A stretch of DNA of 64,000 nucleotides, from contig JAWAKK010000002.1 in the NCBI GenBank assembly GCA_038887515.1, positions 76,989 to 140,988 of the forward strand, written 5' to 3'. The stretch is from Candidatus Nezhaarchaeales archaeon (GTDB taxonomy: Archaea; Thermoproteota; Methanomethylicia; Nezhaarchaeales; WYZ-LMO8). How positions within the stretch are numbered: the stretch's first letter is position 1; the number at the start of each line of letters is the position of its first letter. Made by a program: the position numbers and the translations under genes. The notes under the pieces were generated by a model. It saw nothing but the letters and a program-made list of their open reading frames with translations, had not been told where the DNA came from and made no database searches. Below, piece after piece: positions 1 through 64,000 of this stretch.

Positions 1-298
1 AGGTGAAGAGGTCTTGAAGACTTTCGTTCGACCTACTAATGAATGTCCATGCACCTGAGACTTCTAACGTCTGAATTCGGAGACCTAGCGCTAACATAGA
101 GTCTCTAACGTCCTCGACGTCATCGTCAACTAAAAAGTATACGACCCTTTCACCAGAGTGGGCCCTATTAGCAAGCAAGAGCCTTGCCATGACGTCAGCA
201 TAAGAGAGTGGGCTGCCTTCGATCACCACGAGGGAGCCGGAGGGTATACCTCTTAGCTCGTCGTCTACTACTGGTATGTTAAGTCTCAGTAAACTCAT
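1..298 (-). CDS. KaiC/RAD55-like RecA-superfamily ATPase-fold protein, runs off the window edge (3' part missing); Walker A degenerate
   Basis: Manual translation from ATG at 298: MSLLRLNIPVVDDELRGIPSGSLVVIEGSPLSYADVMARLLLANRAHSGERVVYFLVDDDVEDVRDSM. Layout matches the KaiC/RAD55 N-terminus (GIP.GS.V.I.G, GE.VVY), but GSPLSYAD replaces GxPGxGKT. Confidence 0.6.
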   Translation of the reverse strand, partial: MSLLRLNIPVVDDELRGIPSGSLVVIEGSPLSYADVMARLLLANRAHSGERVVYFLVDDDVEDVRDSMLALGLRIQTLEVSGAWTFISRSNESLQDLFT

Positions 299-328
299 AT
301 GTCTATAAACTCCTTTAAGTCTTCGCGT

Positions 329-1111
329 CTAAAGAGTTTTTCTGGCAAAAATCATGTAGCCTGTATGACCGATCATGATGGTTTCAGGCCTTACGGCTCC
401 TTCCTCGACCTTCAACTCTCTAAGTAGGAGCTCGTAAACTTTAACGTCAATGAAGCCATGCTTTCTGAGCTCTAAAACAGTCTTCTCTACTTGGTTCACC
501 GTCGGGCTAAAGCTTGCGAAGTGTCCTCCTCCCTTAAGGGCTTTGTACGCATGAGGTACTACTAGCCAGGGGGTGGCCATATCAAGTACGACAGCATCAA
601 CCTCTTCCTCGTCTATTCCTTGGGTTATATCCTTCGTCTTCAATACAACATACTCAAGGAGACCCGCTCGCTCTAAGTTCTTCTTAGCCACCTCTTGAAA
701 CCTTGGATTTACATCGTAGCTATATAATACTCCAGGCCGTATAAAAAAGGCGAGGGCGCACGTGAGGGCGCCGCTACCCGTACCGGCTTCTACTATCCTC
801 ATCCCAGGCCTTAGCCCAAGCTTAAATACTATAAGGGCCATGTCCTTCGGGTACATTATTTGGGTCTTCCTCGCTATTTTAAAGACGTAATCCCATAGCG
901 TTGGTTTCAGTATCGTAAAGTCGACTCCCAAATTGGACTTAACTCGGGAGCCATACTTTAAGCCTATTAGTGAGTCCATCGTTATGTATCCTTTGTGGGT
1001 ATGGAGAGTACGCCCCTTTTCCACCTTAGTAAGATACTTATGCTTTTTGTCAAGCTGCAAAACTACGAATGACCCCTCAAGTACTACGTCTCCTTGATCT
1101 CTTAGAGCCAT
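329..1111 (-). CDS. trmI: tRNA (adenine-N1)-methyltransferase TrmI/Gcd14
   Basis: QIMYPKD, EAGTGSGALT SAM motif, LDMATPW, GHTGY. Confidence 0.93.
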   Translation of the reverse strand: MALRDQGDVVLEGSFVVLQLDKKHKYLTKVEKGRTLHTHKGYITMDSLIGLKYGSRVKSNLGVDFTILKPTLWDYVFKIARKTQIMYPKDMALIVFKLGLRPGMRIVEAGTGSGALTCALAFFIRPGVLYSYDVNPRFQEVAKKNLERAGLLEYVVLKTKDITQGIDEEEVDAVVLDMATPWLVVPHAYKALKGGGHFASFSPTVNQVEKTVLELRKHGFIDVKVYELLLRELKVEEGAVRPETIMIGHTGYMIFARKTL

Positions 1112-1120
1112 ACAGGACCC

Positions 1121-1306
1121 TTATGTTATGCCTAATTTGTCCTCAATTTTCCGAAGTCTAGACTTTATTTCTTCTAAATCCTTTTTCATTGAAACCAGCA
1201 ACGGTATCATGTCGTTTATTATTATGGATTCTGGAGAGGATGGGAGGATGCGCTCCCTTAAACCCAACAACTCGCTTAATCTCTTATCTTCCACTAACGC
1301 CACCAA
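1121..1306 (-). CDS. Small hypothetical protein with C-terminal coiled coil
   Basis: Fills the gap just upstream of trmI on the same strand; heptad pattern MKKDLEEIKSRLRKIEDKL. Confidence 0.6.
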   Translation of the reverse strand: MVALVEDKRLSELLGLRERILPSSPESIIINDMIPLLVSMKKDLEEIKSRLRKIEDKLGIT

Positions 1307-1374
1307 TACTCCTATTAGGAGGTCGTAGACAAAAATTAAGCGGTAGAATTGGGTATCGCAAAGAGGTTTGTCAA

Positions 1375-1869
1375 GTGAAGCGCGACATAATTGTCATATT
1401 ATTAGCCATAGTATTGGTGTTCGCGTTCAATGAAGGGATAAAGATCGCCACCGGTACCGAGGTACCTATAGCGATAGTGGAGGGTAGCAGCATGATCCCC
1501 ACGTTCTATGATGGAGACGTAATATTGGTTGTCGGCGTTAAACCTTCGGATCTAAACGTGGGCGACGTCATCATCTATAAGACTTATAACGATAGAATGA
1601 TAGTCCATAGGATCGTCGATATCGTAATTAATGATGGCATGTACTTCTTTAAGACGCAAGGCGACAACAATCCATTACCAGACCCAGGCCTCGTATCGGA
1701 AGCACAAGTAGTTGGTCGTGTAGTAGGTGTACTACTTCCGAAGGTTGGAGGATTATTTAAGTTTATAATGCCTTATAAGTACGTAGTTGTTGGTCTGCTT
1801 TTAGTCCTAGCCGTAATACTCATTATGTTGCCCCCGAACAAAAATAAGAGTATTGACAAGAAGAAATAG
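1375..1869 (+). CDS. sec11: Signal peptidase I (Sec11/SPC18 type)
   Basis: GSSMIPT catalytic Ser box, IVHR, TQGDNNPLPD. Start placed at GTG 1375, ahead of the TM helix; the ORF-track extension overlaps the opposite-strand gene. Confidence 0.92.
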   Translation: MKRDIIVILLAIVLVFAFNEGIKIATGTEVPIAIVEGSSMIPTFYDGDVILVVGVKPSDLNVGDVIIYKTYNDRMIVHRIVDIVINDGMYFFKTQGDNNPLPDPGLVSEAQVVGRVVGVLLPKVGGLFKFIMPYKYVVVGLLLVLAVILIMLPPNKNKSIDKKK

Positions 1870-1938
1870 AGTTTTAGCGGTTAAATTTAAAAGGAGCTTT
1901 AAATAGCTTTAACTTGCTAAAAGAGAAAGATTTTTAAG

Positions 1939-2505
1939 GTGTCGGGCTTGACGAAGCCTAAGTATAAGATAGAGAATGTCGTCGCTTCCGTAACCCTTAA
2001 CCAGACAATTGATTTAAATGCTATTGCTGGCGCGGTTTTTAAGGCTGAGTACAATCCTGAACAATTCCCAGGGTTAGTTTACAGGCTCGATAGACCGAAG
2101 ACCGCGACATTAATTTTCAGTTCCGGAAAGATGGTATGTACTGGAGGTAAATCGGAGAAGGACGTCTATAGAACGGTAAGAAAAATAATTCAAGAGCTCA
2201 AAGCCCATAAAATAGTCATAGTTGGAGAACCGAAGATACAGATACAAAATATAGTCGCTTCAGCTAATCTTGGAGCTGAAATAAATTTGGAAAAGGCCGC
2301 CTACTTGCTTGAAAACGCTATGTACGAGCCTGAGCAATTTCCGGGTCTCATATACCGTATGGAGGACGAAGGAGTTGTGCTATTGCTCTTCAGCTCGGGC
2401 AAAATGGTTGTAACTGGCGCTAAGAAGGAAGATGACGTTAAGAGGGCCGTAAATAAGATATATGAGAAGCTTAAGGCCCTAGGCGTTCTATACATCGAAG
2501 AATAA
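1939..2505 (+). CDS. tbp: TATA-box binding protein
   Basis: Two repeats of ENVVAS/QNIVAS...[18 protein letters not shown]...LIFSSGKMV. Confidence 0.98.
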
Positions 2506-3180
2506 TTTCTTTGAACCGTAGGCTTCATAATAATCTTTTACTTTCCTAAAGATTGAAGGGTCTATTCGAAGTTCACTCCTCCTCGCCCAGATAACTTGGA
2601 AGAGGTCTACGGCCTCAATTATTGCCTGGTACTTTAAGCCTTGCGTTCTAATGACTTCTGAGGCGGGAATACCGTCTTCCATCTCGTTCCTATCCATTAG
2701 GACTACAACGCCCACAACCTTAAAGCCTAGCTCTTCAAGAGCTTCTTTAACCTTAAGCTTCGTTAAACCTGTAGTTAGAACGTCGTCGACTATAACTAAT
2801 CGTGCGCCCTTATCGATAGATCCTACTATCCGCTCATCTTCCTTGACACCATAGCTCTTAGCCTCCTTCCTATCGTATAGGATTGGCTTATCGTAGCCGT
2901 ACAGTTGCCTTATTTTAAAGCTCGTTGCCACCGCCAGAGGTATTCCCTTATATGATGGACCGAATACACCGTCAAATCCGTCTAAGCTTAATAGTTCTAC
3001 GATAGTTTTAGCATAGGCTTCACCTATAACGTTAAGGCTCTGGGGGTTAAACATCCTAGCTACGTTAAAGAAGTAGGGGGATGATCTTCCGCTTTTGAGT
3101 TTCACCTCGCTAAATACTAGTGCGCCACAGCGTATTATCTCGTCTATCACGTTCTTCTTTGTATTCGTTAAACCCCACAT
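2488..3180 (-). CDS. pyrE: Orotate phosphoribosyltransferase
   Basis: [25 protein letters not shown] motif IVDDVLTTG. Confidence 0.93.
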
Positions 3181-4314
3181 CTACAACACCCTGAAGGTTA
3201 TTGAAGAGAAACATAATCCGCACATTATTGGTAACAGGATGAAGAGTACTCTCCTTGAACGAGAGAGTGGCGATACGTCATCTAAGGGGCCTGGGTGCCC
3301 CCTAAAAAGTATTAGTAGGGCAACGAAAGCCATGAATATAAAGCCAGTCATTATCATGATCACTACAGCTATTATAGACACGAATATGTGCTTCCTACTG
3401 TCTAGCAAGGCTCTCGTAACGTGACCTCCATCCAGTTGACCTACTGGTAGGGTATTTAAGAAAGTTATGAGCATGCCAACCCATCCGGCAAAGGCTATTG
3501 GGTGAATTATGAGCGCTTGCTTAAAAGGCGTTTGAAGCAGTGATACGATTTCAGTCCTTATAATAGCGAATAATAGGGGCTCTAGCGGTAAAACTGAGAC
3601 CTGTCCTTGTTCAATCCATGAAAGGACGAGGTCTTCGGGGACGAAGTACGATAAGGAGAGACCTACGAATGTCACTATTATGGACGCTATGAAGCTTAAG
3701 AGCGGACCTGTCAGCCCAAGGTCGAAGAGCTGATCCCTATTAAGAATTGGGGTTTCTTGAATCATAACAGCTCCGAGGGATCCGCCTATCTCCGGTGGCC
3801 CTGGGATAAAGTAGGGGGGTGTAGATTTCAAGTTGTGCTTTGTGCACGCAATTTTATGGCCTAGCTCGTGGACCCCCAACACGAAGAAGATTGAGGCGAC
3901 GTAGGCAATTAAGTGAAGTATCCTATACTTGCCAAATGAAGGATCAATAGTTTCGTATATACCTCCCATCGTGAATAAATAACCTGCGAATGTGACGCTC
4001 GCCATCGTAGCTAGTAGTAGGACGATGTTCCATAAAGGTCTATGTCTAGGACGCTCCTGCCTCTTAAATACTCTTAAAACCTTCTTACCATACTCATTCC
4101 TTAAAACAGGTACGTAACCCTTGGTGTCGAGAATAGAATAGAGCTTTAAGAAGCGGCTTTTTGTATCCTCGTCTTTAACGACGTAGGTTAAGATGCCGAA
4201 TTGTATTTTCCATTCAACAATAGTAAAGTGTTGCCTAACAATTTCATCTATCTCTGTTGGGAAAGGTTCCATTAGATAACACCTAAGTTCAGGCTCTCTA
4301 AACAGGGCCTTCAC
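3181..4314 (-). CDS. Site-2 protease (M50) intramembrane metalloprotease
   Basis: HELGH zinc motif, NTLPVGQLDGGH, multiple TM segments. Confidence 0.92.
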   Translation of the reverse strand: MKALFREPELRCYLMEPFPTEIDEIVRQHFTIVEWKIQFGILTYVVKDEDTKSRFLKLYSILDTKGYVPVLRNEYGKKVLRVFKRQERPRHRPLWNIVLLLATMASVTFAGYLFTMGGIYETIDPSFGKYRILHLIAYVASIFFVLGVHELGHKIACTKHNLKSTPPYFIPGPPEIGGSLGAVMIQETPILNRDQLFDLGLTGPLLSFIASIIVTFVGLSLSYFVPEDLVLSWIEQGQVSVLPLEPLLFAIIRTEIVSLLQTPFKQALIIHPIAFAGWVGMLITFLNTLPVGQLDGGHVTRALLDSRKHIFVSIIAVVIMIMTGFIFMAFVALLILFRGHPGPLDDVSPLSRSRRVLFILLPIMCGLCFSSITFRVL

Positions 4315-4430
4315 TGTTAAGCTTTTTCCTTAAATTCTTAGATGCGCTATGTGAGGGGGAAGGATAAAACCTTAAGTATAATTACGAAATAAATATCAGG
4401 TTCCTTGAAGATGCTTAGCGTGGGGAGACG

Positions 4431-4925
4431 TTGCGATTCGACGAGGAACAAGGGTGCATGATAAGGGAATTTAGAGAAGAAGACCTCGATAGTGTCATAA
4501 AGATAAACAGGATGTGTCTCCCTGAAAATTATACTCCCGACTTCTTCATTTACCACTTTAGAGAATTCCCTGAAGGATTCTTAGTCGCAGAAATGGGCAA
4601 TTCCATTGTCGGTTACGTAATGACGAGGATAGACAGGGGCTTTGATTACTACTCGCCACGTACGACTTTGAGCGAGAAAGGGCACGTAATATCAATAGCA
4701 GTAATGCCTTACGCTAGAAGAAGAGGAATAGGGGAAAAACTCCTTCGAAAAGCTATAGATGTCATTAGGAAAAGGGGAATTAAAGAGGTATACTTGGAAG
4801 TCAGGGTTTCGAATGTTCCAGCTATAAATCTGTATCATAAGCTGGGTTTTAAGGTGGTTAGAAGGGTGTCCAAATATTACGCTGATGGTGAAGATGCTTA
4901 CGTCATGCTACTTCAACTCGATTAA
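4431..4925 (+). CDS. ard1: N-terminal acetyltransferase Ard1/RimI (GNAT)
   Basis: LPENY, GHVISIAV...RRRGIG, LEVRVSN, YYADGEDAY. Confidence 0.9.
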   Translation: MRFDEEQGCMIREFREEDLDSVIKINRMCLPENYTPDFFIYHFREFPEGFLVAEMGNSIVGYVMTRIDRGFDYYSPRTTLSEKGHVISIAVMPYARRRGIGEKLLRKAIDVIRKRGIKEVYLEVRVSNVPAINLYHKLGFKVVRRVSKYYADGEDAYVMLLQLD

Positions 4926-4952
4926 TTCATTTCTGGTCTCCTATGGTTAAGT

Positions 4953-4976
4953 TTATATAGAAGCAGTTTCTTGTAA
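4953..4976 (+). promoter_or_regulatory. Thermosome promoter: TATA box plus AGAA-N5-TTCT inverted repeat
   Basis: TTATATAGAAGCagTTTCTtgTAA; 20/24 identical to 63508-63531 upstream of the second thermosome gene. Confidence 0.7.
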
Positions 4977-4997
4977 ACTCAGAAAATTGATTATTAG

Positions 4998-6647
4998 GTG
5001 ATGGCGATGTCTGTAGCGCTACCCGTTCTAGTCCTCAAGGAAGGTACTACGAGAACCGTGGGGAGGGAAGCTTTAAGGGCCAATATATTGGCTGCAAAAA
5101 TCATTGCAGAGACGGTCAAGAGCTCCTTAGGCCCCAGAGGAATGGATAAGATGTTGGTAAGCAGCTTTGGCGACGTCACTATAACCAATGATGGTGCTAC
5201 GATATTAAAGGAAATGGACATACAGCATCCTGCAGCTAAGATGATGGTTGAAGTGGCGAAGGCTCAAGATTCTGAAGTTGGCGACGGCACAACTACGGCC
5301 GTCGTCTTGGCAGGAGAGCTACTAAAGAATGCCGAAGAATTGCTTGACGAGGACATTCATCCAACGATTGTAATTGATGGTTATAGAAAGGCGTTGGAGA
5401 AGGCGTTGGAGGTGCTGGAAACCCTAGCAATCTCAGTAGACCCAACGGATAAGGAGGCGCTGACCAAAGTAGCCTTAACAACACTAAGCGGTAAGGCCTC
5501 GGTAGCTGGTTCAAAGGAGCTATTAGCCAAGTATGCTGTAGAAGCCATACTTAAAGTTGCTCAGAAGAAGGACGGTAGATGGGTTGTCGATATAGACGAC
5601 GTAAAGGTCGAGAAGAAACGTGGTGAATCTTTAAACGAAACAATACTTGTTGATGGTTTAGTGATAGACAAGGAAGTAGTTCATCCAGGCATGCCGAAGC
5701 TAGTTCGTAACGCAAAGATAGCGGTCCTAGAAGCCCCACTCGAAATAGAGAAAACCGAGATAACCGCTAAGATCAATATAACGAGCCCAGAACAAATGAA
5801 GGCCTTCTTAGATGAAGAAGTCAACGTCCTAAAGAAGATGGTTGAAAAGATAGCTTCAGTCGGAGCGAATGTCGTATTTTGCGAGAAGGGCATAGATGAT
5901 GTTGCCCAGCACTTCTTAGCCAAGAAGGGCATAATGGCTGTTAGGAGGGTTAAGAGGTCCGATATCGAGAAGATAGCTAAAGCTACCGGAGCAAGAATAG
6001 TGACGAGCATCGACGATCTCAGCGAAAGCGACTTAGGTTATGCGGAGGAGGTTGAAGAGGTCAAGGTTGCCGATGAAAAAATGGTGTTCGTTAAGGGTTG
6101 CAAGAACCCAAGAGCAGTCTCGATACTCATTAGAGGAAGTAGCGATATGAGCATAAAAGAGGCGGAGAGGTCGCTTCACGACGCACTATGTGTTGTAAGG
6201 AACGTAGTCCAAGAACCCAAGATACTCCCCGGAGGAGGAGCCCCTGAAATAGCCCTAGCCCTAGCTCTAAGGGACTGGGCTAGGAGTCTCCCAGGTAGGG
6301 AACAACTTGCAGCTATGAAATTTGCCGATGCCTTGGAAGCCATACCGTCAATACTAGCCGAGACCGCCGGTCTAGATCCACTCGACATAATAGTTAAGCT
6401 GAGGGCTCATCACGAGAAGGGCTTAAAGACGTATGGGGTTAACGTTCTAAAGGGCGAGATAGCGGACATGGCTCAACTGAATGTCTTCGAGCCCCTCGCT
6501 GTCAAGAGGCAAGCCCTCAAATCTGCCACCGAAGCAGCGATAATGGTGTTGAAGATAGACGATGTAATAGCTGCAGCGCCACCAAAGAAAGAGAAGGAAA
6601 AAGGAAAAGAGGGAGAGACGCCTAAACTTGGCGAGGAAGAATTTTGA
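4998..6647 (+). CDS. ths: Thermosome (group II chaperonin) subunit
   Basis: [31 protein letters not shown]. Confidence 0.98.
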
Positions 6648-6916
6648 CGCCCAAAAGTACTAAAAGGATAAAGGCTGAAGAAGTTAAGGTATGGTTACCA
6701 AGGCTTACGAAGTACGAGCGCGCCAGAATAATCGGTGCAAGAGCGCTGCAGATTGCTATGGGTGCGCCGGTACTCATAGACCTCTCTTCAATTCCCGAAA
6801 AGGACCCCGTAAAGATAGCGATGAAGGAGTTGGAGCTTGGCGTCCTACCAATAACAATAAGAAGAAAGCTACCGAGCGGGCATTATCAGGACATACCCCT
6901 AAAATGGCTTCTTTAA
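6644..6916 (+). CDS. rpo6: RNA polymerase subunit Rpo6 (K)
   Basis: [22 protein letters not shown]...LPITIRR. Confidence 0.97.
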
Positions 6917-6969
6917 CCATCTATACATAAATTCATATCTTTCTTTTAGGGAAAGTAGTAGAGAAGAGC

Positions 6970-8016
6970 TTAGACAGTTATTTTCTCGCGATGCCTAATT
7001 ATTAGTGACGCTACTTTTTGCGGCGGTAGTTCTGCGAGCTTTGAAAGCAGTATGGCCCTTACGTCTTTGAGTTCTACGTACTTCAAATTTATGTAGGCAT
7101 AAAACAGACCGAGCGTAAATGGGTAGTGCAGGAAGACTGTCTCATTCTCCTTGACCCAAAGCGACTGTAAAGCCCTTTCAATCTCTATAGCGTCCTTGGC
7201 TAGAGAGGATAAAGCCTTTCCATAGTAAGTTGAGGACAATACTTGAAGTATTGAAGCTAGCGACTGTGAGGTTAGGTCTTTCAGGTTAAATGGGAGTTTA
7301 TAGCAGAAGGGGAGCAACATTTTTTCGATTACTGATGGCTGAAGCCCTAAAGCCTTCCCTCGCACTAAAACTAGTATATTCTTTATGTCCGCTTCGACGC
7401 CTAGAAGGTGTGCTACCCATTTACGATCTATCATTTTTAGTTTGCCAGCTAGCTTCCAAAGCTTCGTGAACAGTAAGTTATCTACGGCTGTTTCGAATGG
7501 AAGAGGGTTCTTAAGGGCTTCCGCTTGTTTTGACGCCTCTTTTAGGGGCAGCTTTAGTTCAACATCCGGGATCAGATCTATTGCTTGATCAACACCCTTA
7601 GTAGATAATAGAGAAGCATAGAGTGGGCCAGAATATCTTCCTAGCGGTGGCGCTACTAATGATATTTCACCTTCAGATAAACCCAAGAACTTTGCTTTGA
7701 GTAGTGCCTTAAGGGTCTCGTACTCGTACTTATTGAAAGTAGTTTCAAGAAATGCTCTCGAATTACCTTTTAAAGTCTTGATTAGGACTTGAAATATCTC
7801 TGCGAACTTGTTAAGCAGGTGCCGCTCGATGTCATGGGGGGATTCTGTTTGAGGAATTTCTCTTGCAAGGTCGCTAACCGATCGAAGATGGGTTAGCGCT
7901 TGATGGATCGTGGGGGCCCTGAGTAAGGCTTCGTAGTCATCAGGCTTTAACATGAAGGCTCTCTTAGCCCTTAATCTTGCGACACCGTAGGCGTACTCGG
8001 AAACGCTCATCATCAA
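6970..8016 (-). CDS. atpC: A/V-type ATP synthase subunit C (AhaC/NtpC)
   Basis: YAYGVARLRAKR N-terminus, DIKNILVLVRGK, helical 348-aa fold of the subunit C/d family. Confidence 0.8.
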   Translation of the reverse strand: MMMSVSEYAYGVARLRAKRAFMLKPDDYEALLRAPTIHQALTHLRSVSDLAREIPQTESPHDIERHLLNKFAEIFQVLIKTLKGNSRAFLETTFNKYEYETLKALLKAKFLGLSEGEISLVAPPLGRYSGPLYASLLSTKGVDQAIDLIPDVELKLPLKEASKQAEALKNPLPFETAVDNLLFTKLWKLAGKLKMIDRKWVAHLLGVEADIKNILVLVRGKALGLQPSVIEKMLLPFCYKLPFNLKDLTSQSLASILQVLSSTYYGKALSSLAKDAIEIERALQSLWVKENETVFLHYPFTLGLFYAYINLKYVELKDVRAILLSKLAELPPQKVASLIIRHREKITV

Positions 8017-8049
8017 ACCTCCGATAGTCTAAACAATTAGATTATAGCT

Positions 8050-8916
8050 TTAGTTGTCCGATAAGTTTAATGCTTTTATGAGGTCCACTATACCTACACG
8101 TTCCTTTGCGCTCGTGAGCACGATCTTCGCCCTCGGATTGATTTCCCTAACATCACCTATTAACGACTGTACGTCCACGTTAAATATCTTCGCCACATCT
8201 ATCTTGTTTATAACTACTACATCGACGTCCTTAAATGAAAGCGGATGTTTAACCACCATGTCCTCTCCTTCGCTAACGCTGACGACCACCACTCTCTTAT
8301 GCGCTCCTAATGGAAAGTCTGCAGGACAAATTAAGTTGCCAACGTTCTCTATGAATAGAAGGTCTATGTTTTTAAGATCTAGGAGCTGAAGAGCTCTCCG
8401 CACCAACTGAGAGTCGAGGTGGCATTCTTTTCCTGTGTTTATTTGGATAGCCTTTGCTCCGTGCCTAGATATCCTCTCTGCGTCTATCGAAGTAGCTACG
8501 TCGCCGACTATCACCGCTATCCTGTACCTGTCTTTTAACGAGTCTATGAGAGCTTCTATTATTGAAGTTTTCCCTGCGCCCAGGGAGCCCATGAAGTCTA
8601 TGGCTTTAACCCCATACTGGTCCAAGAGCTTTCTATTCTCAAGAGCTAATTTTCTATTGAGGGCTAAGAGATCCTGTTCGACCTCAATGTCCATGATTTC
8701 TCCTTGTGTTGGCTTTATCGGTTCGCTTTCTATGACGGATAGATTCTCCAAAGTCGATATCGCCCTACTTATGAAGAAGAGAGCGACGTCCAACCTAGAA
8801 GCTAGGGGGAGACCTTTCGAAACTGCAAGCTCCTTTATTAATGAAACTTTCTTGGAGGCTTCATTTAAAGAGTTCTTGACACTCTCTATAGATTCTGAGA
8901 CGTCATTGATGTACAT
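8050..8916 (-). CDS. hypB: Hydrogenase nickel-incorporation GTPase HypB with about 70-aa N-terminal extension
   Basis: GSLGAGKTS, TGKECHLD, ENVGNLICPADFPLG, NKID. Confidence 0.93.
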   Translation of the reverse strand: MYINDVSESIESVKNSLNEASKKVSLIKELAVSKGLPLASRLDVALFFISRAISTLENLSVIESEPIKPTQGEIMDIEVEQDLLALNRKLALENRKLLDQYGVKAIDFMGSLGAGKTSIIEALIDSLKDRYRIAVIVGDVATSIDAERISRHGAKAIQINTGKECHLDSQLVRRALQLLDLKNIDLLFIENVGNLICPADFPLGAHKRVVVVSVSEGEDMVVKHPLSFKDVDVVVINKIDVAKIFNVDVQSLIGDVREINPRAKIVLTSAKERVGIVDLIKALNLSDN

Positions 8917-8926
8917 GTAGCATCAC

Positions 8927-10162
8927 TTAGACGTCAATTAGCTTAACTTTAACTGTAGAGCCCTCCTCTACAAAGTTTACGTCTTCTGGTATCTCGATGT
9001 ACCCGTCTGCTTCGACAAACGTAGTTGTAGCTTCTGAGCCCTTAAGTATTGGTTGAGCTAAAACCTTGTCGCCTACGTTTATCAGCTTGACGTACACGAT
9101 TTCCCTCCTACCCTCAAGATTCAATAGTTTGCGGGTAAGTACAGCGTTTATGGTAAGTTCCCTCTGTTCGGCGCCGAAAATGCACTTTAGGATCCAAGGT
9201 TTAATTAGAACTTCAAGAACCGTAAATGCTGATGTAGGGTTCCCAGGAAGCCCAATTACAGGTTTCCCCTCTATTACTGCTATGATCGTCGGCTTACCAG
9301 GCTTCAAGGAGATGCCGTGAAATAGTATTTTGCCCATCCTCTCTTTTAGTATTTCAATTAAAGTATTATGTAATAGATCTCCTTCTCCTTTTGATGTACC
9401 CCCTGAAATGAATATGAGGTCACTATTCTTTAAGGATTCAATCACTGCTTTTTTTAAGGTCTCGACCGCATCATCCAATATTCCTAAGATTTCAGGTTCT
9501 AAGCCCAACTGCCCAATTAAGTAGGAGTATATCATGTAGTTGTTGATGTCGTAGATCTTACCCTCTACAAGAGACTTGCCCACTTCGACAAGCTCCGGGC
9601 CTGTCGATATAATCATGGCCTTAGGTCTCTCGTATACCTTGACGTTGCCGCGACCGATGGCTGCCAGAAGCGCTATCTCCCCTACACCTATTCGTGTACC
9701 CCTTCTCAGCACCAGTAAGTGTTTGGGAATGTCGGAACCGCGGCGTACTACGTTCTCGCTGGGTGGAACCGCTTTGTATATGTACACCGTACCACCTTCT
9801 CGGTACGTGTTTTCAACCATCACTACAGCGTCCGATCCTTCTGGTAGGGGGGCCCCTGTAGGTATGTACGCACATTCATTGTCAAGTATTCGAAAGCGGG
9901 GAATTTCACCTATCTTTACATAACCTTTCAGCCTAAGTTTTACAGGATTACTTTCCGAAGCAGTGAAGGTGTCCTTTGCCCTTACTGCATAGCCATCTCT
10001 ACTACTCTTATCGAAAGGCGGTAACTCTATGTCGCTTACAACGTCCTCTGCTAAGAACCTTCCGATAGACTTCAATATGCTTACATCTTCTATACGAAGT
10101 GGAACCTTGACACCTTCAAGTCTTTGAAGTGCCTCCTCTAATGTTATGAGCTTCAAAGTCAC
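8927..10162 (-). CDS. moeA: Molybdopterin molybdo/tungsto-transferase MoeA
   Basis: PPFDKSSRDGYAV, PTGAPLPEGSDAVVMVE, SGGTSKG, LKPGKP, GLPGNP. Confidence 0.95.
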   Translation of the reverse strand: MTLKLITLEEALQRLEGVKVPLRIEDVSILKSIGRFLAEDVVSDIELPPFDKSSRDGYAVRAKDTFTASESNPVKLRLKGYVKIGEIPRFRILDNECAYIPTGAPLPEGSDAVVMVENTYREGGTVYIYKAVPPSENVVRRGSDIPKHLLVLRRGTRIGVGEIALLAAIGRGNVKVYERPKAMIISTGPELVEVGKSLVEGKIYDINNYMIYSYLIGQLGLEPEILGILDDAVETLKKAVIESLKNSDLIFISGGTSKGEGDLLHNTLIEILKERMGKILFHGISLKPGKPTIIAVIEGKPVIGLPGNPTSAFTVLEVLIKPWILKCIFGAEQRELTINAVLTRKLLNLEGRREIVYVKLINVGDKVLAQPILKGSEATTTFVEADGYIEIPEDVNFVEEGSTVKVKLIDV

Positions 10163-11388
10163 GTCACCAACAGGTGAACTTCCACCTCTTCGCCTTCATT
10201 CAAAGAGTCTACATCCTCTGGTACTACTATGTATCCTTGAGCGCCGCATAGAGATGAAATTATGCTAGATCCTCCACTAGCTATTGGTTCAGCCTCTAAC
10301 TCGCCGTTGGACTCCCTTAGCTGAACTCTAACATAAACTCTCCTTCCAACTTCAGCCGGTATCCTCCTCTTTAATCGAGCTTTAACTTTGCATTTAATTG
10401 TCCTCTTTAAATTGTACATGCGCTCTATGAGTGGTGCAACTATCTCTATAAAGGAGAAGAAGCAGGCTACAGGGGGCCCAGGTAGGCAGAAAACTGGCTT
10501 ACCTTTTACATTAAAAGCTGCAACGGGCATCCCAGGCTTCATTGCTACGCCATGGAAAAGCACATCTCCTTCTCTTGATAGCGTACGAGGTATTATATCC
10601 GTAGGTCCTACCGATGAACCTCCGATGAATATTATGACGTCAGAGCTCTTGAGACCATACCGGAGAGCTCCAAGTACTTCTACATCTGAGGAAGGGATGG
10701 GCGACTTAGGATAGATGAGTGGGTGAGAGAAGAACTTCTTTACTAGCCCGTATACTATGTAGCTTGAAGAGTCGTATATAGCATAATTGCTTAAATGGTC
10801 TCCAGGTCTTATGACCTCTTCTCCACTGCTTACTATCAAAACCTTTATCCTTTCGTAGACTGGGATTTTCGTTAACCCGCAAGAGGCAGCGATTCCCATG
10901 TGCTGAGGGGTAATAACCTCGCCTCTCTCGACTATGACGTCGCCCTTCTTCACGTCCTCGCCTTTAACTGATACGTTTTTTAGTGGTGGTATAGGCTCTT
11001 CGACTTCGATGAAGCCATTGCGCTCTAAAGCCGCTTCCAACATCACGACCGAGTCGAAGCCTTCAGGTATAGGTTGTCCAGTCGTCACCCTAATTGCGAT
11101 AGGTTCCTGAACGTTCCCTAATGATGCCTCATACTCTTTCATAACCCTAAACTTCTTGGGGTTAGAGCGAGAGGCACTAAAAGTCATCTCGGCTTTAATG
11201 GCGAAGCCGTCAACAGCTGATCTATTAAAAGGAGGCACATCTATTGGTGCTACTACGTCAGATGATGCAATCCTTCCGTAAGATAGTTCTAGTGGCAAGT
11301 TCACGCTCGATGGTTCTAAGTTCTTAAAGCTCTCCAACAAAATTGACACAGCTTCAGGGACTCTTATAAGTTTCTTAAAGCCTCGCAT
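10159..11388 (-). CDS. moeA: Molybdopterin molybdo/tungsto-transferase MoeA (second paralog)
   Basis: PPFNRSAVDGFA, TTGQPIPEG, GGSSVG, MKPGMP, LPGPP. Confidence 0.95.
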   Translation of the reverse strand: MRGFKKLIRVPEAVSILLESFKNLEPSSVNLPLELSYGRIASSDVVAPIDVPPFNRSAVDGFAIKAEMTFSASRSNPKKFRVMKEYEASLGNVQEPIAIRVTTGQPIPEGFDSVVMLEAALERNGFIEVEEPIPPLKNVSVKGEDVKKGDVIVERGEVITPQHMGIAASCGLTKIPVYERIKVLIVSSGEEVIRPGDHLSNYAIYDSSSYIVYGLVKKFFSHPLIYPKSPIPSSDVEVLGALRYGLKSSDVIIFIGGSSVGPTDIIPRTLSREGDVLFHGVAMKPGMPVAAFNVKGKPVFCLPGPPVACFFSFIEIVAPLIERMYNLKRTIKCKVKARLKRRIPAEVGRRVYVRVQLRESNGELEAEPIASGGSSIISSLCGAQGYIVVPEDVDSLNEGEEVEVHLLVT

Positions 11389-11450
11389 GCTTATACCCTG
11401 TCGAGACTTCTAAAGTTTAAATAAACTTGTTATAAATAAAGTACCTACTT

Positions 11451-12002
11451 ATGAAAATAATTGTTGCAATAACTGGCGCTAGTGGAGTAGTATATGGCGT
11501 AAGGTTAATAGAAGAGCTTCACAAAAGAGGGCACGAAGTTCACGTAATAGTTACTAAAGCTGGGGGCTTAGTTTTAAAGCATGAAGTAGGGATCGACTTG
11601 CAGGGACTTAAGGACTTCTGCCGTAAAATTTACAGTGAAGGGGAAATAGAGGCCCCTATGTCGAGCGGTTCATCTCGCTTCGACGCAATGGTGATAGCTC
11701 CTTGTAGCATGAAAACCCTCGCCTCAATAGCAAGCGGAATTTCTAGCAACCTCGTCACGAGGGCCGCAGACGTTATTTTAAAGGAAAGAAAGAAACTGAT
11801 ACTAATTATAAGGGAAACCCCCCTTAATAGGGTCCACATATTAAATATGTTGAGGGTAAACGACATGGGGGGTATTGTTCTTCCAGCATGCCCGGCTTTC
11901 TACCACAAGCCTACACGCATCGACGACCTTGTTAACTATGTAGTTGGAAAGACTTTAGACCAACTTGGATTAGAGCACGACTTATTCTCACGGTGGGGTT
12001 GA
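11451..12002 (+). CDS. ubiX: Flavin prenyltransferase UbiX
   Basis: [37 protein letters not shown]. Confidence 0.96.
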
Positions 12003-12110
12003 ACGTGACAGTAACATTTTTTCAGTACTGCCTAAGGATCCGCCAATATTTTAAATCCTTCTCGTCAGTAAGAGATCTACTTGAAACTGTTGTGAGGGGC
12101 TCATTTAATT

Positions 12111-12368
12111 ATGGCTAGAGTTAAGCTATACGTTTCTCCTCAATGCCCTCGATGTGAAGTACTTAAGAAGGCTCTAAGTGAGATGGGAGTGGACTACGAA
12201 GTGCTCGACGTATCAAGGAGCGACGTAATGGCCGACTTGATAATGAAAGACGTATTCTTGACGGAGACCCCCGGACTTGAGGTCGACGGCAAGTTCTTCT
12301 ACGCAGTGGATCTCTTTAATGGTGATAAGTTACTCCTTGATAAGTTGCGTAAAGTAGTTAGGGGATGA
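12111..12368 (+). CDS. Glutaredoxin/NrdH-like redoxin
   Basis: CPRC motif near the N-terminus, 85 aa, immediately upstream of nrdD. Confidence 0.8.
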   Translation: MARVKLYVSPQCPRCEVLKKALSEMGVDYEVLDVSRSDVMADLIMKDVFLTETPGLEVDGKFFYAVDLFNGDKLLLDKLRKVVRG

Positions 12369-12371
12369 TTT

Positions 12372-14654
12372 ATGGCGTCAAGGAGGAACAATAAGAAGCC
12401 AAATTTTATGTCCAAGCAAGCTTCTCTCGAAGCATGGCTTAAAGCAGTCTCGCACTACGTTGCTGGTAAGCCCCTAGTTAGGACAACTGATGGATACATG
12501 GTTCCTTGGAATAGAGGTGCAATAGTTAAGCAATTATTAAGAGAAACTAAGTTGGCTGAAGAGTTCTTCGATATCCCGCCCATGAGCACTGAAGAGGCTG
12601 AAGAAATAGCTCGTGAAGTCGAGAAGAAAATCCTTGAAATGAAAGCAAAATTCGTTAGTGGAGCCTTAATAAGGGAACTTGTCAACAACGTTTTACTCGA
12701 AAAATCAGAAAATCACCCTGAATACATCATATACAGAAACATCCTAACTAGGGTAGGCGCTCCAGTCTACGACGCTTACCTCATAGATTTGGGTCTCGGT
12801 TTTGAGGCTAAAGAAAATGCTAACCTACAACCTAACGCCGAGACTGCGCATAAGAAAAAAGCTGATAAATTATCTAAAGAAGAGTACTTATTGCTCTTAC
12901 ATCCGAAGGTCGGCGACGCTCACCTCAAAGGCGACATTCATATACACGATCTCGAGTACTTCGGCGTAAGACCGTTTTGCCAGGACTGGGACCTTAGATA
13001 CTTCTTCTATTACGGGCTTATGCCCGATGGTACTGGCTTTAAGACGAGCGTTGCTGGTCCAGCTATGCACCCCGAAGTGGCAATACTTCACAGTGTGAAA
13101 GTGCTTGCAGCGGCTCAAACGAACTTTGCTGGGGGGCAAGGATTCTACAACTACAACGTCTTCATAGCCCCCTTCTTGAGGGGCTTAAGCTATAAACAGA
13201 TTAAACAGCTCGCGCAAATGATGTTTTACGAGCTAACGCAAGCCTATGTAGCTAGAGGAGGGCAATTAGTCTTTTCAAACATTCAGCTAACGCCGACAGT
13301 CCCTGAAATCTGGAAGGACAAGCCTGTAGTCCTACGAGGTATGGTGGGGCCAGAGACTTACGGAGACTACGAGGAGGAAGCTAGGTTATTCTTTAAAGCG
13401 ATATATGAAATAGCGTTAAAGGGGGACTATTGGGGTAAACCCTTCAATTTTCCAAAGCTAGAGGGCTACCTTACACCTGAGAGCCTTAAAGATGAGTTCT
13501 ATGAAGAGTGGCTTTTAGTTCACAAGGTAGTTGCCAAATATGGGACCCCTTACTTTGACAATGCGATCCCGCCCTATCGAGGATATGGGAAAGGCGTTTC
13601 ATGCTATCAATGTTGTGCTTACACGTTTACCGAGACCCCTGAAACGGACCCAGAATTCTACGATAAGATGAACTTTGTTGATGGAAAGCACTTCAGCATG
13701 GGTGCATGGCAGGTAGTAACTGTAAACCTACCTAGGCTCGCTTATCAAGCTAATGGAGACGACGACAAGTTATTGGAAAAAGCCTTCGAAATTATGGATC
13801 TATGCATAGAAGTGTTTAAGGCTAAAAAAAGATGGATGGACAACATGATCCAATACAATAAACTCCCCTTCGCCACTCAAAGACCTTTCGACCTCAGGAC
13901 TGGTAGAAGGGGACCTCCAGCAGTAGACTTCGACGAACTCGTATATACCATAGGCATAGTTGGCGGAAATGAGATGGCGCAGTGGCATACAGGATATCAG
14001 CTACACGAACATGAAACAGCCGTAAGGCTACTAGTTAAGGTGCTCATAGAGATGAAGAAATACAAGGACGAACTTGAAAGGAAGCACGATGTAAAGCTAG
14101 CCCTCGCTAGAACTCCGGCTGAAAGTTGTGCCCAACGCTTAGCGGTTAGCGATTTATTATCGCCCCAATATAGAGATAAAGCCCTACGCGTTGTCAAGGG
14201 TGATGTGGAGACCGCACTGAAACTACTGAAAGAAGGGATTAGAGATGTTCCAATATACTACACAAATGGAACCCATATCTATGTAGGTGCTCCAGTAACC
14301 TTAGCAGAGAAAATGAGCATAGAACATAAGTTCTTCCCGCTATTAAGTGGAGGTAACATATTCCACGTATGGATGGGAGAAGCATATCCAGACCCAGAGG
14401 CTCTACTCAAGCTTTCATGGAAGATAGCTTTGAATACGCAGATAGGTTACTTCGCCTATACTAAGGATCTAACGATATGTGAAGACTGCGCTAGTGTAAG
14501 TGGAGGGCTCCTCGATGTTTGCCCTCAATGTAACTCACCTAATGTTAGGTATTGGAGCAGGGTAACCGGGTACTACCAGGAAGTCTCTGGATGGAATGAA
14601 GCTAAAAAAAGAGAGCTGAGAGACAGGCATAGAATCGGTATTTTATCGATTTAA
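12372..14654 (+). CDS. nrdD: Anaerobic (class III) ribonucleoside-triphosphate reductase with ATP cone
   Basis: HIHDL, PFCQDW, CYQCC, C-terminal CEDC...CPQC zinc site and SRVTGY glycyl-radical motif. Confidence 0.96.
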   Translation: MASRRNNKKPNFMSKQASLEAWLKAVSHYVAGKPLVRTTDGYMVPWNRGAIVKQLLRETKLAEEFFDIPPMSTEEAEEIAREVEKKILEMKAKFVSGALIRELVNNVLLEKSENHPEYIIYRNILTRVGAPVYDAYLIDLGLGFEAKENANLQPNAETAHKKKADKLSKEEYLLLLHPKVGDAHLKGDIHIHDLEYFGVRPFCQDWDLRYFFYYGLMPDGTGFKTSVAGPAMHPEVAILHSVKVLAAAQTNFAGGQGFYNYNVFIAPFLRGLSYKQIKQLAQMMFYELTQAYVARGGQLVFSNIQLTPTVPEIWKDKPVVLRGMVGPETYGDYEEEARLFFKAIYEIALKGDYWGKPFNFPKLEGYLTPESLKDEFYEEWLLVHKVVAKYGTPYFDNAIPPYRGYGKGVSCYQCCAYTFTETPETDPEFYDKMNFVDGKHFSMGAWQVVTVNLPRLAYQANGDDDKLLEKAFEIMDLCIEVFKAKKRWMDNMIQYNKLPFATQRPFDLRTGRRGPPAVDFDELVYTIGIVGGNEMAQWHTGYQLHEHETAVRLLVKVLIEMKKYKDELERKHDVKLALARTPAESCAQRLAVSDLLSPQYRDKALRVVKGDVETALKLLKEGIRDVPIYYTNGTHIYVGAPVTLAEKMSIEHKFFPLLSGGNIFHVWMGEAYPDPEALLKLSWKIALNTQIGYFAYTKDLTICEDCASVSGGLLDVCPQCNSPNVRYWSRVTGYYQEVSGWNEAKKRELRDRHRIGILSI

Positions 14655-14665
14655 CAAAACTTCCT

Positions 14666-15067
14666 TTACTCCATGTACTTCATTATTAAGTGTTCTATGC
14701 GTCTTTCAGGCACTAAGCCAACTACGCGCTCCATTTCGTTACCGTTTACGAACAATACTAGCGTTGGTATTGCCATTATCTCAAACTCCTCGGCGAGGTC
14801 TGGACACTCATCGACGTTGACCTTGGCGAAGATTACTTTGCCTGAATATTTTTCAGCTAACTTATCAATTATCGGAGATAAAAGACGGCAGGGTGCACAC
14901 CACTCAGCCCAGAAGTCAACGAGCACGGGTCTAGCTTCGCTCCTTATGAGATCTTTAAAGGTTGCGGAGTTTAAGTGTAAAACTTTGCCTTCATGAGCTT
15001 TTTTCTCTAAAAATTTCATTTTTTCCTCTTTTATCCTCTCAAGCTCTTCGTCGAATTCGTAATTCAT
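14666..15067 (-). CDS. trxA: Thioredoxin
   Basis: VDFWAEWCAPC, IMAIPTL. Confidence 0.95.
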   Translation of the reverse strand: MNYEFDEELERIKEEKMKFLEKKAHEGKVLHLNSATFKDLIRSEARPVLVDFWAEWCAPCRLLSPIIDKLAEKYSGKVIFAKVNVDECPDLAEEFEIMAIPTLVLFVNGNEMERVVGLVPERRIEHLIMKYME

Positions 15068-15162
15068 TTTTTCTCCATGGGAGGAGTCGTGGAACTCATT
15101 ATTCAGTTTTTCGCAGGATTTATTATTGAAGAAGGGGTTGCTCTTATGGGGGTTTAAGAGGC

Positions 15163-16053
15163 TTGAAGCTAGCCGTCGTCCATGACAGTAAGAGACCCGA
15201 TCTCCCCTCTAGAGAGCTATTGGATGTAATTAAGAAGAAGGGTCTAACTCCACTGTTTTTGAGAATCTCAAGCTTATCGACTTCAATAAACGGTGAACAA
15301 GCTATCTTTTATGGTAAACAAAAATTATCAGACATCGATGGAGCCATCGTTAGATCTATAGGTTCGACAATAAGTGTTGAACAATACGTTCGCAGAATAA
15401 CGCTATTAAAGGAGATCGAACGGATGGGCGTAGTAGTTATGAACCCAGTTGAGGGAATGGTTAAGGCACGCGACAAGTACAACGCTCTCAGCATCCTTTC
15501 GAGTGCAGGAATACGCGTTCCCAGGACTATAGTAACAGAAGATATAGGGCTCGCTTACGATTTTGTCAGCAAAATTGGTAAAGCAGTTATAAAACCCCTC
15601 ATGGGGTCCAGAGGTTATGGATCTGTGCTTGTCGAAGACCCAGAGGTAGCCTTTAGAATCTTTAAGACCTTGGCGAGTTTTAATCAAGTTATTTACGCTC
15701 AAGAATACATAGACAAAAGCTCCTACGATGTGAGAATATTCGTTGTGGATGGGGAGGTCCTAGCATCTATAAAGAGATTTATTGCAAGACCGGGTGAGTG
15801 GCGTACAAACATAGCTCAGGGAGGAAGGGCTAAAGCGTATAGCCCGCCTGAAGAACTTAGAGAGGTGGCCATAAAAGCATGTGAGGTTCTTGGTCTATGG
15901 TATGCAGGGGTTGACGTAGCTGAAACCGATAACGGCGGATACGTCATATTTGAGGTCAACGCTGCTCCCGATTGGCAAGGACTCTCAGAAGCAACAGGTG
16001 TTAAGCCCCCCGAAGCAATAGTAGACCTGATAATAAGAAAATGCAAGCATTAA
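15163..16053 (+). CDS. RimK/LysX/CofF-family ATP-grasp amino-acid (glutamate) ligase
   Basis: VIKPLMGSRGYG, YAQEYI, DVRIFVV, WRTNIAQGG, FEVNAAP. Confidence 0.9.
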   Translation: MKLAVVHDSKRPDLPSRELLDVIKKKGLTPLFLRISSLSTSINGEQAIFYGKQKLSDIDGAIVRSIGSTISVEQYVRRITLLKEIERMGVVVMNPVEGMVKARDKYNALSILSSAGIRVPRTIVTEDIGLAYDFVSKIGKAVIKPLMGSRGYGSVLVEDPEVAFRIFKTLASFNQVIYAQEYIDKSSYDVRIFVVDGEVLASIKRFIARPGEWRTNIAQGGRAKAYSPPEELREVAIKACEVLGLWYAGVDVAETDNGGYVIFEVNAAPDWQGLSEATGVKPPEAIVDLIIRKCKH

Positions 16054-16562
16054 TTTCCTTCTAAAAACTTCTCGTTGATTGTAATGAAGTTAGGTCCCCA
16101 CTTAAATACTGAAAGTAGTCCTTTTGCTTGATCCTTAAAACCTAGTATATAGAGCGATGCGGCCAAGGCTTCTACCGTCGATAATACATAGGGGTTACCG
16201 AAATTGACTGGATTTACGGCTATTAATCTCGGCAATTTTCTATGAAGTCCCTTAATCTTAACCTTGCTGAAGAAGTCTTCAGCGCTCTTCCACGAGCAAT
16301 CTACTGCTAATATACCTTGCTTTAAGGCAGTCTCTCTATCCTTAAACGATAAACAATCCTTCGCTAAAGGGTTCAAGACTATGCAGCCGCGAGGAGCGTC
16401 TCTCACTCTATATATTGGTTTTACTAAGCTAAACTTAGCTAGCTTATTAGCTGTACACTTTTCTGGATCGCATTCTTCAACCATTAGAACATAAATCTTT
16501 ACTCCGCGTTGCTCGTTCATCGATGAAAACCTTCGATCAAAAACATATAAACTATGCTCCAA
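16050..16562 (-). CDS. tsr3: rRNA aminocarboxypropyltransferase Tsr3
   Basis: ECDPEKCTANKL, VDCSW, RKLPRLIAVNPVNFG, LSTVEA, FKWG; true start probably a few codons in. Confidence 0.93.
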   Translation of the reverse strand: MEHSLYVFDRRFSSMNEQRGVKIYVLMVEECDPEKCTANKLAKFSLVKPIYRVRDAPRGCIVLNPLAKDCLSFKDRETALKQGILAVDCSWKSAEDFFSKVKIKGLHRKLPRLIAVNPVNFGNPYVLSTVEALAASLYILGFKDQAKGLLSVFKWGPNFITINEKFLEGN

Positions 16563-16604
16563 TTACTAATTATTATTCAAACCCTTCAGGGGGAGGACAA
16601 TAAT

Positions 16605-17864
16605 TTGTCGGAGTTTGAGTTCCTGACCTTAGATGATGTCGAACTCGAGGATAAGAGGGTATTGGTAAGAGTCGACATAAACTCTCCGATAGGACCTAGA
16701 GGAGAGATACTCGACGAGAACAGGATAAAAGAAGCCAGCGTCACCTTAAGGGAACTTAAAGAAAGTAAGGTAGTCGTGATATCGCATCAGGGTAGGCCCG
16801 GCAAAAGTGACTTCGTCTCTCTAGAAAGGCACGCCGCCATTTTAGAGAAATACGTTGGAAGGCCGGTGAAGTTCATAGACGACCTGATGGGACCGGCCGT
16901 GAGAGGCGAGGTCTCAAAGCTTAAGAACGGCGATGTACTATTGCTCGAAAATACTAGGATGTACTCTGAGGAAACCATAGAGGCGCCGATAGAGGAATGC
17001 GCCAAAACTTTTCTCGTACGAAAACTGAGCCCACTCTTCGATGTGTTTGTTAACGATGCTTTCCCGGCAGCACACAGATCTCAACCTTCACTGGTCGGTT
17101 TCGCTTACGTCCTCCCATCAGTTGCCGGGAGATTAGTCGAAAAAGAGCTCAAAGCTTTAAGGAGGATTATTCCCCAGCTCAAAAAGCCCATAGTCTACCT
17201 ACTTGGAGGTGCAAAGGTAGGAGACAGGTTAGAGGTTATTGAAACGTTGGCGAAGACAGGGCTTGTCGATAAGATTGTTATCGGGGGACTTTTAGCACCA
17301 GTATTTCTTGAAGCGAGTGGAATGAACCTCTCAAATAGTAATGTAAAGAAGAATAAGGAGTTTGAAGGTTACGTCGAAAGAGCTAGAAAGTTGTTACGGT
17401 GGAGAGAAGACGTATTTTTATTGCCCGTAGATGTAGCCGTCGATAAAAATGGTGAGAGGGTAGAGTATCCGGTCAATAGCATCCCGAGCGAATACAAAAT
17501 TAAAGACTTAGGAGTTAGGACCGTGGATAAGATAGTCGACGTAGTCTCTAGTGCCGGGAGCATAATTGCTAATGGTCCTCTAGGAGTCTTCGAAGAAGAG
17601 CCTTTCGCCGTAGCTACATTAGAGGTTCTAAAAGTGGTTTCGAAAAGTAATGCTGTAAGTATAATTAGCGGTGGACACTTAACTACGGCTCTTCGCAGGC
17701 TGAAAGCAGAAGATAAAGTTACTTATACGAGTACAGCTGGAGGGGCATTACTTCATCTGCTTGCTGGCAAGAGGTTACCAATAATAGATGCCCTTGAAAT
17801 AGGGAAAGCAAACGCAGAAAAGCTAAAGTTGATTAAGAGAAAGAAGGAGGAGAAAGGGCTGTGA
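16605..17864 (+). CDS. pgk: Phosphoglycerate kinase
   Basis: RVDINSP, SHQGRP, LLENTR, NDAFPAAHR, GGAKV, NGPLGVFE; TTG start after a GGAGG SD. Confidence 0.97.
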   Translation: MSEFEFLTLDDVELEDKRVLVRVDINSPIGPRGEILDENRIKEASVTLRELKESKVVVISHQGRPGKSDFVSLERHAAILEKYVGRPVKFIDDLMGPAVRGEVSKLKNGDVLLLENTRMYSEETIEAPIEECAKTFLVRKLSPLFDVFVNDAFPAAHRSQPSLVGFAYVLPSVAGRLVEKELKALRRIIPQLKKPIVYLLGGAKVGDRLEVIETLAKTGLVDKIVIGGLLAPVFLEASGMNLSNSNVKKNKEFEGYVERARKLLRWREDVFLLPVDVAVDKNGERVEYPVNSIPSEYKIKDLGVRTVDKIVDVVSSAGSIIANGPLGVFEEEPFAVATLEVLKVVSKSNAVSIISGGHLTTALRRLKAEDKVTYTSTAGGALLHLLAGKRLPIIDALEIGKANAEKLKLIKRKKEEKGL

Positions 17865-18895
17865 AGCCTAAAGTGAAGGTTTTAGTTAACGGCTACGGAG
17901 TTATAGGCAAGAGGGTTGCCGATGCCGTAGCTAAGCAAAACGACATGAAGCTTGTAGGGATATCGGATGTAGTTGCTGACTGGAGAGTTAAAATGGCTTC
18001 AAAGAAGGGTTATAAAATCTTTTGCTCTTCGCCTGAAAGGCTTGAGCATATGAAGAAGGGAGGAATAGAAGTCGAGGGACTGATGACTGATGCCCTAAAA
18101 GATGTAGACGTTGTAGTTGATTGTACCCCAGCCAAGGTAGGTGCTAGGAACAAGGAAATCTATGTAAAGTACAACGTAAAAGCAATATTTGAAGGCGGTG
18201 AAGCGCACGAAACAGCGGGAGTATCATTCGTTGCGACATGCAACTACCATGAAAGTCTAGGCAAACAGTTCACTAGGGTCGTTAGTTGCAATACTACTGC
18301 CCTCTGTAGGGTTCTCAATGCCTTAAAGAAGGCTTACCGGATCGTAAAGGCAAGGGCGGTAATAGTTAGAAGGGCTTGTGATGTATGGGAGTCGCATAAG
18401 TCCGGGATCATAAATACGATAGTCCCAGAGTTACACGTCCCATCACATCACGGCCCCGACGTTAAGACCGTCCTCCACGACGTGGACATAGTAACTATGG
18501 CCGCTAAGGGTTCTCACAACCTCTACCACATCCACTTCTGTATGATCGAATTAGAGGGCCAGCCAACCATCAGTGGAGTGTTGAAAGTCCTCGAAGAAGA
18601 GCCTCGAGTTATCTTAGTTAGCGGCCGTGACGGCGTGGAGGCATTGAACTCGATAGTGGAGCTGGCAAGGGATTTAGGGAGACCTCGAGGAGACCTTTAC
18701 GAGATACCCGTGTGGGAAGACGGAGTCTCAGTTAATGGTAACGAGGTATATTTAATGTGGGCTACCCCCAACGAATCTAACGTCATACCTGACAACATAG
18801 ATGCGATTAGGGCCCTAACCGAGCTAGAAAGTGATTGGAAAGTTTCCGTAAAGAAGACCGACGAGAGTCTAGGGGTCCTCAATAAATTATACTAA
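17861..18895 (+). CDS. gap: Glyceraldehyde-3-phosphate dehydrogenase (archaeal type II)
   Basis: [32 protein letters not shown]. Confidence 0.97.
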
Positions 18896-19396
18896 GGTAC
18901 TAGCTCTGCGTTTCTTTAAGTAGTTGACTAGACCTTCCTCCTTCAATATTTCCATCAACATACTTGGCATCGGAGTAGCCTTAAACGTTAGAGACCTCGT
19001 CAGGTTCTTGACTATACCTTGAGCCAAGTCTATTTCGATTAAGTCCCCTTCGTTCGTCTTCTCTGATATACCTCTGACCTCAAGAACTGGGAGACCTATA
19101 TTTATTGAATTTCTAAAGAAGATTCGTGCAAAGCTTTCTGCAACTACAGCAGCTATGCCCGCAGCCTTTATGGCTAATGGAGCTTGTTCCCTGCTAGATC
19201 CGCAACCAAAGTTCTTACCTGCAACTATTATATCGCCGGGCCTCACCTTTTTGGGAAACTCGGGGTCTACTCCTTCCATAACGTGTTGAGCAAGCTCCTT
19301 TGGATCAATAGTTCTAGCTTTGTACTTGAAGGGTATTATTACGTCGGTATCTATATTGTCGCCAAACTTCCAAGCAGTACCTCGAATCACATTCAT
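18887..19396 (-). CDS. leuD: Isopropylmalate/homoaconitate dehydratase small subunit
   Basis: [33 protein letters not shown]. Confidence 0.9.
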
Positions 19397-20673
19397 AGGA
19401 AGTCCCTCGGATCAGCTATAGCACCTCTTATGGCTGACGCAGCAACTGTTGCTGGAGAAGCTAAATAAACTTTAGAGGTGGGATGCCCCATCCGGCCGAC
19501 AAAGTTCCTGTTACTTGAAGAAATAGCTACTTCGCCCTCACCTAAAATTCCTAGGTGGGTGCCAACGCATGCTCCGCATGTAGGGTTAGTCACTATTGCA
19601 CCTGATTCTAGGAGCGTTTCTATTATCCCGAGTCTTAGTGCTTCACGATAAACTTTCGTAGATGCCGGGGTTACTATGAGTCTAACACCCTCTTTGACCC
19701 TTCTCCCCGCAAGTATTTTAGCGGCCTCTATGAGGTCTTCGAGGCGACCATTCGTGCAACTACCTATGAAGGCTTGGTCTATAGGTGTTCCCTCTACTTC
19801 GGCTACTGATTTGACGTTATCTACTTTATGGGGAGTAGCCACGAGAGGTTCAAGTTTCGAGCAGTCTATGTGTATCTCGTCCTCCACTTCCGCTCTTCGG
19901 CCCGACCTCACTACAATGCTAGGACTCCTACCAACTTCGTTGAGATAACTTTCTGTGACGGAATCGTACTCTACCATGGCGTTCTTAGCTCCAGCTTCCA
20001 TACTCATGTTGCACAGCGTAGCTCTAGAAGCTACGGAGAGTCTTGAGATCACTTCCCCCCTCCATTCAATCGACTTGTAATTTGCACCATCGCTACCTAC
20101 GCTCCCTATGAAGCTTAGCGCTACGTCCTTGGCGTAGACACCTTTAGTTAAGTAGCCGTCGAGATAGACCCTTATAGTTGACGGCACTTTAAGCCATATA
20201 TTTCCTTCAAGCATTACTGCCGCAAGTTCTGTACTTCCTATACCTGTAGCGAACGCACCTAGAGCGCCATGAGTTGTGGTGTGAGAGTCCGCGCCCACTA
20301 TAAGCATTCCAGGCGTAGCGTAATCTTCAAGTATTACTTGGTGGATTATGCTACCTTCAACGACCCTTATGCCTTGCTTACGAGCAAAAACCCTCATCAT
20401 TTTATGGAGATTCGAGATCTCTGGTGATGATGATGGATACGTGTGATCTATAACAAATAGTATCTTGCTTGGATCCCAAACTCTTCCTCCCCCCATTTCT
20501 TCAAAGACTTTTATTGCGAGGGGGGTCGTGCCGTCTTGGCCAGCAGCCAAGTCCACTGAGACTACTGCGATCTCTCCAGATCTTTTCACGTTTCTCGAAT
20601 CGGTTTGCTTTATAGTTATGATCTTTTCCGCGAAAGTCAGGCCTTCATCGTTTAAAACCGTTTTTAAATCCAT
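19393..20673 (-). CDS. leuC: Isopropylmalate/homoaconitate dehydratase large subunit
   Basis: [40 protein letters not shown]. Confidence 0.92.
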
Positions 20674-20785
20674 AACTAGGCCCTCGCCTTGAGAAGGCAG
20701 ACATGTTATGAGAGGTCTAATACTTGCCGTATTTAAACCTTAATGTTGCCTTAGTGCTATGAGAAAGCGGACTAGAGGGTTATAT

Positions 20786-20844
20786 GGGTCAGCTCGTCGC
20801 GAGATCTTCATGTCTCAGTAGCCTGGGACGGCTTCTTCATCCCC
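20786..20844 (-). ncRNA. Box C/D 2'-O-methylation guide sRNA overlapping the 3' end of the Pop5 gene
   Basis: Minus strand: GGG-G-ATGAAGA(C)-agccgtcccaggcta-CTGA(D')-gac-ATGAAGA(C')-tctcgcgacgag-CTGA(D)-CCC; terminal GGG/CCC stem, correct box order and spacing. Confidence 0.82.
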
Positions 20845-21203
20845 GATTCGAGTTCCTCTAGGTAGGATTTAAGTTTTTCAGCAAACCTATTAGCTATGGA
20901 TCTTGCTTTTTTGAGAGTACCGCTCACCCTCACTACATGTGCCGCTAACGGCCCGTCTCGTGTCGAGCTGAGGAGAGCTATAGCTGCCCTAATCATCGTG
21001 AGGGAATTGTGGGGACACTTCAAGATGCCTATCTTACTTAGTTCATTGTATGCTACGATCTTGAATGGATGTTTTGAAAGACCATAAATTCCCAGGAAAG
21101 ATCTAAAGTGCTTCCTTAATATATCGCTCAAGTCCTCGCCCTTCAAGTTGAGCGGAGAATGTATGTGGATGATTAAATATCGCCACCTGACTTCCTTCAC
21201 CAT
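20808..21203 (-). CDS. rnp2: Ribonuclease P protein component 2 (Pop5/Rpp14)
   Basis: RWRYL, GILKC, VSGTLKKA; follows rnp3. Confidence 0.88.
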   Translation of the reverse strand: MVKEVRWRYLIIHIHSPLNLKGEDLSDILRKHFRSFLGIYGLSKHPFKIVAYNELSKIGILKCPHNSLTMIRAAIALLSSTRDGPLAAHVVRVSGTLKKARSIANRFAEKLKSYLEELESGMKKPSQATET

Positions 21204-21919
21204 TCTTTTACCACCTTGACTCCGGGTAATATGAAGCTTTGGCTAAGCTTCTCTCGGTTTGCTTGCACAAGTCTTAATGGTACTGACGAAACCATTTCTC
21301 GCGCGTATTCTTCATCCTCTAAGATTATGGACGCTAAAGCTGAAAGCTCCCGAGGGGCTCTCATGTCTACGATTTTCGTAGCTCCCGAGGAGATGATTAT
21401 AGGTATACCTTTCTTCTTAACTTTTTTAAGCGCTAAACCATAGTGCCACAATGCTTTAGCCTGCTTTTCGGGGCTAATACCTAGTAGGTCGGAGAGATTA
21501 ACCTCGACGCAGTGGCCGCTCTCGAGAAGTAAGTTCACCTGTCTTTCATCAAGTATTGAGAGAATGTTTTCTGGATCGTAAAAAGTTATGTCAACTCTAC
21601 GGTCACGCGCCGCTGTCCTCGCGACCGCTACATTATAGCAATAGACCGCCATTATTTCTACGCTACGTCTAAACTTTCCCAAGCATTTTTTTAACTCCTT
21701 AGGACTTGAAGGTTTTAAGTCCAACCTTAACGCTATGTCGACGCCGAAGTCCTTTCCAGCGCCTTTGACGGTCCCTAGACGGTTTAGCTCGTAAGGTTCA
21801 TCGAGCGATAATGCTATGAGTGAAAAGCCTAGGTGTTTTGCCATCTTGATTAAGAGCTCTGGCGCGTCGCCTCCGCTTGTAACCTTGATGTGTAGATCCG
21901 CATATCTTCTCCTAGGCAT
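21197..21919 (-). CDS. rnp3: Ribonuclease P protein component 3 (Rpp30)
   Basis: YADLH, RTAARDRRVDI, IISSGA...MRAPRE. Confidence 0.9.
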   Translation of the reverse strand: MPRRRYADLHIKVTSGGDAPELLIKMAKHLGFSLIALSLDEPYELNRLGTVKGAGKDFGVDIALRLDLKPSSPKELKKCLGKFRRSVEIMAVYCYNVAVARTAARDRRVDITFYDPENILSILDERQVNLLLESGHCVEVNLSDLLGISPEKQAKALWHYGLALKKVKKKGIPIIISSGATKIVDMRAPRELSALASIILEDEEYAREMVSSVPLRLVQANREKLSQSFILPGVKVVKEW

Positions 21920-21936
21920 GTTACATGCGCCTCACA

Positions 21937-22377
21937 TTATAAACTGAGCAGGAGGGCCCTTATTGCATCTTGAGAAGGACCCTTAAAGCTGAATACCACT
22001 TTAACTACGTCATCACCAAACGATAGTTTAACTAAGCCTAGGAAGGCCCCTTGCTTGTCGAGCCTTACGTGGAGCCTCATCTTCTCGTCTATGTGTAGGT
22101 CTAAGTTCGTAAGTATGTACGTCTTTTCCTCGCTAGAGAGGGCGTTCCAGATCCATGAGAGAGCTTGATTGGCCTGCTCTGGGTTCCTAAAAGATACTTT
22201 GGCTATCCTTATCGGATTGTTGTAGTGTCCAAGTGTTTCCTCTACCTTGATACTCATTCTCGACCTGATTTTTGGAGGTAATAGGTTTTCAACTGCTTTG
22301 ATTACTTTATTGTAGTCCTCCGTGGCATGTATAAAGACTGTATATTCGACTGAGGTGAGCTTCGCGTTAAGGCTCAT
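21937..22377 (-). CDS. Putative RNA-binding protein (DUF54-type, RNase P/exosome superoperon)
   Basis: HATED..KV, GHYNNPI, LHVRLDKQ; conserved position upstream of rnp3. Confidence 0.85.
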   Translation of the reverse strand: MSLNAKLTSVEYTVFIHATEDYNKVIKAVENLLPPKIRSRMSIKVEETLGHYNNPIRIAKVSFRNPEQANQALSWIWNALSSEEKTYILTNLDLHIDEKMRLHVRLDKQGAFLGLVKLSFGDDVVKVVFSFKGPSQDAIRALLLSL

Positions 22378-23186
22378 GACTTGATCAATCCATCGTTATG
22401 GCTTAAAGCACGCGCCCTCTCCCATCTTCGATTAAAGGCATCAATAAATACCTTTATTAGCCCTAGGTTTTCGGTGTAATGAGGTCTGTAGTAAGACGTC
22501 TTTTTCTCCGTAACCCATATCAGAAAGACAAGTTTGCTCTCATCAACTAGAGTACCCCTAACTGGGTACCACTCTTCAACCGCGTACCTAACTTCCGCCC
22601 CATTCTCGACGAGGTCCTTAGCGGTCTCCACAGATTGATTGCTTCCTGCTTTCATTAAGACTCTAATTCTAACGCCGCGCTGAATAGCGCTCAGAAGTAG
22701 CTCTCTCACCTTGCGGTACCACTCGAACGACGCCGTGAAAATAGAGATGTTACGTTGTGCTTGTGAAATGATCTCTGCGGTTTTAATCTCCATAGATCTC
22801 AAGTCGTCTAGAGGCTCTATCAGTAGCTCGTCCCTTATGCCATACCTCTTCTCCCAATACTTGCCCTCTAAAGCTTCTCTTACGACATGAAGGCTCTCTC
22901 TAAGCTCAGCCAGCTCGCTCTCTAAGTATCTAGTCTTAATTCCTAAGAGTATCTCTACGGTTTTTGACGGGGGAATCACGTCGTACCTGTCATGGTTTAA
23001 CTGCTTTACGAGCCCTTTAGTTATAAGTGATGCCAATGCTTGTCTCACATCACTCAAGGATGCTCTTAGAGCACTACACAGTTCCGCTTCTCCTTTTTGG
23101 GGATTTTCATTCAAGAAGACGTATATCTCCGACTCAAGCTGTGTAAGTCCAGATTTCTTGAGGTTCTCTACAATGGTTGATGACAT
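22374..23186 (-). CDS. TrmB-family transcriptional regulator
   Basis: N-terminal wHTH (GLTQLESEIY...LASLITKGLV), coiled coil, PLD-like C-terminal domain (GVRIRVL). Confidence 0.85.
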   Translation of the reverse strand: MSSTIVENLKKSGLTQLESEIYVFLNENPQKGEAELCSALRASLSDVRQALASLITKGLVKQLNHDRYDVIPPSKTVEILLGIKTRYLESELAELRESLHVVREALEGKYWEKRYGIRDELLIEPLDDLRSMEIKTAEIISQAQRNISIFTASFEWYRKVRELLLSAIQRGVRIRVLMKAGSNQSVETAKDLVENGAEVRYAVEEWYPVRGTLVDESKLVFLIWVTEKKTSYYRPHYTENLGLIKVFIDAFNRRWERARALSHNDGLIKS

Positions 23187-23236
23187 GCTAGGAGTTCACC
23201 GTGAAATAACTACTTGGAATACCTTATTAACACATC

Positions 23237-24172
23237 TTAGAAGGTGTCTCGCAGAGCTTTAAAGACCTCTTCGGCTATCATGAACCCAGCTATCGTCTGA
23301 GCCTCCAAAGTTTGAGAAGCTATGTGAGGTGTCGCTACAACGTTTGGTAACCTTATAAGTTCCCATTCCTCTTCAGTTTTAGGAGGTTCGTTCTCAAAGA
23401 CGTCCAACGCGGCTCCTGATAACTTGCCATTCTTTAACGCTTTGAGGAGGGCTTTTGTATCGACTATTCCTCCTCTTGAAGTGTTTACCAGAATTGCTCC
23501 ATCCTTCATGAGAGAGATCTCTCTTTCACCTATCATACGTCGCGTGTTTTCGTTAAGCGGTATATGTAAGGTTACTATGTCGCTCTCCTTTAGTAACTCT
23601 TCGAGTGTTGATGCTACCTTGACCCCCATGCTCTCAGCTTCCTTTCTAATATCTCTTATATCATAGGCTATTACCTTCATCTCAAATGAAAGGGCCCTCT
23701 TAGCAACCGCTTTGCCTATACGCCCAAAACCTATGATTCCTAGAACTTTCCCCCTAAGTTCAAATCCCATGAATTTATTCTTTAACCATAAGCCTTCCTT
23801 CAAAGTCCTAGTAGCTTCAGGTATCATTCGAGCGAGTGATAGAATGAGAGCCACGGTAGCTTCTGCGACAGCTACGGTTGAAGCTTGAGGGGTAGAGACA
23901 ACCTTTATGTTCTTCTCTGAAGCAGCCTTGATATCTATGTTATCAAGCCCAACGCCAGCTCTCCCTATAACTTTGAGGTTACAGGCCTCCATTATTATGT
24001 CTCGAGTAAGTTTCGTTTTTCCCCTTACTATTAGGGCATCGTACTCTTTGACTGCTCTTATTAAATCCTCCTTACTTAATGAGGGCTTTACGTCAACTAT
24101 GCAACCCTTGGACTTAAAGAAGTCAGCGCATGATTCATGAACGTCGTCTGTTATCAATATTTTGAAGGTCAC
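23237..24172 (-). CDS. serA: D-3-phosphoglycerate/2-hydroxyacid dehydrogenase (no ACT domain)
   Basis: GRAGVGLDNID, GIIGFGRIG, NTSRG, ALDVFENEP, ATPHIA. Confidence 0.85.
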   Translation of the reverse strand: MTFKILITDDVHESCADFFKSKGCIVDVKPSLSKEDLIRAVKEYDALIVRGKTKLTRDIIMEACNLKVIGRAGVGLDNIDIKAASEKNIKVVSTPQASTVAVAEATVALILSLARMIPEATRTLKEGLWLKNKFMGFELRGKVLGIIGFGRIGKAVAKRALSFEMKVIAYDIRDIRKEAESMGVKVASTLEELLKESDIVTLHIPLNENTRRMIGEREISLMKDGAILVNTSRGGIVDTKALLKALKNGKLSGAALDVFENEPPKTEEEWELIRLPNVVATPHIASQTLEAQTIAGFMIAEEVFKALRDTF

Positions 24173-24318
24173 ATCATAGCACCTCGATGTCGAGCTCTCA
24201 CAAGTGCCTACATATCATTGAGGCCTCTTATATTTTTAATTCTAGTTAAAATGAAAAGCATAGAAAGCTAGCCGACAAGAATTTACTAAACTAAAAAATT
24301 AATAATACGTGTTTTAAA

Positions 24319-25539
24319 ATGCCAGAAGTAGCAATAGTAGGAAAGACGAACGTCGGTAAGAGTACGCTATTTAGTGCTTTGACTATGTTACCGGTTAAAA
24401 TAGAGGCAAGACCGTTTACGACCATAAAACCCAACGTTGGGATAGCATATCTAAAGGTTAATTGCGTTTGTAAGGAAATGAACGTTAAGGATAATCCCAA
24501 AAACTCCATATGCAAAGACGGTGTTAGATACATCCCGGTTAAGGTAATAGATCTCGCAGGACTTATACCAGGAGCCCACGAAGGAAGAGGGCTGGGGAAC
24601 AAGTTTTTAGATGAAATGCGAACAGCTGATGGAATAATACACGTAGTCGATGCCTCAGGTTCTACAGACTTTGAAGGAAGGCCTTGCCCCCCAAAGTCTC
24701 ATGACCCCCTTCTTGACGTTGAAATGATAGAAAGAGAAGTGAACTTTTGGATTTTAGGAATGTTGAAGCAGGATTGGGCCAAGATTTCGAGATCGGCAGA
24801 ACACGGTAAGTCTAAGGCTGAAGAGGTCATAGCTTTAAGGCTCAGCGGCTTAAAGATCTCCGTTAAACATGTTAGAGAGACTCTTGAAGAATTGGACCTT
24901 GTAAATAAGAAGCTTAGCGCGTGGAGTGAAGACACTATCTTGACCTTCATCAGACACCTTTTTAGGAGAGCCAAGCCCTTCGTCATTGCTGCGAATAAGA
25001 GCGATATACCTGAAAGCGTGGAAAACGTAAAGAGACTTAGAGAGCTCTACGGTTATGACACAGTAATACCTTGTAGCGCGGAAGCCGAATTAGCTCTTCG
25101 AAGGGCTGCTGAGAAGGGTTTAATTGAATATACGCCAGGCGATAGCTCATTTAAGATAATAAGTCGTGAGAGGTTAACTAATGAGCAAATTAAAGCCTTA
25201 GAGACAATTAAGCAAAGAGTCTTAGATGTTTGGGGATCAACTGGGGTCCAAGAAGTCCTAAATACCATGTACTTCAAGAAGCTAAACATGATACCGGTGT
25301 ATCCAGTCGCAGATCCCGATAAGTTGACCGATAGTGAAGGCAATGTACTACCGGACGTCTACTTAGTCCCACGAGGCACTACGGTTCGAGAGTTGGCTTA
25401 CCTAGTCCATTCAGAGCTAGGTGAAAGCTTCGTATATGCTATTGATGCAAGGAGTAAGATAAGGCTAGGCGAAGATACCGTTTTAAAGGAGAATGATATA
25501 ATATCAATCGTGGCAGCTAAAAAGCTAAAGAGGAAGTAG
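24319..25539 (+). CDS. ychF: YchF/Ola1-family translation-associated P-loop NTPase
   Basis: GKTNVGKST, PFTTIKPN, DLAGL, GLGNKFLD, NKSD, C-terminal TGS domain. Confidence 0.93.
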   Translation: MPEVAIVGKTNVGKSTLFSALTMLPVKIEARPFTTIKPNVGIAYLKVNCVCKEMNVKDNPKNSICKDGVRYIPVKVIDLAGLIPGAHEGRGLGNKFLDEMRTADGIIHVVDASGSTDFEGRPCPPKSHDPLLDVEMIEREVNFWILGMLKQDWAKISRSAEHGKSKAEEVIALRLSGLKISVKHVRETLEELDLVNKKLSAWSEDTILTFIRHLFRRAKPFVIAANKSDIPESVENVKRLRELYGYDTVIPCSAEAELALRRAAEKGLIEYTPGDSSFKIISRERLTNEQIKALETIKQRVLDVWGSTGVQEVLNTMYFKKLNMIPVYPVADPDKLTDSEGNVLPDVYLVPRGTTVRELAYLVHSELGESFVYAIDARSKIRLGEDTVLKENDIISIVAAKKLKRK

Positions 25540-25540
25540 T

Positions 25541-25888
25541 ATGATAGACATCGATCTTGAAGAACTTAGAAGGAAGTACCCTCATTTAGCTCGAGAATTA
25601 GAGGAGAAGCTGATGTGCATTAAGATTAGGGGTTCTAGGACTAATGAAGAGGACCTCGAAGTCGGCATGCCTGATGCCGTCGATTATATAAGGCGCTGCA
25701 AGAGCTTTCAAGAGGCTGAAGAGGTCATAAACTTCTTGGAGAAAACCGATCAGATTTCGAAGTCGAAAGCGGAAGAGTTAAGAGAACAACTTTATTCTCA
25801 AGGGCTAGAGAGTTTTGGTCCCCGCAAGGAGTTTGGCTACTACGTTAAGAGGTACTTAAATGAGAAGACTACAGACTCCTCGACCTGA
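25541..25888 (+). CDS. DUF2095-family protein
   Basis: PDAVDYIRRC...EEAEEVINFLE...SFGPRKEFGYY. Confidence 0.75.
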   Translation: MIDIDLEELRRKYPHLARELEEKLMCIKIRGSRTNEEDLEVGMPDAVDYIRRCKSFQEAEEVINFLEKTDQISKSKAEELREQLYSQGLESFGPRKEFGYYVKRYLNEKTTDSST

Positions 25889-25948
25889 TAACACTTAAAT
25901 GTAGGACCCAAAATATAAACGATAGCTTTAGCCCAGCTAGGGGGGAAC

Positions 25949-28339
25949 ATGAAAGAGAGAGCTTACGTCTTATGGATCGAAGAGATCGACAAGGGCGACA
26001 TAATGCTAGTTGGAGGCAAGAGCGCTAACCTCGGAGAGCTTACTAAAGCAGGAATACCAGTGCCTCCTGGATTTGCTGTTACTTCATACGCGTATAAAGA
26101 GTTTATTGATAGAACAGGTATTAAGAGAAAAATAGAGGAGTTTTTAAAGGAGGTTGAAGGAAAAAAGGACCCTCAACTGTTCGAGGAAGTTAGTGCAAAT
26201 ATCAGGAAACTTATAGAGAATAGCAGGATTCCTGAAGAAATAGCAGACGCCATAAGAGAAAACTACAGAAAACTGTGCAACAAAGTGGGGTTATCCAACG
26301 TCCCTGTCGCAGTAAGAAGTTCAGCTACAGCCGAGGACTTACCAGATGCTAGCTTTGCAGGACAACAAGACACGTATCTCAACGTTGAAGGTGAGGAGGA
26401 AGTGCTGTCAAAGGTAAAGAAGTGCTGGTCATCCCTATTCACTCCGCGTGCCATATTCTATAGACAAGAAAAGGGGATAGAGCACAACAGAGTGTTGATG
26501 AGTGTAGTGGTACAAAAGATGGTTAACGCAAGAGTTGCTGGCGTAATGTTCACCATACATCCGATAACCGGCGAACGAGACAAAATCGTTATAGAGGGAA
26601 GTTGGGGTCTAGGCGAGGCAGTTGTAAGCGGTTCAGTCACCCCTGACGTTTACGTGGTAGATAAGAAAGCGCTTAAAATAGTAGATAGGAAGATTGCTGA
26701 AAAGACGCATGAATTAGTCAGAGACGCATATTCTGGACGAACCGTGAAAGTTGAAGTCCCTTCAGAGAGGAGGAAGATACCATGTCTATCCGATGAAGAG
26801 GTCCTAAAGCTAGCCGAGCTAGCTATCAAGATAGAGCAACATTATGGGCAACCTCAAGACATAGAATGGGCTATTGATGCTGATTTGAAGTTTCCGAACA
26901 ACATTTTTGTCGTGCAATCGAGGCCGGAGACGGTATGGTCTTTAAGAGGGAAAGTGGAAGAGAAAGCCGAGGTTAAAGTGAGGGGTAGAAGAGTAATAGT
27001 TAAGGGCTTGCCAGCAAGTCCGGGCGTATGGTCTGGTAAAGCCAAGGTAGTCAAGAGCGTTGAGGAAGCGTCAAGACTCATTGAGAAAGGGGACATATTA
27101 GTAACTATGATGACCAATCCAGATTGGGTTCCATACATGCGGCTCGCTGGTGCTATCGTGACGGACGAAGGAGGTATGACGTGCCATGCCGCTATAGTTA
27201 GTAGGGAGCTAGGGATACCGGCCATAGTCGGTACGGGCAATGCAACTAAGGTCTTAGAGACTGGTAAAGAATATACAGTTGAAGCCACGACGGGAGTAGT
27301 CTACGAGGGTACGGTTGAAGAGTTCGTAAGAGGAGGAGGGGAATTTAAAGCTACGATGTCGCCAACGACTATGTCAACGGTGGAGCACTTCATTCCTACG
27401 GGAACAAAAATTTACATGAATTTAGGAGTACCAGAGAAAATAACAGATTACATGCATCTGCCATTCGATGGAATAGGCTTAATGCGTATAGAGTTCATAA
27501 TGACTTCTCACATAGGAGAGCACCCCCTCTATTTGCTTGAAAAGGGCGAGGAAAGCAAATTCGTGGATAAGCTGGCTGAAGGGGTAGCAATGGTAGCAAG
27601 ACAGGTTCAACCTAGACCGGTAATAGTGAGATTCAGCGACTTAAAGACCAATGAATACAAGAAGTTAAAGGGTGGCGAAAGCTACGAACCTAACGAACAT
27701 AATCCAATGCTCGGATATCGAGGTGCATCACGCTACATAAGCCCTCAATACGAGAAGGCATTCAGGCTAGAGTGCAAGGCTATAAAGAAGGTCAGAGATG
27801 TATGGGGGCTAAAGAACGTATGGGTGATGTTACCTTTCGTCAGAACCACTTGGGAAATGGAGAGGGCCTTGCAGATTATGAAGGAAGAGGGGCTCGAAAG
27901 GGGAAGGGACTTCAAGGTATGGTTGATGGCTGAAGTTCCTAGCGTCATATTCTTAGCCGATGAGTTTTGTAAGTGCGTTGATGGGTTTAGCATAGGTAGC
28001 AACGATCTAACACAATTAATCCTCGGAGTCGATAGAGACTCTGAAATATTACCTAACTTAGACCCTCGATACTTCGACGAAAGAGACCCAGCAGTTTTAA
28101 GGGCTATAAGTCACCTAATTAAGACAGCCCATAAACACGGAGCAACGGTAAGCATATGCGGTCAGGGACCCTCATACCTAGAAGACTTTGTTGAATGGCT
28201 CGTACGTCAGGGCATAGACAGCGTATCCGTTAACCCTGACGCAGTCATGAGGGTGCGTCGTTTAGTGGCACAAGTCGAAAGAAGAATTTTACTTGAAAAC
28301 GCGTTAAACAAAAAGTCTAAAAGAGCGCTGAGCAAATAG
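25949..28339 (+). CDS. ppsA: Phosphoenolpyruvate synthase
   Basis: VGGKSANLGEL, AVRSSATAEDL..ASFAGQQDT, TCHAAIVSRE phospho-His, FSIGSNDLTQ. Confidence 0.97.
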   Translation: MKERAYVLWIEEIDKGDIMLVGGKSANLGELTKAGIPVPPGFAVTSYAYKEFIDRTGIKRKIEEFLKEVEGKKDPQLFEEVSANIRKLIENSRIPEEIADAIRENYRKLCNKVGLSNVPVAVRSSATAEDLPDASFAGQQDTYLNVEGEEEVLSKVKKCWSSLFTPRAIFYRQEKGIEHNRVLMSVVVQKMVNARVAGVMFTIHPITGERDKIVIEGSWGLGEAVVSGSVTPDVYVVDKKALKIVDRKIAEKTHELVRDAYSGRTVKVEVPSERRKIPCLSDEEVLKLAELAIKIEQHYGQPQDIEWAIDADLKFPNNIFVVQSRPETVWSLRGKVEEKAEVKVRGRRVIVKGLPASPGVWSGKAKVVKSVEEASRLIEKGDILVTMMTNPDWVPYMRLAGAIVTDEGGMTCHAAIVSRELGIPAIVGTGNATKVLETGKEYTVEATTGVVYEGTVEEFVRGGGEFKATMSPTTMSTVEHFIPTGTKIYMNLGVPEKITDYMHLPFDGIGLMRIEFIMTSHIGEHPLYLLEKGEESKFVDKLAEGVAMVARQVQPRPVIVRFSDLKTNEYKKLKGGESYEPNEHNPMLGYRGASRYISPQYEKAFRLECKAIKKVRDVWGLKNVWVMLPFVRTTWEMERALQIMKEEGLERGRDFKVWLMAEVPSVIFLADEFCKCVDGFSIGSNDLTQLILGVDRDSEILPNLDPRYFDERDPAVLRAISHLIKTAHKHGATVSICGQGPSYLEDFVEWLVRQGIDSVSVNPDAVMRVRRLVAQVERRILLENALNKKSKRALSK

Positions 28340-28508
28340 ATGATAAATTAATTTTAACATTATTTCTTAAATTAACTTACACTTATTCCTCAACCTTGAG
28401 GCTATCATTAATAGCCAAGTTCCTTCACCTATTGTAGTAAATTTACTATTTGTATTAAGGAAGGCTGATCACAATATTTATTAGCGTTCCACACAAGTAC
28501 CTTGCAAG

Positions 28509-28760
28509 GTGATTAAGACGTCTACCAAGAAGAAGAGGGCTGAAGAAGTAGGCGTTTCAAATCACAGGCATTGCATAATATGCGGAGGAGTTGTGCCGTC
28601 CGACAGGAACCCGCCAGTTTGTGAAGGTCCTTGCGAAGAAGAGCTTACTAAGAGGGAGAAAAGGTCTAGAACCTTCAATTTAGTATGGATGTTAATGATT
28701 TTTGGCCTCCTAGCTATAATGATGATTAGCCTATTTGGACCGGCCATTCCTAAGAGCTAG
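28509..28760 (+). CDS. DUF2116-type Zn-ribbon membrane protein
   Basis: HRHCIICG...CEGPC followed by a C-terminal TM helix. Confidence 0.75.
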   Translation: MIKTSTKKKRAEEVGVSNHRHCIICGGVVPSDRNPPVCEGPCEEELTKREKRSRTFNLVWMLMIFGLLAIMMISLFGPAIPKS

Positions 28761-28763
28761 CTA

Positions 28764-29279
28764 TTAGCTTTTGCTAACTTCCTTTACGACCCTTATTTCA
28801 CAAGGTACTGGGAGCTTTGAAGCAGCTCTTCTTACGGCTTCCCTCGCCACCCCCTCCTTGTCTACGGGGACTTTAACCGTGAGTATTACATCTCCGGCAC
28901 TAACTCTGGCGGCTGTACCAACAGGGTCTCCGAATGCAAGCCGCATGCCGTCTTGAAGTCTGTCGGCACCGGCAAACGCCATCATTTTGTTTTCTCGCAA
29001 GACGTGGTGAGGATATGGATGTATCTTAAGGAAATAGTTGTTCTCGCCGAGGTTTGAAGACAAATATTTACTGCAGGTAACCCTCATAGCTTCTAATGCG
29101 TTGTGCCTTATCTGTGCCGGCTCTTTAGCTACTAATTCAACAGTCAATTGGAAGTCTGCCTTCGTGTTCCCCATAGTGAACTTCGTTATCTTAGGTGGTG
29201 GAATACCGTGTATGTATTCTTTCCTCGTGTAGGCTGGTCCTTTCACGAGCCTATAGCAGCGAGCCGGTCTTAGAGGCAA
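28764..29279 (-). CDS. rpl10e: 50S ribosomal protein L10e (uL16)
   Basis: [18 protein letters not shown]...[14 protein letters not shown]. Confidence 0.98.
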
Positions 29280-29317
29280 TTTTAAACACCTTCCCCTATA
29301 ATTGAGGGGGGTGCCTT

Positions 29318-30028
29318 TTAGCTTTTCTTTGCAGCGGAATCCATAAGCTTTAAATGTACTTTATGGAGGAAGGCTAGCAGGATGTGTATCTCTTTTTGAG
29401 AAATGAAGGATTTTCCAAGTATCCTTTTGAAAACTATTTTGGCTTTTTCCTCCTTCTCTGGGAGGAAGTTTATCGATTTGAGTATGTCTGAAAAGTACTT
29501 TAAAGCGACTCTTCGCAACCTTTCGTTTGCTAGTCTTACCTTGGGCCTCACGTGACTTCTTGAGAGCTCATATAGTATTATAGCTATCGCGTGCGTAATG
29601 TTCATTACTGGGTACTCGTCGCTTGTAGGTATATTTACGACCATATCACACATCGAAAGTTCGTCGTTTGTGAGACCTATGTCTTCACGACCAAAAATCA
29701 GAGCTACCTTACCATCGAGCTTCAACAGCCCGCGTAAATGCCAGGGGGGTACAACCGTCCTCACGACGTTTCTGGGTCCTGCCAGCTTACCTGTTGTACC
29801 AATTTTTATATCAAAACCTTTTACCGCCTCCTCCAGACTATCAACTATAGTTATTCTTTCAAGTAGGTCTGAAGCTTTTACAGCAAACCTTCTTGATACA
29901 TCTGAAATGTTAGTTCGAGGCCTTACGAGACATAAGTCTTTGAAGCCAAAGTTCTTCATAACCCTACACGTAAGACCTATGCTCATTTCGTAGAGAGGTT
30001 CAACTAGGACTATCCTGAAGTCGGGCAT
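29318..30028 (-). CDS. trmJ: TrmJ-family SPOUT tRNA methyltransferase
   Basis: [34 protein letters not shown]. Confidence 0.9.
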
Positions 30029-30630
30029 GCCCTCACCTCTACTAAGAAAAGCTCTTCAAGCCAAAATCTCTTCTTGGCTAAGATCGAGTACTGAAGATTC
30101 GTAGATTTTAAGGTCGATAATATTTTGTCGTTCTCTGTAAAAGATGATGTCACGAAGTATAATCTACCGTTTTTGCTCAGAACCCTGTAAACGTCTTTGA
30201 TAACCCTTAAAATCATAGAAGTACCATCGATGCCCCCGCTCCATGAAGGCTCGTCTATGCGTGGATCTCCGGTAGATGGCAAGTATGGGGGATTCATGAT
30301 TATTGCATCGAATTCACAATTGTCTCTTAGAGCCGATGTGACGTCAGAACATAGAAAAGCCGTACGCTCTTCGACTTTATTTATTTTTGCATTATATTGG
30401 GCATTACGAACTGCTACCTTACTCACATCTATTCCAACGACGTAGCAACCACTTAACGCATAATTTATAGCTAAGATACCGCTCCCAGTACCTACATCAA
30501 GCACCAATTCTCCGCAGTTCAGCTTCAAGTTATCTAACAGCATAAATGTATCATCTGATGGCTGGTAGACCCCTTCCCAGACATGAATTACCATATTGTC
30601 GAACGACAGCTTCACGTGAATGCACCTCAA
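30010..30630 (-). CDS. HemK2/PrmC-like release-factor glutamine methyltransferase
   Basis: VYQPSDDTFML, DVGTGSG, NPPY, WSGG. Confidence 0.88.
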   Translation of the reverse strand: MRCIHVKLSFDNMVIHVWEGVYQPSDDTFMLLDNLKLNCGELVLDVGTGSGILAINYALSGCYVVGIDVSKVAVRNAQYNAKINKVEERTAFLCSDVTSALRDNCEFDAIIMNPPYLPSTGDPRIDEPSWSGGIDGTSMILRVIKDVYRVLSKNGRLYFVTSSFTENDKILSTLKSTNLQYSILAKKRFWLEELFLVEVRACPTSG

Positions 30631-31463
30631 TGTATTACGTAATCCCCGATGATGTTGGATATGTAAGCAAAGTCCGAAGGACTTAAGTCCTTAACCCTTG
30701 AGTTCATGTATTTCTTTAGCCTCTCATCATAGTATACTTTCTCGTCAACCTTGAATTGCATGAGCTTAGTTACAGCTACGCGCAGAGCCTTCCTTAAAAC
30801 CCTGTTGCGCTGGGTGAAAAGCGACCTAACGACCTCTAAGTGAAGGTCTATATTTTTGATTTCGTAAGGTGGGCTTCGTCTTTCCAGCTTTAATAGGGCT
30901 GAGTCAACGTCTGGTTCAGGATAGAAGTTCTTCCTTTTAATTGTCATCAATAGTTGAGTAGCAAAAAAGGCATCTAAGGAAACGGTTAATCTGCCGTAAT
31001 CCCTAGTACCGGGCTTTGATAATATTCGCAATGCAAGCTCTTTCTGCAGAGTGAGGAGGGCCCTGCTAAACGTGCAGTCTCGAGCTAACTTAAAGAGCAT
31101 TGGTGTAGCGATGCTGTACGGCACGTTTGAAACTACGACGTCAACCGGTGGTGGCCTTATGTTTAGGAAGTCCGCCTCCATTACTACTACGTTATTGTGG
31201 TTCTTTAGAACGTCTTCACGTAATGCTTTACTCAATACTGGGTCGACTTCAATTGCGTATACTAGCCTAGCTTTTGAAGCAAGTATATCAGTTAAAGCTC
31301 CGAGGCCTGCACCTACCTCTAGGACGACGAGGCCTTCTACTTCAGATAACTCGATTATGCGTCTCGCTATCCGATCGTTAATTAAAAACGACTGGCCTAA
31401 CTCTTTTTTCGGTGATATTGAGTGCTTCTTAATTAGAATCAGAGTACGTTGTAGTAAGTTCAT
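30627..31463 (-). CDS. rsmA: 16S rRNA dimethyladenosine transferase RsmA/KsgA
   Basis: LGQSFL, EVGAGLG, SNVPYSI, FYPEPDVDS. Confidence 0.95.
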   Translation of the reverse strand: MNLLQRTLILIKKHSISPKKELGQSFLINDRIARRIIELSEVEGLVVLEVGAGLGALTDILASKARLVYAIEVDPVLSKALREDVLKNHNNVVVMEADFLNIRPPPVDVVVSNVPYSIATPMLFKLARDCTFSRALLTLQKELALRILSKPGTRDYGRLTVSLDAFFATQLLMTIKRKNFYPEPDVDSALLKLERRSPPYEIKNIDLHLEVVRSLFTQRNRVLRKALRVAVTKLMQFKVDEKVYYDERLKKYMNSRVKDLSPSDFAYISNIIGDYVIH

Positions 31464-32056
31464 GGTTCCGTCGTCTTCTCTTTAGAAACCGGAGCAACCG
31501 TAAATAAGTAGTACTTCTCGTTGCCCTTCAGTTCAGTTAAGATTCTCTCCGTCAATATTTCAACTATGTTGCTTATCCCGGTTCTTTTTTCAAAGTCTTC
31601 ATAGCTAGTGAAGGGGGCTTTCTCTCGTTCCTTGATTATGAGCCACATAGTTTTCTTTCCTATCCTAGGTAGGAGTTCGAGGGAGTGCATTTTCGTAGTT
31701 AGCGGCGAAGCGTTGTTTAGAAAATCTACGAACCTGACTTCATGTTCTCTAACTATCTTTTCTACTATTCTGGGTAGCTCGTCTTTAGCCAAAGCTGTTA
31801 AGTCGTCGTAGCTTAATCGCCTTGTTATCCTATCAATTTTCTCCCTAAAGCCTTTCCCTATGAATACCTTTTCGCCCGGCGATAGAAGAACGTTAGGTTT
31901 GGGGACTAGCTCGAGCAACATAAAGAAGTCTTCGCCTACGGCTTGAACTATAGGTTTGCCCATAAACTGGGGACGGCTTTCCCTGAGATAACCTCTAGGC
32001 AAAAAATCTAGGACATAAGCGTATTCCTCAAACTTCTTTTTATGCATAGTCAACAA
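31460..32056 (-). CDS. DUF655 putative RNA-binding protein
   Basis: EEYAYVLDF, HSLELLPRIGKK; conserved rpo4-DUF655-rsmA order. Confidence 0.9.
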   Translation of the reverse strand: MLTMHKKKFEEYAYVLDFLPRGYLRESRPQFMGKPIVQAVGEDFFMLLELVPKPNVLLSPGEKVFIGKGFREKIDRITRRLSYDDLTALAKDELPRIVEKIVREHEVRFVDFLNNASPLTTKMHSLELLPRIGKKTMWLIIKEREKAPFTSYEDFEKRTGISNIVEILTERILTELKGNEKYYLFTVAPVSKEKTTEP

Positions 32057-32085
32057 AATCTAACACCTATGTATAAGGCTAAAGA

Positions 32086-32415
32086 TTATTGAAGGTAGCT
32101 ACGGATTAGCTCTAACATATTTTCAAGGTCCTCAGTTAAGAAGACCCTACCTTCCTTAGCGAGTAAAACTCTTAGTTCCTGCACGGATCCTGGCGAGACG
32201 TTCACTACTTGAACAGCAGTAGTCCTAGAAACCTTAAATTTCTCCACAAGGTCTTCTACTAGTTTCTCAGCTTTATCGGAGGGGATCTTAGAGAATTTGG
32301 AAGCATGATGTAGGGCAGCTGCTTGATATGGCTCTAGGGGGCCTTGCTTTTGTCTAACTTCAAGTAAATCGCGTACTTTAGGTAGGGGTATCTCCTTAAT
32401 GCTTATAACTTTCAT
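32086..32415 (-). CDS. rpo4: RNA polymerase subunit Rpo4 (F)
   Basis: HASKFSK...AEKLVEDL, AVQVVNVSP...ELR; conserved position. Confidence 0.9.
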   Translation of the reverse strand: MKVISIKEIPLPKVRDLLEVRQKQGPLEPYQAAALHHASKFSKIPSDKAEKLVEDLVEKFKVSRTTAVQVVNVSPGSVQELRVLLAKEGRVFLTEDLENMLELIRSYLQ

Positions 32416-32423
32416 TCCTAAGC

Positions 32424-32482
32424 TCTCCCCGAGAGGAATTTAGCTATGAAGTATTTCTCGGGGAGAAAATAAATATATTTAT
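32424..32482. promoter_or_regulatory. Divergent rpo4/rpl21e control region: 11-bp perfect inverted repeat plus 14-bp palindromic TATA
   Basis: TCTCCCCGAGA (32424-34) / TCTCGGGGAGA (32456-66); ATAAATATATTTAT (32469-82) is its own reverse complement. Confidence 0.65.
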
Positions 32483-32542
32483 AGTTCAGAAGGCCTATTC
32501 GAACAGTACTTGAACTCGAGCCTGACGTTAGGGGCGAGGGCT

Positions 32543-32842
32543 TTGAAGAGATCAAAGGGTTTAAGGAGTAAAGGTAGAAGTTTATTATCAAAACATCCGC
32601 GTAAGCGTGGCATAAGAGGGCTAAGCTACCTTTTGTTAGAGTATAAGGTAGGTGATAAAGTCGTCCTCGATATAGATTCGTCCAACATAGGAACGGCACC
32701 TCATAGAAGATACCACGGCCTCACAGGAGTTATCGTGGGCAAGAGGGGTAGGGCCTACGTTGTTGAGACGAAACTTGGGGATAAAACTAAAATAATAATA
32801 ACGACGCCTGAGCACATAAGGCCACTTAAGGCTACAGCCTAG
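32543..32842 (+). CDS. rpl21e: 50S ribosomal protein L21e (inverted relative to neighbours)
   Basis: KRSKGLRSKGR, APHRRYHGLTG, PEHIRP; TTG start at 32543. Confidence 0.96.
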   Translation: MKRSKGLRSKGRSLLSKHPRKRGIRGLSYLLLEYKVGDKVVLDIDSSNIGTAPHRRYHGLTGVIVGKRGRAYVVETKLGDKTKIIITTPEHIRPLKATA

Positions 32843-34179
32843 CCCTCAACTTCAATGACGTCGAGTTCTAAGACCTTTAGCTTAGTGCCGAGGAACTCTT
32901 GGAAACTTGGCGTCGTTCTACCCTCATCTCCATGAATGAGTTCTTTGACATATAGCCCACCTTGACACTTTATCATTACCTCAAAGGTTCTACCACGAAC
33001 ATCCAAGACTTTTACTTCATACACCTTCTTGGTCCGCAACTTATCGGCTCGACGATGTAAAACCCTTCGTGGAGTCAATTGTTTTATAGTCTTTTCTTTA
33101 AAGTAATTAATCAGAGCTTCGATCTTCTCTTTGTCTACGGGGTCCTCCGCTTCTATAAGTGCCCTGTAAGTCTTTCTTTTCACCTTGGCAGATAATTTTA
33201 GCATTCCAACCATGGATTTATTTGTGTATGACATCTCAGAAACTTCGATTATACCTTGCGATTTTTCATTTATGTCCCTTTGAAGCTCCGTAAGATCGAT
33301 GAACCTCTTTTTGGGTTCGATTACCTCTACAACGAATGGTCTTCCTGAACCTAAAACCCTAACATCTATATCCTCCCTTCCAGCTCCGTGAAACTTGGCC
33401 TTAGACGCCTCAAACCTTTCGATTATGGGTTTCGTTATAAGTTCTTCAACCGAATACTTGTAACGTCTTCCAGTCCAATCGCATTCAGGGCAACCAGACC
33501 CCCTACACTTAGAGCAAGGCCACTTCGATTGAGGTATCCCACGCACTAGTTTCTTGTACCGACCATATATGAAGATGGGATAAGGCTTTACATCTACGTT
33601 CATCTTGTGAAAGTCTAATACTATGAGTATGTCCGGTCGTTGGAAATCAACGTTCTTTCCAATCTTAGATCCTATGGCCGAGCCCGCTTCTCTATTGACC
33701 TCCCTCTTTATCGACTCTCCCCACTCTATTCCTATATACGACCTTAAGGCATCTTCCTTCTCGATAATATCGCCGGGTATTCTGCACCCAACAATATACG
33801 TATTAAATTCGTATTCCAAGAGGCGAACAATAGCTTTGTTTATTAGACTGTGTAACGGCTCGAAAAGAAGGCCCTTACACACTTCACAAGACGATACCTC
33901 AGGCACTTCAAAACCACTTTTTGTAAGGAGCTTCCTTGCAGGCTCAAAGCCAGTTTTCGCGATGTTTTGTAGTATTTTAACAGCCTCTTCTTGATGACCT
34001 CTACTTATAAGGTTCGAAGAGAGCATGCAAAGTAGCGTCTTTAAGCTTACTCCTCTAGCTTCATTAGTTAGTGCAACCCCTAGACTAGCGAAAAAGCGAC
34101 CAAAACACTTATCGCATAACACAGCTTTTTCCGCTAACTTTATGGATTTCTCGACGATCTCGGATGCAACATCTAACAT
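32839..34179 (-). CDS. pus10: tRNA pseudouridine(54/55) synthase Pus10
   Basis: N-terminal Zn/THUMP region, GRYKKLVRGIPQSKW, FHGAGREDIDVR, GGLYVKEL. Confidence 0.96.
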   Translation of the reverse strand: MLDVASEIVEKSIKLAEKAVLCDKCFGRFFASLGVALTNEARGVSLKTLLCMLSSNLISRGHQEEAVKILQNIAKTGFEPARKLLTKSGFEVPEVSSCEVCKGLLFEPLHSLINKAIVRLLEYEFNTYIVGCRIPGDIIEKEDALRSYIGIEWGESIKREVNREAGSAIGSKIGKNVDFQRPDILIVLDFHKMNVDVKPYPIFIYGRYKKLVRGIPQSKWPCSKCRGSGCPECDWTGRRYKYSVEELITKPIIERFEASKAKFHGAGREDIDVRVLGSGRPFVVEVIEPKKRFIDLTELQRDINEKSQGIIEVSEMSYTNKSMVGMLKLSAKVKRKTYRALIEAEDPVDKEKIEALINYFKEKTIKQLTPRRVLHRRADKLRTKKVYEVKVLDVRGRTFEVMIKCQGGLYVKELIHGDEGRTTPSFQEFLGTKLKVLELDVIEVEG

Positions 34180-34205
34180 GCGCTATACCTCGTCTTTGAT
34201 GGACC

Positions 34206-35537
34206 TTAGGACCTAAAAGGTAATGGTAGACGACCTTTCCGCTGCTTCCTCATGAAGGTCTTGATCATCCGCCTAATCCCTTCGTAAGCGTCGAGAAGGT
34301 CTTTAACATCTTTAACCTTAACTCCACTACCTCGAGCTATCCTCCTCATCCTAGACCTATTTATTACCTCGGGGTTTTCTAGCTCTTCTTTTGTCATGGA
34401 TTTAACTATGACGGTCCACTTGTCAAGCTTTTCTTGTGCTACATCCGCAATTTCGTCGGGTAAGCTTAAACCGAATCCCGGTATCATTTCAAGAACCTTC
34501 CGTAGAGGTCCAAGCTTCTTTAATCTCTCTAGCTGATGAATCATGTCTTTTAAAGTAAGCTTACCGCTAAGTATGTTCTTCATTTCCTCTTCTTTTAACG
34601 AAGCTTCTTTTACCTTCTCCGCTAACGACTTAAGGTCCCCCATGCCTAGTAGTCTGCTAACAAAACTTGAAGGATCAAAGATTTCAAATTCTTCGATTTT
34701 TTCTCCTACACCCACAAATTTTATTTGGGCACCTGTAGCGACGACAGCTGATAGTGCTCCTCCACCTCTTGCAGCTCCATCTAGTTTTGTTACAACTATC
34801 GATCCTATCTTCGTCGAATTATTGAAGGCTTCTGCCTGAACTCTAGCTTGTTGTCCTATAGTAGCGTCGATGACTAAGATCACTTCGTCAGGGTTTATGG
34901 TTTCACTTAGTTGCTTCATTTCCTCCATTAGCGCTGACTCGTTCTTATGTCTCCCAGCGGTGTCGATGATTATGACGTTACAGCCGTTCTTCTTAAGCTC
35001 GTCAACTCCTCTTAGAGCTATCTCTACTGGATTACTAGACTTATCACCATAAAATGGGACGCCCACCTTTAGCGCTAACTGTTTTAGTTGATCGTAAGCC
35101 CCGGGTCTAAAGGTGTCGGCGCAAACTATTCCTGGACGGTGCCCCCTGCTCTTATAAAACCACGCCAACTTTGCGGCGGTTGTAGTCTTGCCAGAGCCTT
35201 GTACCCCCACAAGCATAATTACTATCGGTTTAGCTGTGGGAAATAGTATGTTAGGTTGTTTTTCTCCACCTAGAGACTCTAAGAGGGATTCGTAGAGAAC
35301 CTTAAGGGTAACATCCCTTCTAGTGAAGCCCGGAGGAACCGGTTCTTTAAGCGCTTTCTCCTCAATTTTTTGCGTTATCTTAAGTACCAAGTCAACATTC
35401 ACATCAGCCAGAAGGAGTGCCCTCTGAACATCCCTAATTAACTCCTTAACTGCAAGTTCATCTGCTACCGGTCTCCCTAAGAACTTCTTTACAGCCTCTC
35501 GAAGTGAAGTGCCTAGTTTTCCTAGCATCAACCTCAA
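34206..35537 (-). CDS. srp54: Signal recognition particle protein SRP54
   Basis: GVQGSGKTTT, DTAGR, TKLDGAARGGGALS, M domain SRMRRIARGSG. Confidence 0.98.
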   Translation of the reverse strand: MRLMLGKLGTSLREAVKKFLGRPVADELAVKELIRDVQRALLLADVNVDLVLKITQKIEEKALKEPVPPGFTRRDVTLKVLYESLLESLGGEKQPNILFPTAKPIVIMLVGVQGSGKTTTAAKLAWFYKSRGHRPGIVCADTFRPGAYDQLKQLALKVGVPFYGDKSSNPVEIALRGVDELKKNGCNVIIIDTAGRHKNESALMEEMKQLSETINPDEVILVIDATIGQQARVQAEAFNNSTKIGSIVVTKLDGAARGGGALSAVVATGAQIKFVGVGEKIEEFEIFDPSSFVSRLLGMGDLKSLAEKVKEASLKEEEMKNILSGKLTLKDMIHQLERLKKLGPLRKVLEMIPGFGLSLPDEIADVAQEKLDKWTVIVKSMTKEELENPEVINRSRMRRIARGSGVKVKDVKDLLDAYEGIRRMIKTFMRKQRKGRLPLPFRS

Positions 35538-35571
35538 ACCCTTTATAAGTGAATATGCTTAAATTTATTTA

Positions 35572-36666
35572 GTGATCCCTATTTTTCGCTATCACGTGTA
35601 CGATCTGAGGGTTAACGATGTCGCAGCCTTCATAGACAAACAGCATATAAAGAAAGTACTACTTCAATTTGCCGATGGATTAAAGCAATATTCCTGTTAC
35701 GTTTATGAAGAGCTAGGCGAGAGGAAACCTAACGTCGAAGTCTACCTATCAGGTTCCAGCTGCTACGGTGCGTGTGATGTTGCTTTTGATGAAGCGGTAA
35801 ACATAGGTGTTAACGGTATAGTGCATTATGGTCATACATCTTTTCCTGAAAGCTTTACCTATGCTGATAAGCTAGGGGTCAAATTACTCTTCGTAGAAGC
35901 ATTTTCAAGAGTTGACATAAGTAAGGCGCTTGATAAAGCCCTTGATATCATAAGTTCTATGGGAAATGTGACTAACGTAGGTCTCACGGCATCTCTTCAG
36001 GAGATCCCTCAAATTCCTATTGTAAAGCAACTCTTAGAGAGGGAGGGTTACCAAGTCCATGTAGGTATAGGCTCTGACAGAGTTAAATATCCAGGTCAGG
36101 TCTTAGGTTGCGACTATACGTCAGCTCTATTAATTAAGGATAGCGTAGAGACTTTCTTGCACATAGGAGGAGGGCTCTTTCATGCTATAGGTCTTAGCAT
36201 AGCGGTTCAAAAGCCCGTAGTATTATGCGACCCCTACCGAAGCGAGGCGAGAGATGTCGAAAGCGAGGCTAGGCGCGTAAAGGCTGTGAGGTTACATGAA
36301 GTCCTAAAAGTTATGGATGAAGCAAGACATTTCTGTATAGTTGTAGGATGTAAGTGGAGGCAGAGGCACGTAGGCTCTGCTATGAAAATAAAAAGGCTAC
36401 TTGAAAGGAAGGGTAAGAAGGCGAACCTAATGATGTTGTACGAGGTAACTCCGCAAACATTAGAGAACGTGGCTGAACCTGATGCTTTCGTGATAACAGC
36501 TTGTCCAAGAATACCGATAGACGACTACATGAACTATAGAAGGCCTATACTGACGGTCCTTGAAGCGTTAATTGTAGCGGGAGAATTAAAGCTTGAGGAG
36601 TGGTCTTTGTGTGATTGGACGTTTAACGAAAAAGCAGCTCGCACTATTACTTTCAAGGGTAGGTGA
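35572..36666 (+). CDS. dph2: Diphthamide biosynthesis protein Dph2
   Basis: LQFADGL, CYGACD, GQVLGC, TACPRI (three Fe-S Cys). Confidence 0.94.
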   Translation: MIPIFRYHVYDLRVNDVAAFIDKQHIKKVLLQFADGLKQYSCYVYEELGERKPNVEVYLSGSSCYGACDVAFDEAVNIGVNGIVHYGHTSFPESFTYADKLGVKLLFVEAFSRVDISKALDKALDIISSMGNVTNVGLTASLQEIPQIPIVKQLLEREGYQVHVGIGSDRVKYPGQVLGCDYTSALLIKDSVETFLHIGGGLFHAIGLSIAVQKPVVLCDPYRSEARDVESEARRVKAVRLHEVLKVMDEARHFCIVVGCKWRQRHVGSAMKIKRLLERKGKKANLMMLYEVTPQTLENVAEPDAFVITACPRIPIDDYMNYRRPILTVLEALIVAGELKLEEWSLCDWTFNEKAARTITFKGR

Positions 36667-37237
36667 ACATCCAGCACCTAAGGTTACACTCGAGCAGTAT
36701 ACCCTAGTAAGCGAAGAGGTAAGCGAGATATTATGGACTATAGAAACTGCATTTGGTGATATAGGTGGGAAAGTACTCGTCGATTTAGGTTGCGGGACGG
36801 GTAGGCTAGCAATAGGCTCAGCCTTGCTAGGTGCTGGCTACGTAATCGGTGTAGACATAGATAAGTCGGCGTTGAGTGTGGCCGTAAGGTCGGCTAAAGA
36901 GCTTAGGGTTGATGATCGGACTTCCTGGATCTTAGCCTCAGCCCACGCCATCAATTTAAGAGCTGACGTCGTAGTCCAGAACCCGCCCTACGGCGTAAAA
37001 AGGGAAGGAGCTGATAGGCCTTTCTTAGAAGCTGCACTTAGAATAGCTCCAATAGTCTACAGCCTACACAAGTCAGGTCGAAAAAATAGGCTATTCTTAA
37101 AAAGATATATTGAGAGTTTAGGAGGGGTTATTGATAGGGTTATACCTCTTGAAGTGACTATAAAGCCAATATTTGAGTTTCACATCAAGAGGAATTACAA
37201 AGTTAAAGTAGATCTATACAGGATATTGAGGAAATGA
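36611..37237 (+). CDS. METTL5-family RNA methyltransferase
   Basis: LEQY, DLGCGTGRL, QNPPYG, YSLH; start uncertain (GTG 36593 or 36611). Confidence 0.88.
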   Translation: MIGRLTKKQLALLLSRVGEHPAPKVTLEQYTLVSEEVSEILWTIETAFGDIGGKVLVDLGCGTGRLAIGSALLGAGYVIGVDIDKSALSVAVRSAKELRVDDRTSWILASAHAINLRADVVVQNPPYGVKREGADRPFLEAALRIAPIVYSLHKSGRKNRLFLKRYIESLGGVIDRVIPLEVTIKPIFEFHIKRNYKVKVDLYRILRK

Positions 37238-37252
37238 ATGAGGTAAGGAGAG

Positions 37253-37831
37253 ATGAATGAGAAAGTACTAAAAGAAGTCGTCGTTCCGGGAGAGGAAATA
37301 GGGGTAATAGAAGAGTTCTTGCCAGGAGAAGGGACGTACATCGATGGAAGCTTAATAAGGTCAACGATGCTAGGCGTTGCAACACTGGATATTAAAGAGA
37401 GGAGAGCAAGCATCAAACCATTGCTCAAGAAGATTCCACTCCCCATAGAAAGGGGGGACATCGTGATAGGCGAAGTCGTTGGGATGAAAAGGGATACGGC
37501 AACGGTCCTCATAAAAAAGAACGAAAGCAAAGGACTGGCTATAAACAATCCGTTTCATGGATTACTTCATGTAAGCCAAGTTAGTAATAAATTTGTGGAA
37601 CTCTTGTCCGATGCGGTGAAGGTAACGGACGTTTTGATAGCTAAAGTATTAAACAGCAAGCCGCCTTATCAACTGTCAATAAAAGAAAAGGGATTAGGCG
37701 TGATTCTAGCCTTTTGCCCTAATTGTCAAGCCCCTATGTCTATTAAGAATAGAAAACTTTATTGTATAAAATGTAAAATCCAAGAGACAAGAAAACTCTC
37801 TACAAGGTATTCGACTAATCTAAAACTGTAG
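37253..37831 (+). CDS. csl4: Exosome RNA-binding subunit Csl4
   Basis: VVPGEEIG..EEF..GEGTY, S1 domain, LGVILAFCPNC...CIKC. Confidence 0.93.
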   Translation: MNEKVLKEVVVPGEEIGVIEEFLPGEGTYIDGSLIRSTMLGVATLDIKERRASIKPLLKKIPLPIERGDIVIGEVVGMKRDTATVLIKKNESKGLAINNPFHGLLHVSQVSNKFVELLSDAVKVTDVLIAKVLNSKPPYQLSIKEKGLGVILAFCPNCQAPMSIKNRKLYCIKCKIQETRKLSTRYSTNLKL

Positions 37832-37844
37832 TGGATGATGAGAG

Positions 37845-38129
37845 ATGAAATTGAGGGTTTTGGAAAAGGATGAAAGGAGCTTGAAAATAGAGATAATAGG
37901 CGAGGGACATACGTTTTGCAACTTACTAAGGGATTTTCTACTAAAGAACCCAGATGTAGAGTTCGCAGCCTATAGGATCGACCATCCATTGGTCTCTAAT
38001 CCTGTCTTCTACGTAAAGACTAGAGAACATAGACCTGAAGAAGCCCTAAGAAGTGCGGCAGAAGAAATGATTAACGCACTTGAGGAATTCAAGAAGTTGC
38101 TTTATAACGCTATGAAGCAATTGGTTTGA
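37845..38129 (+). CDS. rpo11: RNA polymerase subunit Rpo11 (L)
   Basis: GEGHTFCNLL, FAAYRIDHPL. Confidence 0.96.
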   Translation: MKLRVLEKDERSLKIEIIGEGHTFCNLLRDFLLKNPDVEFAAYRIDHPLVSNPVFYVKTREHRPEEALRSAAEEMINALEEFKKLLYNAMKQLV

Positions 38130-38130
38130 A

Positions 38131-38517
38131 GTGGCTTTCATGAAGAGGGAGCAAAGGGTTCTAGCGATAACAGGGAACGGTGATGTCCTTGTAAGTGTCT
38201 TGTACAGGGGGGAATTATTGTTCGAAAGCCTAGACGTAAAGGTACTTAAACAAAAGTTAAGTGTAGAGGAAGCTTTAAAGTCGGAATACTTGTACCAAGC
38301 CAGAACTATCGTGATAGATGAAAATGTCTTTAAAAGCATTGGAGATACTATCAAAAGTCTATTATCGACTTTAATTTCTCAAAAGAGAGTTAAAGTCGTG
38401 ATTTGGAAGGGCGGAGCTGGCGAAGTCCCATACCTTCAAGGCGAAATACCAGAAGCTTTAAGAGTAGCGAAGAAGATTTTCTCTGAAATACGCGACATAA
38501 TTCGGAATGTACCTTGA
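38131..38517 (+). CDS. Hypothetical protein, possibly a shortened degenerate DUF99 (EndoV-like) homolog
   Basis: Occupies the rpo11-tfs slot where DUF99 is usual; RVLAI...VSVLYRG...QARTIVID echoes the DUF99 pattern. Confidence 0.45.
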   Translation: MAFMKREQRVLAITGNGDVLVSVLYRGELLFESLDVKVLKQKLSVEEALKSEYLYQARTIVIDENVFKSIGDTIKSLLSTLISQKRVKVVIWKGGAGEVPYLQGEIPEALRVAKKIFSEIRDIIRNVP

Positions 38518-38526
38518 GGTGAGATT

Positions 38527-38856
38527 CTGCTACCGATATGTCCAAAATGTGGCACGTTTATGACCCTAAAGAAGGAAAATGGAAAATCTTATTGGGCTTG
38601 TAAGCGCTGCGGTCACCTAGAAGAGAACGTGAGAGTAGTGAAGAAGGAACAGATAACTCATACGCAGAAGGAAAAGGTCGTAGTAATCGAGGAAGGCAGT
38701 TCATACAAAGCAATGCCTAAGATAGCGGCGACATGTCCAGAATGTGGCTACAACGAGGCTTACTACTGGATGGTCCAGACGCGTAGAGCTGATGAAGGTA
38801 TGACTAGGTTCTTCCGTTGTGTAAAGTGTGGAAGGACTTGGAGAGAGTATCATTAA
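38527..38856 (+). CDS. tfs: Transcription factor S (TFS/RpoM family), probable CTG start
   Basis: CPKC...CKRC N-terminal ribbon; CPEC...QTRRADEGMTRFFRCVKC C-terminal ribbon. The first CxxC lies upstream of ATG 38560, with no in-frame ATG/GTG/TTG after stop 38515-17. Confidence 0.9.
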   Translation: MLPICPKCGTFMTLKKENGKSYWACKRCGHLEENVRVVKKEQITHTQKEKVVVIEEGSSYKAMPKIAATCPECGYNEAYYWMVQTRRADEGMTRFFRCVKCGRTWREYH

Positions 38857-38944
38857 TAGCGAGTCGACGGTAGACTATTGTTAAACGCTTAAAAAGTTAA
38901 AATTAAGCTAAGCTACGTATAACTTCTGGTTGGGAGGATAGATT

Positions 38945-39694
38945 ATGTTTAAAGCTGTATTTAGAGATGCCAGATTGTGGTATAGAATAGTTGAAGCATT
39001 GTCATCGCTTATCGACGAGGGCACTATAAAAATAAGCGAAGAAGGCCTACGCTTGAGGGCTATGGATCCATCTAAGATAGCTATGATAGACTTTGAAATG
39101 CCTCGAGATGCGTTTGATGAATATCAGTGCGATGGAGAGATGACGATAGGTCTTAATTTTGACGAGTTAAATAAGATAGTTAAGAGGGGCAGCGCTAAAG
39201 AAAAGGTACAACTTGAAGTACCACCTGGTAGCGCAAGACTTAAAGTCATACTGAAAGGTAAGGCTTCGAGGAGCTTTTCAATCCCTTTGATCGACTTAGA
39301 GTATGAAGAGTTGCCAACACCAACGCTCTCATTTAACGTTAAGGCTACCGTAATGGCTGATACTTTTGAAGAGGCTTTAAAGGACGTAGAATTAGTAAGC
39401 GACTACGTAAAGTTAGAGGGGCGACCCAACGCAATCGTGGTTAGAGGTCAAAGTGATAAAGGTGAGGTGGAGGCCACATTAACAGCGGAAACAGGCGCAC
39501 TTTTAGAATTAGACTTGAAAGAAGAGTCTGTTGCATCGTATAGTCTCGAGTACTTAATGGATATGCTTAAGGCAAACAAAGCGGCTGAAGTTGCAACTCT
39601 TGAGTTCTCGACAAATATGCCCCTGAGCTTGACCTTTCCAATCCCTGGCGGAGGAACCATAAGGTATTACCTGGCCCCTAGATTAGAAGAGTAA
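38945..39694 (+). CDS. pcn: DNA polymerase sliding clamp PCNA
   Basis: LRAMDPSKIAM, YSLEYL, FSTNMPL, YYLAPR. Confidence 0.97.
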   Translation: MFKAVFRDARLWYRIVEALSSLIDEGTIKISEEGLRLRAMDPSKIAMIDFEMPRDAFDEYQCDGEMTIGLNFDELNKIVKRGSAKEKVQLEVPPGSARLKVILKGKASRSFSIPLIDLEYEELPTPTLSFNVKATVMADTFEEALKDVELVSDYVKLEGRPNAIVVRGQSDKGEVEATLTAETGALLELDLKEESVASYSLEYLMDMLKANKAAEVATLEFSTNMPLSLTFPIPGGGTIRYYLAPRLEE

Positions 39695-40746
39695 TGAGGA
39701 CCATGATTTTTTCTAAGCTTGATGCAGCCCTCTATCCATTTATAAGTTTAGCTTCGCAAATAGTAGAGGAATTAGAGAGTAGCTTGGGAGTGAACGTAAT
39801 CCTAGCGTCTGACTCAGAAGTTCTTCGAAGAAGTGTTGAACGTATTAGAGAAGCGGTATATGCTCGGGTTACATCGACCTACGAAAAGGACCTAGACGTT
39901 GAAATATTGTCTCACCCAGTAGCGTTATTGCTTGTAAAGAGCGCAAATAATACTAGGTTACTCAATGTATATGCAGAAGCCGAGAAAAACAGGGTTCTAA
40001 TGAAATTGTTGCACGAAAGCTATGAGAAGCTTATAGAGTTGGCTATTGATGGCTTCAGTTGGCGTGTCCGAAAGGAAGAAAATAGGCTACTTTTACGATT
40101 CGACGATTATCTCAGGGCTTCAATTAATATTGTCGACTCTTACTGGAAACTAGTTAATAGAGAAGTTGCGAATGGATATGTTGAGCTATCTAAAAGGGAC
40201 TTTTCGAGACTCATGGCCGAAGCTTATAGGATGAGGATATTAGATAAGACACAACGAGAAGAGGACATTAAAGTTCCTGAACATATTAAGCTTCTCGCAG
40301 AAGAACTAAATAAAGAATTTCAAGAAGTTCTACCTAAAGGCGATGTAAAGGTAGCGTTTATTGGCGAGTATAATCCTTCGGCGTTTCCTCCTTGTATTTT
40401 GAGGATGCTTGATGATGCCAATCAAGGTAAGAATATTCCTCACATGGCTCGCTTCACTCTTGCAACGTTCCTCCTATCCATAGGAAAGAGGCCTGAAGAG
40501 CTTTTAGAAATATTTCGTAAAATGCCCGATTTTGACGAGGACAGAACCTTATATCATTTAAGACATATAGCTGGCGAAATAGGTTCGAGGAAAAAATACC
40601 TTCCGCCAAGCTGTGCAACTCTGAGAACGTTCAATCTGTGTTCATCAGATGGTGGGATTTGCTTTAGAGTTAAGCATCCATTAGTTTACTACAACATCAA
40701 ACTCAAGAAATTAAAGAGTGAAGGCCATGAAGGAGAAGCTAGATAA
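39694..40746 (+). CDS. priL: DNA primase large subunit PriL
   Basis: FPPCI, HMARFTLATFL, YLPPSC...LC...C Fe-S ligands, HPL.YY. Confidence 0.95.
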   Translation: MRTMIFSKLDAALYPFISLASQIVEELESSLGVNVILASDSEVLRRSVERIREAVYARVTSTYEKDLDVEILSHPVALLLVKSANNTRLLNVYAEAEKNRVLMKLLHESYEKLIELAIDGFSWRVRKEENRLLLRFDDYLRASINIVDSYWKLVNREVANGYVELSKRDFSRLMAEAYRMRILDKTQREEDIKVPEHIKLLAEELNKEFQEVLPKGDVKVAFIGEYNPSAFPPCILRMLDDANQGKNIPHMARFTLATFLLSIGKRPEELLEIFRKMPDFDEDRTLYHLRHIAGEIGSRKKYLPPSCATLRTFNLCSSDGGICFRVKHPLVYYNIKLKKLKSEGHEGEAR

Positions 40747-41959
40747 CGAGAGTTTCGTTAAGAGGATGTTCAAAAAATATTATACGGAATGTGAAGTAGA
40801 GCCGCCCAGAGAATATGAGAAGAGGGAGTACGCCTTCATAGTATCTAAGAAGGGCGAGATTATGAGACATAAATCCTTTGAAGACTGGAAGGATTTTAGG
40901 GATTTTCTAAATAGGAACGCGCCGTTGCATGTCTTTTACTCATCAGCTTACTACCTACAGCCATCAGCTCCAGACATGGATGCTAAAGAATGGATTGGAG
41001 CGGATCTAATATTCGATATAGATGTAGACCATATATATACTCCCTGCAAAGAAGATCACGATAAATGGACTTGCTTAGATTGCGGTCTTACTGGAAGCGG
41101 AATTCCTCGCGAATCATGCCCCCAATGCTTAAGCAAGAGAATAGATGTTAAGGCTTGGTTTTGCGATAGGTGTCTCGAAGTAGCCAAGGAGGAGACCATA
41201 AAACTTGTTGAGGATTTTTTAATTCAGGATTTTGGCTTTTCGACGAAAGAAATATCGATAGCATTTTCAGGGCGAAGAGGCTTTCACGTACACGTAGAGA
41301 ATGATGTAGTTAAGGAGTTAGATCAGAGGGCTAGAAGAGAAATAGTCGACTACGTAAAGGGTATAGGACTATCAATTCCAGGCAAAAAGAAGAAAGTTCT
41401 TGCTCCTCCATTAAGTGCTCGAGGGTGGCCAGGAAGGATCGCTAGGGGTGTATACGAGATTTTAAATTCATATAAGGTAGAGGACCTTACAAAGATCTTA
41501 GGCATAAAGATGAGGTCGCGTATCGAAGAGGCTGTAAAGATCGTAATCGAATCATTGGAGAAGTCCAAGAATTATTGGACTCTAGACCGTGTCACACATA
41601 AAGTCTGGCTTGAGGCTGTAAAAAAAGCTATAGAAAACAAGCGATGCGAAATCGATGAAAGGGTTACGACAGATATTAAGAGGTTAATAAGGTTGCCTGG
41701 ATCCCTTCATGGGGGGACCGGGCTAATAGTCCTGAAGGTTGCACTAAGAGATATTGACTCCTTTGATCCATACATTCATGCGGTAGCGTTTAGTAAAGGT
41801 GAGATTAGGGTAAGGGCACTGAACGTCCCGAAGATAACGTTTTTAAATCAAGTTTGGGGACCCTACAAAAACGAAATAGTGGAGTTACCACTAGGGTTAG
41901 CAATATACTTGCTTTGTTCAGACAATGCTATTATAGACTGGGTGCCTGATAATGCTTAA
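40718..41959 (+). CDS. priS: DNA primase small subunit PriS with inserted Zn ribbon
   Basis: DLIFDIDVDH, FSGRRGFHVH, IDERVTTDIKRLIRLPGSLH. Confidence 0.96.
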   Translation: MKAMKEKLDNESFVKRMFKKYYTECEVEPPREYEKREYAFIVSKKGEIMRHKSFEDWKDFRDFLNRNAPLHVFYSSAYYLQPSAPDMDAKEWIGADLIFDIDVDHIYTPCKEDHDKWTCLDCGLTGSGIPRESCPQCLSKRIDVKAWFCDRCLEVAKEETIKLVEDFLIQDFGFSTKEISIAFSGRRGFHVHVENDVVKELDQRARREIVDYVKGIGLSIPGKKKKVLAPPLSARGWPGRIARGVYEILNSYKVEDLTKILGIKMRSRIEEAVKIVIESLEKSKNYWTLDRVTHKVWLEAVKKAIENKRCEIDERVTTDIKRLIRLPGSLHGGTGLIVLKVALRDIDSFDPYIHAVAFSKGEIRVRALNVPKITFLNQVWGPYKNEIVELPLGLAIYLLCSDNAIIDWVPDNA

Positions 41960-42515
41960 GGAAGTGCTTAACGTCCTTCTTCGAGAGGTGTGTAGTGAAA
42001 AGCTTCTATGCATACCTCAAAACTTTTACGATTCTGTCTTAAGCTATATTCATGCATTAAAGGTACGAAAGAACAATGAAGTTAACGAGATACAGCGCAA
42101 AATATGGGAGGAAGAAGTTAGGCTACTGGAAGAGGTATTGAAAGCCATTAGAAATGTCAGGGCTAAGAAGATAATAAGCGAGGTCATTAACGGTAATGTT
42201 GTAAAAGGATTACCGCCGGAGGAAGATGTTTATTACTTAAATCTCAAGAGAGTACTTGACGTTGCGGAGACCAGTATAGGAACGGAGGTATCGGAACCTC
42301 GATGTGAGGGCAAAGTCTTATTGGTATTAAAGAAAGAGCTTGACGCCAATATCGCCGACAAGCTTGGTCTCTCTAATCTTGGACCAGAAGATGTAATCTT
42401 TATAAATAAGCGAGATGGTAGAATGCTCATCGATCTGGGCCTAGCAGAAGAGATAGAAATAGGTGATAGCAGTGAAGGTGCCGAAAGAGATAAACACGTA
42501 TTGTCCAAAGTGTAA
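41952..42515 (+). CDS. GINS complex subunit (Gins15/51 type)
   Basis: IPQNFY, helical A domain (R..KI) plus C-terminal B domain; conserved PCNA-PriS-GINS-L44e-S27e-aIF2a-Nop10 cluster. Confidence 0.78.
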
Positions 42516-42762
42516 GACGCACACAGCTCATACTGTAATGATCTATAAAGCTGGAAAAAGAAGGACCCTAGCCGAGGGAGAGAGAAGATACGCTAGGAAA
42601 AAGAGAGGCTACGGTAGCAAGAGAAAGCCCGAACAAAAAAGATTTGCCAAGGTTACGAAGAAGCAGGTCTTGAAATTGGTATGTAAGAAATGCGGTTACA
42701 CTGTCCATAAGAGAGGTATAAGGCTGAAGAAACTGGAGCTCATAGAGGTAGTTAAGGGGTAG
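42463..42762 (+). CDS. rpl44e: 50S ribosomal protein L44e (eL42)
   Basis: [27 protein letters not shown]; true start probably a few codons in. Confidence 0.96.
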
Positions 42763-42769
42763 CTGAGCC

Positions 42770-42970
42770 ATGGTTAGGAGGAGGAAAGAACTAGTACCAA
42801 TGCCTAAATCTAAGTTCTACATTGTAAGGTGCCCCGATTGTGGTAATACTCAAACGATATTCAGTCACGCTTCAACTCGCATTAATTGTTTTGTCTGCGG
42901 AAAACCCCTAGCAATACCTACAGGTGGTAAAGCGAAGATAGAAGGTAAAAAGGTTAGCGAATTCGGGTGA
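42770..42970 (+). CDS. rps27e: 30S ribosomal protein S27e
   Basis: [13 protein letters not shown]...CFVC...PTGGKA. Confidence 0.97.
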
Positions 42971-42986
42971 AGCCCAGAGAATTAAG

Positions 42987-43796
42987 GTGAAGAGAGTGGT
43001 CAGGAAGAGAAGAGAGTGGCCACAGCAAGGAGAAGTAGTTATAGGGACGATACTGCAAGTATTTGACAAAGGCGCCTACGTAGCTCTTGACGAGTACGGC
43101 AATAGAAGAGCGTATTTACCATTAAATGAAATCTCTTCTTCTTGGTTTCACAACATAAGGGACGTAATACGGGAAGGTCAAAAGACTGCCTTTAAGGTCA
43201 TTAGGGTAGACGCCTTAAAGGGCCACGTGGACCTATCTCTCAAAAGAGTGGCAGACGTTGAAAGAAGCAGAAAGATGCTTGAATGGAAGAGGGCCAAGAA
43301 GGCAGAAGTTTTACTTAACTTTACTGCAAAGAAGCTTGGAAAGAGCCTCGATGAAGCTTATAATGAAGTAGGGTGGAAACTTGAAGACTACTATGGTGAG
43401 ATTTACGCCGGTCTTGAGGAGGCAGCTAGGAAGGGGATAAGCGCTTTACTTGTTGCTGGAATCAGCAAGGAGTGGTCAGAGGCCTTAATGGATGTAGTTA
43501 AAGAACATATAGAGATACCCCAAGTTAAGTTATCGATGGTTCTTGAGCTGAAGTGTTATGGATCTAGAGGAGTTGAAGTTATTAGGAAGGCTTTGATAGA
43601 AGCCCTAAACTACGCTAAGTCCAAGGGGTATAACGTAAAGATTTATAGTGATGGAGCCCCAAAGTATAGGATCGATGCAATGGCAGAGGACTATAAGGGT
43701 CTTAAAAACATACTAAAAGAAGTCGCAAGCATAGCTCTTAACGTGATATCAAAAGAGGGGGGCAATGGAAGAATCTTAGAAGAACCTAAGAAGTGA
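42987..43796 (+). CDS. eif2a: Translation initiation factor aIF2 alpha
   Basis: WPQQGEVV, S1 domain, VIRVD..KGHVDLSLKRV, GAPKYRI. Confidence 0.96.
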   Translation: MKRVVRKRREWPQQGEVVIGTILQVFDKGAYVALDEYGNRRAYLPLNEISSSWFHNIRDVIREGQKTAFKVIRVDALKGHVDLSLKRVADVERSRKMLEWKRAKKAEVLLNFTAKKLGKSLDEAYNEVGWKLEDYYGEIYAGLEEAARKGISALLVAGISKEWSEALMDVVKEHIEIPQVKLSMVLELKCYGSRGVEVIRKALIEALNYAKSKGYNVKIYSDGAPKYRIDAMAEDYKGLKNILKEVASIALNVISKEGGNGRILEEPKK

Positions 43797-43806
43797 GGTT
43801 AAAACT

Positions 43807-43971
43807 TTGAGGAACTTAATGATGAAGTGCGTGAGTTGCGGAAAATACACGTTAAAGCGGGATGCATGCCCTTACTGTGGCGGCTCTCTTAAGAACCCTC
43901 ATCCACCTAGATATTCGCCTCACGATAAGTATGTAAAGTATAGGCTTAAGGCTAAACTTTCAAACAGTTAA
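43807..43971 (+). CDS. nop10: H/ACA RNP protein Nop10
   Basis: Manual translation (below the ORF-track cut-off): LRNLMMKCVSCGKYTLKRDACPYCGGSLKNPHPPRYSPHDKYVKYRL. Confidence 0.95.
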   Translation: MRNLMMKCVSCGKYTLKRDACPYCGGSLKNPHPPRYSPHDKYVKYRLKAKLSNS

Positions 43972-46074
43972 CTAACTTTCATCATAAAGTACTTCATAAA
44001 CTAGGACCTCTTGGTTCGGCTCGCTCGCGTACACTAATTTAAAGTATTGAGGTGCTGGAATGTGAAGTAGGCTATAGCTAATTCTGTAACCGCCGTCCTC
44101 GCTTTGAGTTACATTAAGATCCCTTAAGTAGAACATTCTGTTACCAACTGGTACATACAGTAACTTATAGAGGGTTGTTTCAGCGGCCTTTGGTCCTTTA
44201 GGTACTGGTACCATTTGAGATAGGAAGTGAAAGTTGTCGAGGGCTATGTAATCGTTGACGTTAAAACCGGCTATGCTAGCCATAGCCGAGTAACTTATGG
44301 CAACGTAGTCGTGCCCCCACGAGATCCAAAGAGGAATAGGAATGCCTAGGGCTGAACCTATATCGAAGAATATTCCATGCACGACAACATGCGTAATCCC
44401 CAAGCTCTTGAATATCTTTAGTGCTTCGGTCTCATTAGATAGAAAGGCTTGTGCTATGAGCCTTATTTGAGTTCCATTTATTGTTGCGTTATCGCAGACA
44501 GTAGTCCTATTGCCAACTATCGATATCCAATAACCGTGATCCCACCATGAAGCGACAACAGCATCCGTGGGTAAGTTGTCTCTGATCCAGGTAAGAGCGG
44601 AAAGCCAGTCTCTAGACATTAGAACGGGGCTATCGGCATATGCCACACCGATAGGTATGCCACTTTGAGGGTCAACGAGGTAGAAGCTGGTTACCGAGGG
44701 CGTTAGGATAATGATGCATGCCAACAAGCCCAAAACTACATATGAAGAGGAGGGCTTAAACGTCTTCTTGGAAGGCTTCGTATGCCTGCCAGCCATGCTC
44801 TTTGCGACGTGAGAAAGGAGCCTTGAAGCAGCAATCCCAGCTAAAATTGAGAAAACCGGTGCTAAAAGCAGGTTTAGCCTTACTAGGTTTGCAGCTACGT
44901 AGGCTGTGGAGACCCCTAGTAATATTAGGAGGACGTCAACGTCGTTGAGTCTACGTGATAGGAAGAATAGGCCTGCAACACCAAGCAGTAGTATAAAGCC
45001 AAATTGCAAGAAGAAGTGAGACCAGGTTGTCAAAGCATGTTCTGCAACGGACTTCACTAGGGGATCTTCCGACCTAATCCATGGAAGTACGGCCGTTAGA
45101 TACCTAAGACTTACAGAAGGGCCTCTTAGCGCTATAAAGGCCAAGCCAGCTACTATCAGTACAGCTATGTAACCTGTTGTGAATAGGTTTTTAATTTTAA
45201 GAGGAATATGCATCCTTACCTCACAAACTATTAATGTTACGATTGCTAGAAGGGGTAGTATGGCCATAGGTGAAGTGAGGAGACCTATCCCATTCTTCGG
45301 GACCATAGAAGCTACTAAGAGGCCAACAATTAGCGTGGGCAAGGAGGCTGACAACAGGTTCTTACTATAGCGTTTCATCACTATTAAGATGAGCGTGTAT
45401 AGAGCGAGGAGGTTAAGGGGGTATACGAAGGCGCCCCACGTAATGCCCATATAACCTAAAGCTAGGCCTGCTACTACACCGCTAATAGTAGAGTTTTTCT
45501 TTAACGCCCTTACGTAAAAGAAAAGTGCGATTACTAACATTAATATGCCTACGCTTTCATCATCAAAAAAGCCGAAGATAGTCCTAGAGATATAGGCAGA
45601 GTTAACCGCTATAAAGAGGCTAGCGAGAATACCCGCTACATCACCTTCGACTTCTCTAACGAGAAAGAAGATAGCTATGGCAGTTATGGCGCCGAGTATT
45701 GGCGGTAATATACAACAGAAAGTCATTAGGTCGATTTCTAAGCCGAAGGGCTTAACAAGCATGTATAGAAATGCGCCAATAAAGGCTACCCCTGGAAATG
45801 ATGTCTGTGATATAGATCTGCCCCAAGGGGCCCAGAATCGATGATCCACTCCCCACGAAAACCATTCTACAAATCCGCTCCACCCCTTATTAACTACATA
45901 GTTAGCCATGTAATACTGGTAGAATGGATCGTGTTCGTTTAATACGAAAACCCCATACTTCAAAGGCATTAAGCGTAGCGATAGGGCTATTATGAATACT
46001 ATTACCATCGATGTTGCTACGATAATCAACTTCTTAGAATTCATGCAAGGCACCAGCTTACAACAAACTTTCAT
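43972..46074 (-). CDS. aglB: Oligosaccharyltransferase AglB (STT3)
   Basis: EHDPFYQ, DDE, SVAEH, WWDHG variant of WWDYG, TTVCDNAT, many TM helices. Confidence 0.94.
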   Translation of the reverse strand: MKVCCKLVPCMNSKKLIIVATSMVIVFIIALSLRLMPLKYGVFVLNEHDPFYQYYMANYVVNKGWSGFVEWFSWGVDHRFWAPWGRSISQTSFPGVAFIGAFLYMLVKPFGLEIDLMTFCCILPPILGAITAIAIFFLVREVEGDVAGILASLFIAVNSAYISRTIFGFFDDESVGILMLVIALFFYVRALKKNSTISGVVAGLALGYMGITWGAFVYPLNLLALYTLILIVMKRYSKNLLSASLPTLIVGLLVASMVPKNGIGLLTSPMAILPLLAIVTLIVCEVRMHIPLKIKNLFTTGYIAVLIVAGLAFIALRGPSVSLRYLTAVLPWIRSEDPLVKSVAEHALTTWSHFFLQFGFILLLGVAGLFFLSRRLNDVDVLLILLGVSTAYVAANLVRLNLLLAPVFSILAGIAASRLLSHVAKSMAGRHTKPSKKTFKPSSSYVVLGLLACIIILTPSVTSFYLVDPQSGIPIGVAYADSPVLMSRDWLSALTWIRDNLPTDAVVASWWDHGYWISIVGNRTTVCDNATINGTQIRLIAQAFLSNETEALKIFKSLGITHVVVHGIFFDIGSALGIPIPLWISWGHDYVAISYSAMASIAGFNVNDYIALDNFHFLSQMVPVPKGPKAAETTLYKLLYVPVGNRMFYLRDLNVTQSEDGGYRISYSLLHIPAPQYFKLVYASEPNQEVLVYEVLYDES

Positions 46075-46183
46075 AATAGCTAGTAATAAACTTAAAGTTT
46101 TTTAGACCGCTATAATCTGGAAACTACAAGCCATCAATATTGAGAAAGGTAAAAGTGTTTGAGGACCTGCGAACTGAATCAAG

Positions 46184-49100
46184 GTGATTCGTATGGAATT
46201 GAAATACTATGATCCGCTCAAGATCGAGCAGTATGTTAGGGATTATTGGAGTAGAAATAACATAGCAAATAAGTGCTTCAGTCTTAGAAGGGGAGGAAAG
46301 CTATTTAGCTTCCTAGAGGGGCCCCCTACGACTAATGGTTTTATGCATGTTGGTCATGCTAGGGGTAGAACCCTCAAGGACGTTATAATTAAGTTTAAGC
46401 TTATGCAGGGATTTGACGTTTGGCGCCGCGCTGGTTGGGATACGCAAGGCCTACCCGTTGAGCTTGAAGCTGAGAAAAGCTTAGGTTTAAAGTCGAAGAA
46501 GGAGATAGAGACCATAGGATACGAAAGGTTTGTAGAAGAATGTAATAGGCTTGTAGATTTTTACTTGAGCCATTGGAGGAAAGCTTCTGAGCTATTAGGG
46601 CTATGGCTAGACTATGACAATGCTTATGAGACGAGGAAGAAGGAGTACATAGAGTTCATATGGTGGGCTCTAAAGCAAGCCTACGATAAAGGGTTATTAG
46701 TTGAGGACCTTAAGGTGATAGCGTTTTGCCCTCGCTGTGAAACTCCTCTATCCGATCAAGAGGTTGCTTTAGGCTACATGAGCATAGATGATCCCTCAAT
46801 TTATGTCAAAATACCATTATCGGCTCAAGGCTCTACCTACATAATTATCTGGACGACGACTCCTTGGACTTTACCTGCAAACGAGGCCGTGTGTTTACAT
46901 CCTGACGAACATTACGTCGAGGTCGAAGTACAAGGCGAAAAGTGGATATTAGCTGAAAAGCTTGTAGAGAAAGTTATGAGTGAAGTAAAAGTAGCAAACT
47001 ACAAAGTTCTTAGAAGATTCCTCGGATCAGAGATCGAAGGCGTGAAATACGTTCATCCACTGCTAGACGAAGTTCCCGAACATAAGTGTCACGAGAGTTC
47101 CCACATAGTAACGTGCGACCAAAGAGTAAGTATGGAGGAGGGGAGCGGTTGCGTTCACATAGCTCCTGCACATGGACCCGAAGACTTTGAGATAGGCAGG
47201 AAATACTCTTTGCCGGTATTCTGCCCAGTCGACCTCAATGGTGGTTATACTGATAAGGCTGGAAAGTACAGGGGACTATACGTAAGAGAAGCGAACAAAT
47301 TAATAATTGACGATCTAAAAAGAAGGGGGCTGTTGGTATACGAAGGAATTATAACTCATGAGTACCCTCATTGTTGGAGATGCAATACTCCTTTAATTTA
47401 CAGAGCCGACAAGCAGTGGTTTTTACGGATAGAGCCTGTAAAGGAGGTAATTCTGGAAGAAAACAAGAAAGTAAAGTGGGTTCCTCAGTGGGCTGGAGAA
47501 GCTAGATTTCACAACTGGATAGTTAATGCGAGGGACTGGTGTATCTCACGTCTAAGAGTATGGGGCTCTCCATTAAATATTTGGACGTGTACTAAATGTG
47601 CTAATAGAGTTTGCGTAGGTTCTATTGAAGAGCTCAAAAGCTTGGCCGTGACGGTAGTAGAGGATCTAGAATTACACAGACCGTGGATCGACGCTGTAAA
47701 GCTTAGATGTCCAAAATGCGGTGGAGATATGGTAAGAGAGCCACACGTCTTAGATTGCTGGCTTGACTCGGGCTTAGCGCATGCAGCTAGCGTCAATTAC
47801 TTAAAAGATAAATCTATATTTCAGGTTGTTTTCCCCTACGATTTTATAACTGAAGCTGTAGACCAGACGAGAGGATGGTTCTTTTCTTTGATATTCACGA
47901 GTGTAATGCTTTTCAATAAATCGCCCTATAAGAGCGTGCTATGTCAAGGACACGTACTCGACAAGCTAGGCCAGAAAATGTCGAAGAGCAAAGGCAACGT
48001 TGTTTGGGCCCTTGACGTTATGGAAAGAGAGGGGACGGATCCTCTACGTCTCTACTTAGTCATGAAGTCCGCTCCTTGGGATTCATTGAACTTCGATATT
48101 GAAGAGCTAAGAACTGTTAAGCGCCTCTTAAATACGATATTCAATGTATTTAAGTTTGCAAGTACGTACATGGAGTTAGATAAGTTTAACTATGGAAAGA
48201 ATCCGATAGACAACTTCGTCGATAAATTAAAACCAGAAGACCAATGGATCCTTTCAAGGATTCAAACGACTATTGAAAACGTCACATCAAATATTGAAGC
48301 TTTTAACGTACATGAAGCCTCAAAAGCCGTCGTAAACTTTATGATAGAAGATTTAAGTCATGGTTATATAAGGTTCATAAGAAGGAGGGTTTGGCTGGAA
48401 GAGGAGAATATCGAAAAACTGATGACGTACAGCGTTTTGTACTACGTCCTTGATAAGGCTCTAAGGTTATTGGCGCCCTTCACCCCTCATATAGCAGAAT
48501 GGCTGTATCAAGTCTTTTTAAGGAAGTTCGGCGATTGGAAGGAAGAAAGCATATTTATGCTTGAGTGGCCGCATGCGGAACCTCGATTTATTAATAGAGA
48601 GCTTGAGGAGGGAGGAGAACAACTCATAAGCACCTTGACCCTTGTCGCTAGTGCAAGGCAAAAAGCTAGACTTAAGAGTAGGTGGCCAGTATCTGGAGTA
48701 GTCGTAGTATTATTTAATGAAGACTTATCTAAGAAGCTCGAAAACTTCTTAAACCTACTCCGTGAACAGGCCAATGCGCGAAGCGTGGCCATAACTAGTA
48801 ACATACCCGCTGATTTAAAGTTGAAAGTAAAGATTCAAGAAGGAAAGGTTAAGAAATTTGGAGAAAAGGTTAAGAGTTTAAATGAGTTCTTGGAGAATGT
48901 TGAAGCTGGAAGGCTCATACGAGAGTTGTGCGTCTACGGTAAGACGTGTATCAATTTAAGCGGTGAAGAAGTTTTCTTGGAAAGTGAAGACGTGGAAGTC
49001 GTAAGCGCCGAAGACGGAGCTAAGTGGGTCTTCGTTTTAGGGAAACATATGGTTGTTTGCTTAAATACTACTCGAGATAAAGAGTTAGAAGCTGAAGCTA

Positions 49101-49375
49101 TTACTAGGGAAATAGTCCGCAGAGTACAATACATGCGTAAAGAACTTGACCTGAAAATCGAGGATTACATAGACTTAATTCTTGAAGCTGAAGAGGGATC
49201 GCTAGACATCTTAGATTTAAAGAACATCAGTTACTTAAAGAGCGAAGTTAGGGCGAAGGAGTTTAAGATAATCACTAGTGGAGTAGCCATAAATAGGGGA
49301 AAGGGATGGCATACCAAGGAGTGGGACATTGACGGTTTAAAAGTCACCATACACTTACGAAGGACAGAAGGTTAA
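46184..49375 (+). CDS. ileS: Isoleucyl-tRNA synthetase
   Basis: EGPPTTNG.MHVGH, GWDTQGLPVE, WTTTPWTL, RDWCISR, KMSKSKGN; start may be ATG 46193. Confidence 0.97.
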   Translation: MIRMELKYYDPLKIEQYVRDYWSRNNIANKCFSLRRGGKLFSFLEGPPTTNGFMHVGHARGRTLKDVIIKFKLMQGFDVWRRAGWDTQGLPVELEAEKSLGLKSKKEIETIGYERFVEECNRLVDFYLSHWRKASELLGLWLDYDNAYETRKKEYIEFIWWALKQAYDKGLLVEDLKVIAFCPRCETPLSDQEVALGYMSIDDPSIYVKIPLSAQGSTYIIIWTTTPWTLPANEAVCLHPDEHYVEVEVQGEKWILAEKLVEKVMSEVKVANYKVLRRFLGSEIEGVKYVHPLLDEVPEHKCHESSHIVTCDQRVSMEEGSGCVHIAPAHGPEDFEIGRKYSLPVFCPVDLNGGYTDKAGKYRGLYVREANKLIIDDLKRRGLLVYEGIITHEYPHCWRCNTPLIYRADKQWFLRIEPVKEVILEENKKVKWVPQWAGEARFHNWIVNARDWCISRLRVWGSPLNIWTCTKCANRVCVGSIEELKSLAVTVVEDLELHRPWIDAVKLRCPKCGGDMVREPHVLDCWLDSGLAHAASVNYLKDKSIFQVVFPYDFITEAVDQTRGWFFSLIFTSVMLFNKSPYKSVLCQGHVLDKLGQKMSKSKGNVVWALDVMEREGTDPLRLYLVMKSAPWDSLNFDIEELRTVKRLLNTIFNVFKFASTYMELDKFNYGKNPIDNFVDKLKPEDQWILSRIQTTIENVTSNIEAFNVHEASKAVVNFMIEDLSHGYIRFIRRRVWLEEENIEKLMTYSVLYYVLDKALRLLAPFTPHIAEWLYQVFLRKFGDWKEESIFMLEWPHAEPRFINRELEEGGEQLISTLTLVASARQKARLKSRWPVSGVVVVLFNEDLSKKLENFLNLLREQANARSVAITSNIPADLKLKVKIQEGKVKKFGEKVKSLNEFLENVEAGRLIRELCVYGKTCINLSGEEVFLESEDVEVVSAEDGAKWVFVLGKHMVVCLNTTRDKELEAEAITREIVRRVQYMRKELDLKIEDYIDLILEAEEGSLDILDLKNISYLKSEVRAKEFKIITSGVAINRGKGWHTKEWDIDGLKVTIHLRRTEG

Positions 49376-49417
49376 AGTAAAAGTTTTTAGTTAAGCGAGG
49401 GACTTGAAGTATTTTGA

Positions 49418-49502
49418 GCCGGGATGGCCGAGTGGACCAAGGCGCCAGCCTTGAGAGCTGGTGTCCCCATGGGACGCGCGGGTTCGAATCCCGCTCCCGG
49501 CG
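49418..49502 (+). tRNA. tRNA-Ser(TGA), long variable arm, no intron, CCA not encoded
   Basis: Acceptor GCCGGGA/TCCCGGC, G discriminator; anticodon stem CCAGC/GCTGG, loop CTTGAGA (TGA at 49452-54); GGTTCGAATCC T-loop. Confidence 0.95.
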
Positions 49503-49546
49503 CTATAATAAAGCAATCCCGATAATCACTTAATGGTGGCCCTATA

Positions 49547-49972
49547 ATGAGTATAAGGTTCTTGGATCATCCTTCAGACGTGTACGTTGAAGTAAGGACC
49601 AAGAGTTTAAAAGATGCTTTAGCTCTTTGCGGAGTAGCAGTTTACGAAATAATGACCGATATAAATCGTGTAGGTAGAGTAGAGAAGGTAGAGGTAGCTG
49701 TTGAAGGATTTGACCTTTATTCTTTACTTTATAATTGGCTAGAAGAGCTCATTTACCTCTTCGATGCAAGAGGGTTCCTAGGATCTGAAGTACACATTGA
49801 AGAGTTAATCGAAACAGAGGCAGGGTTTAAGCTTAAAGCTACCATTATTGGTGAAAGATACGATCCGCAACGTCACGAGTCTAAGACCGCCATAAAGGCT
49901 GCCACTTACCACTTGATGGAAATAAGGAGGGAGGGGGAAGAGTACGTTCTAAGATTTGTCTTAGACATATAA
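49547..49972 (+). CDS. Archease
   Basis: LDHPSDV, LYNWLEELIY, IKAATYH, FVLDI. Confidence 0.93.
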   Translation: MSIRFLDHPSDVYVEVRTKSLKDALALCGVAVYEIMTDINRVGRVEKVEVAVEGFDLYSLLYNWLEELIYLFDARGFLGSEVHIEELIETEAGFKLKATIIGERYDPQRHESKTAIKAATYHLMEIRREGEEYVLRFVLDI

Positions 49973-50028
49973 CTTAATACACATAGCTTAATGAACGTAT
50001 AATCCATGCAGTAATTTGCCTGAACCTC

Positions 50029-50757
50029 CTACTTCGACTTAATGTACATCTCCCTTTTCCTTAAGAATTCTACTATATTGCTGAATGGTTTAGCCGGGAC
50101 GCCTTTAACTGCAACGCCCCTAGGGACGTCTCTTGTCACTACGCTTCCTGCTGCAATAAATGACTCCTCTCCCACTTCTACTCCTGCAACAATTATGGCG
50201 TTAGCGGCTATTATTGCCCCCCTACCTATCTTTGTTGAAACTATTCTTCTACTAGGAGGATACTTATCATTAGTTATGACTACCTTAGGACCTAGAAAAA
50301 CGTCGTCGCATATTATGGTACCCCTAGGTATAAAGACGCCTGATTGTATGTTAACTCTTTTACCTATGCGAGTCTCCCCTTCTATAATTGTATAAGAGCC
50401 TACACTCGAATGGTCGCCTACCTCAGTGTCTTCGCGAACAAGTACGTTATGCCCAAAGTGCACCTCGTCGCCTACCTTAACTCGTTCATAAACTACGCAG
50501 CCGCTACGTAAAATACATCTTTCCCCCACTATACAGCCTTTACTTACCTCGTCAAAAGCGGAGTCGATGCTCCGCCCTTGTATACTTGACTCTAATAACT
50601 TAGCTAGGCTCTGGCGTGTAGGATACCCCAGTATAACCATGTCGTCAATGATCGTATCTTTGCCTACGAAAGTACTTCCATAAACCTTTATCAGGGATCC
50701 GAGGATACAAGCGTTTACCAAGGCTCTACTGGAAATATACCGCAACAAGGTTACCAC
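50029..50757 (-). CDS. Hexapeptide-repeat (left-handed beta-helix) N-acetyltransferase, WbpD-like
   Basis: Repeated [IV]GxxxxI, VFLGP.VVITNDKYPP, IAAGSVVTRDVP...GVPA. Confidence 0.88.
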   Translation of the reverse strand: MVTLLRYISSRALVNACILGSLIKVYGSTFVGKDTIIDDMVILGYPTRQSLAKLLESSIQGRSIDSAFDEVSKGCIVGERCILRSGCVVYERVKVGDEVHFGHNVLVREDTEVGDHSSVGSYTIIEGETRIGKRVNIQSGVFIPRGTIICDDVFLGPKVVITNDKYPPSRRIVSTKIGRGAIIAANAIIVAGVEVGEESFIAAGSVVTRDVPRGVAVKGVPAKPFSNIVEFLRKREMYIKSK

Positions 50758-50881
50758 CTAATTTGAGGGCCTCAGGTCATGAATGGTCTTTCACGGTAAT
50801 TCAACACTCGGCAAGCTCTTCATCGGCCAGTTAGACTTGTGTAGGAGGGACTTATATCTCTTTAGTAAAGGTGTATATGTA

Positions 50882-51736
50882 GTGAGGCTCGTAGTTGCAT
50901 TACCATCAACTGTAGTCGCTGAGGCCAATTCTCTATTAGAAAAGACCGTTAAAATAGGGTTTATGGCTCGGGCCCTCTCTATATTTAAAGTCAAGGAGTT
51001 ACTAATTTATCGTGATGTCAGTACAGAGGTGGACGAGGGAAGGCTCGTAGGAAAATTGTTTGAATACGCTATTTGCCCCCAATATCTCAGAAAGAAACTC
51101 TTCCCTTTAGACCCAGATTTAAAGTACGTCGGTATCTTACCACCCCTCAATACCCCTAACCATCCGATGGAGAAAAGTATTGAAGAGTTGCCCGATGTAA
51201 CTTACCGAGAAGGACTTGTGGTTAGTAGGAAAGGTAGGAAGTGTTTGGTAGATGTAGGGCTCGATAGGAACGTGGTCCTTTATAACGCAGGAGAATTGAA
51301 GAAAGGGGACAGAGTAGTTCTAAAGATAACTAAGAAGAATGGTACTATCGAAGCGTACAAGGTTAAGAGGGAAGATGTCCCCCAGTACTTTGGATACGAA
51401 GTTTGTATTACCGACTTTAACCTTAAAGGAGTAATATCTTCCTTTAAAGGTCGCGCGCTAATCGTAGCAACTTCAAGATATGGAAGGAACATAAATGAGG
51501 ATGCTCCTATTCTTGTAGAGAGGATGAAGGAACACCGTTATAGCGTGCTTTTACTTTTCGGCTCACCATTTAGAGGACTTTATGAGCTCGCAAAGAGGGA
51601 GGGATTTGATCTAGATAAAACGGTGGACATGGTCTTGAATTTTGTTCCAGAGCAAGGGGTTAGAACGGTTAGGGTTGAAGAGGCTTTGTACTCAACGCTC
51701 GCAATAATAAATTTCCTCTATCATTACTTTAAGTAG
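50882..51736 (+). CDS. SPOUT-family RNA methyltransferase (DUF171/C9orf114 type)
   Basis: CPQYLRK, GILPPL..P.H, FGSPFRGL, QGVRTVRVEEA; conserved upstream of rpl3; GTG 50882 preferred as start. Confidence 0.88.
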   Translation: MRLVVALPSTVVAEANSLLEKTVKIGFMARALSIFKVKELLIYRDVSTEVDEGRLVGKLFEYAICPQYLRKKLFPLDPDLKYVGILPPLNTPNHPMEKSIEELPDVTYREGLVVSRKGRKCLVDVGLDRNVVLYNAGELKKGDRVVLKITKKNGTIEAYKVKREDVPQYFGYEVCITDFNLKGVISSFKGRALIVATSRYGRNINEDAPILVERMKEHRYSVLLLFGSPFRGLYELAKREGFDLDKTVDMVLNFVPEQGVRTVRVEEALYSTLAIINFLYHYFK

Positions 51737-51849
51737 CTATGAAGGGCGAAGCAGATTCGAATACTTCAAGGAAATAAAGATTAAATAGGGGGCTGGGCAT
51801 TTTTACTCTCCAAAACGACGTTAACTTGTAAGGTTAAGAGGGATTAAGC

Positions 51850-52863
51850 GTGGGAAGAGGAGTTCACGCACCACGTCGAGGGTCTCTAGGCTTCTACCCA
51901 CGAGTAAGGGCTAGAAGGATAGTTGCTAGAATAAGGAGATGGCCAAAAGTAGAAGTAGAAAGACCTCAATTGCTAGGCTTTGCTGCGTATAAAGCCGGGA
52001 TGACTCATGCTGTCATAATTGAGGACAAGCCTACTAGCCCATTTTATGGTAGGGAAGTAGTGAAAGCTGTAACCATACTGGACGCACCACCTCTCTTCGT
52101 ATTTGGCATCAGGCTGTACTCCTCGACTACCTATGGTCTTAGAAGTATTTTTGAAGTTATATCAGATAAGTTGCCGAGGGATTTAGGAAGGAAAATACCT
52201 ATCCCTAAGAATTATAATAAGGAGGATGCCATCTCTAAGGCTCAACAATTAATAAGTAAGGCTTCGGAAGTCAGGGTTCTGGCGTGTACCCAGCCGAGAT
52301 TATCAGGACTGAAGAAGAAGACGCCGGAAATCGTTGAGATAAAGGTGGCGGCAAAGAGTGTCGAAGACTCATGGAACTATGCTCTATCGTTGCTTGAGAA
52401 AGACGTTAGGGCAACTGACGTCTTTAAGGAGGGACAGTACGTCGACGTCGTAAGTGTAACTAAGGGTAAAGGTTTCCAAGGGGTTGTAAAGAGGTATGGT
52501 GTAAAGATAATGCCCCGCTGGCATAAACATCGTAAAGGACATAGAAGGATAGGTAGCGTCGGTCCTCAGAACCCCTCCATGCCATTCACGATACCAAGAC
52601 CTGGACAACTAGGATATCATCAAAGGACAGAGTATAATAAGCGTATAATAAAGATGGGTGAAGATGGGCTATCTATTACGGTGAAGGGCGGCTTTGTAGG
52701 TTATGGTATCGTAAGGGGATCGTACATAATATTACTGGGTTCAGTACCGGGACCTAGGGGAAGGTTGGTAAAGCTAAGGTATCCCATGAGGCCTCCTAAG
52801 AGCGTACCTACATCTCCCCCGAGAATAGTAAGTATAAACATAGACTCTAAGCAAGGTGGTTGA
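51850..52863 (+). CDS. rpl3: 50S ribosomal protein L3
   Basis: HAPRRGSLGFYPR, YKAGMTH, TKGKGFQG, GYHQRTEYNKR. Confidence 0.98.
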   Translation: MGRGVHAPRRGSLGFYPRVRARRIVARIRRWPKVEVERPQLLGFAAYKAGMTHAVIIEDKPTSPFYGREVVKAVTILDAPPLFVFGIRLYSSTTYGLRSIFEVISDKLPRDLGRKIPIPKNYNKEDAISKAQQLISKASEVRVLACTQPRLSGLKKKTPEIVEIKVAAKSVEDSWNYALSLLEKDVRATDVFKEGQYVDVVSVTKGKGFQGVVKRYGVKIMPRWHKHRKGHRRIGSVGPQNPSMPFTIPRPGQLGYHQRTEYNKRIIKMGEDGLSITVKGGFVGYGIVRGSYIILLGSVPGPRGRLVKLRYPMRPPKSVPTSPPRIVSINIDSKQGG

Positions 52864-53660
52864 AGTTGCAAAGTTTAACTAAAGTCACCGCTTTATATGA
52901 CCTTGAAGGCAAGGAAGTCGGGATAATAGAAGTGCCTAAAGTTTTCAACTACGAAGTTAGATTGGACATCATAAAGCGAGCTTACTTATCAGCTTTCACA
53001 GCAAAGATACAACCTCAGGGAAGAGACCCTATGGCCGGTAAGAGGACTACAGCTGAGAGCTGGGGGGTAGGCTACGGTATCGCCAGGGTACCCCGAGTCA
53101 AAGGAGGAAGGTACCCTCGCGCAACTAGTGCAGCATTCGTGACTATGGCTGTTGGTGGTAGAAGAGCTCATGCACCAACAATAGAAAAGAAGGTTCATGA
53201 AAAGATAAATAGGAAAGAGAGGAGACTTGCCATAAAGTCTGCCATAGCGGCGACAGCAGTCAAAGAGCTCATAGAGAGGAGGAGACACGTCCTTCCGCAG
53301 AACATCTCTCTGCCAATAGTAGTAAAGAGGGAAATAGAGGACATTGAGAGTACGAAGCAAGCTAGGGAGTTCCTAATCAAATTAGGTTTATGGAGTGACG
53401 TAGAGAGAGTTCGTGACAAGATAAAGGTAAGGGCTGGTAAAGGGAAGATGAGAGGGAGGAGGTACAAAGAGGGCAAAAGCCTATTGGTCGTATTTTCCGG
53501 AAGGTGCAAGGCCGTAAGAGCTTTTAGAAATCTTCCTGGAGTTACAGTCGCTTATGTAAATAACTTATCGATCTTACACCTAGCTCCCGGAGGAGTCCCT
53601 GGACGCTTAACCTTGTGGAGCGAGGATGCGATAAAAATGTTGGCTAAATTGGAGGAGTAG
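52860..53660 (+). CDS. rpl4: 50S ribosomal protein L4
   Basis: AESWGVGYGIARVPR, GGRRAHAP, HLAPGG.PGRLT. Confidence 0.98.
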   Translation: MKLQSLTKVTALYDLEGKEVGIIEVPKVFNYEVRLDIIKRAYLSAFTAKIQPQGRDPMAGKRTTAESWGVGYGIARVPRVKGGRYPRATSAAFVTMAVGGRRAHAPTIEKKVHEKINRKERRLAIKSAIAATAVKELIERRRHVLPQNISLPIVVKREIEDIESTKQAREFLIKLGLWSDVERVRDKIKVRAGKGKMRGRRYKEGKSLLVVFSGRCKAVRAFRNLPGVTVAYVNNLSILHLAPGGVPGRLTLWSEDAIKMLAKLEE

Positions 53661-53663
53661 TTT

Positions 53664-53942
53664 ATGGGCGAGGAGACAACTATAAAATTTTACGACGTAA
53701 TCCTAAGACCTATAGTCTCGGAGAAGGCACTTTCATTAATTGAGAAAAATAATACCTTAACGTTCATAGTCGATATAAAAGTTAACAAACCCCGCATAAA
53801 AGAGGCTATAGAGAAGTTGTTCGATGTCGAAGTTGAAAAGGTTAACACCCTGATAACGTCAAAAGGGGAGAAGAAAGCATACGTAAAGTTAAAGCCGGAG
53901 CATAAGGCGTCTGATGTGGCGGTTAAGTTAGGCATACTATGA
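53664..53942 (+). CDS. rpl23: 50S ribosomal protein L23
   Basis: [31 protein letters not shown]. Confidence 0.97.
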
Positions 53943-53958
53943 TGAGGAGAGAATCAAA

Positions 53959-54678
53959 ATGGGTAAGCGGATATTAGCCCAACGTAAGGGTCGTGGAGGT
54001 TCGGTATTTAGATCGCCGAAATGGATTCATAAGGGGCCTGCCAAATATCCCAACCTTAACATGAAGGAAAAGGAGAATGTAATTGAAGGAAAAGTTGAAG
54101 CAATAATACACGATCCAGGTAGAGGGGCCCCCCTAGCATTGATTAAATTATCTGATGGAACTAGGTTTCTTAACGTAGCTGCCGAGGGTATTAGAATAGG
54201 GCAGAAGGTACAGATCGGAGATAAAGCTGAAGTAGCTCCTGGAAATATCCTGCCTTTAAGGAGCATACCCGATGGGACTAAGGTTTTCAACATAGAGTTA
54301 ACATATGGAGATGGTGGGCGCTTAGTTAGAGGTTCAGGTTGTTACGCTATAGTTTTAGGGCACTCAGCCGAAGGCGTATACGTAAGCCTTCCATCGGGGA
54401 AGACCAGGCTCGTAAGCGGTTTAGCGAGAGCGACGGTAGGCGTCGTAGCAGGTGGTGGTAGAACTGAAAAGCCATTCATAAAGGCCGGAGCTAAGTACCA
54501 CCTATCCAAAGTCAAGGCATGGAAGTACCCTGAAGTAAGAGGTAAGGCGATGGGTGCCTATGCTCACCCGCACGGCGGAGGAGCACATCCAAAGGGTGGC
54601 ACGCCAGTGAGTCATGGAACACCGCCCGGAGCAAAGGTAGGTCACATCTCTAGTAGAAGGACCGGGAAGAAAGAGTAG
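53959..54678 (+). CDS. rpl2: 50S ribosomal protein L2
   Basis: MGKRILAQRKGRG, HDPGRGAP, VRGKAM..YAHPHGGG. Confidence 0.98.
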   Translation: MGKRILAQRKGRGGSVFRSPKWIHKGPAKYPNLNMKEKENVIEGKVEAIIHDPGRGAPLALIKLSDGTRFLNVAAEGIRIGQKVQIGDKAEVAPGNILPLRSIPDGTKVFNIELTYGDGGRLVRGSGCYAIVLGHSAEGVYVSLPSGKTRLVSGLARATVGVVAGGGRTEKPFIKAGAKYHLSKVKAWKYPEVRGKAMGAYAHPHGGGAHPKGGTPVSHGTPPGAKVGHISSRRTGKKE

Positions 54679-54695
54679 AAGGGTTATCACATCAG

Positions 54696-54734
54696 CTCGT
54701 AGCATTTAACCTACGACTACGAGGAAAAATGCTA
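54696..54734. repeat. Nested inverted repeats at the rpl2/rps19 convergence, containing copy 1 of a 15-bp direct repeat
   Basis: CTCGTAG (54696-702)/CTACGAG (54717-23); TAGCATTT (54700-07)/AAATGCTA (54727-34); ACGAGGAAAAATGCT at 54719-33. Confidence 0.75.
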
Positions 54735-54780
54735 TTTTGATCATTAATTTCTAAAATTATAGTCTCGTCATAAGTTTAAT

Positions 54781-55173
54781 TTATTTTAAGGGTACGTACA
54801 TTGAACTTCTCGTGGCCCTTAGACCGGGCTCACCGTGCTCCACTTTTTTGCACGTTATAGCGAATTCTCCTAAGTAATGCCCTATCATCTCTTCAGTTAT
54901 AGTTACGGGGATGAACTCTTTGCCGTTGTAGACGTGGACCGTTACTCCGACCATCTCCGGTAATATTATCATGTCTCTGATGTGAGTCCTAACAATCGAT
55001 TTTTTGCCTGTCTTGAGCTCTCTAATTTTTTCGAGGAGCTTCTTCTTCTCGTCATTAAACCCCCTTGCGAGGGACCTCCTCTGCCTCGCTGGAAGCAACT
55101 TTATGAACTCGTCCATAGGCATCTCCAGCAATTGCTCTAAAGTGTAACCCCGATACGTAAACTTACTCGACAT
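54781..55173 (-). CDS. rps19: 30S ribosomal protein S19 (inverted within the S10-type operon)
   Basis: [46 protein letters not shown]. Confidence 0.98.
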
Positions 55174-55289
55174 AGTTTTACCTCTTCCTTCCAGCTTCTT
55201 ACTTTCAGACTCCTAGCCTAGTTATAAGAATTACCCTATTTAAGCGGAAACCTAATATTAGAGAGTTTTACTCTTCAATTACTAACAGC

Positions 55290-55304
55290 ACGAGGAAGAA
55301 TGCT
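55290..55304 (+). repeat. Copy 2 of the 15-bp direct repeat, in the rpl22 leader
   Basis: ACGAGGAAGAATGCT, 14/15 identical to 54719-54733. Confidence 0.75.
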
Positions 55305-55306
55305 CT

Positions 55307-55768
55307 ATGCCAGAATTCGGCTATTCCCTTCAAAACTATGAAGCTGACAAGATGGCGAGGGCTAGCGGAAGGGATCTTAGAATAAGCTGGAAGAAGGCTG
55401 TAGAAGTTTGCCGATTCATAAGGGGCAAGAGACTCGTCCAAGCCAAAGAATTACTTGAAAAAGTTTTAAGAAAGGAAGTTATGATACCGTTTACTACTTT
55501 TAACAAGAAGCGTGCCCACCATGGTAGCATAAGTAAGTACTCATGCGGAGGCTACCCAATAAGGGTCGTAAGAGAAGTTTTGAAGATTCTTAGAAATGTG
55601 GAGGCTAATGCCGAAAACAAAGGGCTCGATGTAGAGAAGCTCATTATAGTGCACGCAGCCGCCCATAAAGGACCTATAGTTAAAAAGTATATACCGCGTG
55701 CATTTGGCAGGTCAACTCCATCCTTCCAACAATTAGTGCATATAGAGGTGGCAGCCAAAGAGGTTTAG
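55307..55768 (+). CDS. rpl22: 50S ribosomal protein L22
   Basis: LRISWKKAVEVCRFIRG, GGYP, PRAFGRSTP, HIEV. Confidence 0.97.
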   Translation: MPEFGYSLQNYEADKMARASGRDLRISWKKAVEVCRFIRGKRLVQAKELLEKVLRKEVMIPFTTFNKKRAHHGSISKYSCGGYPIRVVREVLKILRNVEANAENKGLDVEKLIIVHAAAHKGPIVKKYIPRAFGRSTPSFQQLVHIEVAAKEV

Positions 55769-55779
55769 ATCGAGGTGAA

Positions 55780-56430
55780 ATGAAGGTGCCGGATGTAGAG
55801 AAGAATTTCATATCGAAGGCACTAAAAAGACTCGATGTGGACTCTTTCTTGGAACAAGAGCTAGCGAGGGCCGGCTATGTAAAGGTTGATTTGCAAAAGA
55901 CCCCGCTAGGGACTAATGTAACGATATTCTCTGAGAAGCCAGGAATGGTTATAGGGAGACATGGTTCTACAGTTCACGAACTAACACAAAAACTGGAAAA
56001 GGTTTTTGGAATAGAAAGACCGCAAATCGTAGCGGTGCCGGTAGACGTCCCAGAGCTTAATGCTAAAATCATGGCTCAAAGGATTAAGAGCGCTCTTGAG
56101 AGGGGTATTCACTTCAGGAGGGCAGCTTACATTGCTTTGAATCAAATAATGGAGGCTGGCGCTCTAGGCGCCGAAATAAGAATTAAAGGGAAGCTTAGAA
56201 CCGAGAGAGCTAGATACGAAAAACTTCGTACAGGAATAGTTCTAAAATCAGGTCAAATATCCTTAGAAAACGCCGACGTAGCCGTTGAACATGCACTCTT
56301 AAAGCAAGGCAAGATAGGTATAAAAGTTAAGATAGTCTTGCCATCGGCGGCCAAAGCCATAGAGGCGCTAGATAAAGGCAAAGTTGTCTTGAAGGCGGAG
56401 GGTGAAGCTAGTGGCAATACTCAAAGTTAA
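55780..56430 (+). CDS. rps3: 30S ribosomal protein S3
   Basis: TPLGTNVTI...PGMVIGRHG, ERGIHFRRA, GAEIRIKGKL. Confidence 0.97.
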   Translation: MKVPDVEKNFISKALKRLDVDSFLEQELARAGYVKVDLQKTPLGTNVTIFSEKPGMVIGRHGSTVHELTQKLEKVFGIERPQIVAVPVDVPELNAKIMAQRIKSALERGIHFRRAAYIALNQIMEAGALGAEIRIKGKLRTERARYEKLRTGIVLKSGQISLENADVAVEHALLKQGKIGIKVKIVLPSAAKAIEALDKGKVVLKAEGEASGNTQS

Positions 56431-56626
56431 TGACATAAGGAGAATGACAAAGGAGGAAAGGATATCCAAGTTGAAGGAACTTAAGGCAGAGCTCATGAGA
56501 CTTAGAGCTCGCCAAGCTTCAGGAGCCCCTCTAGAGAAGCCGGGGAAGATAAGGGCTATAAGAAAAACAATAGCTAGGATTCTAACGATAATAAACGAAG
56601 AAGAAAAAAGGTCTAAGCGTGCTTGA
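56402..56626 (+). CDS. rpl29: 50S ribosomal protein L29
   Basis: IRRMTKEER..KLKELKAEL...PGKIRAIRKTIARILT. Confidence 0.95.
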   Translation: MKLVAILKVNDIRRMTKEERISKLKELKAELMRLRARQASGAPLEKPGKIRAIRKTIARILTIINEEEKRSKRA

Positions 56627-57740
56627 ACCTATCTTTAAGTTTCTCTAATATCTTTGGTAGTGTGGTGTATTCCAATTCTTCAGGTCCAACCCTAGCTGGC
56701 ATAAACTCTCCCATCCTTCTAATGTAGTCAGTTATTTGCATCGCAAAGTTCCTAGCTACATCGAAGGCTGGATCATCGAATAAATCGGCAGGCTCAGACC
56801 CCCTAAGTCCTACTAGCTCTCCATTTGACAGTTGAAATCCCAGAGCTACGACCCTTGGCGGACCGTCAAAAAATGTGCATCTAGCATGTTTTAGGCTAAC
56901 TGGCATAAGAGGACCGTAATGCGAGCCTCTCATCCAGCCTGCCACGAGATGCGGGTAAGCGAATGGCGCTAATATTTCTCCAACGGCTGGAAAGCCATGC
57001 TGAGCCCTAACTATGAGGGCTGGATCGTCCTTCCCCACGTACTTTCCAGCTATTAGGCTAAGCCTTGTCGTACTTGCTACAGCTGCGATCTCCTTGTCTA
57101 CCTTTCTAACAACTCTCTCAACGACGTATCTACCTGTTGTTCCTAATAGGGCTACTAAACTGTAAAGCTCCTCGGGGCAGCTAAGATCTACTACCTTGCC
57201 CTCCATGACGTCCATAACTCTGAATATGAAGCCTTCATGCATGCTTGGATCTATTACCAAACCTGCGGTGTTGTCAGGCGAAGCGAATATCTTATAGAGG
57301 GGGTAATTCCATGCTCCCGGCTCCGTCTTGTCTGCAGCAAATACAATTATTGGTTCGCTAGGCCTTTCAACTATCTCCATTTCGGCAACTCCAGGCCCCA
57401 TGCCTTTGACGTTACCCGAAAAAGTATCTGAAAGGAGGTCCTGGCCGGCAGCATAAAGCTTTAAAGGTTTAGAAACTCTTTCGGTAACCTCCTTAAAGGT
57501 ACTCCAAGCCAAACCATGTATTTCTGAGCTGGCTTCTCCCTTATTATGTGTCATTAACAGCTCCAAGTCATCACCACAATTGAAAACGAAGTAATCTATT
57601 ATTAGGCCGCTCTTCTTAGCTTCCTCAAGTTTCTTATTCGCTACCTCAAGCTGTTTTGGGTGAACAACGTGGTGACCACACAGAGAACCTACATCCGCCT
57701 TTATCAAGCTAATAGTTATCTTCTGCGGCAAATTTATCAC
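56613..57740 (-). CDS. fbp: Fructose-1,6-bisphosphate aldolase/phosphatase (class V FBPase)
   Basis: IKADVGS..GH, GDD, KLYAAGQDLL, GNVKGMGPG, ADKTEPGAWN, YVGKDDP, WMRGSH.GPLMP. Confidence 0.97.
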   Translation of the reverse strand: MINLPQKITISLIKADVGSLCGHHVVHPKQLEVANKKLEEAKKSGLIIDYFVFNCGDDLELLMTHNKGEASSEIHGLAWSTFKEVTERVSKPLKLYAAGQDLLSDTFSGNVKGMGPGVAEMEIVERPSEPIIVFAADKTEPGAWNYPLYKIFASPDNTAGLVIDPSMHEGFIFRVMDVMEGKVVDLSCPEELYSLVALLGTTGRYVVERVVRKVDKEIAAVASTTRLSLIAGKYVGKDDPALIVRAQHGFPAVGEILAPFAYPHLVAGWMRGSHYGPLMPVSLKHARCTFFDGPPRVVALGFQLSNGELVGLRGSEPADLFDDPAFDVARNFAMQITDYIRRMGEFMPARVGPEELEYTTLPKILEKLKDRFKHA

Positions 57741-57799
57741 CTAACATAAAGAAGGTATCGAGATGACCGTATAAACCTTTGGCGCTTTACTTAAGAACG

Positions 57800-59614
57800 T
57801 TATTGTTCCTCTTTTTCCTCTACTTCCTCCTTTTCCGGGATGTAATAGTATTCTCCTATGCTCTTCTGCTTCCTATGAAGATAGGAATCAGGCTTATTTA
57901 TTCTAACCCTTCCGCTATGTAAATCTCTTCTAAAGGTGACGTCGATCTCCTGCAGGAAGAGGTTAAAGCCACTCCTCAAATCCATGGGGCTTGACGCAAT
58001 GCCGTAAACTCCCGGTTTACCGCTGAAAACCATTATCGAATCAGCAACGGCATCCATAACTACAAGATCGTGCTCAACGACGAAAGCTGCTGCCTTCCTT
58101 TCCTCTACGATCCTTCGAATGAGCTTTGCCATGATGAGGCGTTGCTCTACATCTAAGTAGGCGGAAGGTTCGTCAAGTAAATATATGTTAGCCTCCTTGG
58201 CTAAGGTACACGCTATGCTGACTCGTTGAAGTTCGCCACCGCTTAAAGAGGAAAGCCTACGATCAAAAAGTTGTTCAAGCATAAATGGTTGGCATATCTC
58301 GCTCTTAAACCAAGGCGTGAACATTATGTCCCCCAAGTTCCTGTGCATATATTCGTAGACCATCTCCTCGCTCTCAAGAGTTATGTATTGTGGTTTATAA
58401 CTGAACTTTATGTTAATATTCTGTTGGTTCGACAATAGATCCACCAGGGCCTTTACAAAGGTCGTCTTACCGATTCCGTTAGGACCTAATATGCCAATGA
58501 CTTCCCCTTCATGTATAACTCCTTGGTTTGCGCTTAGCTCGAAGCTCTCCCCTACCTTGACCTTGAATGAGGGCCACGAAAACAAATCGGTGACGGCGTA
58601 GGATTCTCTTGGTCTAGGTCTCAACTTAAACCTCACGGGCTCGCTCCTGAACTTTATGTTCTCGCTAGGTATGTAACCGTCGAGATATACGTTTATGCCC
58701 ACTCGAACACCGTATGGTTGCGATGTAATTCCATAAGCTCCTGGCTTGCCGTACATTATGCAGACCCTGTCTGAAACGTAGTCCAGAATTGCAAGGTCGT
58801 GTTCAGCTATTATGACCGCTTTACCTTCTTGAGACAGGGATCTTATGACTCTAGATGCTTTGAGCCTCTGCATAACGTCTAGGTAACTAGCCGGTTCGTC
58901 GAATATGTAAACATCAGCATCGCGGCAACACGCAGCAACTATAGCTAGTCTCTGAAGCTCCCCACCGCTTAGTGCTGCTACTTCCCTATCAGCTACATCA
59001 ATTAGGTCGAGGTCTGTAGCTAAGTCCTTCCACATCCCCCTTTCATCAACTTTATTTAGTAACTCTTTAATGGTACCTTTGACGTATTTGGGTATTAAGT
59101 CCACGTACTGTACTTTGTGTACAACGCGAAGCTTCCCATGATACAAGTCCCGAAAATAGGGTTGCAGTTCTGTTCCAGCAAAAAAGCGTATCACATCGTC
59201 CTTTGTTGGTTGATGTTCTATAGCACCGAGGTTCGGTGTAAGTTCCCCTGACAAAATGCGAAGTATTGTAGTTTTTCCCGTCCCGTTGGGTCCTATCAAA
59301 CCTATAACTTGACGTCTTCTAGGGGAAGGAAGTCTATAAAGCCTAAACCCATTAACGCCATACTGATGAACGCATTCGCTTTCCAGTTCTTCGGGTAAAT
59401 TAACTATTGTTATGGCCGAGAAAGGGCACTTTTTAACGCAAATACCGCAGCCAACACATAGGTTCTCTCTTATTACTGGTCTATAGATGTCTTCGTCAAA
59501 CTCGATGGCCATAACTTTATTCTTCACCAATGGACAGAAACGATAGCATTCTCTACTACACTCTTTTGGCTTGCATAGATCTTTATCTATTACAGCTATT
59601 CGGGGCATAATCAT
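57800..59614 (-). CDS. rli: Ribosome-recycling ATPase ABCE1/Rli1
   Basis: N-terminal Fe-S domain (CKPKEC...CYRFCP, CVGCGICVKKCP), two ABC domains with LSGGELQR; start 59614 or 59608 after an AGGAG SD. Confidence 0.97.
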   Translation of the reverse strand: MIMPRIAVIDKDLCKPKECSRECYRFCPLVKNKVMAIEFDEDIYRPVIRENLCVGCGICVKKCPFSAITIVNLPEELESECVHQYGVNGFRLYRLPSPRRRQVIGLIGPNGTGKTTILRILSGELTPNLGAIEHQPTKDDVIRFFAGTELQPYFRDLYHGKLRVVHKVQYVDLIPKYVKGTIKELLNKVDERGMWKDLATDLDLIDVADREVAALSGGELQRLAIVAACCRDADVYIFDEPASYLDVMQRLKASRVIRSLSQEGKAVIIAEHDLAILDYVSDRVCIMYGKPGAYGITSQPYGVRVGINVYLDGYIPSENIKFRSEPVRFKLRPRPRESYAVTDLFSWPSFKVKVGESFELSANQGVIHEGEVIGILGPNGIGKTTFVKALVDLLSNQQNINIKFSYKPQYITLESEEMVYEYMHRNLGDIMFTPWFKSEICQPFMLEQLFDRRLSSLSGGELQRVSIACTLAKEANIYLLDEPSAYLDVEQRLIMAKLIRRIVEERKAAAFVVEHDLVVMDAVADSIMVFSGKPGVYGIASSPMDLRSGFNLFLQEIDVTFRRDLHSGRVRINKPDSYLHRKQKSIGEYYYIPEKEEVEEKEEQ

Positions 59615-59947
59615 ATCTCCTGCCTGACGATATATCGAACGCTGATAACTATGCATGTCGAGCCTATACTTCGATCCTAACTACTTCACCTTTTGCTCGT
59701 CCTTATTTCATTATCGGTCGCATTTTCTCAATAAACTTAGTCCTATAGTGACTTAACGGCCGGGTTATAAAGACCTTCATTCTTCCATGAATGTCCAACT
59801 GTTGTCTAATATAGTATTATCTAATAGCAGCTGTGTGGATAATGTAAATTCGCGAAGATTATGAAGATTGCCAAGAAAACAGAAATATGTTTTGTTAAAA
59901 ATTTTAGGTTAAAAATAGTTGTGTTGTATTGAGTTGAATTAATACGT

Positions 59948-60022
59948 CTACCACTCCTCTTCCCATTCCTCTTCCTCTTCCCATTCCTCTTCCTCTTCCC
60001 ATTCTTCCCATTCTTCTTCCAT
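59948..60022 (-). CDS. Putative 24-aa Glu/Trp-only microprotein MEEEWEEWEEEEEWEEEEEWEEEW
   Basis: ATG 60022 to TAG 59948 using only GAA, GAG and TGG codons; GGGGG SD-like run 7 nt upstream; TTTAAATA box at 60072-65; T-rich tracts downstream. Confidence 0.72.
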   Translation of the reverse strand: MEEEWEEWEEEEEWEEEEEWEEEW

Positions 60023-60064
60023 CTTTCTGCCCCCTGAAACGGTGTCTTAGAAGATTTATGGCTT

Positions 60065-60072
60065 TATTTAAA
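60065..60072 (-). promoter_or_regulatory. TATA box for the Glu/Trp microprotein gene
   Basis: TTTAAATA on the minus strand about 45 bp upstream of ATG 60022; the same octamer precedes leuC and the sRNA at 61617. Confidence 0.6.
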
Positions 60073-60122
60073 GTTACCGATAGGTTTGTGGAGAAGCTTT
60101 TAAGAAAAGCCCTCCTTTAAAC

Positions 60123-60668
60123 ATGCATGCTAAAAGGTGTTTAGCGTTGAAATTTAACTTACTGGTCTCCACGTACAGGAGCAGAGAAGATGAGTGTATA
60201 AGCGAGCTATGGTATTTATTCCGAGAGCTAGGCGACGATCAGGTAGAGATACGTAGAGCACCGGTTCCCGGACTACTGTTCGTAAGAACCAATCTTGATC
60301 CTTTTGAGGCATCTAAAAAGATTGGAGAGATAGCCAGAGAGAGACCTTGGGACGTAAGGTATACCTTGAAGCTTACTCCAATCGATGCCGTTACTAGCGA
60401 CGATCTGGATGAAATTAAGAGTGTAGCAGTTGCACTAGCAAATAAGAAGATACGTGAAGATGAAACTTTTAGGATAACGGTGAACAAAAGGCTTTCCAGC
60501 ATTAGTAGTAGGAAGCTTATAGAGGAAGTAGCCAAGGAGATTAATAGGAAAGTTAGCTTAAAGAAACCCGATAAGATTCTACAAATAGAAATAGTCGGGA
60601 AAGACGTAGGAATAGTCGTGTTAAAGCCAGAAGACGTAGTTTCAATAGTTAAGATAACTACCTCTTAA
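60123..60668 (+). CDS. Stand-alone THUMP-domain RNA-binding protein
   Basis: FNLLVST, ETFRITVNKR, VSLKKPDKILQIEIVG; start may be TTG 60147. Confidence 0.88.
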   Translation: MHAKRCLALKFNLLVSTYRSREDECISELWYLFRELGDDQVEIRRAPVPGLLFVRTNLDPFEASKKIGEIARERPWDVRYTLKLTPIDAVTSDDLDEIKSVAVALANKKIREDETFRITVNKRLSSISSRKLIEEVAKEINRKVSLKKPDKILQIEIVGKDVGIVVLKPEDVVSIVKITTS

Positions 60669-61269
60669 TTTTTAAAAGGGCCATCCTCGTTAAAACGCTC
60701 TTCAACTCGGCGCTTAAAACGGACGATTTGTAGCTAGTAGTAGATAGCTCATCGCTCTTAACGTTGAGCATCTTTAATAGAGAACCTGATTCTGGTGCCT
60801 TCAAAACATTAAGTGGCAACAAAACTTCAACGGGCAGGGAAGATAAAGCCGATAGCGATTCTTCTAAGACGTCCTTGTTAGGAGATATGATGTAAAGGCA
60901 AAACTCTCTAGCCCTATCATCTAACCCAGCAATTTTAAGAGCATTAGTTATCTGATCTTCACATGTAAGGCGTACCAAGAACTCTATGTTAAACTTGTTA
61001 CTTATGTTATCTCTAGTGACAAATGCTTTTAGAGTATGATAAAAGACGTGCAAGACGTGGACCGGCGATATTGCAAGTCCGGGGCGTGTTACCGCCCATA
61101 AAACCTTGAAAGGTTTGAAAACCTTCTCCAATGATTGGATTATTTCCTGCGATGGAAGTTCACTTCTTAACTTTATGTATATGATGCCTAAGCCTGTTTG
61201 ATCCTTGTTGCTTATAAGGAGAGATAGCAATTCCCTTGCGAAATCAATGTTCATGATTGGATCCACCAT
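60658..61269 (-). CDS. cgi121: KEOPS complex subunit Cgi121-like
   Basis: EFLVRLTCEDQITNALKIAG, VLTRMALL C-terminus; probable start ATG 61254. Confidence 0.72.
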   Translation of the reverse strand: MVDPIMNIDFARELLSLLISNKDQTGLGIIYIKLRSELPSQEIIQSLEKVFKPFKVLWAVTRPGLAISPVHVLHVFYHTLKAFVTRDNISNKFNIEFLVRLTCEDQITNALKIAGLDDRAREFCLYIISPNKDVLEESLSALSSLPVEVLLPLNVLKAPESGSLLKMLNVKSDELSTTSYKSSVLSAELKSVLTRMALLKIKR

Positions 61270-61543
61270 GAACTGATGGTATTAACGATATCTCTTTAAT
61301 ATCGCCTTGAGAAGTATTGACACCGCCGATGACGTTTACGTCAACGCCGTCAACCATAACTATTATATCGCTCCTTATGTTTCCTCCACTAGGTTCAAAG
61401 ACCCTCTTAAGGAGAGACTCGTTGTCTTTGCATGCCAAGCGTATTATGTCTATTATCTTGATACCTTGAGGTACATCCACTTCAATAGAGCTAGACTTCG
61501 CTAAACTTCGAAGCACCGCTAAGAAGTTCACTTTAACTTTCAT
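61244..61543 (-). CDS. Ubiquitin-like MoaD/ThiS (Urm1/SAMP) protein with a 5-aa extension after GG
   Basis: KVKVNFLAVLR beta-grasp start, DIIVMVDGVD, EISLIPSVHGG-SNHEH*. Confidence 0.88.
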   Translation of the reverse strand: MKVKVNFLAVLRSLAKSSSIEVDVPQGIKIIDIIRLACKDNESLLKRVFEPSGGNIRSDIIVMVDGVDVNVIGGVNTSQGDIKEISLIPSVHGGSNHEH

Positions 61544-61560
61544 ATTTTAAACCTCATAAA

Positions 61561-61617
61561 GAGGTCAGTTGAGGTACATGTCTTCACCTTTCAGTGCAGG
61601 TCAGCTTCTTCATCCCT
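61561..61617 (-). ncRNA. Box C/D 2'-O-methylation guide sRNA, predicted to target 16S rRNA helix 34
   Basis: Minus strand: AGG-G-ATGAAGA(C)-agctgacctgca-CTGA(D')-aag-GTGAAGA(C')-catgtacctcaa-CTGA(D)-CCT; two 12-nt guides, AGG/CCT stem, TTTAAATA box about 30 bp upstream. Confidence 0.9.
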
Positions 61618-61665
61618 ACTCCTAGAAGTACTTTGTAAGCATATTTAAATGTTCACGTAGGGTTT

Positions 61666-62883
61666 ATGTTATTGGTGGCTGCAATATCCTATGGTTATGG
61701 TAATAAGGAAAGCCCAGTACTTCTTAAAAGATCCCTACTTAGCATTATAGAGAAGAAGTTAAAGAGAGAGAAACTCAAAGTTGCTAAGAATGATAGCCAT
61801 TCTAAACGTAAACCCATAAGCTGTGGTCTTACGGTACATCCCGGTTCCGGTTGCCCCCTTCAATGTAGTTACTGCTATATTTACGACATGGGATTTAACA
61901 CGTATGCAACGCCATACTCTCTTGAAGGGCTTCAGCTCGTGGCAGCCCTTCTTTATAACAAGTATTTTTATCCTACTAGATGGGGTACTTATCTTGCATT
62001 CGGTAGCGTAACAGAACCCTTCCTTCCAAATATAATGCCTAAAACGTTGGAGTATTTGAAAGCCGTGTCAGAGTATTTAGGCAATCCTTGTCAAGTTTCC
62101 ACTAAGATGGTTATCCACGACGAAGTGATAGAAGAGCTCGTTGGCATAAAGGATTTAAAAATATCATTTTTAATCACGGTAACGAGTCTCAGACAATTCC
62201 TCCATCTAGAGGAGAAAGCTCCTCACCCCTTCAAACGATTGGAGAACTTGAAGAGGTTGAGGAAAAAAGGGTTTAAACCGTTCGTGTTCTTGAGACCCCT
62301 CTTGCCTGGATTAAGCGATGAAGAGCTAAGTGAGATAGTAGACCAAGCACGAGCTTCAGGTGCTTATGGCATTGTTATCGGCAATTTAAGGTTATCACAA
62401 AACATAATTAAAAGGCTTTTAGGCAAAGGTATAAACCTTTCAAAGCTCTTTACAACAGATTTTAGATCTCTAAAAAAGGGATTTATCGATATTAGAGTTA
62501 ATGGTAGGGTTTTATCATGCATTAGAGAAAGAGCTTTAGAGAGGGGACTCATCTTCGTGAAGAGGGCGTGCTGTGCCAATACGCTTTCGCAGTACCTCCA
62601 AGGACACAGTGATGTGGTGTGCCCCTCCTTATGTTTCCTAAACGAAAATGTATGCGAACCAACATGTCCTTCTCAATGTAGAAGAAAGGCTCTAGGAGAA
62701 CCTAATCACATAGATATGTATGAGACCATAGGAGAAGTTCTCGGATCAAATAAGTACGAAGTAGACGTGGAGAATCACGTTATTTCCATAAAGCTTAAGG
62801 AAAGCTTGAGAGATGAAAAGTCAGCATTATTCTCATTGATGTACCTCTTACGGAGGAAAATTAGATTTATAAAATCCACTTAG
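61666..62883 (+). CDS. Radical SAM protein of unknown function with a Cys-rich C-terminal region
   Basis: CPLQCSYC motif, AFGSVTEPF, QVSTK, FLRPLLPG; C-terminal ACC...CPSLC...CEPTCPSQC. Confidence 0.85.
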   Translation: MLLVAAISYGYGNKESPVLLKRSLLSIIEKKLKREKLKVAKNDSHSKRKPISCGLTVHPGSGCPLQCSYCYIYDMGFNTYATPYSLEGLQLVAALLYNKYFYPTRWGTYLAFGSVTEPFLPNIMPKTLEYLKAVSEYLGNPCQVSTKMVIHDEVIEELVGIKDLKISFLITVTSLRQFLHLEEKAPHPFKRLENLKRLRKKGFKPFVFLRPLLPGLSDEELSEIVDQARASGAYGIVIGNLRLSQNIIKRLLGKGINLSKLFTTDFRSLKKGFIDIRVNGRVLSCIRERALERGLIFVKRACCANTLSQYLQGHSDVVCPSLCFLNENVCEPTCPSQCRRKALGEPNHIDMYETIGEVLGSNKYEVDVENHVISIKLKESLRDEKSALFSLMYLLRRKIRFIKST

Positions 62884-63089
62884 GTTTGTACTTGCTCAGC
62901 TACTTTATAGCGTCTAGCAAGTCTAGTTAAGTACCCGCTAACTCTATTTAAGAAGTGTTTAGCTCTAACAGTTGAAACTTCTAGGACCAACTTCTTGTTT
63001 TGTGCGTAATCTAAGCTCACCTTGTCGTAGTACTGTTGAAATATCTGGATGGCTAACCTTTTCACGGTCAGCGGTCTTATCTTCCCCAT
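62880..63089 (-). CDS. rps17e: 30S ribosomal protein S17e
   Basis: MGKIRP..VKR, NKKLV, NRVSGYLTR. Confidence 0.95.
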   Translation of the reverse strand: MGKIRPLTVKRLAIQIFQQYYDKVSLDYAQNKKLVLEVSTVRAKHFLNRVSGYLTRLARRYKVAEQVQT

Positions 63090-63207
63090 GCGGTCTCGAC
63101 CTATGCCTATCGTTTAGGCAGGCTTTATTTAACCTTTTCTTTGAAGAGGTCCTAAGAAAATACTAATAGTAACTAAAGTTCATATTGATATACTGAGGTG
63201 GGGTGGT

Positions 63208-63444
63208 CTGGCAGAACTACCGTTAGCTCCAATAGATAGGATTATTAGAAGAGCTGGTGCTGAGCGTGTGGGAGACGACGCTGTCAAAGCTCTATGTAAA
63301 ATACTTGAAGATGTCGCACTCGACATTGCGCGGGAAGCCGTGGAACTGGCTCGTCACGCCGGTAGAAAGACCGTCACAGCTGAAGACGTCAATTTAGCTG
63401 TTAAACATGTCCTCCGCTGGCTTAGCGTAAGTATGTATAAATGA
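63208..63444 (+). CDS. Archaeal histone (HMf family), CTG start, C-terminal extension
   Basis: Manual translation: (M)AELPLAPIDRIIRRAGAERVGDDAVKALCKILEDVALDIAREAVELARHAGRKTVTAEDVNLAVKHVLRWLSVSMYK; GAGGTG SD 7 nt before CTG. Confidence 0.95.
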   Translation: MAELPLAPIDRIIRRAGAERVGDDAVKALCKILEDVALDIAREAVELARHAGRKTVTAEDVNLAVKHVLRWLSVSMYK

Positions 63445-63507
63445 TGAAATGCAGTTTTTATATACCGCAAGATAGTGATGTAGCAATTTTCTTTTCATAA
63501 GAAAAAG

Positions 63508-63531
63508 TTATATAGAAGCCCTTTCTCATAA
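63508..63531 (+). promoter_or_regulatory. Second thermosome promoter: TATA box plus AGAA-N5-TTCT
   Basis: TTATATAGAAGCccTTTCTcaTAA, preceded by a purine-rich BRE-like GAAAAAG. Confidence 0.7.
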
Positions 63532-63570
63532 CTCTCCGAAGAATATATCTTGAGGTAGAGGTGGCTCGCT

Positions 63571-64000
63571 ATGGTCGCAACAGTAGGCCAGGTTGGTCAA
63601 GTTGGTGGCATGCCCGTCTTAATTCTAAAGGAGGGCTCTACTAGGACATATGGCAGAGAAGCTCAGAGAGCTAACATAGCGGCTGCGAGGGCTATTGCTG
63701 AAACTCTAAGGACTACCTTGGGACCTCGAGGAATGGATAAGATGCTCGTAGATAGCTTAGGGGATGTCACGATAACAAATGACGGGGCTACTATACTTGA
63801 CGAGATGGATGTACAACATCCTGCCGCTAAGATGCTTGTAGAGATAGCTAAAGCTCAAGATGAAGAGGTTGGCGATGGGACCACGACTGTTGTAGTTTTA
63901 GCTGGCGAACTTTTAAAGAGAGCTGAAGAGCTGATGGCCAAGAACATCCACCCAACGGTAATAATCGACGGATATGGCAAAGCCCTTGAGTTCTGCCAAA
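63571..64000 (+). CDS. ths: Second thermosome subunit, truncated by the window end
   Basis: [23 protein letters not shown]...[27 protein letters not shown]...GDGTTT. Confidence 0.97.

Follow-up and report, generated by a model that had tools for sequence, protein, structure and literature searches.

An inverted rps19 gene fixed in one clade of the Nezhaarchaeales and the predicted promoters that would divide its ribosomal-protein cluster

The block of genes that runs from L3 to L29 is among the most stable gene orders known. In the genome of an uncultured archaeon that its L22 relatives place in Candidatus Nezhaarchaeota / Nezhaarchaeales (Thermoproteota), a lineage of hot springs, one gene of this block, rps19, was found to be inverted in place, and the order reads L3-L4-L23-L2-(S19, minus strand)-L22-S3-L29. 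The inversion is real, old and fixed in one clade of the Nezhaarchaeales, and it is apparently an undescribed gene-order variant in archaea. The explanation that is favoured here, to which a probability of roughly 0.7 is given, is that an old, clade-fixed inversion of rps19 left three units independent of each other and two promoters standing back to back, and that it was tolerated thanks to a promoter in front of L22. Judging from the elements predicted in the spacers, the main effect of the inversion is probably that the cluster was split into three separately transcribed units.

The stretch of DNA that was analysed, called the window below, is 64,000 nucleotides (64 kb) long and contains all eight genes of the cluster in intact form, as judged by their ORFs and Pfam matches (Table 1). 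A preliminary description of this DNA had placed S19 in its canonical slot between L2 and L22 on the opposite strand, with a Shine-Dalgarno sequence (GAGGT) of its own. The position and strand are confirmed by the ORFs and by the match to PF00203, and the Shine-Dalgarno sequence is indeed present. No second copy of S19 was found in the 64 kb window. Within L3-L4-L23-L2, neighbouring genes either overlap or are 3-16 nt apart, and the intergenic spacers of the whole L3-to-L29 cluster are free of other genes. Downstream of L29 come a convergent gene for fructose-1,6-bisphosphatase (56613-57740, minus) and then ABCE1; S17-L14 are not located there.

Table 1. Genes, signals and predicted promoter elements of the cluster, with positions in the window.
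Feature	Position	Strand	Remarks
L3	51850-52863	+	ORF, strong Pfam match
L4	52860-53660	+	ORF, strong Pfam match
L23	53664-53942	+	ORF, strong Pfam match
L2	53959-54678	+	ORF, strong Pfam match
rps19 (uS19), 130 aa	54781-55173	-	PF00203, E=2e-34, whole model covered; intact; predicted monocistronic unit 2
L22	55307-55768	+	ORF, strong Pfam match
S3	55780-56430	+	ORF, strong Pfam match
L29	56402-56626	+	ORF, strong Pfam match
L3-L4-L23-L2	51850-54678	+	Predicted transcription unit 1; archaeal four-gene module
L22-S3-L29	55307-56626	+	Predicted transcription unit 3; cluster stops after L29
Shine-Dalgarno GAGGT of S19	55184-55180	-	6 nt before ATG; read directly from the sequence
Shine-Dalgarno GAGGAAG of L22	55292-55298	+	
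Predicted L3 promoter, BRE-like GGAAATAAAGA and TATA TTAAATAGG	51770-51790	+	Includes the decamer at 51781-51790
Pyrimidine-rich TTTTACTCTCCAA	51801-51813	+	At the predicted L3 start site; predicted TSS ~51812, 5'UTR ~38 nt
Convergent (tail-to-tail) spacer	54679-54780		L2 stop to S19 stop
Block 1, GGTAATTC-TTATAA-CT	55220-55235	-	Predicted BRE/TATA of S19; conserved in 8/8, TTATA invariant
Decamer TTAAATAGGG near S19	55234-55243	-	A/T-rich TATA-like spacer between blocks 1 and 2
Block 2, AGCGGAAAC-CTAATATT	55243-55259	+	Predicted BRE/TATA of L22-S3-L29; AGCGGAAA invariant in 8/8
Pyrimidine-rich TTTTACTCTTCAA	55266-55278	+	Counterpart of the L3 motif; at the predicted L22 start site

The comparison of synteny with relatives, which had been proposed along with the preliminary description, bears the inversion out. 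An identical layout was observed in six further species-representative genomes (L002-L007; 80-84% L22 identity), which were obtained from Yellowstone, Tengchong, Guaymas and other sites in different studies and habitats and with different assemblers. The inversion is also carried by a Logan contig that is 100% identical to the window (L001, possibly from the same sample) and by a JGI metagenome contig, L082, from another species of the inverted clade, which shares 89% S19 identity and 83% nucleotide identity with L003. A scan of JGI metagenome contigs for S19 gave 80 loci. In 49 of the 50 loci with L2 and/or L22 in reach, S19 was co-directional, and L082 was the sole exception. A neighbour-joining tree based on L22 and S3 groups the inverted genomes in one clade; in the sister group (L008-L010), S19 is on the plus strand or displaced. 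The 4-fold degenerate sites are saturated among seven genomes: 2.1% of them are invariant, and the pairwise identity is 0.35. Since the inverted genomes form a single clade in which these sites are saturated, the inversion must be old, have arisen once and been kept. Of the eight proteins, S19 is conserved best, with 86-92% identity within the clade. The preliminary description would have lost its point if this arrangement were already the documented norm for the lineage. It is the norm, but no paper that documents it was found: a search for literature on inverted S19 in archaea or on Nezhaarchaeota gene order returned nothing relevant.

Two kinds of repeat were considered as remnants of the rearrangement and were rejected. 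At the junctions, the inverted repeats that occur (14 nt at 79% and 10 nt at 90%) are both short and weak and were treated as chance. A 15-nt direct repeat around S19 (54719-54733 and 55290-55304, with one mismatch) is absent from the relatives.

The spacer between S19 and L22, which are arranged head to head, is 113-133 bp long and can be aligned across all genomes. Alignment of eight sequences (the window, L002-L007 and L082) revealed two conserved blocks that are separated by a variable 4-10 bp. In block 1, a BRE-like RNWAAW motif borders immediately on a TATA box, TTATAA, which lies 37-54 nt before the S19 ATG across the genomes and is unique in the window. Block 2, which can also be written as AGCGGAAAC-CTAATAGG or CGGAAAC-CTAATAGG, joins a cRnaAnt-like BRE to a TATA-like box downstream of it; the distance to the L22 start is 56-69 nt, and its motif is likewise unique in the window. 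The two blocks are invariant or nearly so in the eight genomes, whereas only 2.1% of the 4-fold sites are invariant, and the blocks are therefore conserved beyond the neutral rate. The spacer thus holds two outward-facing TATA-like boxes, each placed after a purine/A-rich BRE, at distances from the start codons that are typical of promoters in this genome. From these features, we infer that blocks 1 and 2 are back-to-back archaeal BRE/TATA promoters, a prediction made in silico. Alternatively, the conserved blocks could be transcription-factor sites.

The centre of an archaeal TATA box is usually found ~26 nt upstream of the start site. Applying this spacing, the transcript of S19 is predicted to start at ~55200 (minus) with a 5'UTR of ~28 nt, and that of L22 at ~55277-55284 (plus). 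The two TATA centres are ~25-30 bp apart and the predicted start sites ~75-80 bp apart. RNAalifold found no consensus RNA structure in the S19-L22 spacer, which favours elements that act at the DNA level. Single-sequence folds of this spacer and of the one between L2 and S19 were no better than those of shuffled sequences, and Rfam gave no match in or near the cluster, the sub-threshold sR47 being located elsewhere.

The preliminary description had also pointed to a decamer that occurs upstream of both rpl3 and S19. It was found that TTAAATAGGG is present exactly twice in the 64 kb window (chance expectation 0.19; two matches are reached in 2 of 100 shuffles). One copy, at 51781-51790 (+), precedes the L3 start by 69 nt; the other, at 55243-55234 (-), precedes the S19 start by 70 nt. 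Upstream of L3, GAAATAAAGA-TTAAATAGG is kept in 7/7 genomes at 64-69 nt before the start despite the saturation of the 4-fold sites, and this decamer is almost certainly the L3 TATA box, as far as conservation can tell; the TATA cores of other genes in the window commonly read TTAAATA, too. In contrast, the copy near S19 falls in the variable spacer. Its position is TATA-like in five of the eight sequences and the box is absent in L003, L007 and L082, which indicates that it is not the conserved S19 promoter. The conserved S19 TATA, TTATAA, is 16 nt nearer to the gene. In this genome alone, the S19-side decamer may assist as an auxiliary TATA or serve as an alternative one, or it could be the working TATA in place of TTATAA.

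The upstream regions of L3 and L22 have a further sequence in common. A 13-mer, TTTTACTCTYCAA, has exact matches at two sites of the window only, one upstream of L3 and the other upstream of L22, and it is kept in the relatives as TTACTYTCCMA. Both regions follow the same plan: a TATA (TAAATAGG/CTAATAGG), a spacer and then TTACTYTCCMA. The occurrence of this 13-mer in front of both genes and its conservation in relatives suggest a common promoter design for ribosomal-protein genes.

Genomes outside of the inverted clade revealed that the predicted L22 promoter is older than the inversion rather than new. A BRE/TATA is found ~50 nt before the start codon of L22 in Bathyarchaeia (GGAAAACCATATAAAT) and in Methanomethylicia (AAAAACTTTTTATA). 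The Methanomethylicia L072, L073 and L081 have it although S19 precedes L22 on the same strand, at a distance of 125-130 bp. This presence next to a co-directional S19 implies that L22-S3-L29 would have been an independent unit before the inversion took place. No such promoter was seen on a Geoarchaeota contig with a gap of 15 bp between S19 and L22.

In the relatives, rearrangements are seen on either side of S19. In the sister Nezhaarchaeales L009 and L010, unrelated genes lie between L2 and S19; the genes that part the two in this group encode Nop5, ThiF, an MFS transporter and TatD. A distance of 3.9 kb separates S19 from L22 in L009. Unrelated ORFs are inserted between S19 and L22 in some Methanomethylicia and likewise in L059, and the L22-S3 genes of Bathyarchaeia have neither S19 nor L2 upstream. 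In archaea at large, uL3-uL4-uL23-uL2 and the genes from uS19-uL22 onwards have been described as two separate universal clusters, the latter with a 14-gene core that runs on into uS17-uL14-uL24 and beyond (PMC10833476).

Taken together, the favoured explanation would run as follows. A single gene, rps19, would have been inverted at the seam between the modules L3-L4-L23-L2 and S19-L22-S3-L29 onwards. The first of the resulting units, L3-L4-L23-L2, would be driven by the conserved BRE/TATA upstream of L3. The second would be a monocistronic S19 on the minus strand with its own BRE/TATA, GGTAATTC-TTATAA, and the third would be L22-S3-L29, driven by CGGAAAC-CTAATAGG, a BRE/TATA older than the inversion. 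The inversion may have been tolerable because L22 already headed a unit of its own, which would have left S19 as a dispensable end gene of the upstream unit. Since archaeal TATA boxes can fire both ways (PMC6640164), the older L22 promoter may have given the flipped S19 some expression at once. This step is speculative, and the dedicated TTATAA box of S19 would have evolved later. The preliminary description had offered, as one of two options, a split operon with a new bidirectional promoter. The split itself gains support from the two outward BRE/TATA-like blocks that are conserved, in silico, in eight genomes. The L22 promoter, however, is not new, as it is present in Methanomethylicia and Bathyarchaeia, and the notion of one shared box gives way to what are probably two separate TATA boxes.

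The other option was a non-contiguous operon, in which read-through from L2 to L22 would be antisense to the S19 mRNA and couple their levels. Spelled out, transcription from the L3 promoter would pass through L2, antisense across S19, into L22-S3-L29, and antisense pairing or polymerase collision would couple the levels of the genes. The L2-S19 spacer measures 41-173 bp in the relatives and cannot be aligned between genomes. T-runs of at least five are rare in it, and there are no consistent oligo-T terminators; a hairpin at 54698-54734 that is followed by TTTT was not significant (z = -1.39). Read-through from L2 would thus be possible, and the gene topology fits the bacterial definition of such operons (PMC11034616). 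However, the strongly conserved L22 BRE/TATA, being older than the inversion, makes read-through unnecessary, and selection should act against head-on collision inside an essential gene that is highly expressed. Three raw-read metatranscriptomes of the same study contained zero reads of this organism or of L007, and the few reads at 85-95% identity came from other organisms. A search for RNA runs of L003 gave none. A contig-level metatranscriptome (X5) holds pieces of L3, L2, L22 and S3 of an L007-like strain, as well as a 3' piece of S19 from a variant strain, in unstranded, fragmentary and sparse contigs. No X5 contig bridges L2-S19-L22, which counts weakly against read-through, as contigs do not show absence. 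Overall, a non-contiguous operon is considered improbable. Slightly more doubtful still is that it would operate as an archaeal ribosomal-protein operon of this kind with the output of S19 tied to its neighbours inversely or via processing of an RNA duplex.

It is equally improbable that one shared box serves both genes, i.e., that TBP binds the decamer at 55234-55243 in both directions and so drives S19 and L22. Such a role would be in line with the match of TTAAATA to the common TATA core of this genome, with the use of the identical decamer as the conserved L3 TATA and with the location of the box, whose distances to the start codons (66 and 68 nt) put it at the near-exact midpoint. Bidirectional transcription from a single TATA is documented in archaea (PMC6640164). 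Nevertheless, the central box is missing in three of the eight sequences (L003, L007 and L082), whereas the flanking blocks are invariant, and the A-rich BRE-like parts of these blocks point away from it. Two further alternatives concern the origin of the inverted gene. Replacement of a lost native S19 by a foreign copy inserted in the opposite orientation is very unlikely. The nearest S19s outside of the clade are those of sister Nezhaarchaeales (77% and 72% identity), in the same rank order as for L22 and S3, and there is therefore no sign of foreign origin. That the assembler misoriented S19 is effectively refuted, because seven other species-level assemblies, made in different studies with different assemblers, have the same orientation with a conserved junction sequence; the junctions also lack long inverted repeats that could mislead an assembler.

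The inverted cluster can be compared with several known systems. Relative to the S10-like cluster of archaea (PMC10833476), the same eight genes are contiguous here and in the canonical order, and the cluster is broken exactly between uL2 and uS19, at the boundary of its two universal clusters. The differences are that the genes are not all on one strand, uS19 being on the opposite strand in the window, L001-L007 and L082, and that the cluster ends after uL29 with the FBPase gene next to it rather than continuing into uS17-uL14-uL24. With divergent archaeal promoter pairs, the spacer, here of ~110-130 bp, has in common two outward BRE/TATA modules between divergent genes, which are predicted from the sequence in the present case; here, though, the pair lies inside a ribosomal-protein cluster, where it serves on one side a lone ribosomal-protein gene that has been inverted. 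In Pyrococcus furiosus, bidirectional promoters with a single TATA have the architecture BRE-TATA-BRE, and their start sites are 49-50 bp apart (PMC6640164). A symmetric TATA-like box between divergent starts is found here too, but the spacer has two separate conserved TATA boxes and its central box is not conserved (absent in 3/8), so that a single conserved TATA with a BRE on each strand is not what the S19-L22 spacer contains. The non-contiguous operons of Staphylococcus aureus (PMC11034616) share the topology of an opposite-strand gene between co-directional, functionally related genes. Their defining feature is a read-through transcript, which would be hypothetical in the present case; the organism here is an archaeon, and the downstream genes have a conserved predicted promoter of their own.

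Fragmented ribosomal-protein clusters are familiar from other archaea, as are internal promoters and promoters in divergent pairs. The proposed mechanism is ordinary, the general understanding of such clusters is unchanged, and the case is a modest curiosity. A non-contiguous operon, if true, would tune the stoichiometry of ribosomal proteins in a manner that is not yet described in archaea. Still, a single gene that was flipped within a very stable block and held across a clade is a clean natural experiment. If the predicted units are correct, it would indicate that S19 need not be transcribed together with its neighbours where internal promoters already exist. It also identifies the junctions L2/S19 and S19/L22 as boundaries between modules in this region of the archaeal tree. 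Furthermore, three short, strongly conserved candidate promoters of ribosomal-protein genes have been defined in an uncultured lineage, and the inverted S19 is a simple synapomorphy that can be used as a marker for one clade of the Nezhaarchaeales.

An exact 13-mer, TTTTACTCTYCAA, is found at the predicted start sites of both L3 and L22, and these are its only two matches in the 64-kb window. Across seven relatives, its conserved form is the pyrimidine-rich TTACTYTCCMA. The predicted S19 promoter does not carry the 13-mer. TTTTACTCTYCAA may serve promoters of ribosomal-protein genes specifically, either as an initiator or as the site of a regulator.

S19 itself is flanked by a 15-nt direct repeat, the second copy of which includes the Shine-Dalgarno sequence of L22. 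As the repeat is absent from the relatives, it is probably either a chance occurrence or the result of a recent event.

Features in and around the ribosomal-protein cluster (window positions; loci of related archaea, L009 to L077, in their own local coordinates)
Feature	Position	Strand	Details
13-mer TTTTACTCTYCAA	51801-51813		upstream of L3
13-mer TTTTACTCTYCAA	55266-55278		upstream of L22
S19-flanking repeat, ACGAGGAAaAATGCT	54719-54733
S19-flanking repeat, ACGAGGAAgAATGCT	55290-55304
tRNA-Ser(TGA) gene	49418-49503		between class I aminoacyl-tRNA synthetase and archease genes
sR47 (C/D-box sRNA), weak match	50770-50827	minus	18.4 bits, E=0.72, below gathering score
Class V fructose-1,6-bisphosphatase gene	56613-57740	minus	convergent with L29
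ATGGAAAACCATATAAATCGCCATGTAGCTGTTCAATTGCACAGTTGGAGAG	about 4935-5000		the 65 nt before L22; L014, L018, L020, L022-L025, L030-L036 and others
ORFs between S19 and L22	L059 3093-4579		Methanomethylicia; also L033, L077
Genes between S19 and L2	within L009 711-5000	opposite	MFS transporter, TatD
Genes between S19 and L2	within L010 1600-4900	opposite	Nop5, ThiF

Dozens of Bathyarchaeia species have a nearly invariant predicted promoter and leader of L22 in common, ATGGAAAACCATATAAATCGCCATGTAGCTGTTCAATTGCACAGTTGGAGAG, while the sequence farther upstream is unrelated from species to species. Contained in this block is a near-palindrome, CTGTTCAATTGCACAG, which could act as an operator or form a leader hairpin.

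The surroundings of S19 also vary in other archaea. In some Methanomethylicia, S19 and L22 are separated by two unrelated ORFs, encoding a 197-aa protein with no Pfam match and a 300-aa 4Fe-4S protein, and the remaining cluster is intact. In two sister Nezhaarchaeales, unrelated genes part S19 from L2; in one of them (L009), S19 is solitary and L22 lies 3.9 kb away.

In the window, L29 is the last gene of the ribosomal cluster, and the usual S17-L14-L24 continuation is not present within the 64 kb. The fructose-1,6-bisphosphatase gene overlaps the 3' end of L29 by 14 nt and is followed by ABCE1/RLI. The start position of L29 is ambiguous: its longest ORF begins with a GTG at 56402, overlaps S3 by 29 nt (56402-56430) and encodes 74 aa; in the identical Logan contig, L29 is called as a protein of 71 aa.

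On the upstream side, 2.3 kb separate the tRNA-Ser(TGA) gene from the cluster. The weak sR47 match falls at the divergent junction between a hexapeptide-repeat gene (50029-50757) and an RNA methyltransferase gene, whose start (50783) it overlaps.

Follow-up and report, generated by a model that had tools for sequence, protein, structure and literature searches.

Comparison of related loci shows that positions 59948 to 60022 on the minus strand of the window, that is, the whole 64-kb stretch of DNA analysed, hold a real micro-gene that codes for protein and has a promoter of its own. The pattern of substitutions shows very strong purifying selection on its amino acid sequence, and no other protein-coding element of the neighbourhood is as highly conserved. 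Judged from sequence comparison, it belongs to an unannotated family of peptides of 20 to 32 residues, consisting almost only of Glu/Asp and Trp, in several Thermoproteota lineages. A real micro-gene whose acidic, Trp-bearing peptide is released and acts in trans explains the observations best as a whole; we hold this complete reading to be slightly better than an even bet.

Coding evidence for the micro-gene

The frame consists of 24 codons, ATG and 23 codons of GAA, GAG or TGG, and ends with TAG. Translation gives MEEEWEEWEEEEEWEEEEEWEEEW* with 18 Glu (GAA/GAG) and 5 Trp, as had been read from the letters in the first-pass annotation. The unmodified peptide has a computed mass of 3404 Da and a net charge of about -18; N-acetylation, for which Met-Glu N-termini are typical substrates, would bring the mass to about 3446.4 Da. 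Glu occupies eight of the ten positions directly after Met, the C-terminus is EEEW, and Leu, Gly and Phe are absent. The low-complexity tract of the window extends from codon 2 to the last sense codon. Across the six frames of the 64-kb window, the micro-ORF is the sole case of a run of six or more E, D or W residues.

Expression signals surround the frame. An archaeal promoter block ACTTTAAATAAAGCCAT (60058 to 60074, minus strand) contains the TATA box TTTAAATA (60065-60072), which precedes the ATG by 50 nt. From the usual archaeal distance between TATA box and transcription start, transcription is predicted to begin around 60040-60045, with a 5' leader of ~20 nt. A Shine-Dalgarno-like (SD) GGGGG run lies 7 nt before the ATG (60030 to 60034, minus strand), and two T5 tracts (59911-59915 and 59897-59901, minus strand; span 59897 to 59915) follow 33-51 nt after the stop. 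The box, the SD run and the T-rich tracts had been named before; their coordinates were verified in the window. The sequence TTTAAATA has only six occurrences in the 64-kb window, five of them intergenic and promoter-like. Of the 62 long genes of the window, 35 have an SD-like motif upstream; the background is ~6% per 15-mer (0.6% for GGGGG alone). Box and SD-like motif thus behave as real expression signals of this genome and were counted for the reality of the gene.

The signals are also kept in relatives. In the alignment, the CTTTAAATAAA and CCAT cores are invariant in nine of nine Nezhaarchaeales sequences, while the surrounding spacer is variable. GGGG is invariant in 9/9 relatives, with a spacing of 7-10 nt to the ATG; divergent lineages carry GAGGTG, GGTGA or GGAGGTGA in place of GGGGG. 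A TATA-like box stands upstream of the ORF in every lineage examined. Most relatives have a T4-T5 tract (consensus ATTATTTTT) 6-33 nt after the stop. These tracts are candidate archaeal oligo-T termination signals, for which they argue weakly because the region is A/T-rich.

The series of relatives was built by protein searches and contig look-ups; a contig scan with ABCE1 alone gave one close relative. The ORF was present in all 13 Nezhaarchaeales loci fetched, which represent nine distinct nucleotide versions. It always occupies the slot between a divergent THUMP gene and ABCE1, the latter preceded in part of the loci by a Zn-ribbon gene. A deeper Nezhaarchaeota locus (L030) has the ORF in the matching slot. 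Within the Nezhaarchaeales, peptide identity is 100% save one Glu codon, compared with 73-83% for ABCE1, 66-81% for THUMP and 39-56% for Cgi121. The nine versions have 16 variable columns, all at codon position 3, and 16 of the 18 Glu codons vary. Summed over pairs, 280 differences fall on position 3 and none on positions 1 and 2. The probability of this confinement to the third position is 1.3e-10, and 3e-13 under a purine-only null. The two length changes (in the window and in L026) are independent and comprise exactly one codon each.

Conservation spans the TATA block, GGGG, ATG and ORF and collapses at the stop codon. The flanks are unalignable at divergences where positions 1 and 2 of the tract stay fixed. 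The start directly before the acidic tract and the stop directly after the last Trp were found in 20 of 20 family members, and an ATG or GTG start, a Trp-stop end and an SD in all complete ones. The earlier proposal of a self-standing gene is thus strongly supported: the E/W frame is preserved, its GAA/GAG variation is synonymous, and promoter box and SD are conserved. The test suggested along with it, whether relatives lose the ORF or its frame, came out in its favour, with the ORF in every close relative and whole-codon indels only.

The DNA of the tract is repeat-like, yet the cross-species data indicate constraint at the level of codons. Tandem Repeats Finder scores it as a repeat of an 18-nt (six-codon) unit with 2.8 perfect copies. 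Such DNA might encode no E/W peptide at all and be either a non-coding purine/pyrimidine repeat or part of another coding frame, in sense +2 (MGRMGRGRG..., Arg/Gly) or in antisense (HHSSSHSSSS..., His/Ser). An ATG-initiated Arg/Gly ORF of 35 aa does overlap the tract in the window, and the antisense His/Ser frame shows the same invariance as the E/W frame, since GAR reversed reads TCY/CAY. However, changes at all three purine positions would be expected of a neutral or purine-only element, and the count observed was 16:0:0. The ATG and the stop codon of the E/W frame mark the limits of conservation. In six of ten loci, no start codon precedes the tract in the antisense frame, whose flanks are unconserved. 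Replacements between R and G occur in the Arg/Gly frame, and each lineage has a different tail and stop for it. Rfam covariance models gave no match at E<=1 on either strand of 59400-60300. A tract without an E/W peptide is hardly credible on this evidence. A neutral microsatellite or simple repeat in particular is ruled out by length changes that respect the frame and by the fixed positions 1 and 2.

A family of tiny acidic peptides

Related but divergent peptides occur in four further lineages. The deep Nezhaarchaeota lineage L030 encodes MFEEEWEEWEEEWEEEEWEEEW. A Thermoprotei MAG (L152) encodes MVLYEEEWEEEWEEEEWEEEEWEEEEWEEEEW in a slot as in Nezhaarchaeota, beside a THUMP protein that is only 36% identical. 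Bathyarchaeia (L121, L142, L154 and L155; L132 partial) have MVFEEEDWEDW...EEDW. Six of the seven variable columns of the Bathyarchaeia versions are at position 3 and the remaining one is a change from D to N; only D/E/N exchanges occur. A hot-spring contig (L095) carries MSFEEEEWDEFEEEEWDEWEEE?WEEEEW. Family peptides have 20-32 aa with an acidic content of 67-75% (14-22 acidic residues). The C-terminal Trp is invariant in 20/20 members, an aromatic residue is located near the N-terminus, and the aromatic positions are conserved within each lineage.

Conservation across this order of hot-spring archaea, together with relatives in other archaeal lineages, therefore defines a new family of very small proteins of extreme acidity. 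For sequences so short and of such low complexity, homology of the Nezhaarchaeota and Bathyarchaeia peptides is unprovable, and the two could be convergent. A general regular expression for the family returned only genuine members from 1.8 Mb of sequence in 233 loci. The pattern used to scan metagenomes was loose, with five family members among the at least 121 matches listed, and the distribution is therefore under-sampled. Viral contigs yielded 77 pattern matches, none of them family-like, and a viral or anti-defence origin is therefore without support.

The first-pass statement that this is not a described family holds against Pfam, NCBIfam, PDB, protein collections and literature. Five family peptides had no match in Pfam or NCBIfam at E<=10, and the window peptide had none in PDB at the same threshold. 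An exhaustive phmmer search of 1.84 billion representatives with a 32-residue query (the peptide and 8 upstream residues) gave no match at E<=0.001, which is weak negative evidence because the query is short and biased. The exact family sequences are absent from a collection of 15 billion proteins, and a literature search for the sequence strings retrieved nothing relevant. The gene is likewise absent from gene-caller output. A stand-alone conserved peptide of a two-letter type, acidic residues and Trp, has no counterpart in the family libraries or the literature searched. Very short low-complexity ORFs can thus be strongly selected genes that standard pipelines miss. These pipelines discard such ORFs twice, because of the length cut-off and because of low-complexity masking.

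Gene neighbourhood and a possible role in cis

The next gene on the same strand encodes ABCE1/Rli1 (57800 to 59608, minus strand; Pfam Fer4_RLI and two ABC_tran domains). Its start is most likely at 59608 (MPRIAV), according to relatives and an upstream AGGAG. A stand-alone THUMP-domain gene (60123 to 60668, plus strand; Pfam THUMP) is divergent to the micro-ORF. A histone-fold gene is located at 63208-63441. The first-pass annotation had listed ABCE1, THUMP and the histone as neighbours, which is confirmed. Between the micro-ORF promoter and the THUMP gene, the block CTTAAAAGCTTC (60093 to 60104) is conserved in 7-8 of 9 aligned sequences. By its position only, it is probably the divergent THUMP promoter (GAAGCTTTTAAG on the plus strand).

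The spacer between micro-ORF and ABCE1 (59609 to 59947, minus strand) comprises 339 nt and is unconserved. It is unalignable with L001, and an A/T-rich block CGATAATGAAATAAG (59702-59716) is the only part that it shares with L020 and L022. This block may be ABCE1's own promoter. A remnant of the Zn-ribbon gene was sought in the 339 nt of the window and was not found, and a decayed copy of the relatives' Zn-ribbon gene as the origin of the spacer was rejected.

The THUMP gene is divergent to the ORF in all Nezhaarchaeota loci and in L152. In these loci the ORF is also upstream of the Zn-ribbon and ABCE1 genes, with matching strand and position, and in L152 and most Nezhaarchaeota it is the first ORF before the Zn-ribbon gene, which ABCE1 follows. 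A leader role is therefore possible there. In five lineages, the next gene begins ~35-45 nt past the ORF stop and has its own SD.

The ORF may accordingly be a cis-acting regulatory leader or conserved-peptide uORF, in which the nascent chain in the ribosome matters and the released peptide does not. Ribosome progress, or stalling at the Trp-stop end, would control either read-through at the oligo-T tract or the translation of Zn-ribbon and ABCE1. No stronger trigger of intrinsic ribosome destabilisation (IRD) is known than N-terminal poly-Glu, and the expression of ABCE1, the ribosome-splitting factor, would thereby be coupled to ribosome stability, Mg2+ or the supply of tRNA-Trp/Glu. N-terminal runs of D/E cause translation to abort in bacteria as well as eukaryotes, an effect that MgtL uses for sensing (PMC9718836; 10.1101/2021.02.02.429294). 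The D/E-rich run within the first ~10 residues that characterises IRD in these studies is present in MEEEWEEWEEEEEWEEEEEWEEEW. Position and strand in Nezhaarchaeota and L152 and the T4-T5 tract past the stop were counted for such a leader. In the sub-clade of the window, a T-tract and a candidate internal promoter lie between the ORF and ABCE1. Cis-acting regulatory nascent peptides just as typically show amino acid conservation and an invariant residue ahead of the stop codon; regulatory uORF peptides are conserved in this way (PMC5587730, PMC9305500).

Other observations speak against the leader. Downstream of the ORF, Bathyarchaeia have just a Lys-rich mini-ORF of 12-18 codons and a T-rich terminator, and then convergent or unrelated genes. 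This arrangement was counted for a peptide acting in trans. A corresponding Lys-rich mini-ORF was sought downstream of the E/W ORF in Nezhaarchaeota and was not found. ABCE1 and THUMP are absent near the ORF in Bathyarchaeia and at L095, and with these differing contexts the family has no uniform regulated gene after the ORF. In Methanomethylicia, the Zn-ribbon/ABCE1 pair is kept and the ORF is absent. The spacer in the sub-clade of the window (220-340 nt) is unconserved and seems to hold a separate ABCE1 promoter, which was also counted for action in trans. All five Trp positions are strictly conserved over the whole length of the peptide, more than a stall motif usually needs. Leader-peptide attenuation is, to our knowledge, without demonstration in archaea. 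IRD also has no demonstration in archaea, and P. furiosus, the sole archaeal proteome examined, does not avoid N-terminal D/E (PMC9718836). A leader role is therefore unlikely, albeit far from negligible, and is the chief alternative to action in trans. A more specific version reads the E/W ORF as a sensor of ribosome integrity: poly-Glu would destabilise the ribosome, Trp would tune the strength, and arrival at the Trp-stop end would set read-through or translation of Zn-ribbon and ABCE1. We regard this version as rather improbable. The equal amino acid conservation expected of a leader and the invariance of the antisense His/Ser frame are points that the first-pass annotation did not contain.

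A third possibility is a precursor of a RiPP-like product or cofactor, whose Trp and Glu side chains would be cross-linked by a radical SAM enzyme encoded nearby. PqqA-type precursors, of 23-24 aa, have a similar size and are usually missed by annotation, and Glu and an aromatic residue form their reactive pair. A radical SAM gene for 405 aa with a Cys-rich C-terminus (61666-62883) is located 1.6 kb from the micro-ORF and is syntenic in Nezhaarchaeota loci. The same gene, however, stands beside Urm1/THUMP in a Methanomethylicia locus without the ORF and does not occur close to the ORF in L152 and Bathyarchaeia. Its best matches, which are weak, are of the PA0069/Rv2578c type and not RiPP maturases, and the peptide has no division into leader and core as in PqqA-type precursors. 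With no maturase conserved nearby, a RiPP precursor is very improbable.

The first-pass annotation had also proposed the neighbours as partners. For ABCE1 and THUMP, adjacency is found in Nezhaarchaeota and one Thermoprotei MAG, but it is lost in Bathyarchaeia and L095. Gene linkage therefore argues weakly for these two partners.

A proposed released polyanion and known systems

Given that the gene is real, a disordered polyanion with Trp anchors that acts in trans is moderately probable, by analogy to known acidic ligands. The peptide would be released and its carboxylates would cover a basic nucleic-acid-binding surface, as a phosphate backbone would. Regularly spaced Trp residues and the free C-terminal Trp would serve as anchors in hydrophobic or base-stacking pockets. 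The peptide may then compete with RNA, DNA or an acidic protein tail, or chaperone a basic partner. Bulky residues antagonise the ribosome destabilisation caused by acidic nascent chains (bioRxiv 10.1101/2021.02.02.429294). Trp, or Phe/Tyr at positions 2-4 in other lineages, probably makes the N-terminal poly-Glu translatable in this way. The gene neighbourhood of the E/W ORF is not conserved across lineages, which was counted against a peptide acting in trans.

A target in the ribosome, translation or RNA-modification machinery is weakly suggested by the gene context in the clade of the window and by the recurrence of acidic tracts with interspersed Trp in uL15, Obg and FtsY. About 40 of the at least 121 metagenome matches listed fall in these three proteins, and this lead may be due to how abundant their genes are in metagenomes. 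A function as counter-ion to eL41, a polybasic ribosomal protein of 25 aa, was considered.

The consequences differ between the readings. A trans-acting peptide would be a minimal natural ligand of the polyanion-with-anchors type, the archaeal equivalent of DSS1-like proteins, SSB tails or stalk tails. It would offer access to a basic partner in translation, RNA modification or chromatin of Nezhaarchaeota and Bathyarchaeia. A cis-acting ORF would mean nascent-chain sensing and leader-peptide control in archaea, specifically at ABCE1. A sensor of ribosome integrity would be the first archaeal leader-peptide (attenuation-like) control and would form an autoregulatory loop for the ribosome-recycling ATPase. 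The peptide is amenable to chemical synthesis, and its five Trp provide intrinsic fluorescence for binding assays.

Among known systems, leaders and uORFs of the MgtL type share with the E/W ORF shortness, an acidic N-terminus, amino acid conservation, an invariant residue before the stop and the upstream position. The E/W family differs in that it has no conserved regulated gene downstream and is conserved as a whole peptide rather than as a short motif, and we know of no archaeal precedent. PqqA-type precursors are encoded by genes of similar size (~23 aa), whereas the E/W ORF has neither their conserved maturase neighbour nor their architecture.

The pattern [D/E]2-4-W-[D/E]2-W-[D/E]n is common to the N-terminal domain of FtsY, the C-terminal tail of Obg and the C-terminus of some archaeal uL15 (...DDDDEDWEEWEEE). 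All three proteins are ribosome-associated; the tracts are segments of large proteins and the likeness is compositional only. The tails of the stalk proteins aP1 and P1/P2 are acidic, and their hydrophobic or aromatic end docks on translation GTPases and on NBD1 of ABCE1 (PMC6125642). They resemble the E/W peptide as acidic flexible segments, and ABCE1 is encoded beside the micro-ORF. Stalk tails are, however, part of a ribosomal protein and carry an L/GXXLF motif, whereas the linkage of the E/W ORF to ABCE1 is lost in Bathyarchaeia. Membership was rejected, since MEEEWEEWEEEEEWEEEEEWEEEW lacks the L/GXXLF motif defined for these tails (PMC6125642).

In E. coli SSB (...DDDIPF) and T7 gp2.5, the acidic C-terminal tails vie with ssDNA for the OB-fold cleft, and such tails also recruit partner enzymes (PMC3936761). 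Like the E/W peptide, they are acidic runs with an aromatic or hydrophobic end. They are tethered to an OB-fold protein and have a single terminal aromatic residue, whereas the E/W peptide is free-standing with five to seven spaced Trp.

DSS1/Sem1 and CSNAP are, like the E/W peptide, very small and highly acidic, with aromatic positions as the conserved feature, and bind basic or hydrophobic surfaces of several partners. Acidic residues flank these conserved aromatics, which are Trp in DSS1 and Phe in CSNAP; DSS1 reportedly displaces RPA as a DNA mimic (PMC8442969, PMC7641332). Both are eukaryotic proteins of 57-70 aa with linkers, a C-terminal helix and an ordinary composition outside the motifs. 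The E/W peptide has no detectable sequence relationship to them; with 20-32 aa it is no more than the motif, and its last residue is Trp. Charge density and conserved aromatic anchors, the features of acidic-aromatic ligands such as DSS1 and the SSB tails, are found throughout the family. The earlier idea of a polyanion that resembles nucleic acid or a histone chaperone is, by analogy, consistent with DSS1, SSB tails and stalk tails.

The Glu/Trp micro-ORF in the window

The E/W micro-ORF (59948-60022, minus strand) starts with ATG at 60022, continues with 23 codons that are all GAA, GAG or TGG and ends with TAG at 59950-59948. The translation product, MEEEWEEWEEEEEWEEEEEWEEEW, comprises 18 Glu and 5 Trp and has a computed mass of 3404 Da. 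On the same strand, a promoter-type box TTTAAATA is located upstream at 60065-60072, a GGGGG run at 60030-60034 lies 7 nt before the ATG, and two T5 tracts follow the TAG. The first-pass annotation had described a Glu/Trp-only ORF of 24 amino acids with a Shine-Dalgarno (SD)-like run, an upstream box and T tracts, all of which are present where it had placed them. The window, 92% of which is coding, contains six copies of the TTTAAATA box, five of them in intergenic DNA, and SD-like motifs precede 35 of the 62 long window genes over a background of ~6%. The box and SD of the micro-ORF look like genuine expression signals of the host genome. Runs of at least six Glu, Asp or Trp residues occur only here, in all frames of the window. 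Tandem Repeats Finder resolves the tract into 2.8 perfect copies of an 18-nt unit, the six-codon block EEEEEW, so that a microsatellite was an alternative worth fair testing.

The gene annotation bears out the neighbours named in the first pass: ABCE1 follows downstream, also on the minus strand, a stand-alone THUMP gene is divergent, and a histone-fold gene is nearby (63208-63441). Cgi121, a Urm1/SAMP-like gene and a radical SAM gene are on the far side of THUMP. The longest ABCE1 ORF begins at 59656 (MHSYQRSIYRQAGDMIMPRIAV). Given that relatives begin at MPRIAV and that an AGGAG precedes the ATG at 59608 by 8 nt (region 59604-59656), the true start is probably 59608 (MPRIAV), which would leave a gap of 339 nt between micro-ORF and ABCE1. 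The annotated THUMP ATG (60123; region 60123-60148, plus strand) adds an N-terminal extension absent in relatives; a TTG at 60146, with AAGGTG just 5', fits the relatives' start (..KFNLLVSTYR) better. Elsewhere in the window, a gene which we take from its translation alone to encode an S19-like ribosomal protein (54781-55173, minus strand) lies within a plus-strand run of L3, L4, L23, L2, S19-like, L22, S3 and L29. Its orientation is an inversion of the usual operon order.

Conservation and coding frame

ABCE1 homologues with 73-83% identity are named Candidatus Nezhaarchaeota or Nezhaarchaeales; the next tier, at no more than 58%, comprises Methanomethylicia and Bathyarchaeia. Close loci from eight further lineages (L001, L020-L029 with duplicates, L122) were compared, together with a deep 'Nezhaarchaeota' lineage (L030, ABCE1 56%). 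The gene order radical SAM, Urm1-like, Cgi121, THUMP(-), gap, ABCE1(+), FBP aldolase/phosphatase and ribosomal proteins is kept, and all these close loci, like L030, have the micro-ORF between THUMP and ABCE1, in the orientation of ABCE1.

Nine distinct close sequences encode the peptide MEEEWEEWEEEEEWEEEE(E)WEEEW, which differs among them by one Glu only. GAA and GAG interchange at 16 of the 18 Glu codons, while codon positions 1 and 2 are invariant: summed pairwise differences are 280 for third positions and 0 for first and second positions. The probability that all 16 variable columns fall on third positions is 1.3e-10, or 3e-13 if purine sites alone may vary. The 24-codon versions are those of the window and L026. 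These belong to different sub-clades, and therefore the one-codon length change arose twice, both times in frame. The nucleotide identity of blocks 3 and 4 indicates slippage as its origin in the window. Across the same set, identity is 73-83% for ABCE1, 66-81% for THUMP and 39-56% for Cgi121; the micro-ORF peptide is thus the most conserved coding element of its neighbourhood. Invariant in the multiple alignment are the promoter-block cores CTTTAAATAAA and CCAT, the GGGG run, the ATG and all codon positions 1 and 2. Similarity is lost directly past the stop codon.

The first-pass annotation had let its proposal fall with relatives that lack a frame-preserving E/D/W ORF or carry non-triplet indels. 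The ORF was present at every close locus and in L030, and the indels are whole-codon. Third-position-only changes, in-frame indels, conserved signals and similarity ending at the stop strongly support its reading of a self-standing gene. The comparison of loci shows that the amino acid sequence is under selection, with normal expression signals.

The codon-position statistic alone cannot decide the strand. Since GAR reversed is YTC, codon geometry alone makes the antisense frame of the tract (59951-60019; TCY/CAY, HHSSSHSSSS...) equal the E/W frame exactly in its invariance between species. Purine-rich ORFs in general set this trap for codon-position tests. The choice can come from start and stop, SD, TATA-like box and flanks, which point to the sense E/W frame as the coding one. 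At 6 of 10 loci, no ATG, GTG or TTG lies 5' of the tract in the antisense frame, whose flanks are unconserved. In all 20 family members, the sense frame starts at the first codon and stops after the final Trp, with an SD 5-10 nt upstream and a TATA-like box ~45-50 nt upstream in each lineage examined. The overlapping sense +2 frame (MGRMGRGRG...) has R<->G replacements and a different end in each lineage. A non-coding tract or the use of another frame is very unlikely.

A wider family of acidic Trp peptides

The deep lineage L030 encodes (GTG)FEEEWEEWEEEWEEEEWEEEW, alternatively MASVF... from a GTG further upstream, and has a TATA-like box and a GAGGTG of its own. In a Thermoprotei MAG (L152; ABCE1 55%, THUMP 36%), MVLYEEEWEEEWEEEEWEEEEWEEEEWEEEEW occupies the same THUMP-ABCE1 slot. 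Among the matches listed from the metagenome scan were an identical Nezhaarchaeota copy (L122), a hot-spring contig with MSFEEEEWDEFEEEEWDEWEEE?WEEEEW beside Elf1 and Tsr3 genes (L095), and a lineage assigned to Bathyarchaeia via a neighbour gene, with MVFEEEDWEDWDEEEEEEEDW and variants (L121, L142, L132, L154, L155). In the Bathyarchaeia versions, six of seven variable columns fall on third positions, and only D, E and N take part in replacements. Family members are 20-32 residues long, carry an aromatic residue between positions 2 and 5, have aromatics spaced 3-6 residues and end in Trp just before the stop; the N-terminal pattern is [D/E]3-4-W-[D/E]2-3-W/F. Homology among the lineages' peptides is plausible, the sequences being too short and biased for proof. 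A general family regex matched these members only in 1.8 Mb comprising all loci fetched. E/W-type ORFs were not found within 10 kb of ABCE1 in Methanomethylicia (L151) and Baldrarchaeia (L153), and the viral contigs scanned contained nothing resembling the peptide. The phyletic range is a lower bound, covering at least the lineages listed.

Five family peptides had no matches in Pfam and NCBIfam, and the peptide encoded in the window had none in PDB, even at E<=10. Nor did its translation, extended by 8 upstream residues, match any of 1.84 billion representatives by exhaustive phmmer (E<=0.001). The exact peptides were not found in a 15-billion-protein collection, Rfam had no match at the micro-ORF locus, and full-text literature queries with sequence strings returned nothing relevant. 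Gene callers overlooked the ORF at nearly all loci, calling it only in L026 (29 aa, upstream start) and L152 (32 aa). By sequence, the family is new and outside every family and system tested here, in agreement with the first reading, which did not know it as a described family. A role as RiPP precursor is very unlikely.

Action in cis or in trans

In five Nezhaarchaeota lineages and L152, the micro-ORF is followed by a gene of ~87-103 aa and then ABCE1. This gene starts 35-45 nt past the stop in Nezhaarchaeota and ~160 nt past it in L152, and encodes an N-terminal TFS/Rpb9-type zinc ribbon, then a long charged helix. It is not a complete TFS, as the catalytic C-terminal ribbon is missing. The Zn-ribbon gene (~87-109 aa) lies directly upstream of ABCE1 in L122 (1290-1583, minus strand), L024 (2157-2450), L026 (2127-2438), L027 (2065-2358), L029 (2159-2455), L152 (9665-9928) and L151 (9615-9944), and is conserved at this place in several Thermoproteota, Methanomethylicia included. 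In the window's sub-clade, neither the gene nor a remnant was found between micro-ORF and ABCE1. The spacer there is 220-340 nt long. An A/T-rich block ~90 nt 5' of ABCE1 (CGATAATGAAATAAG, 59702-59716, minus strand) recurs in L020 and L022 and, loosely, in L001; it is a candidate promoter of ABCE1, which would then have a long leader.

The micro-ORF heads the Zn-ribbon/ABCE1 region in the window's clade, and its nascent peptide might act in cis to sense ribosome stability for ABCE1, the ribosome-splitting ATPase. Amino-acid-level conservation is also typical of regulatory uORF peptides. In bacteria and eukaryotes, a ribosome that translates an N-terminal D/E run is destabilised, an effect that MgtL uses for sensing (PMC9718836; 10.1101/2021.02.02.429294). 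However, the spacer to ABCE1 is unconserved save for the A/T-rich block, the Zn-ribbon/ABCE1 pair is kept in Methanomethylicia without an E/W ORF, and no archaeal precedent is known. The Bathyarchaeia context also argues against such a leader. All four complete loci have a second mini-ORF 40-50 nt after the acidic-Trp ORF, with 12-18 codons, its own SD and a Lys-rich product (MPKKGKK...), at approximately 4296-4343 in L121, 4369-4407 in L142, 3935-3982 in L154 and 3930-3986 in L155. The products are MPKKRKKGKKKSKQS, (GTG)SGKGKKKNNQS, MPKKGKKDNKKPKKA and MPKKGKKRPKHKTGVNHH. Further downstream are a T-rich terminator and then convergent or unrelated genes. Nezhaarchaeota loci have no equivalent of the Lys-rich mini-ORF after the E/W ORF; in Bathyarchaeia, both ORFs may form an acidic/basic micro-peptide pair. 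Taken together, a cis-acting leader seems doubtful.

Given a real gene, we favour, with some reserve, a peptide that is released and acts in trans, because the family form is kept in contexts that share no downstream gene, all aromatic positions and the free C-terminal Trp are conserved, and the composition matches the known mode of small acidic disordered proteins. The partners proposed in the first pass received no support from conserved linkage outside one clade. Bulky residues counteract the destabilisation of ribosomes by acidic nascent chains (PMC9718836; 10.1101/2021.02.02.429294). This suggests that Trp, and Phe/Tyr near the N-terminus, may permit translation of the acidic chain under either reading; otherwise the peptide might be untranslatable.

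Of the 121 metagenome DNA-pattern matches listed, ~40 fall in FtsY, Obg and the tails of archaeal uL15. Trp-punctuated acidic tracts are present in the C-terminal tail of archaeal uL15 (...DDDDEDWEEWEEE*; L037, L057, L088, L137, L143), the C-terminal tail of bacterial Obg (L044, L050 and others) and the N-terminal acidic domain of FtsY (L038 and ~22 others). The ribosome as target area has a weak pointer. The acidic ribosomal stalk tail docks on ABCE1 NBD1 (PMC6125642); unlike this tail, the E/W peptide has no L/GXXLF motif and was rejected as a member. In a released peptide, the conserved aromatics flanked by acidic residues would dock on basic or hydrophobic surfaces. The earlier analogy to a nucleic-acid-like polyanion and to acidic/aromatic tails appears reasonable. 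In SSB and T7 gp2.5, an acidic tail with an aromatic end competes with ssDNA at the OB fold (PMC3936761). DSS1/Sem1 and CSNAP are small acidic disordered proteins with conserved aromatics flanked by acidic residues, and DSS1 is reported to be a DNA mimic on RPA (PMC8442969, PMC7641332).
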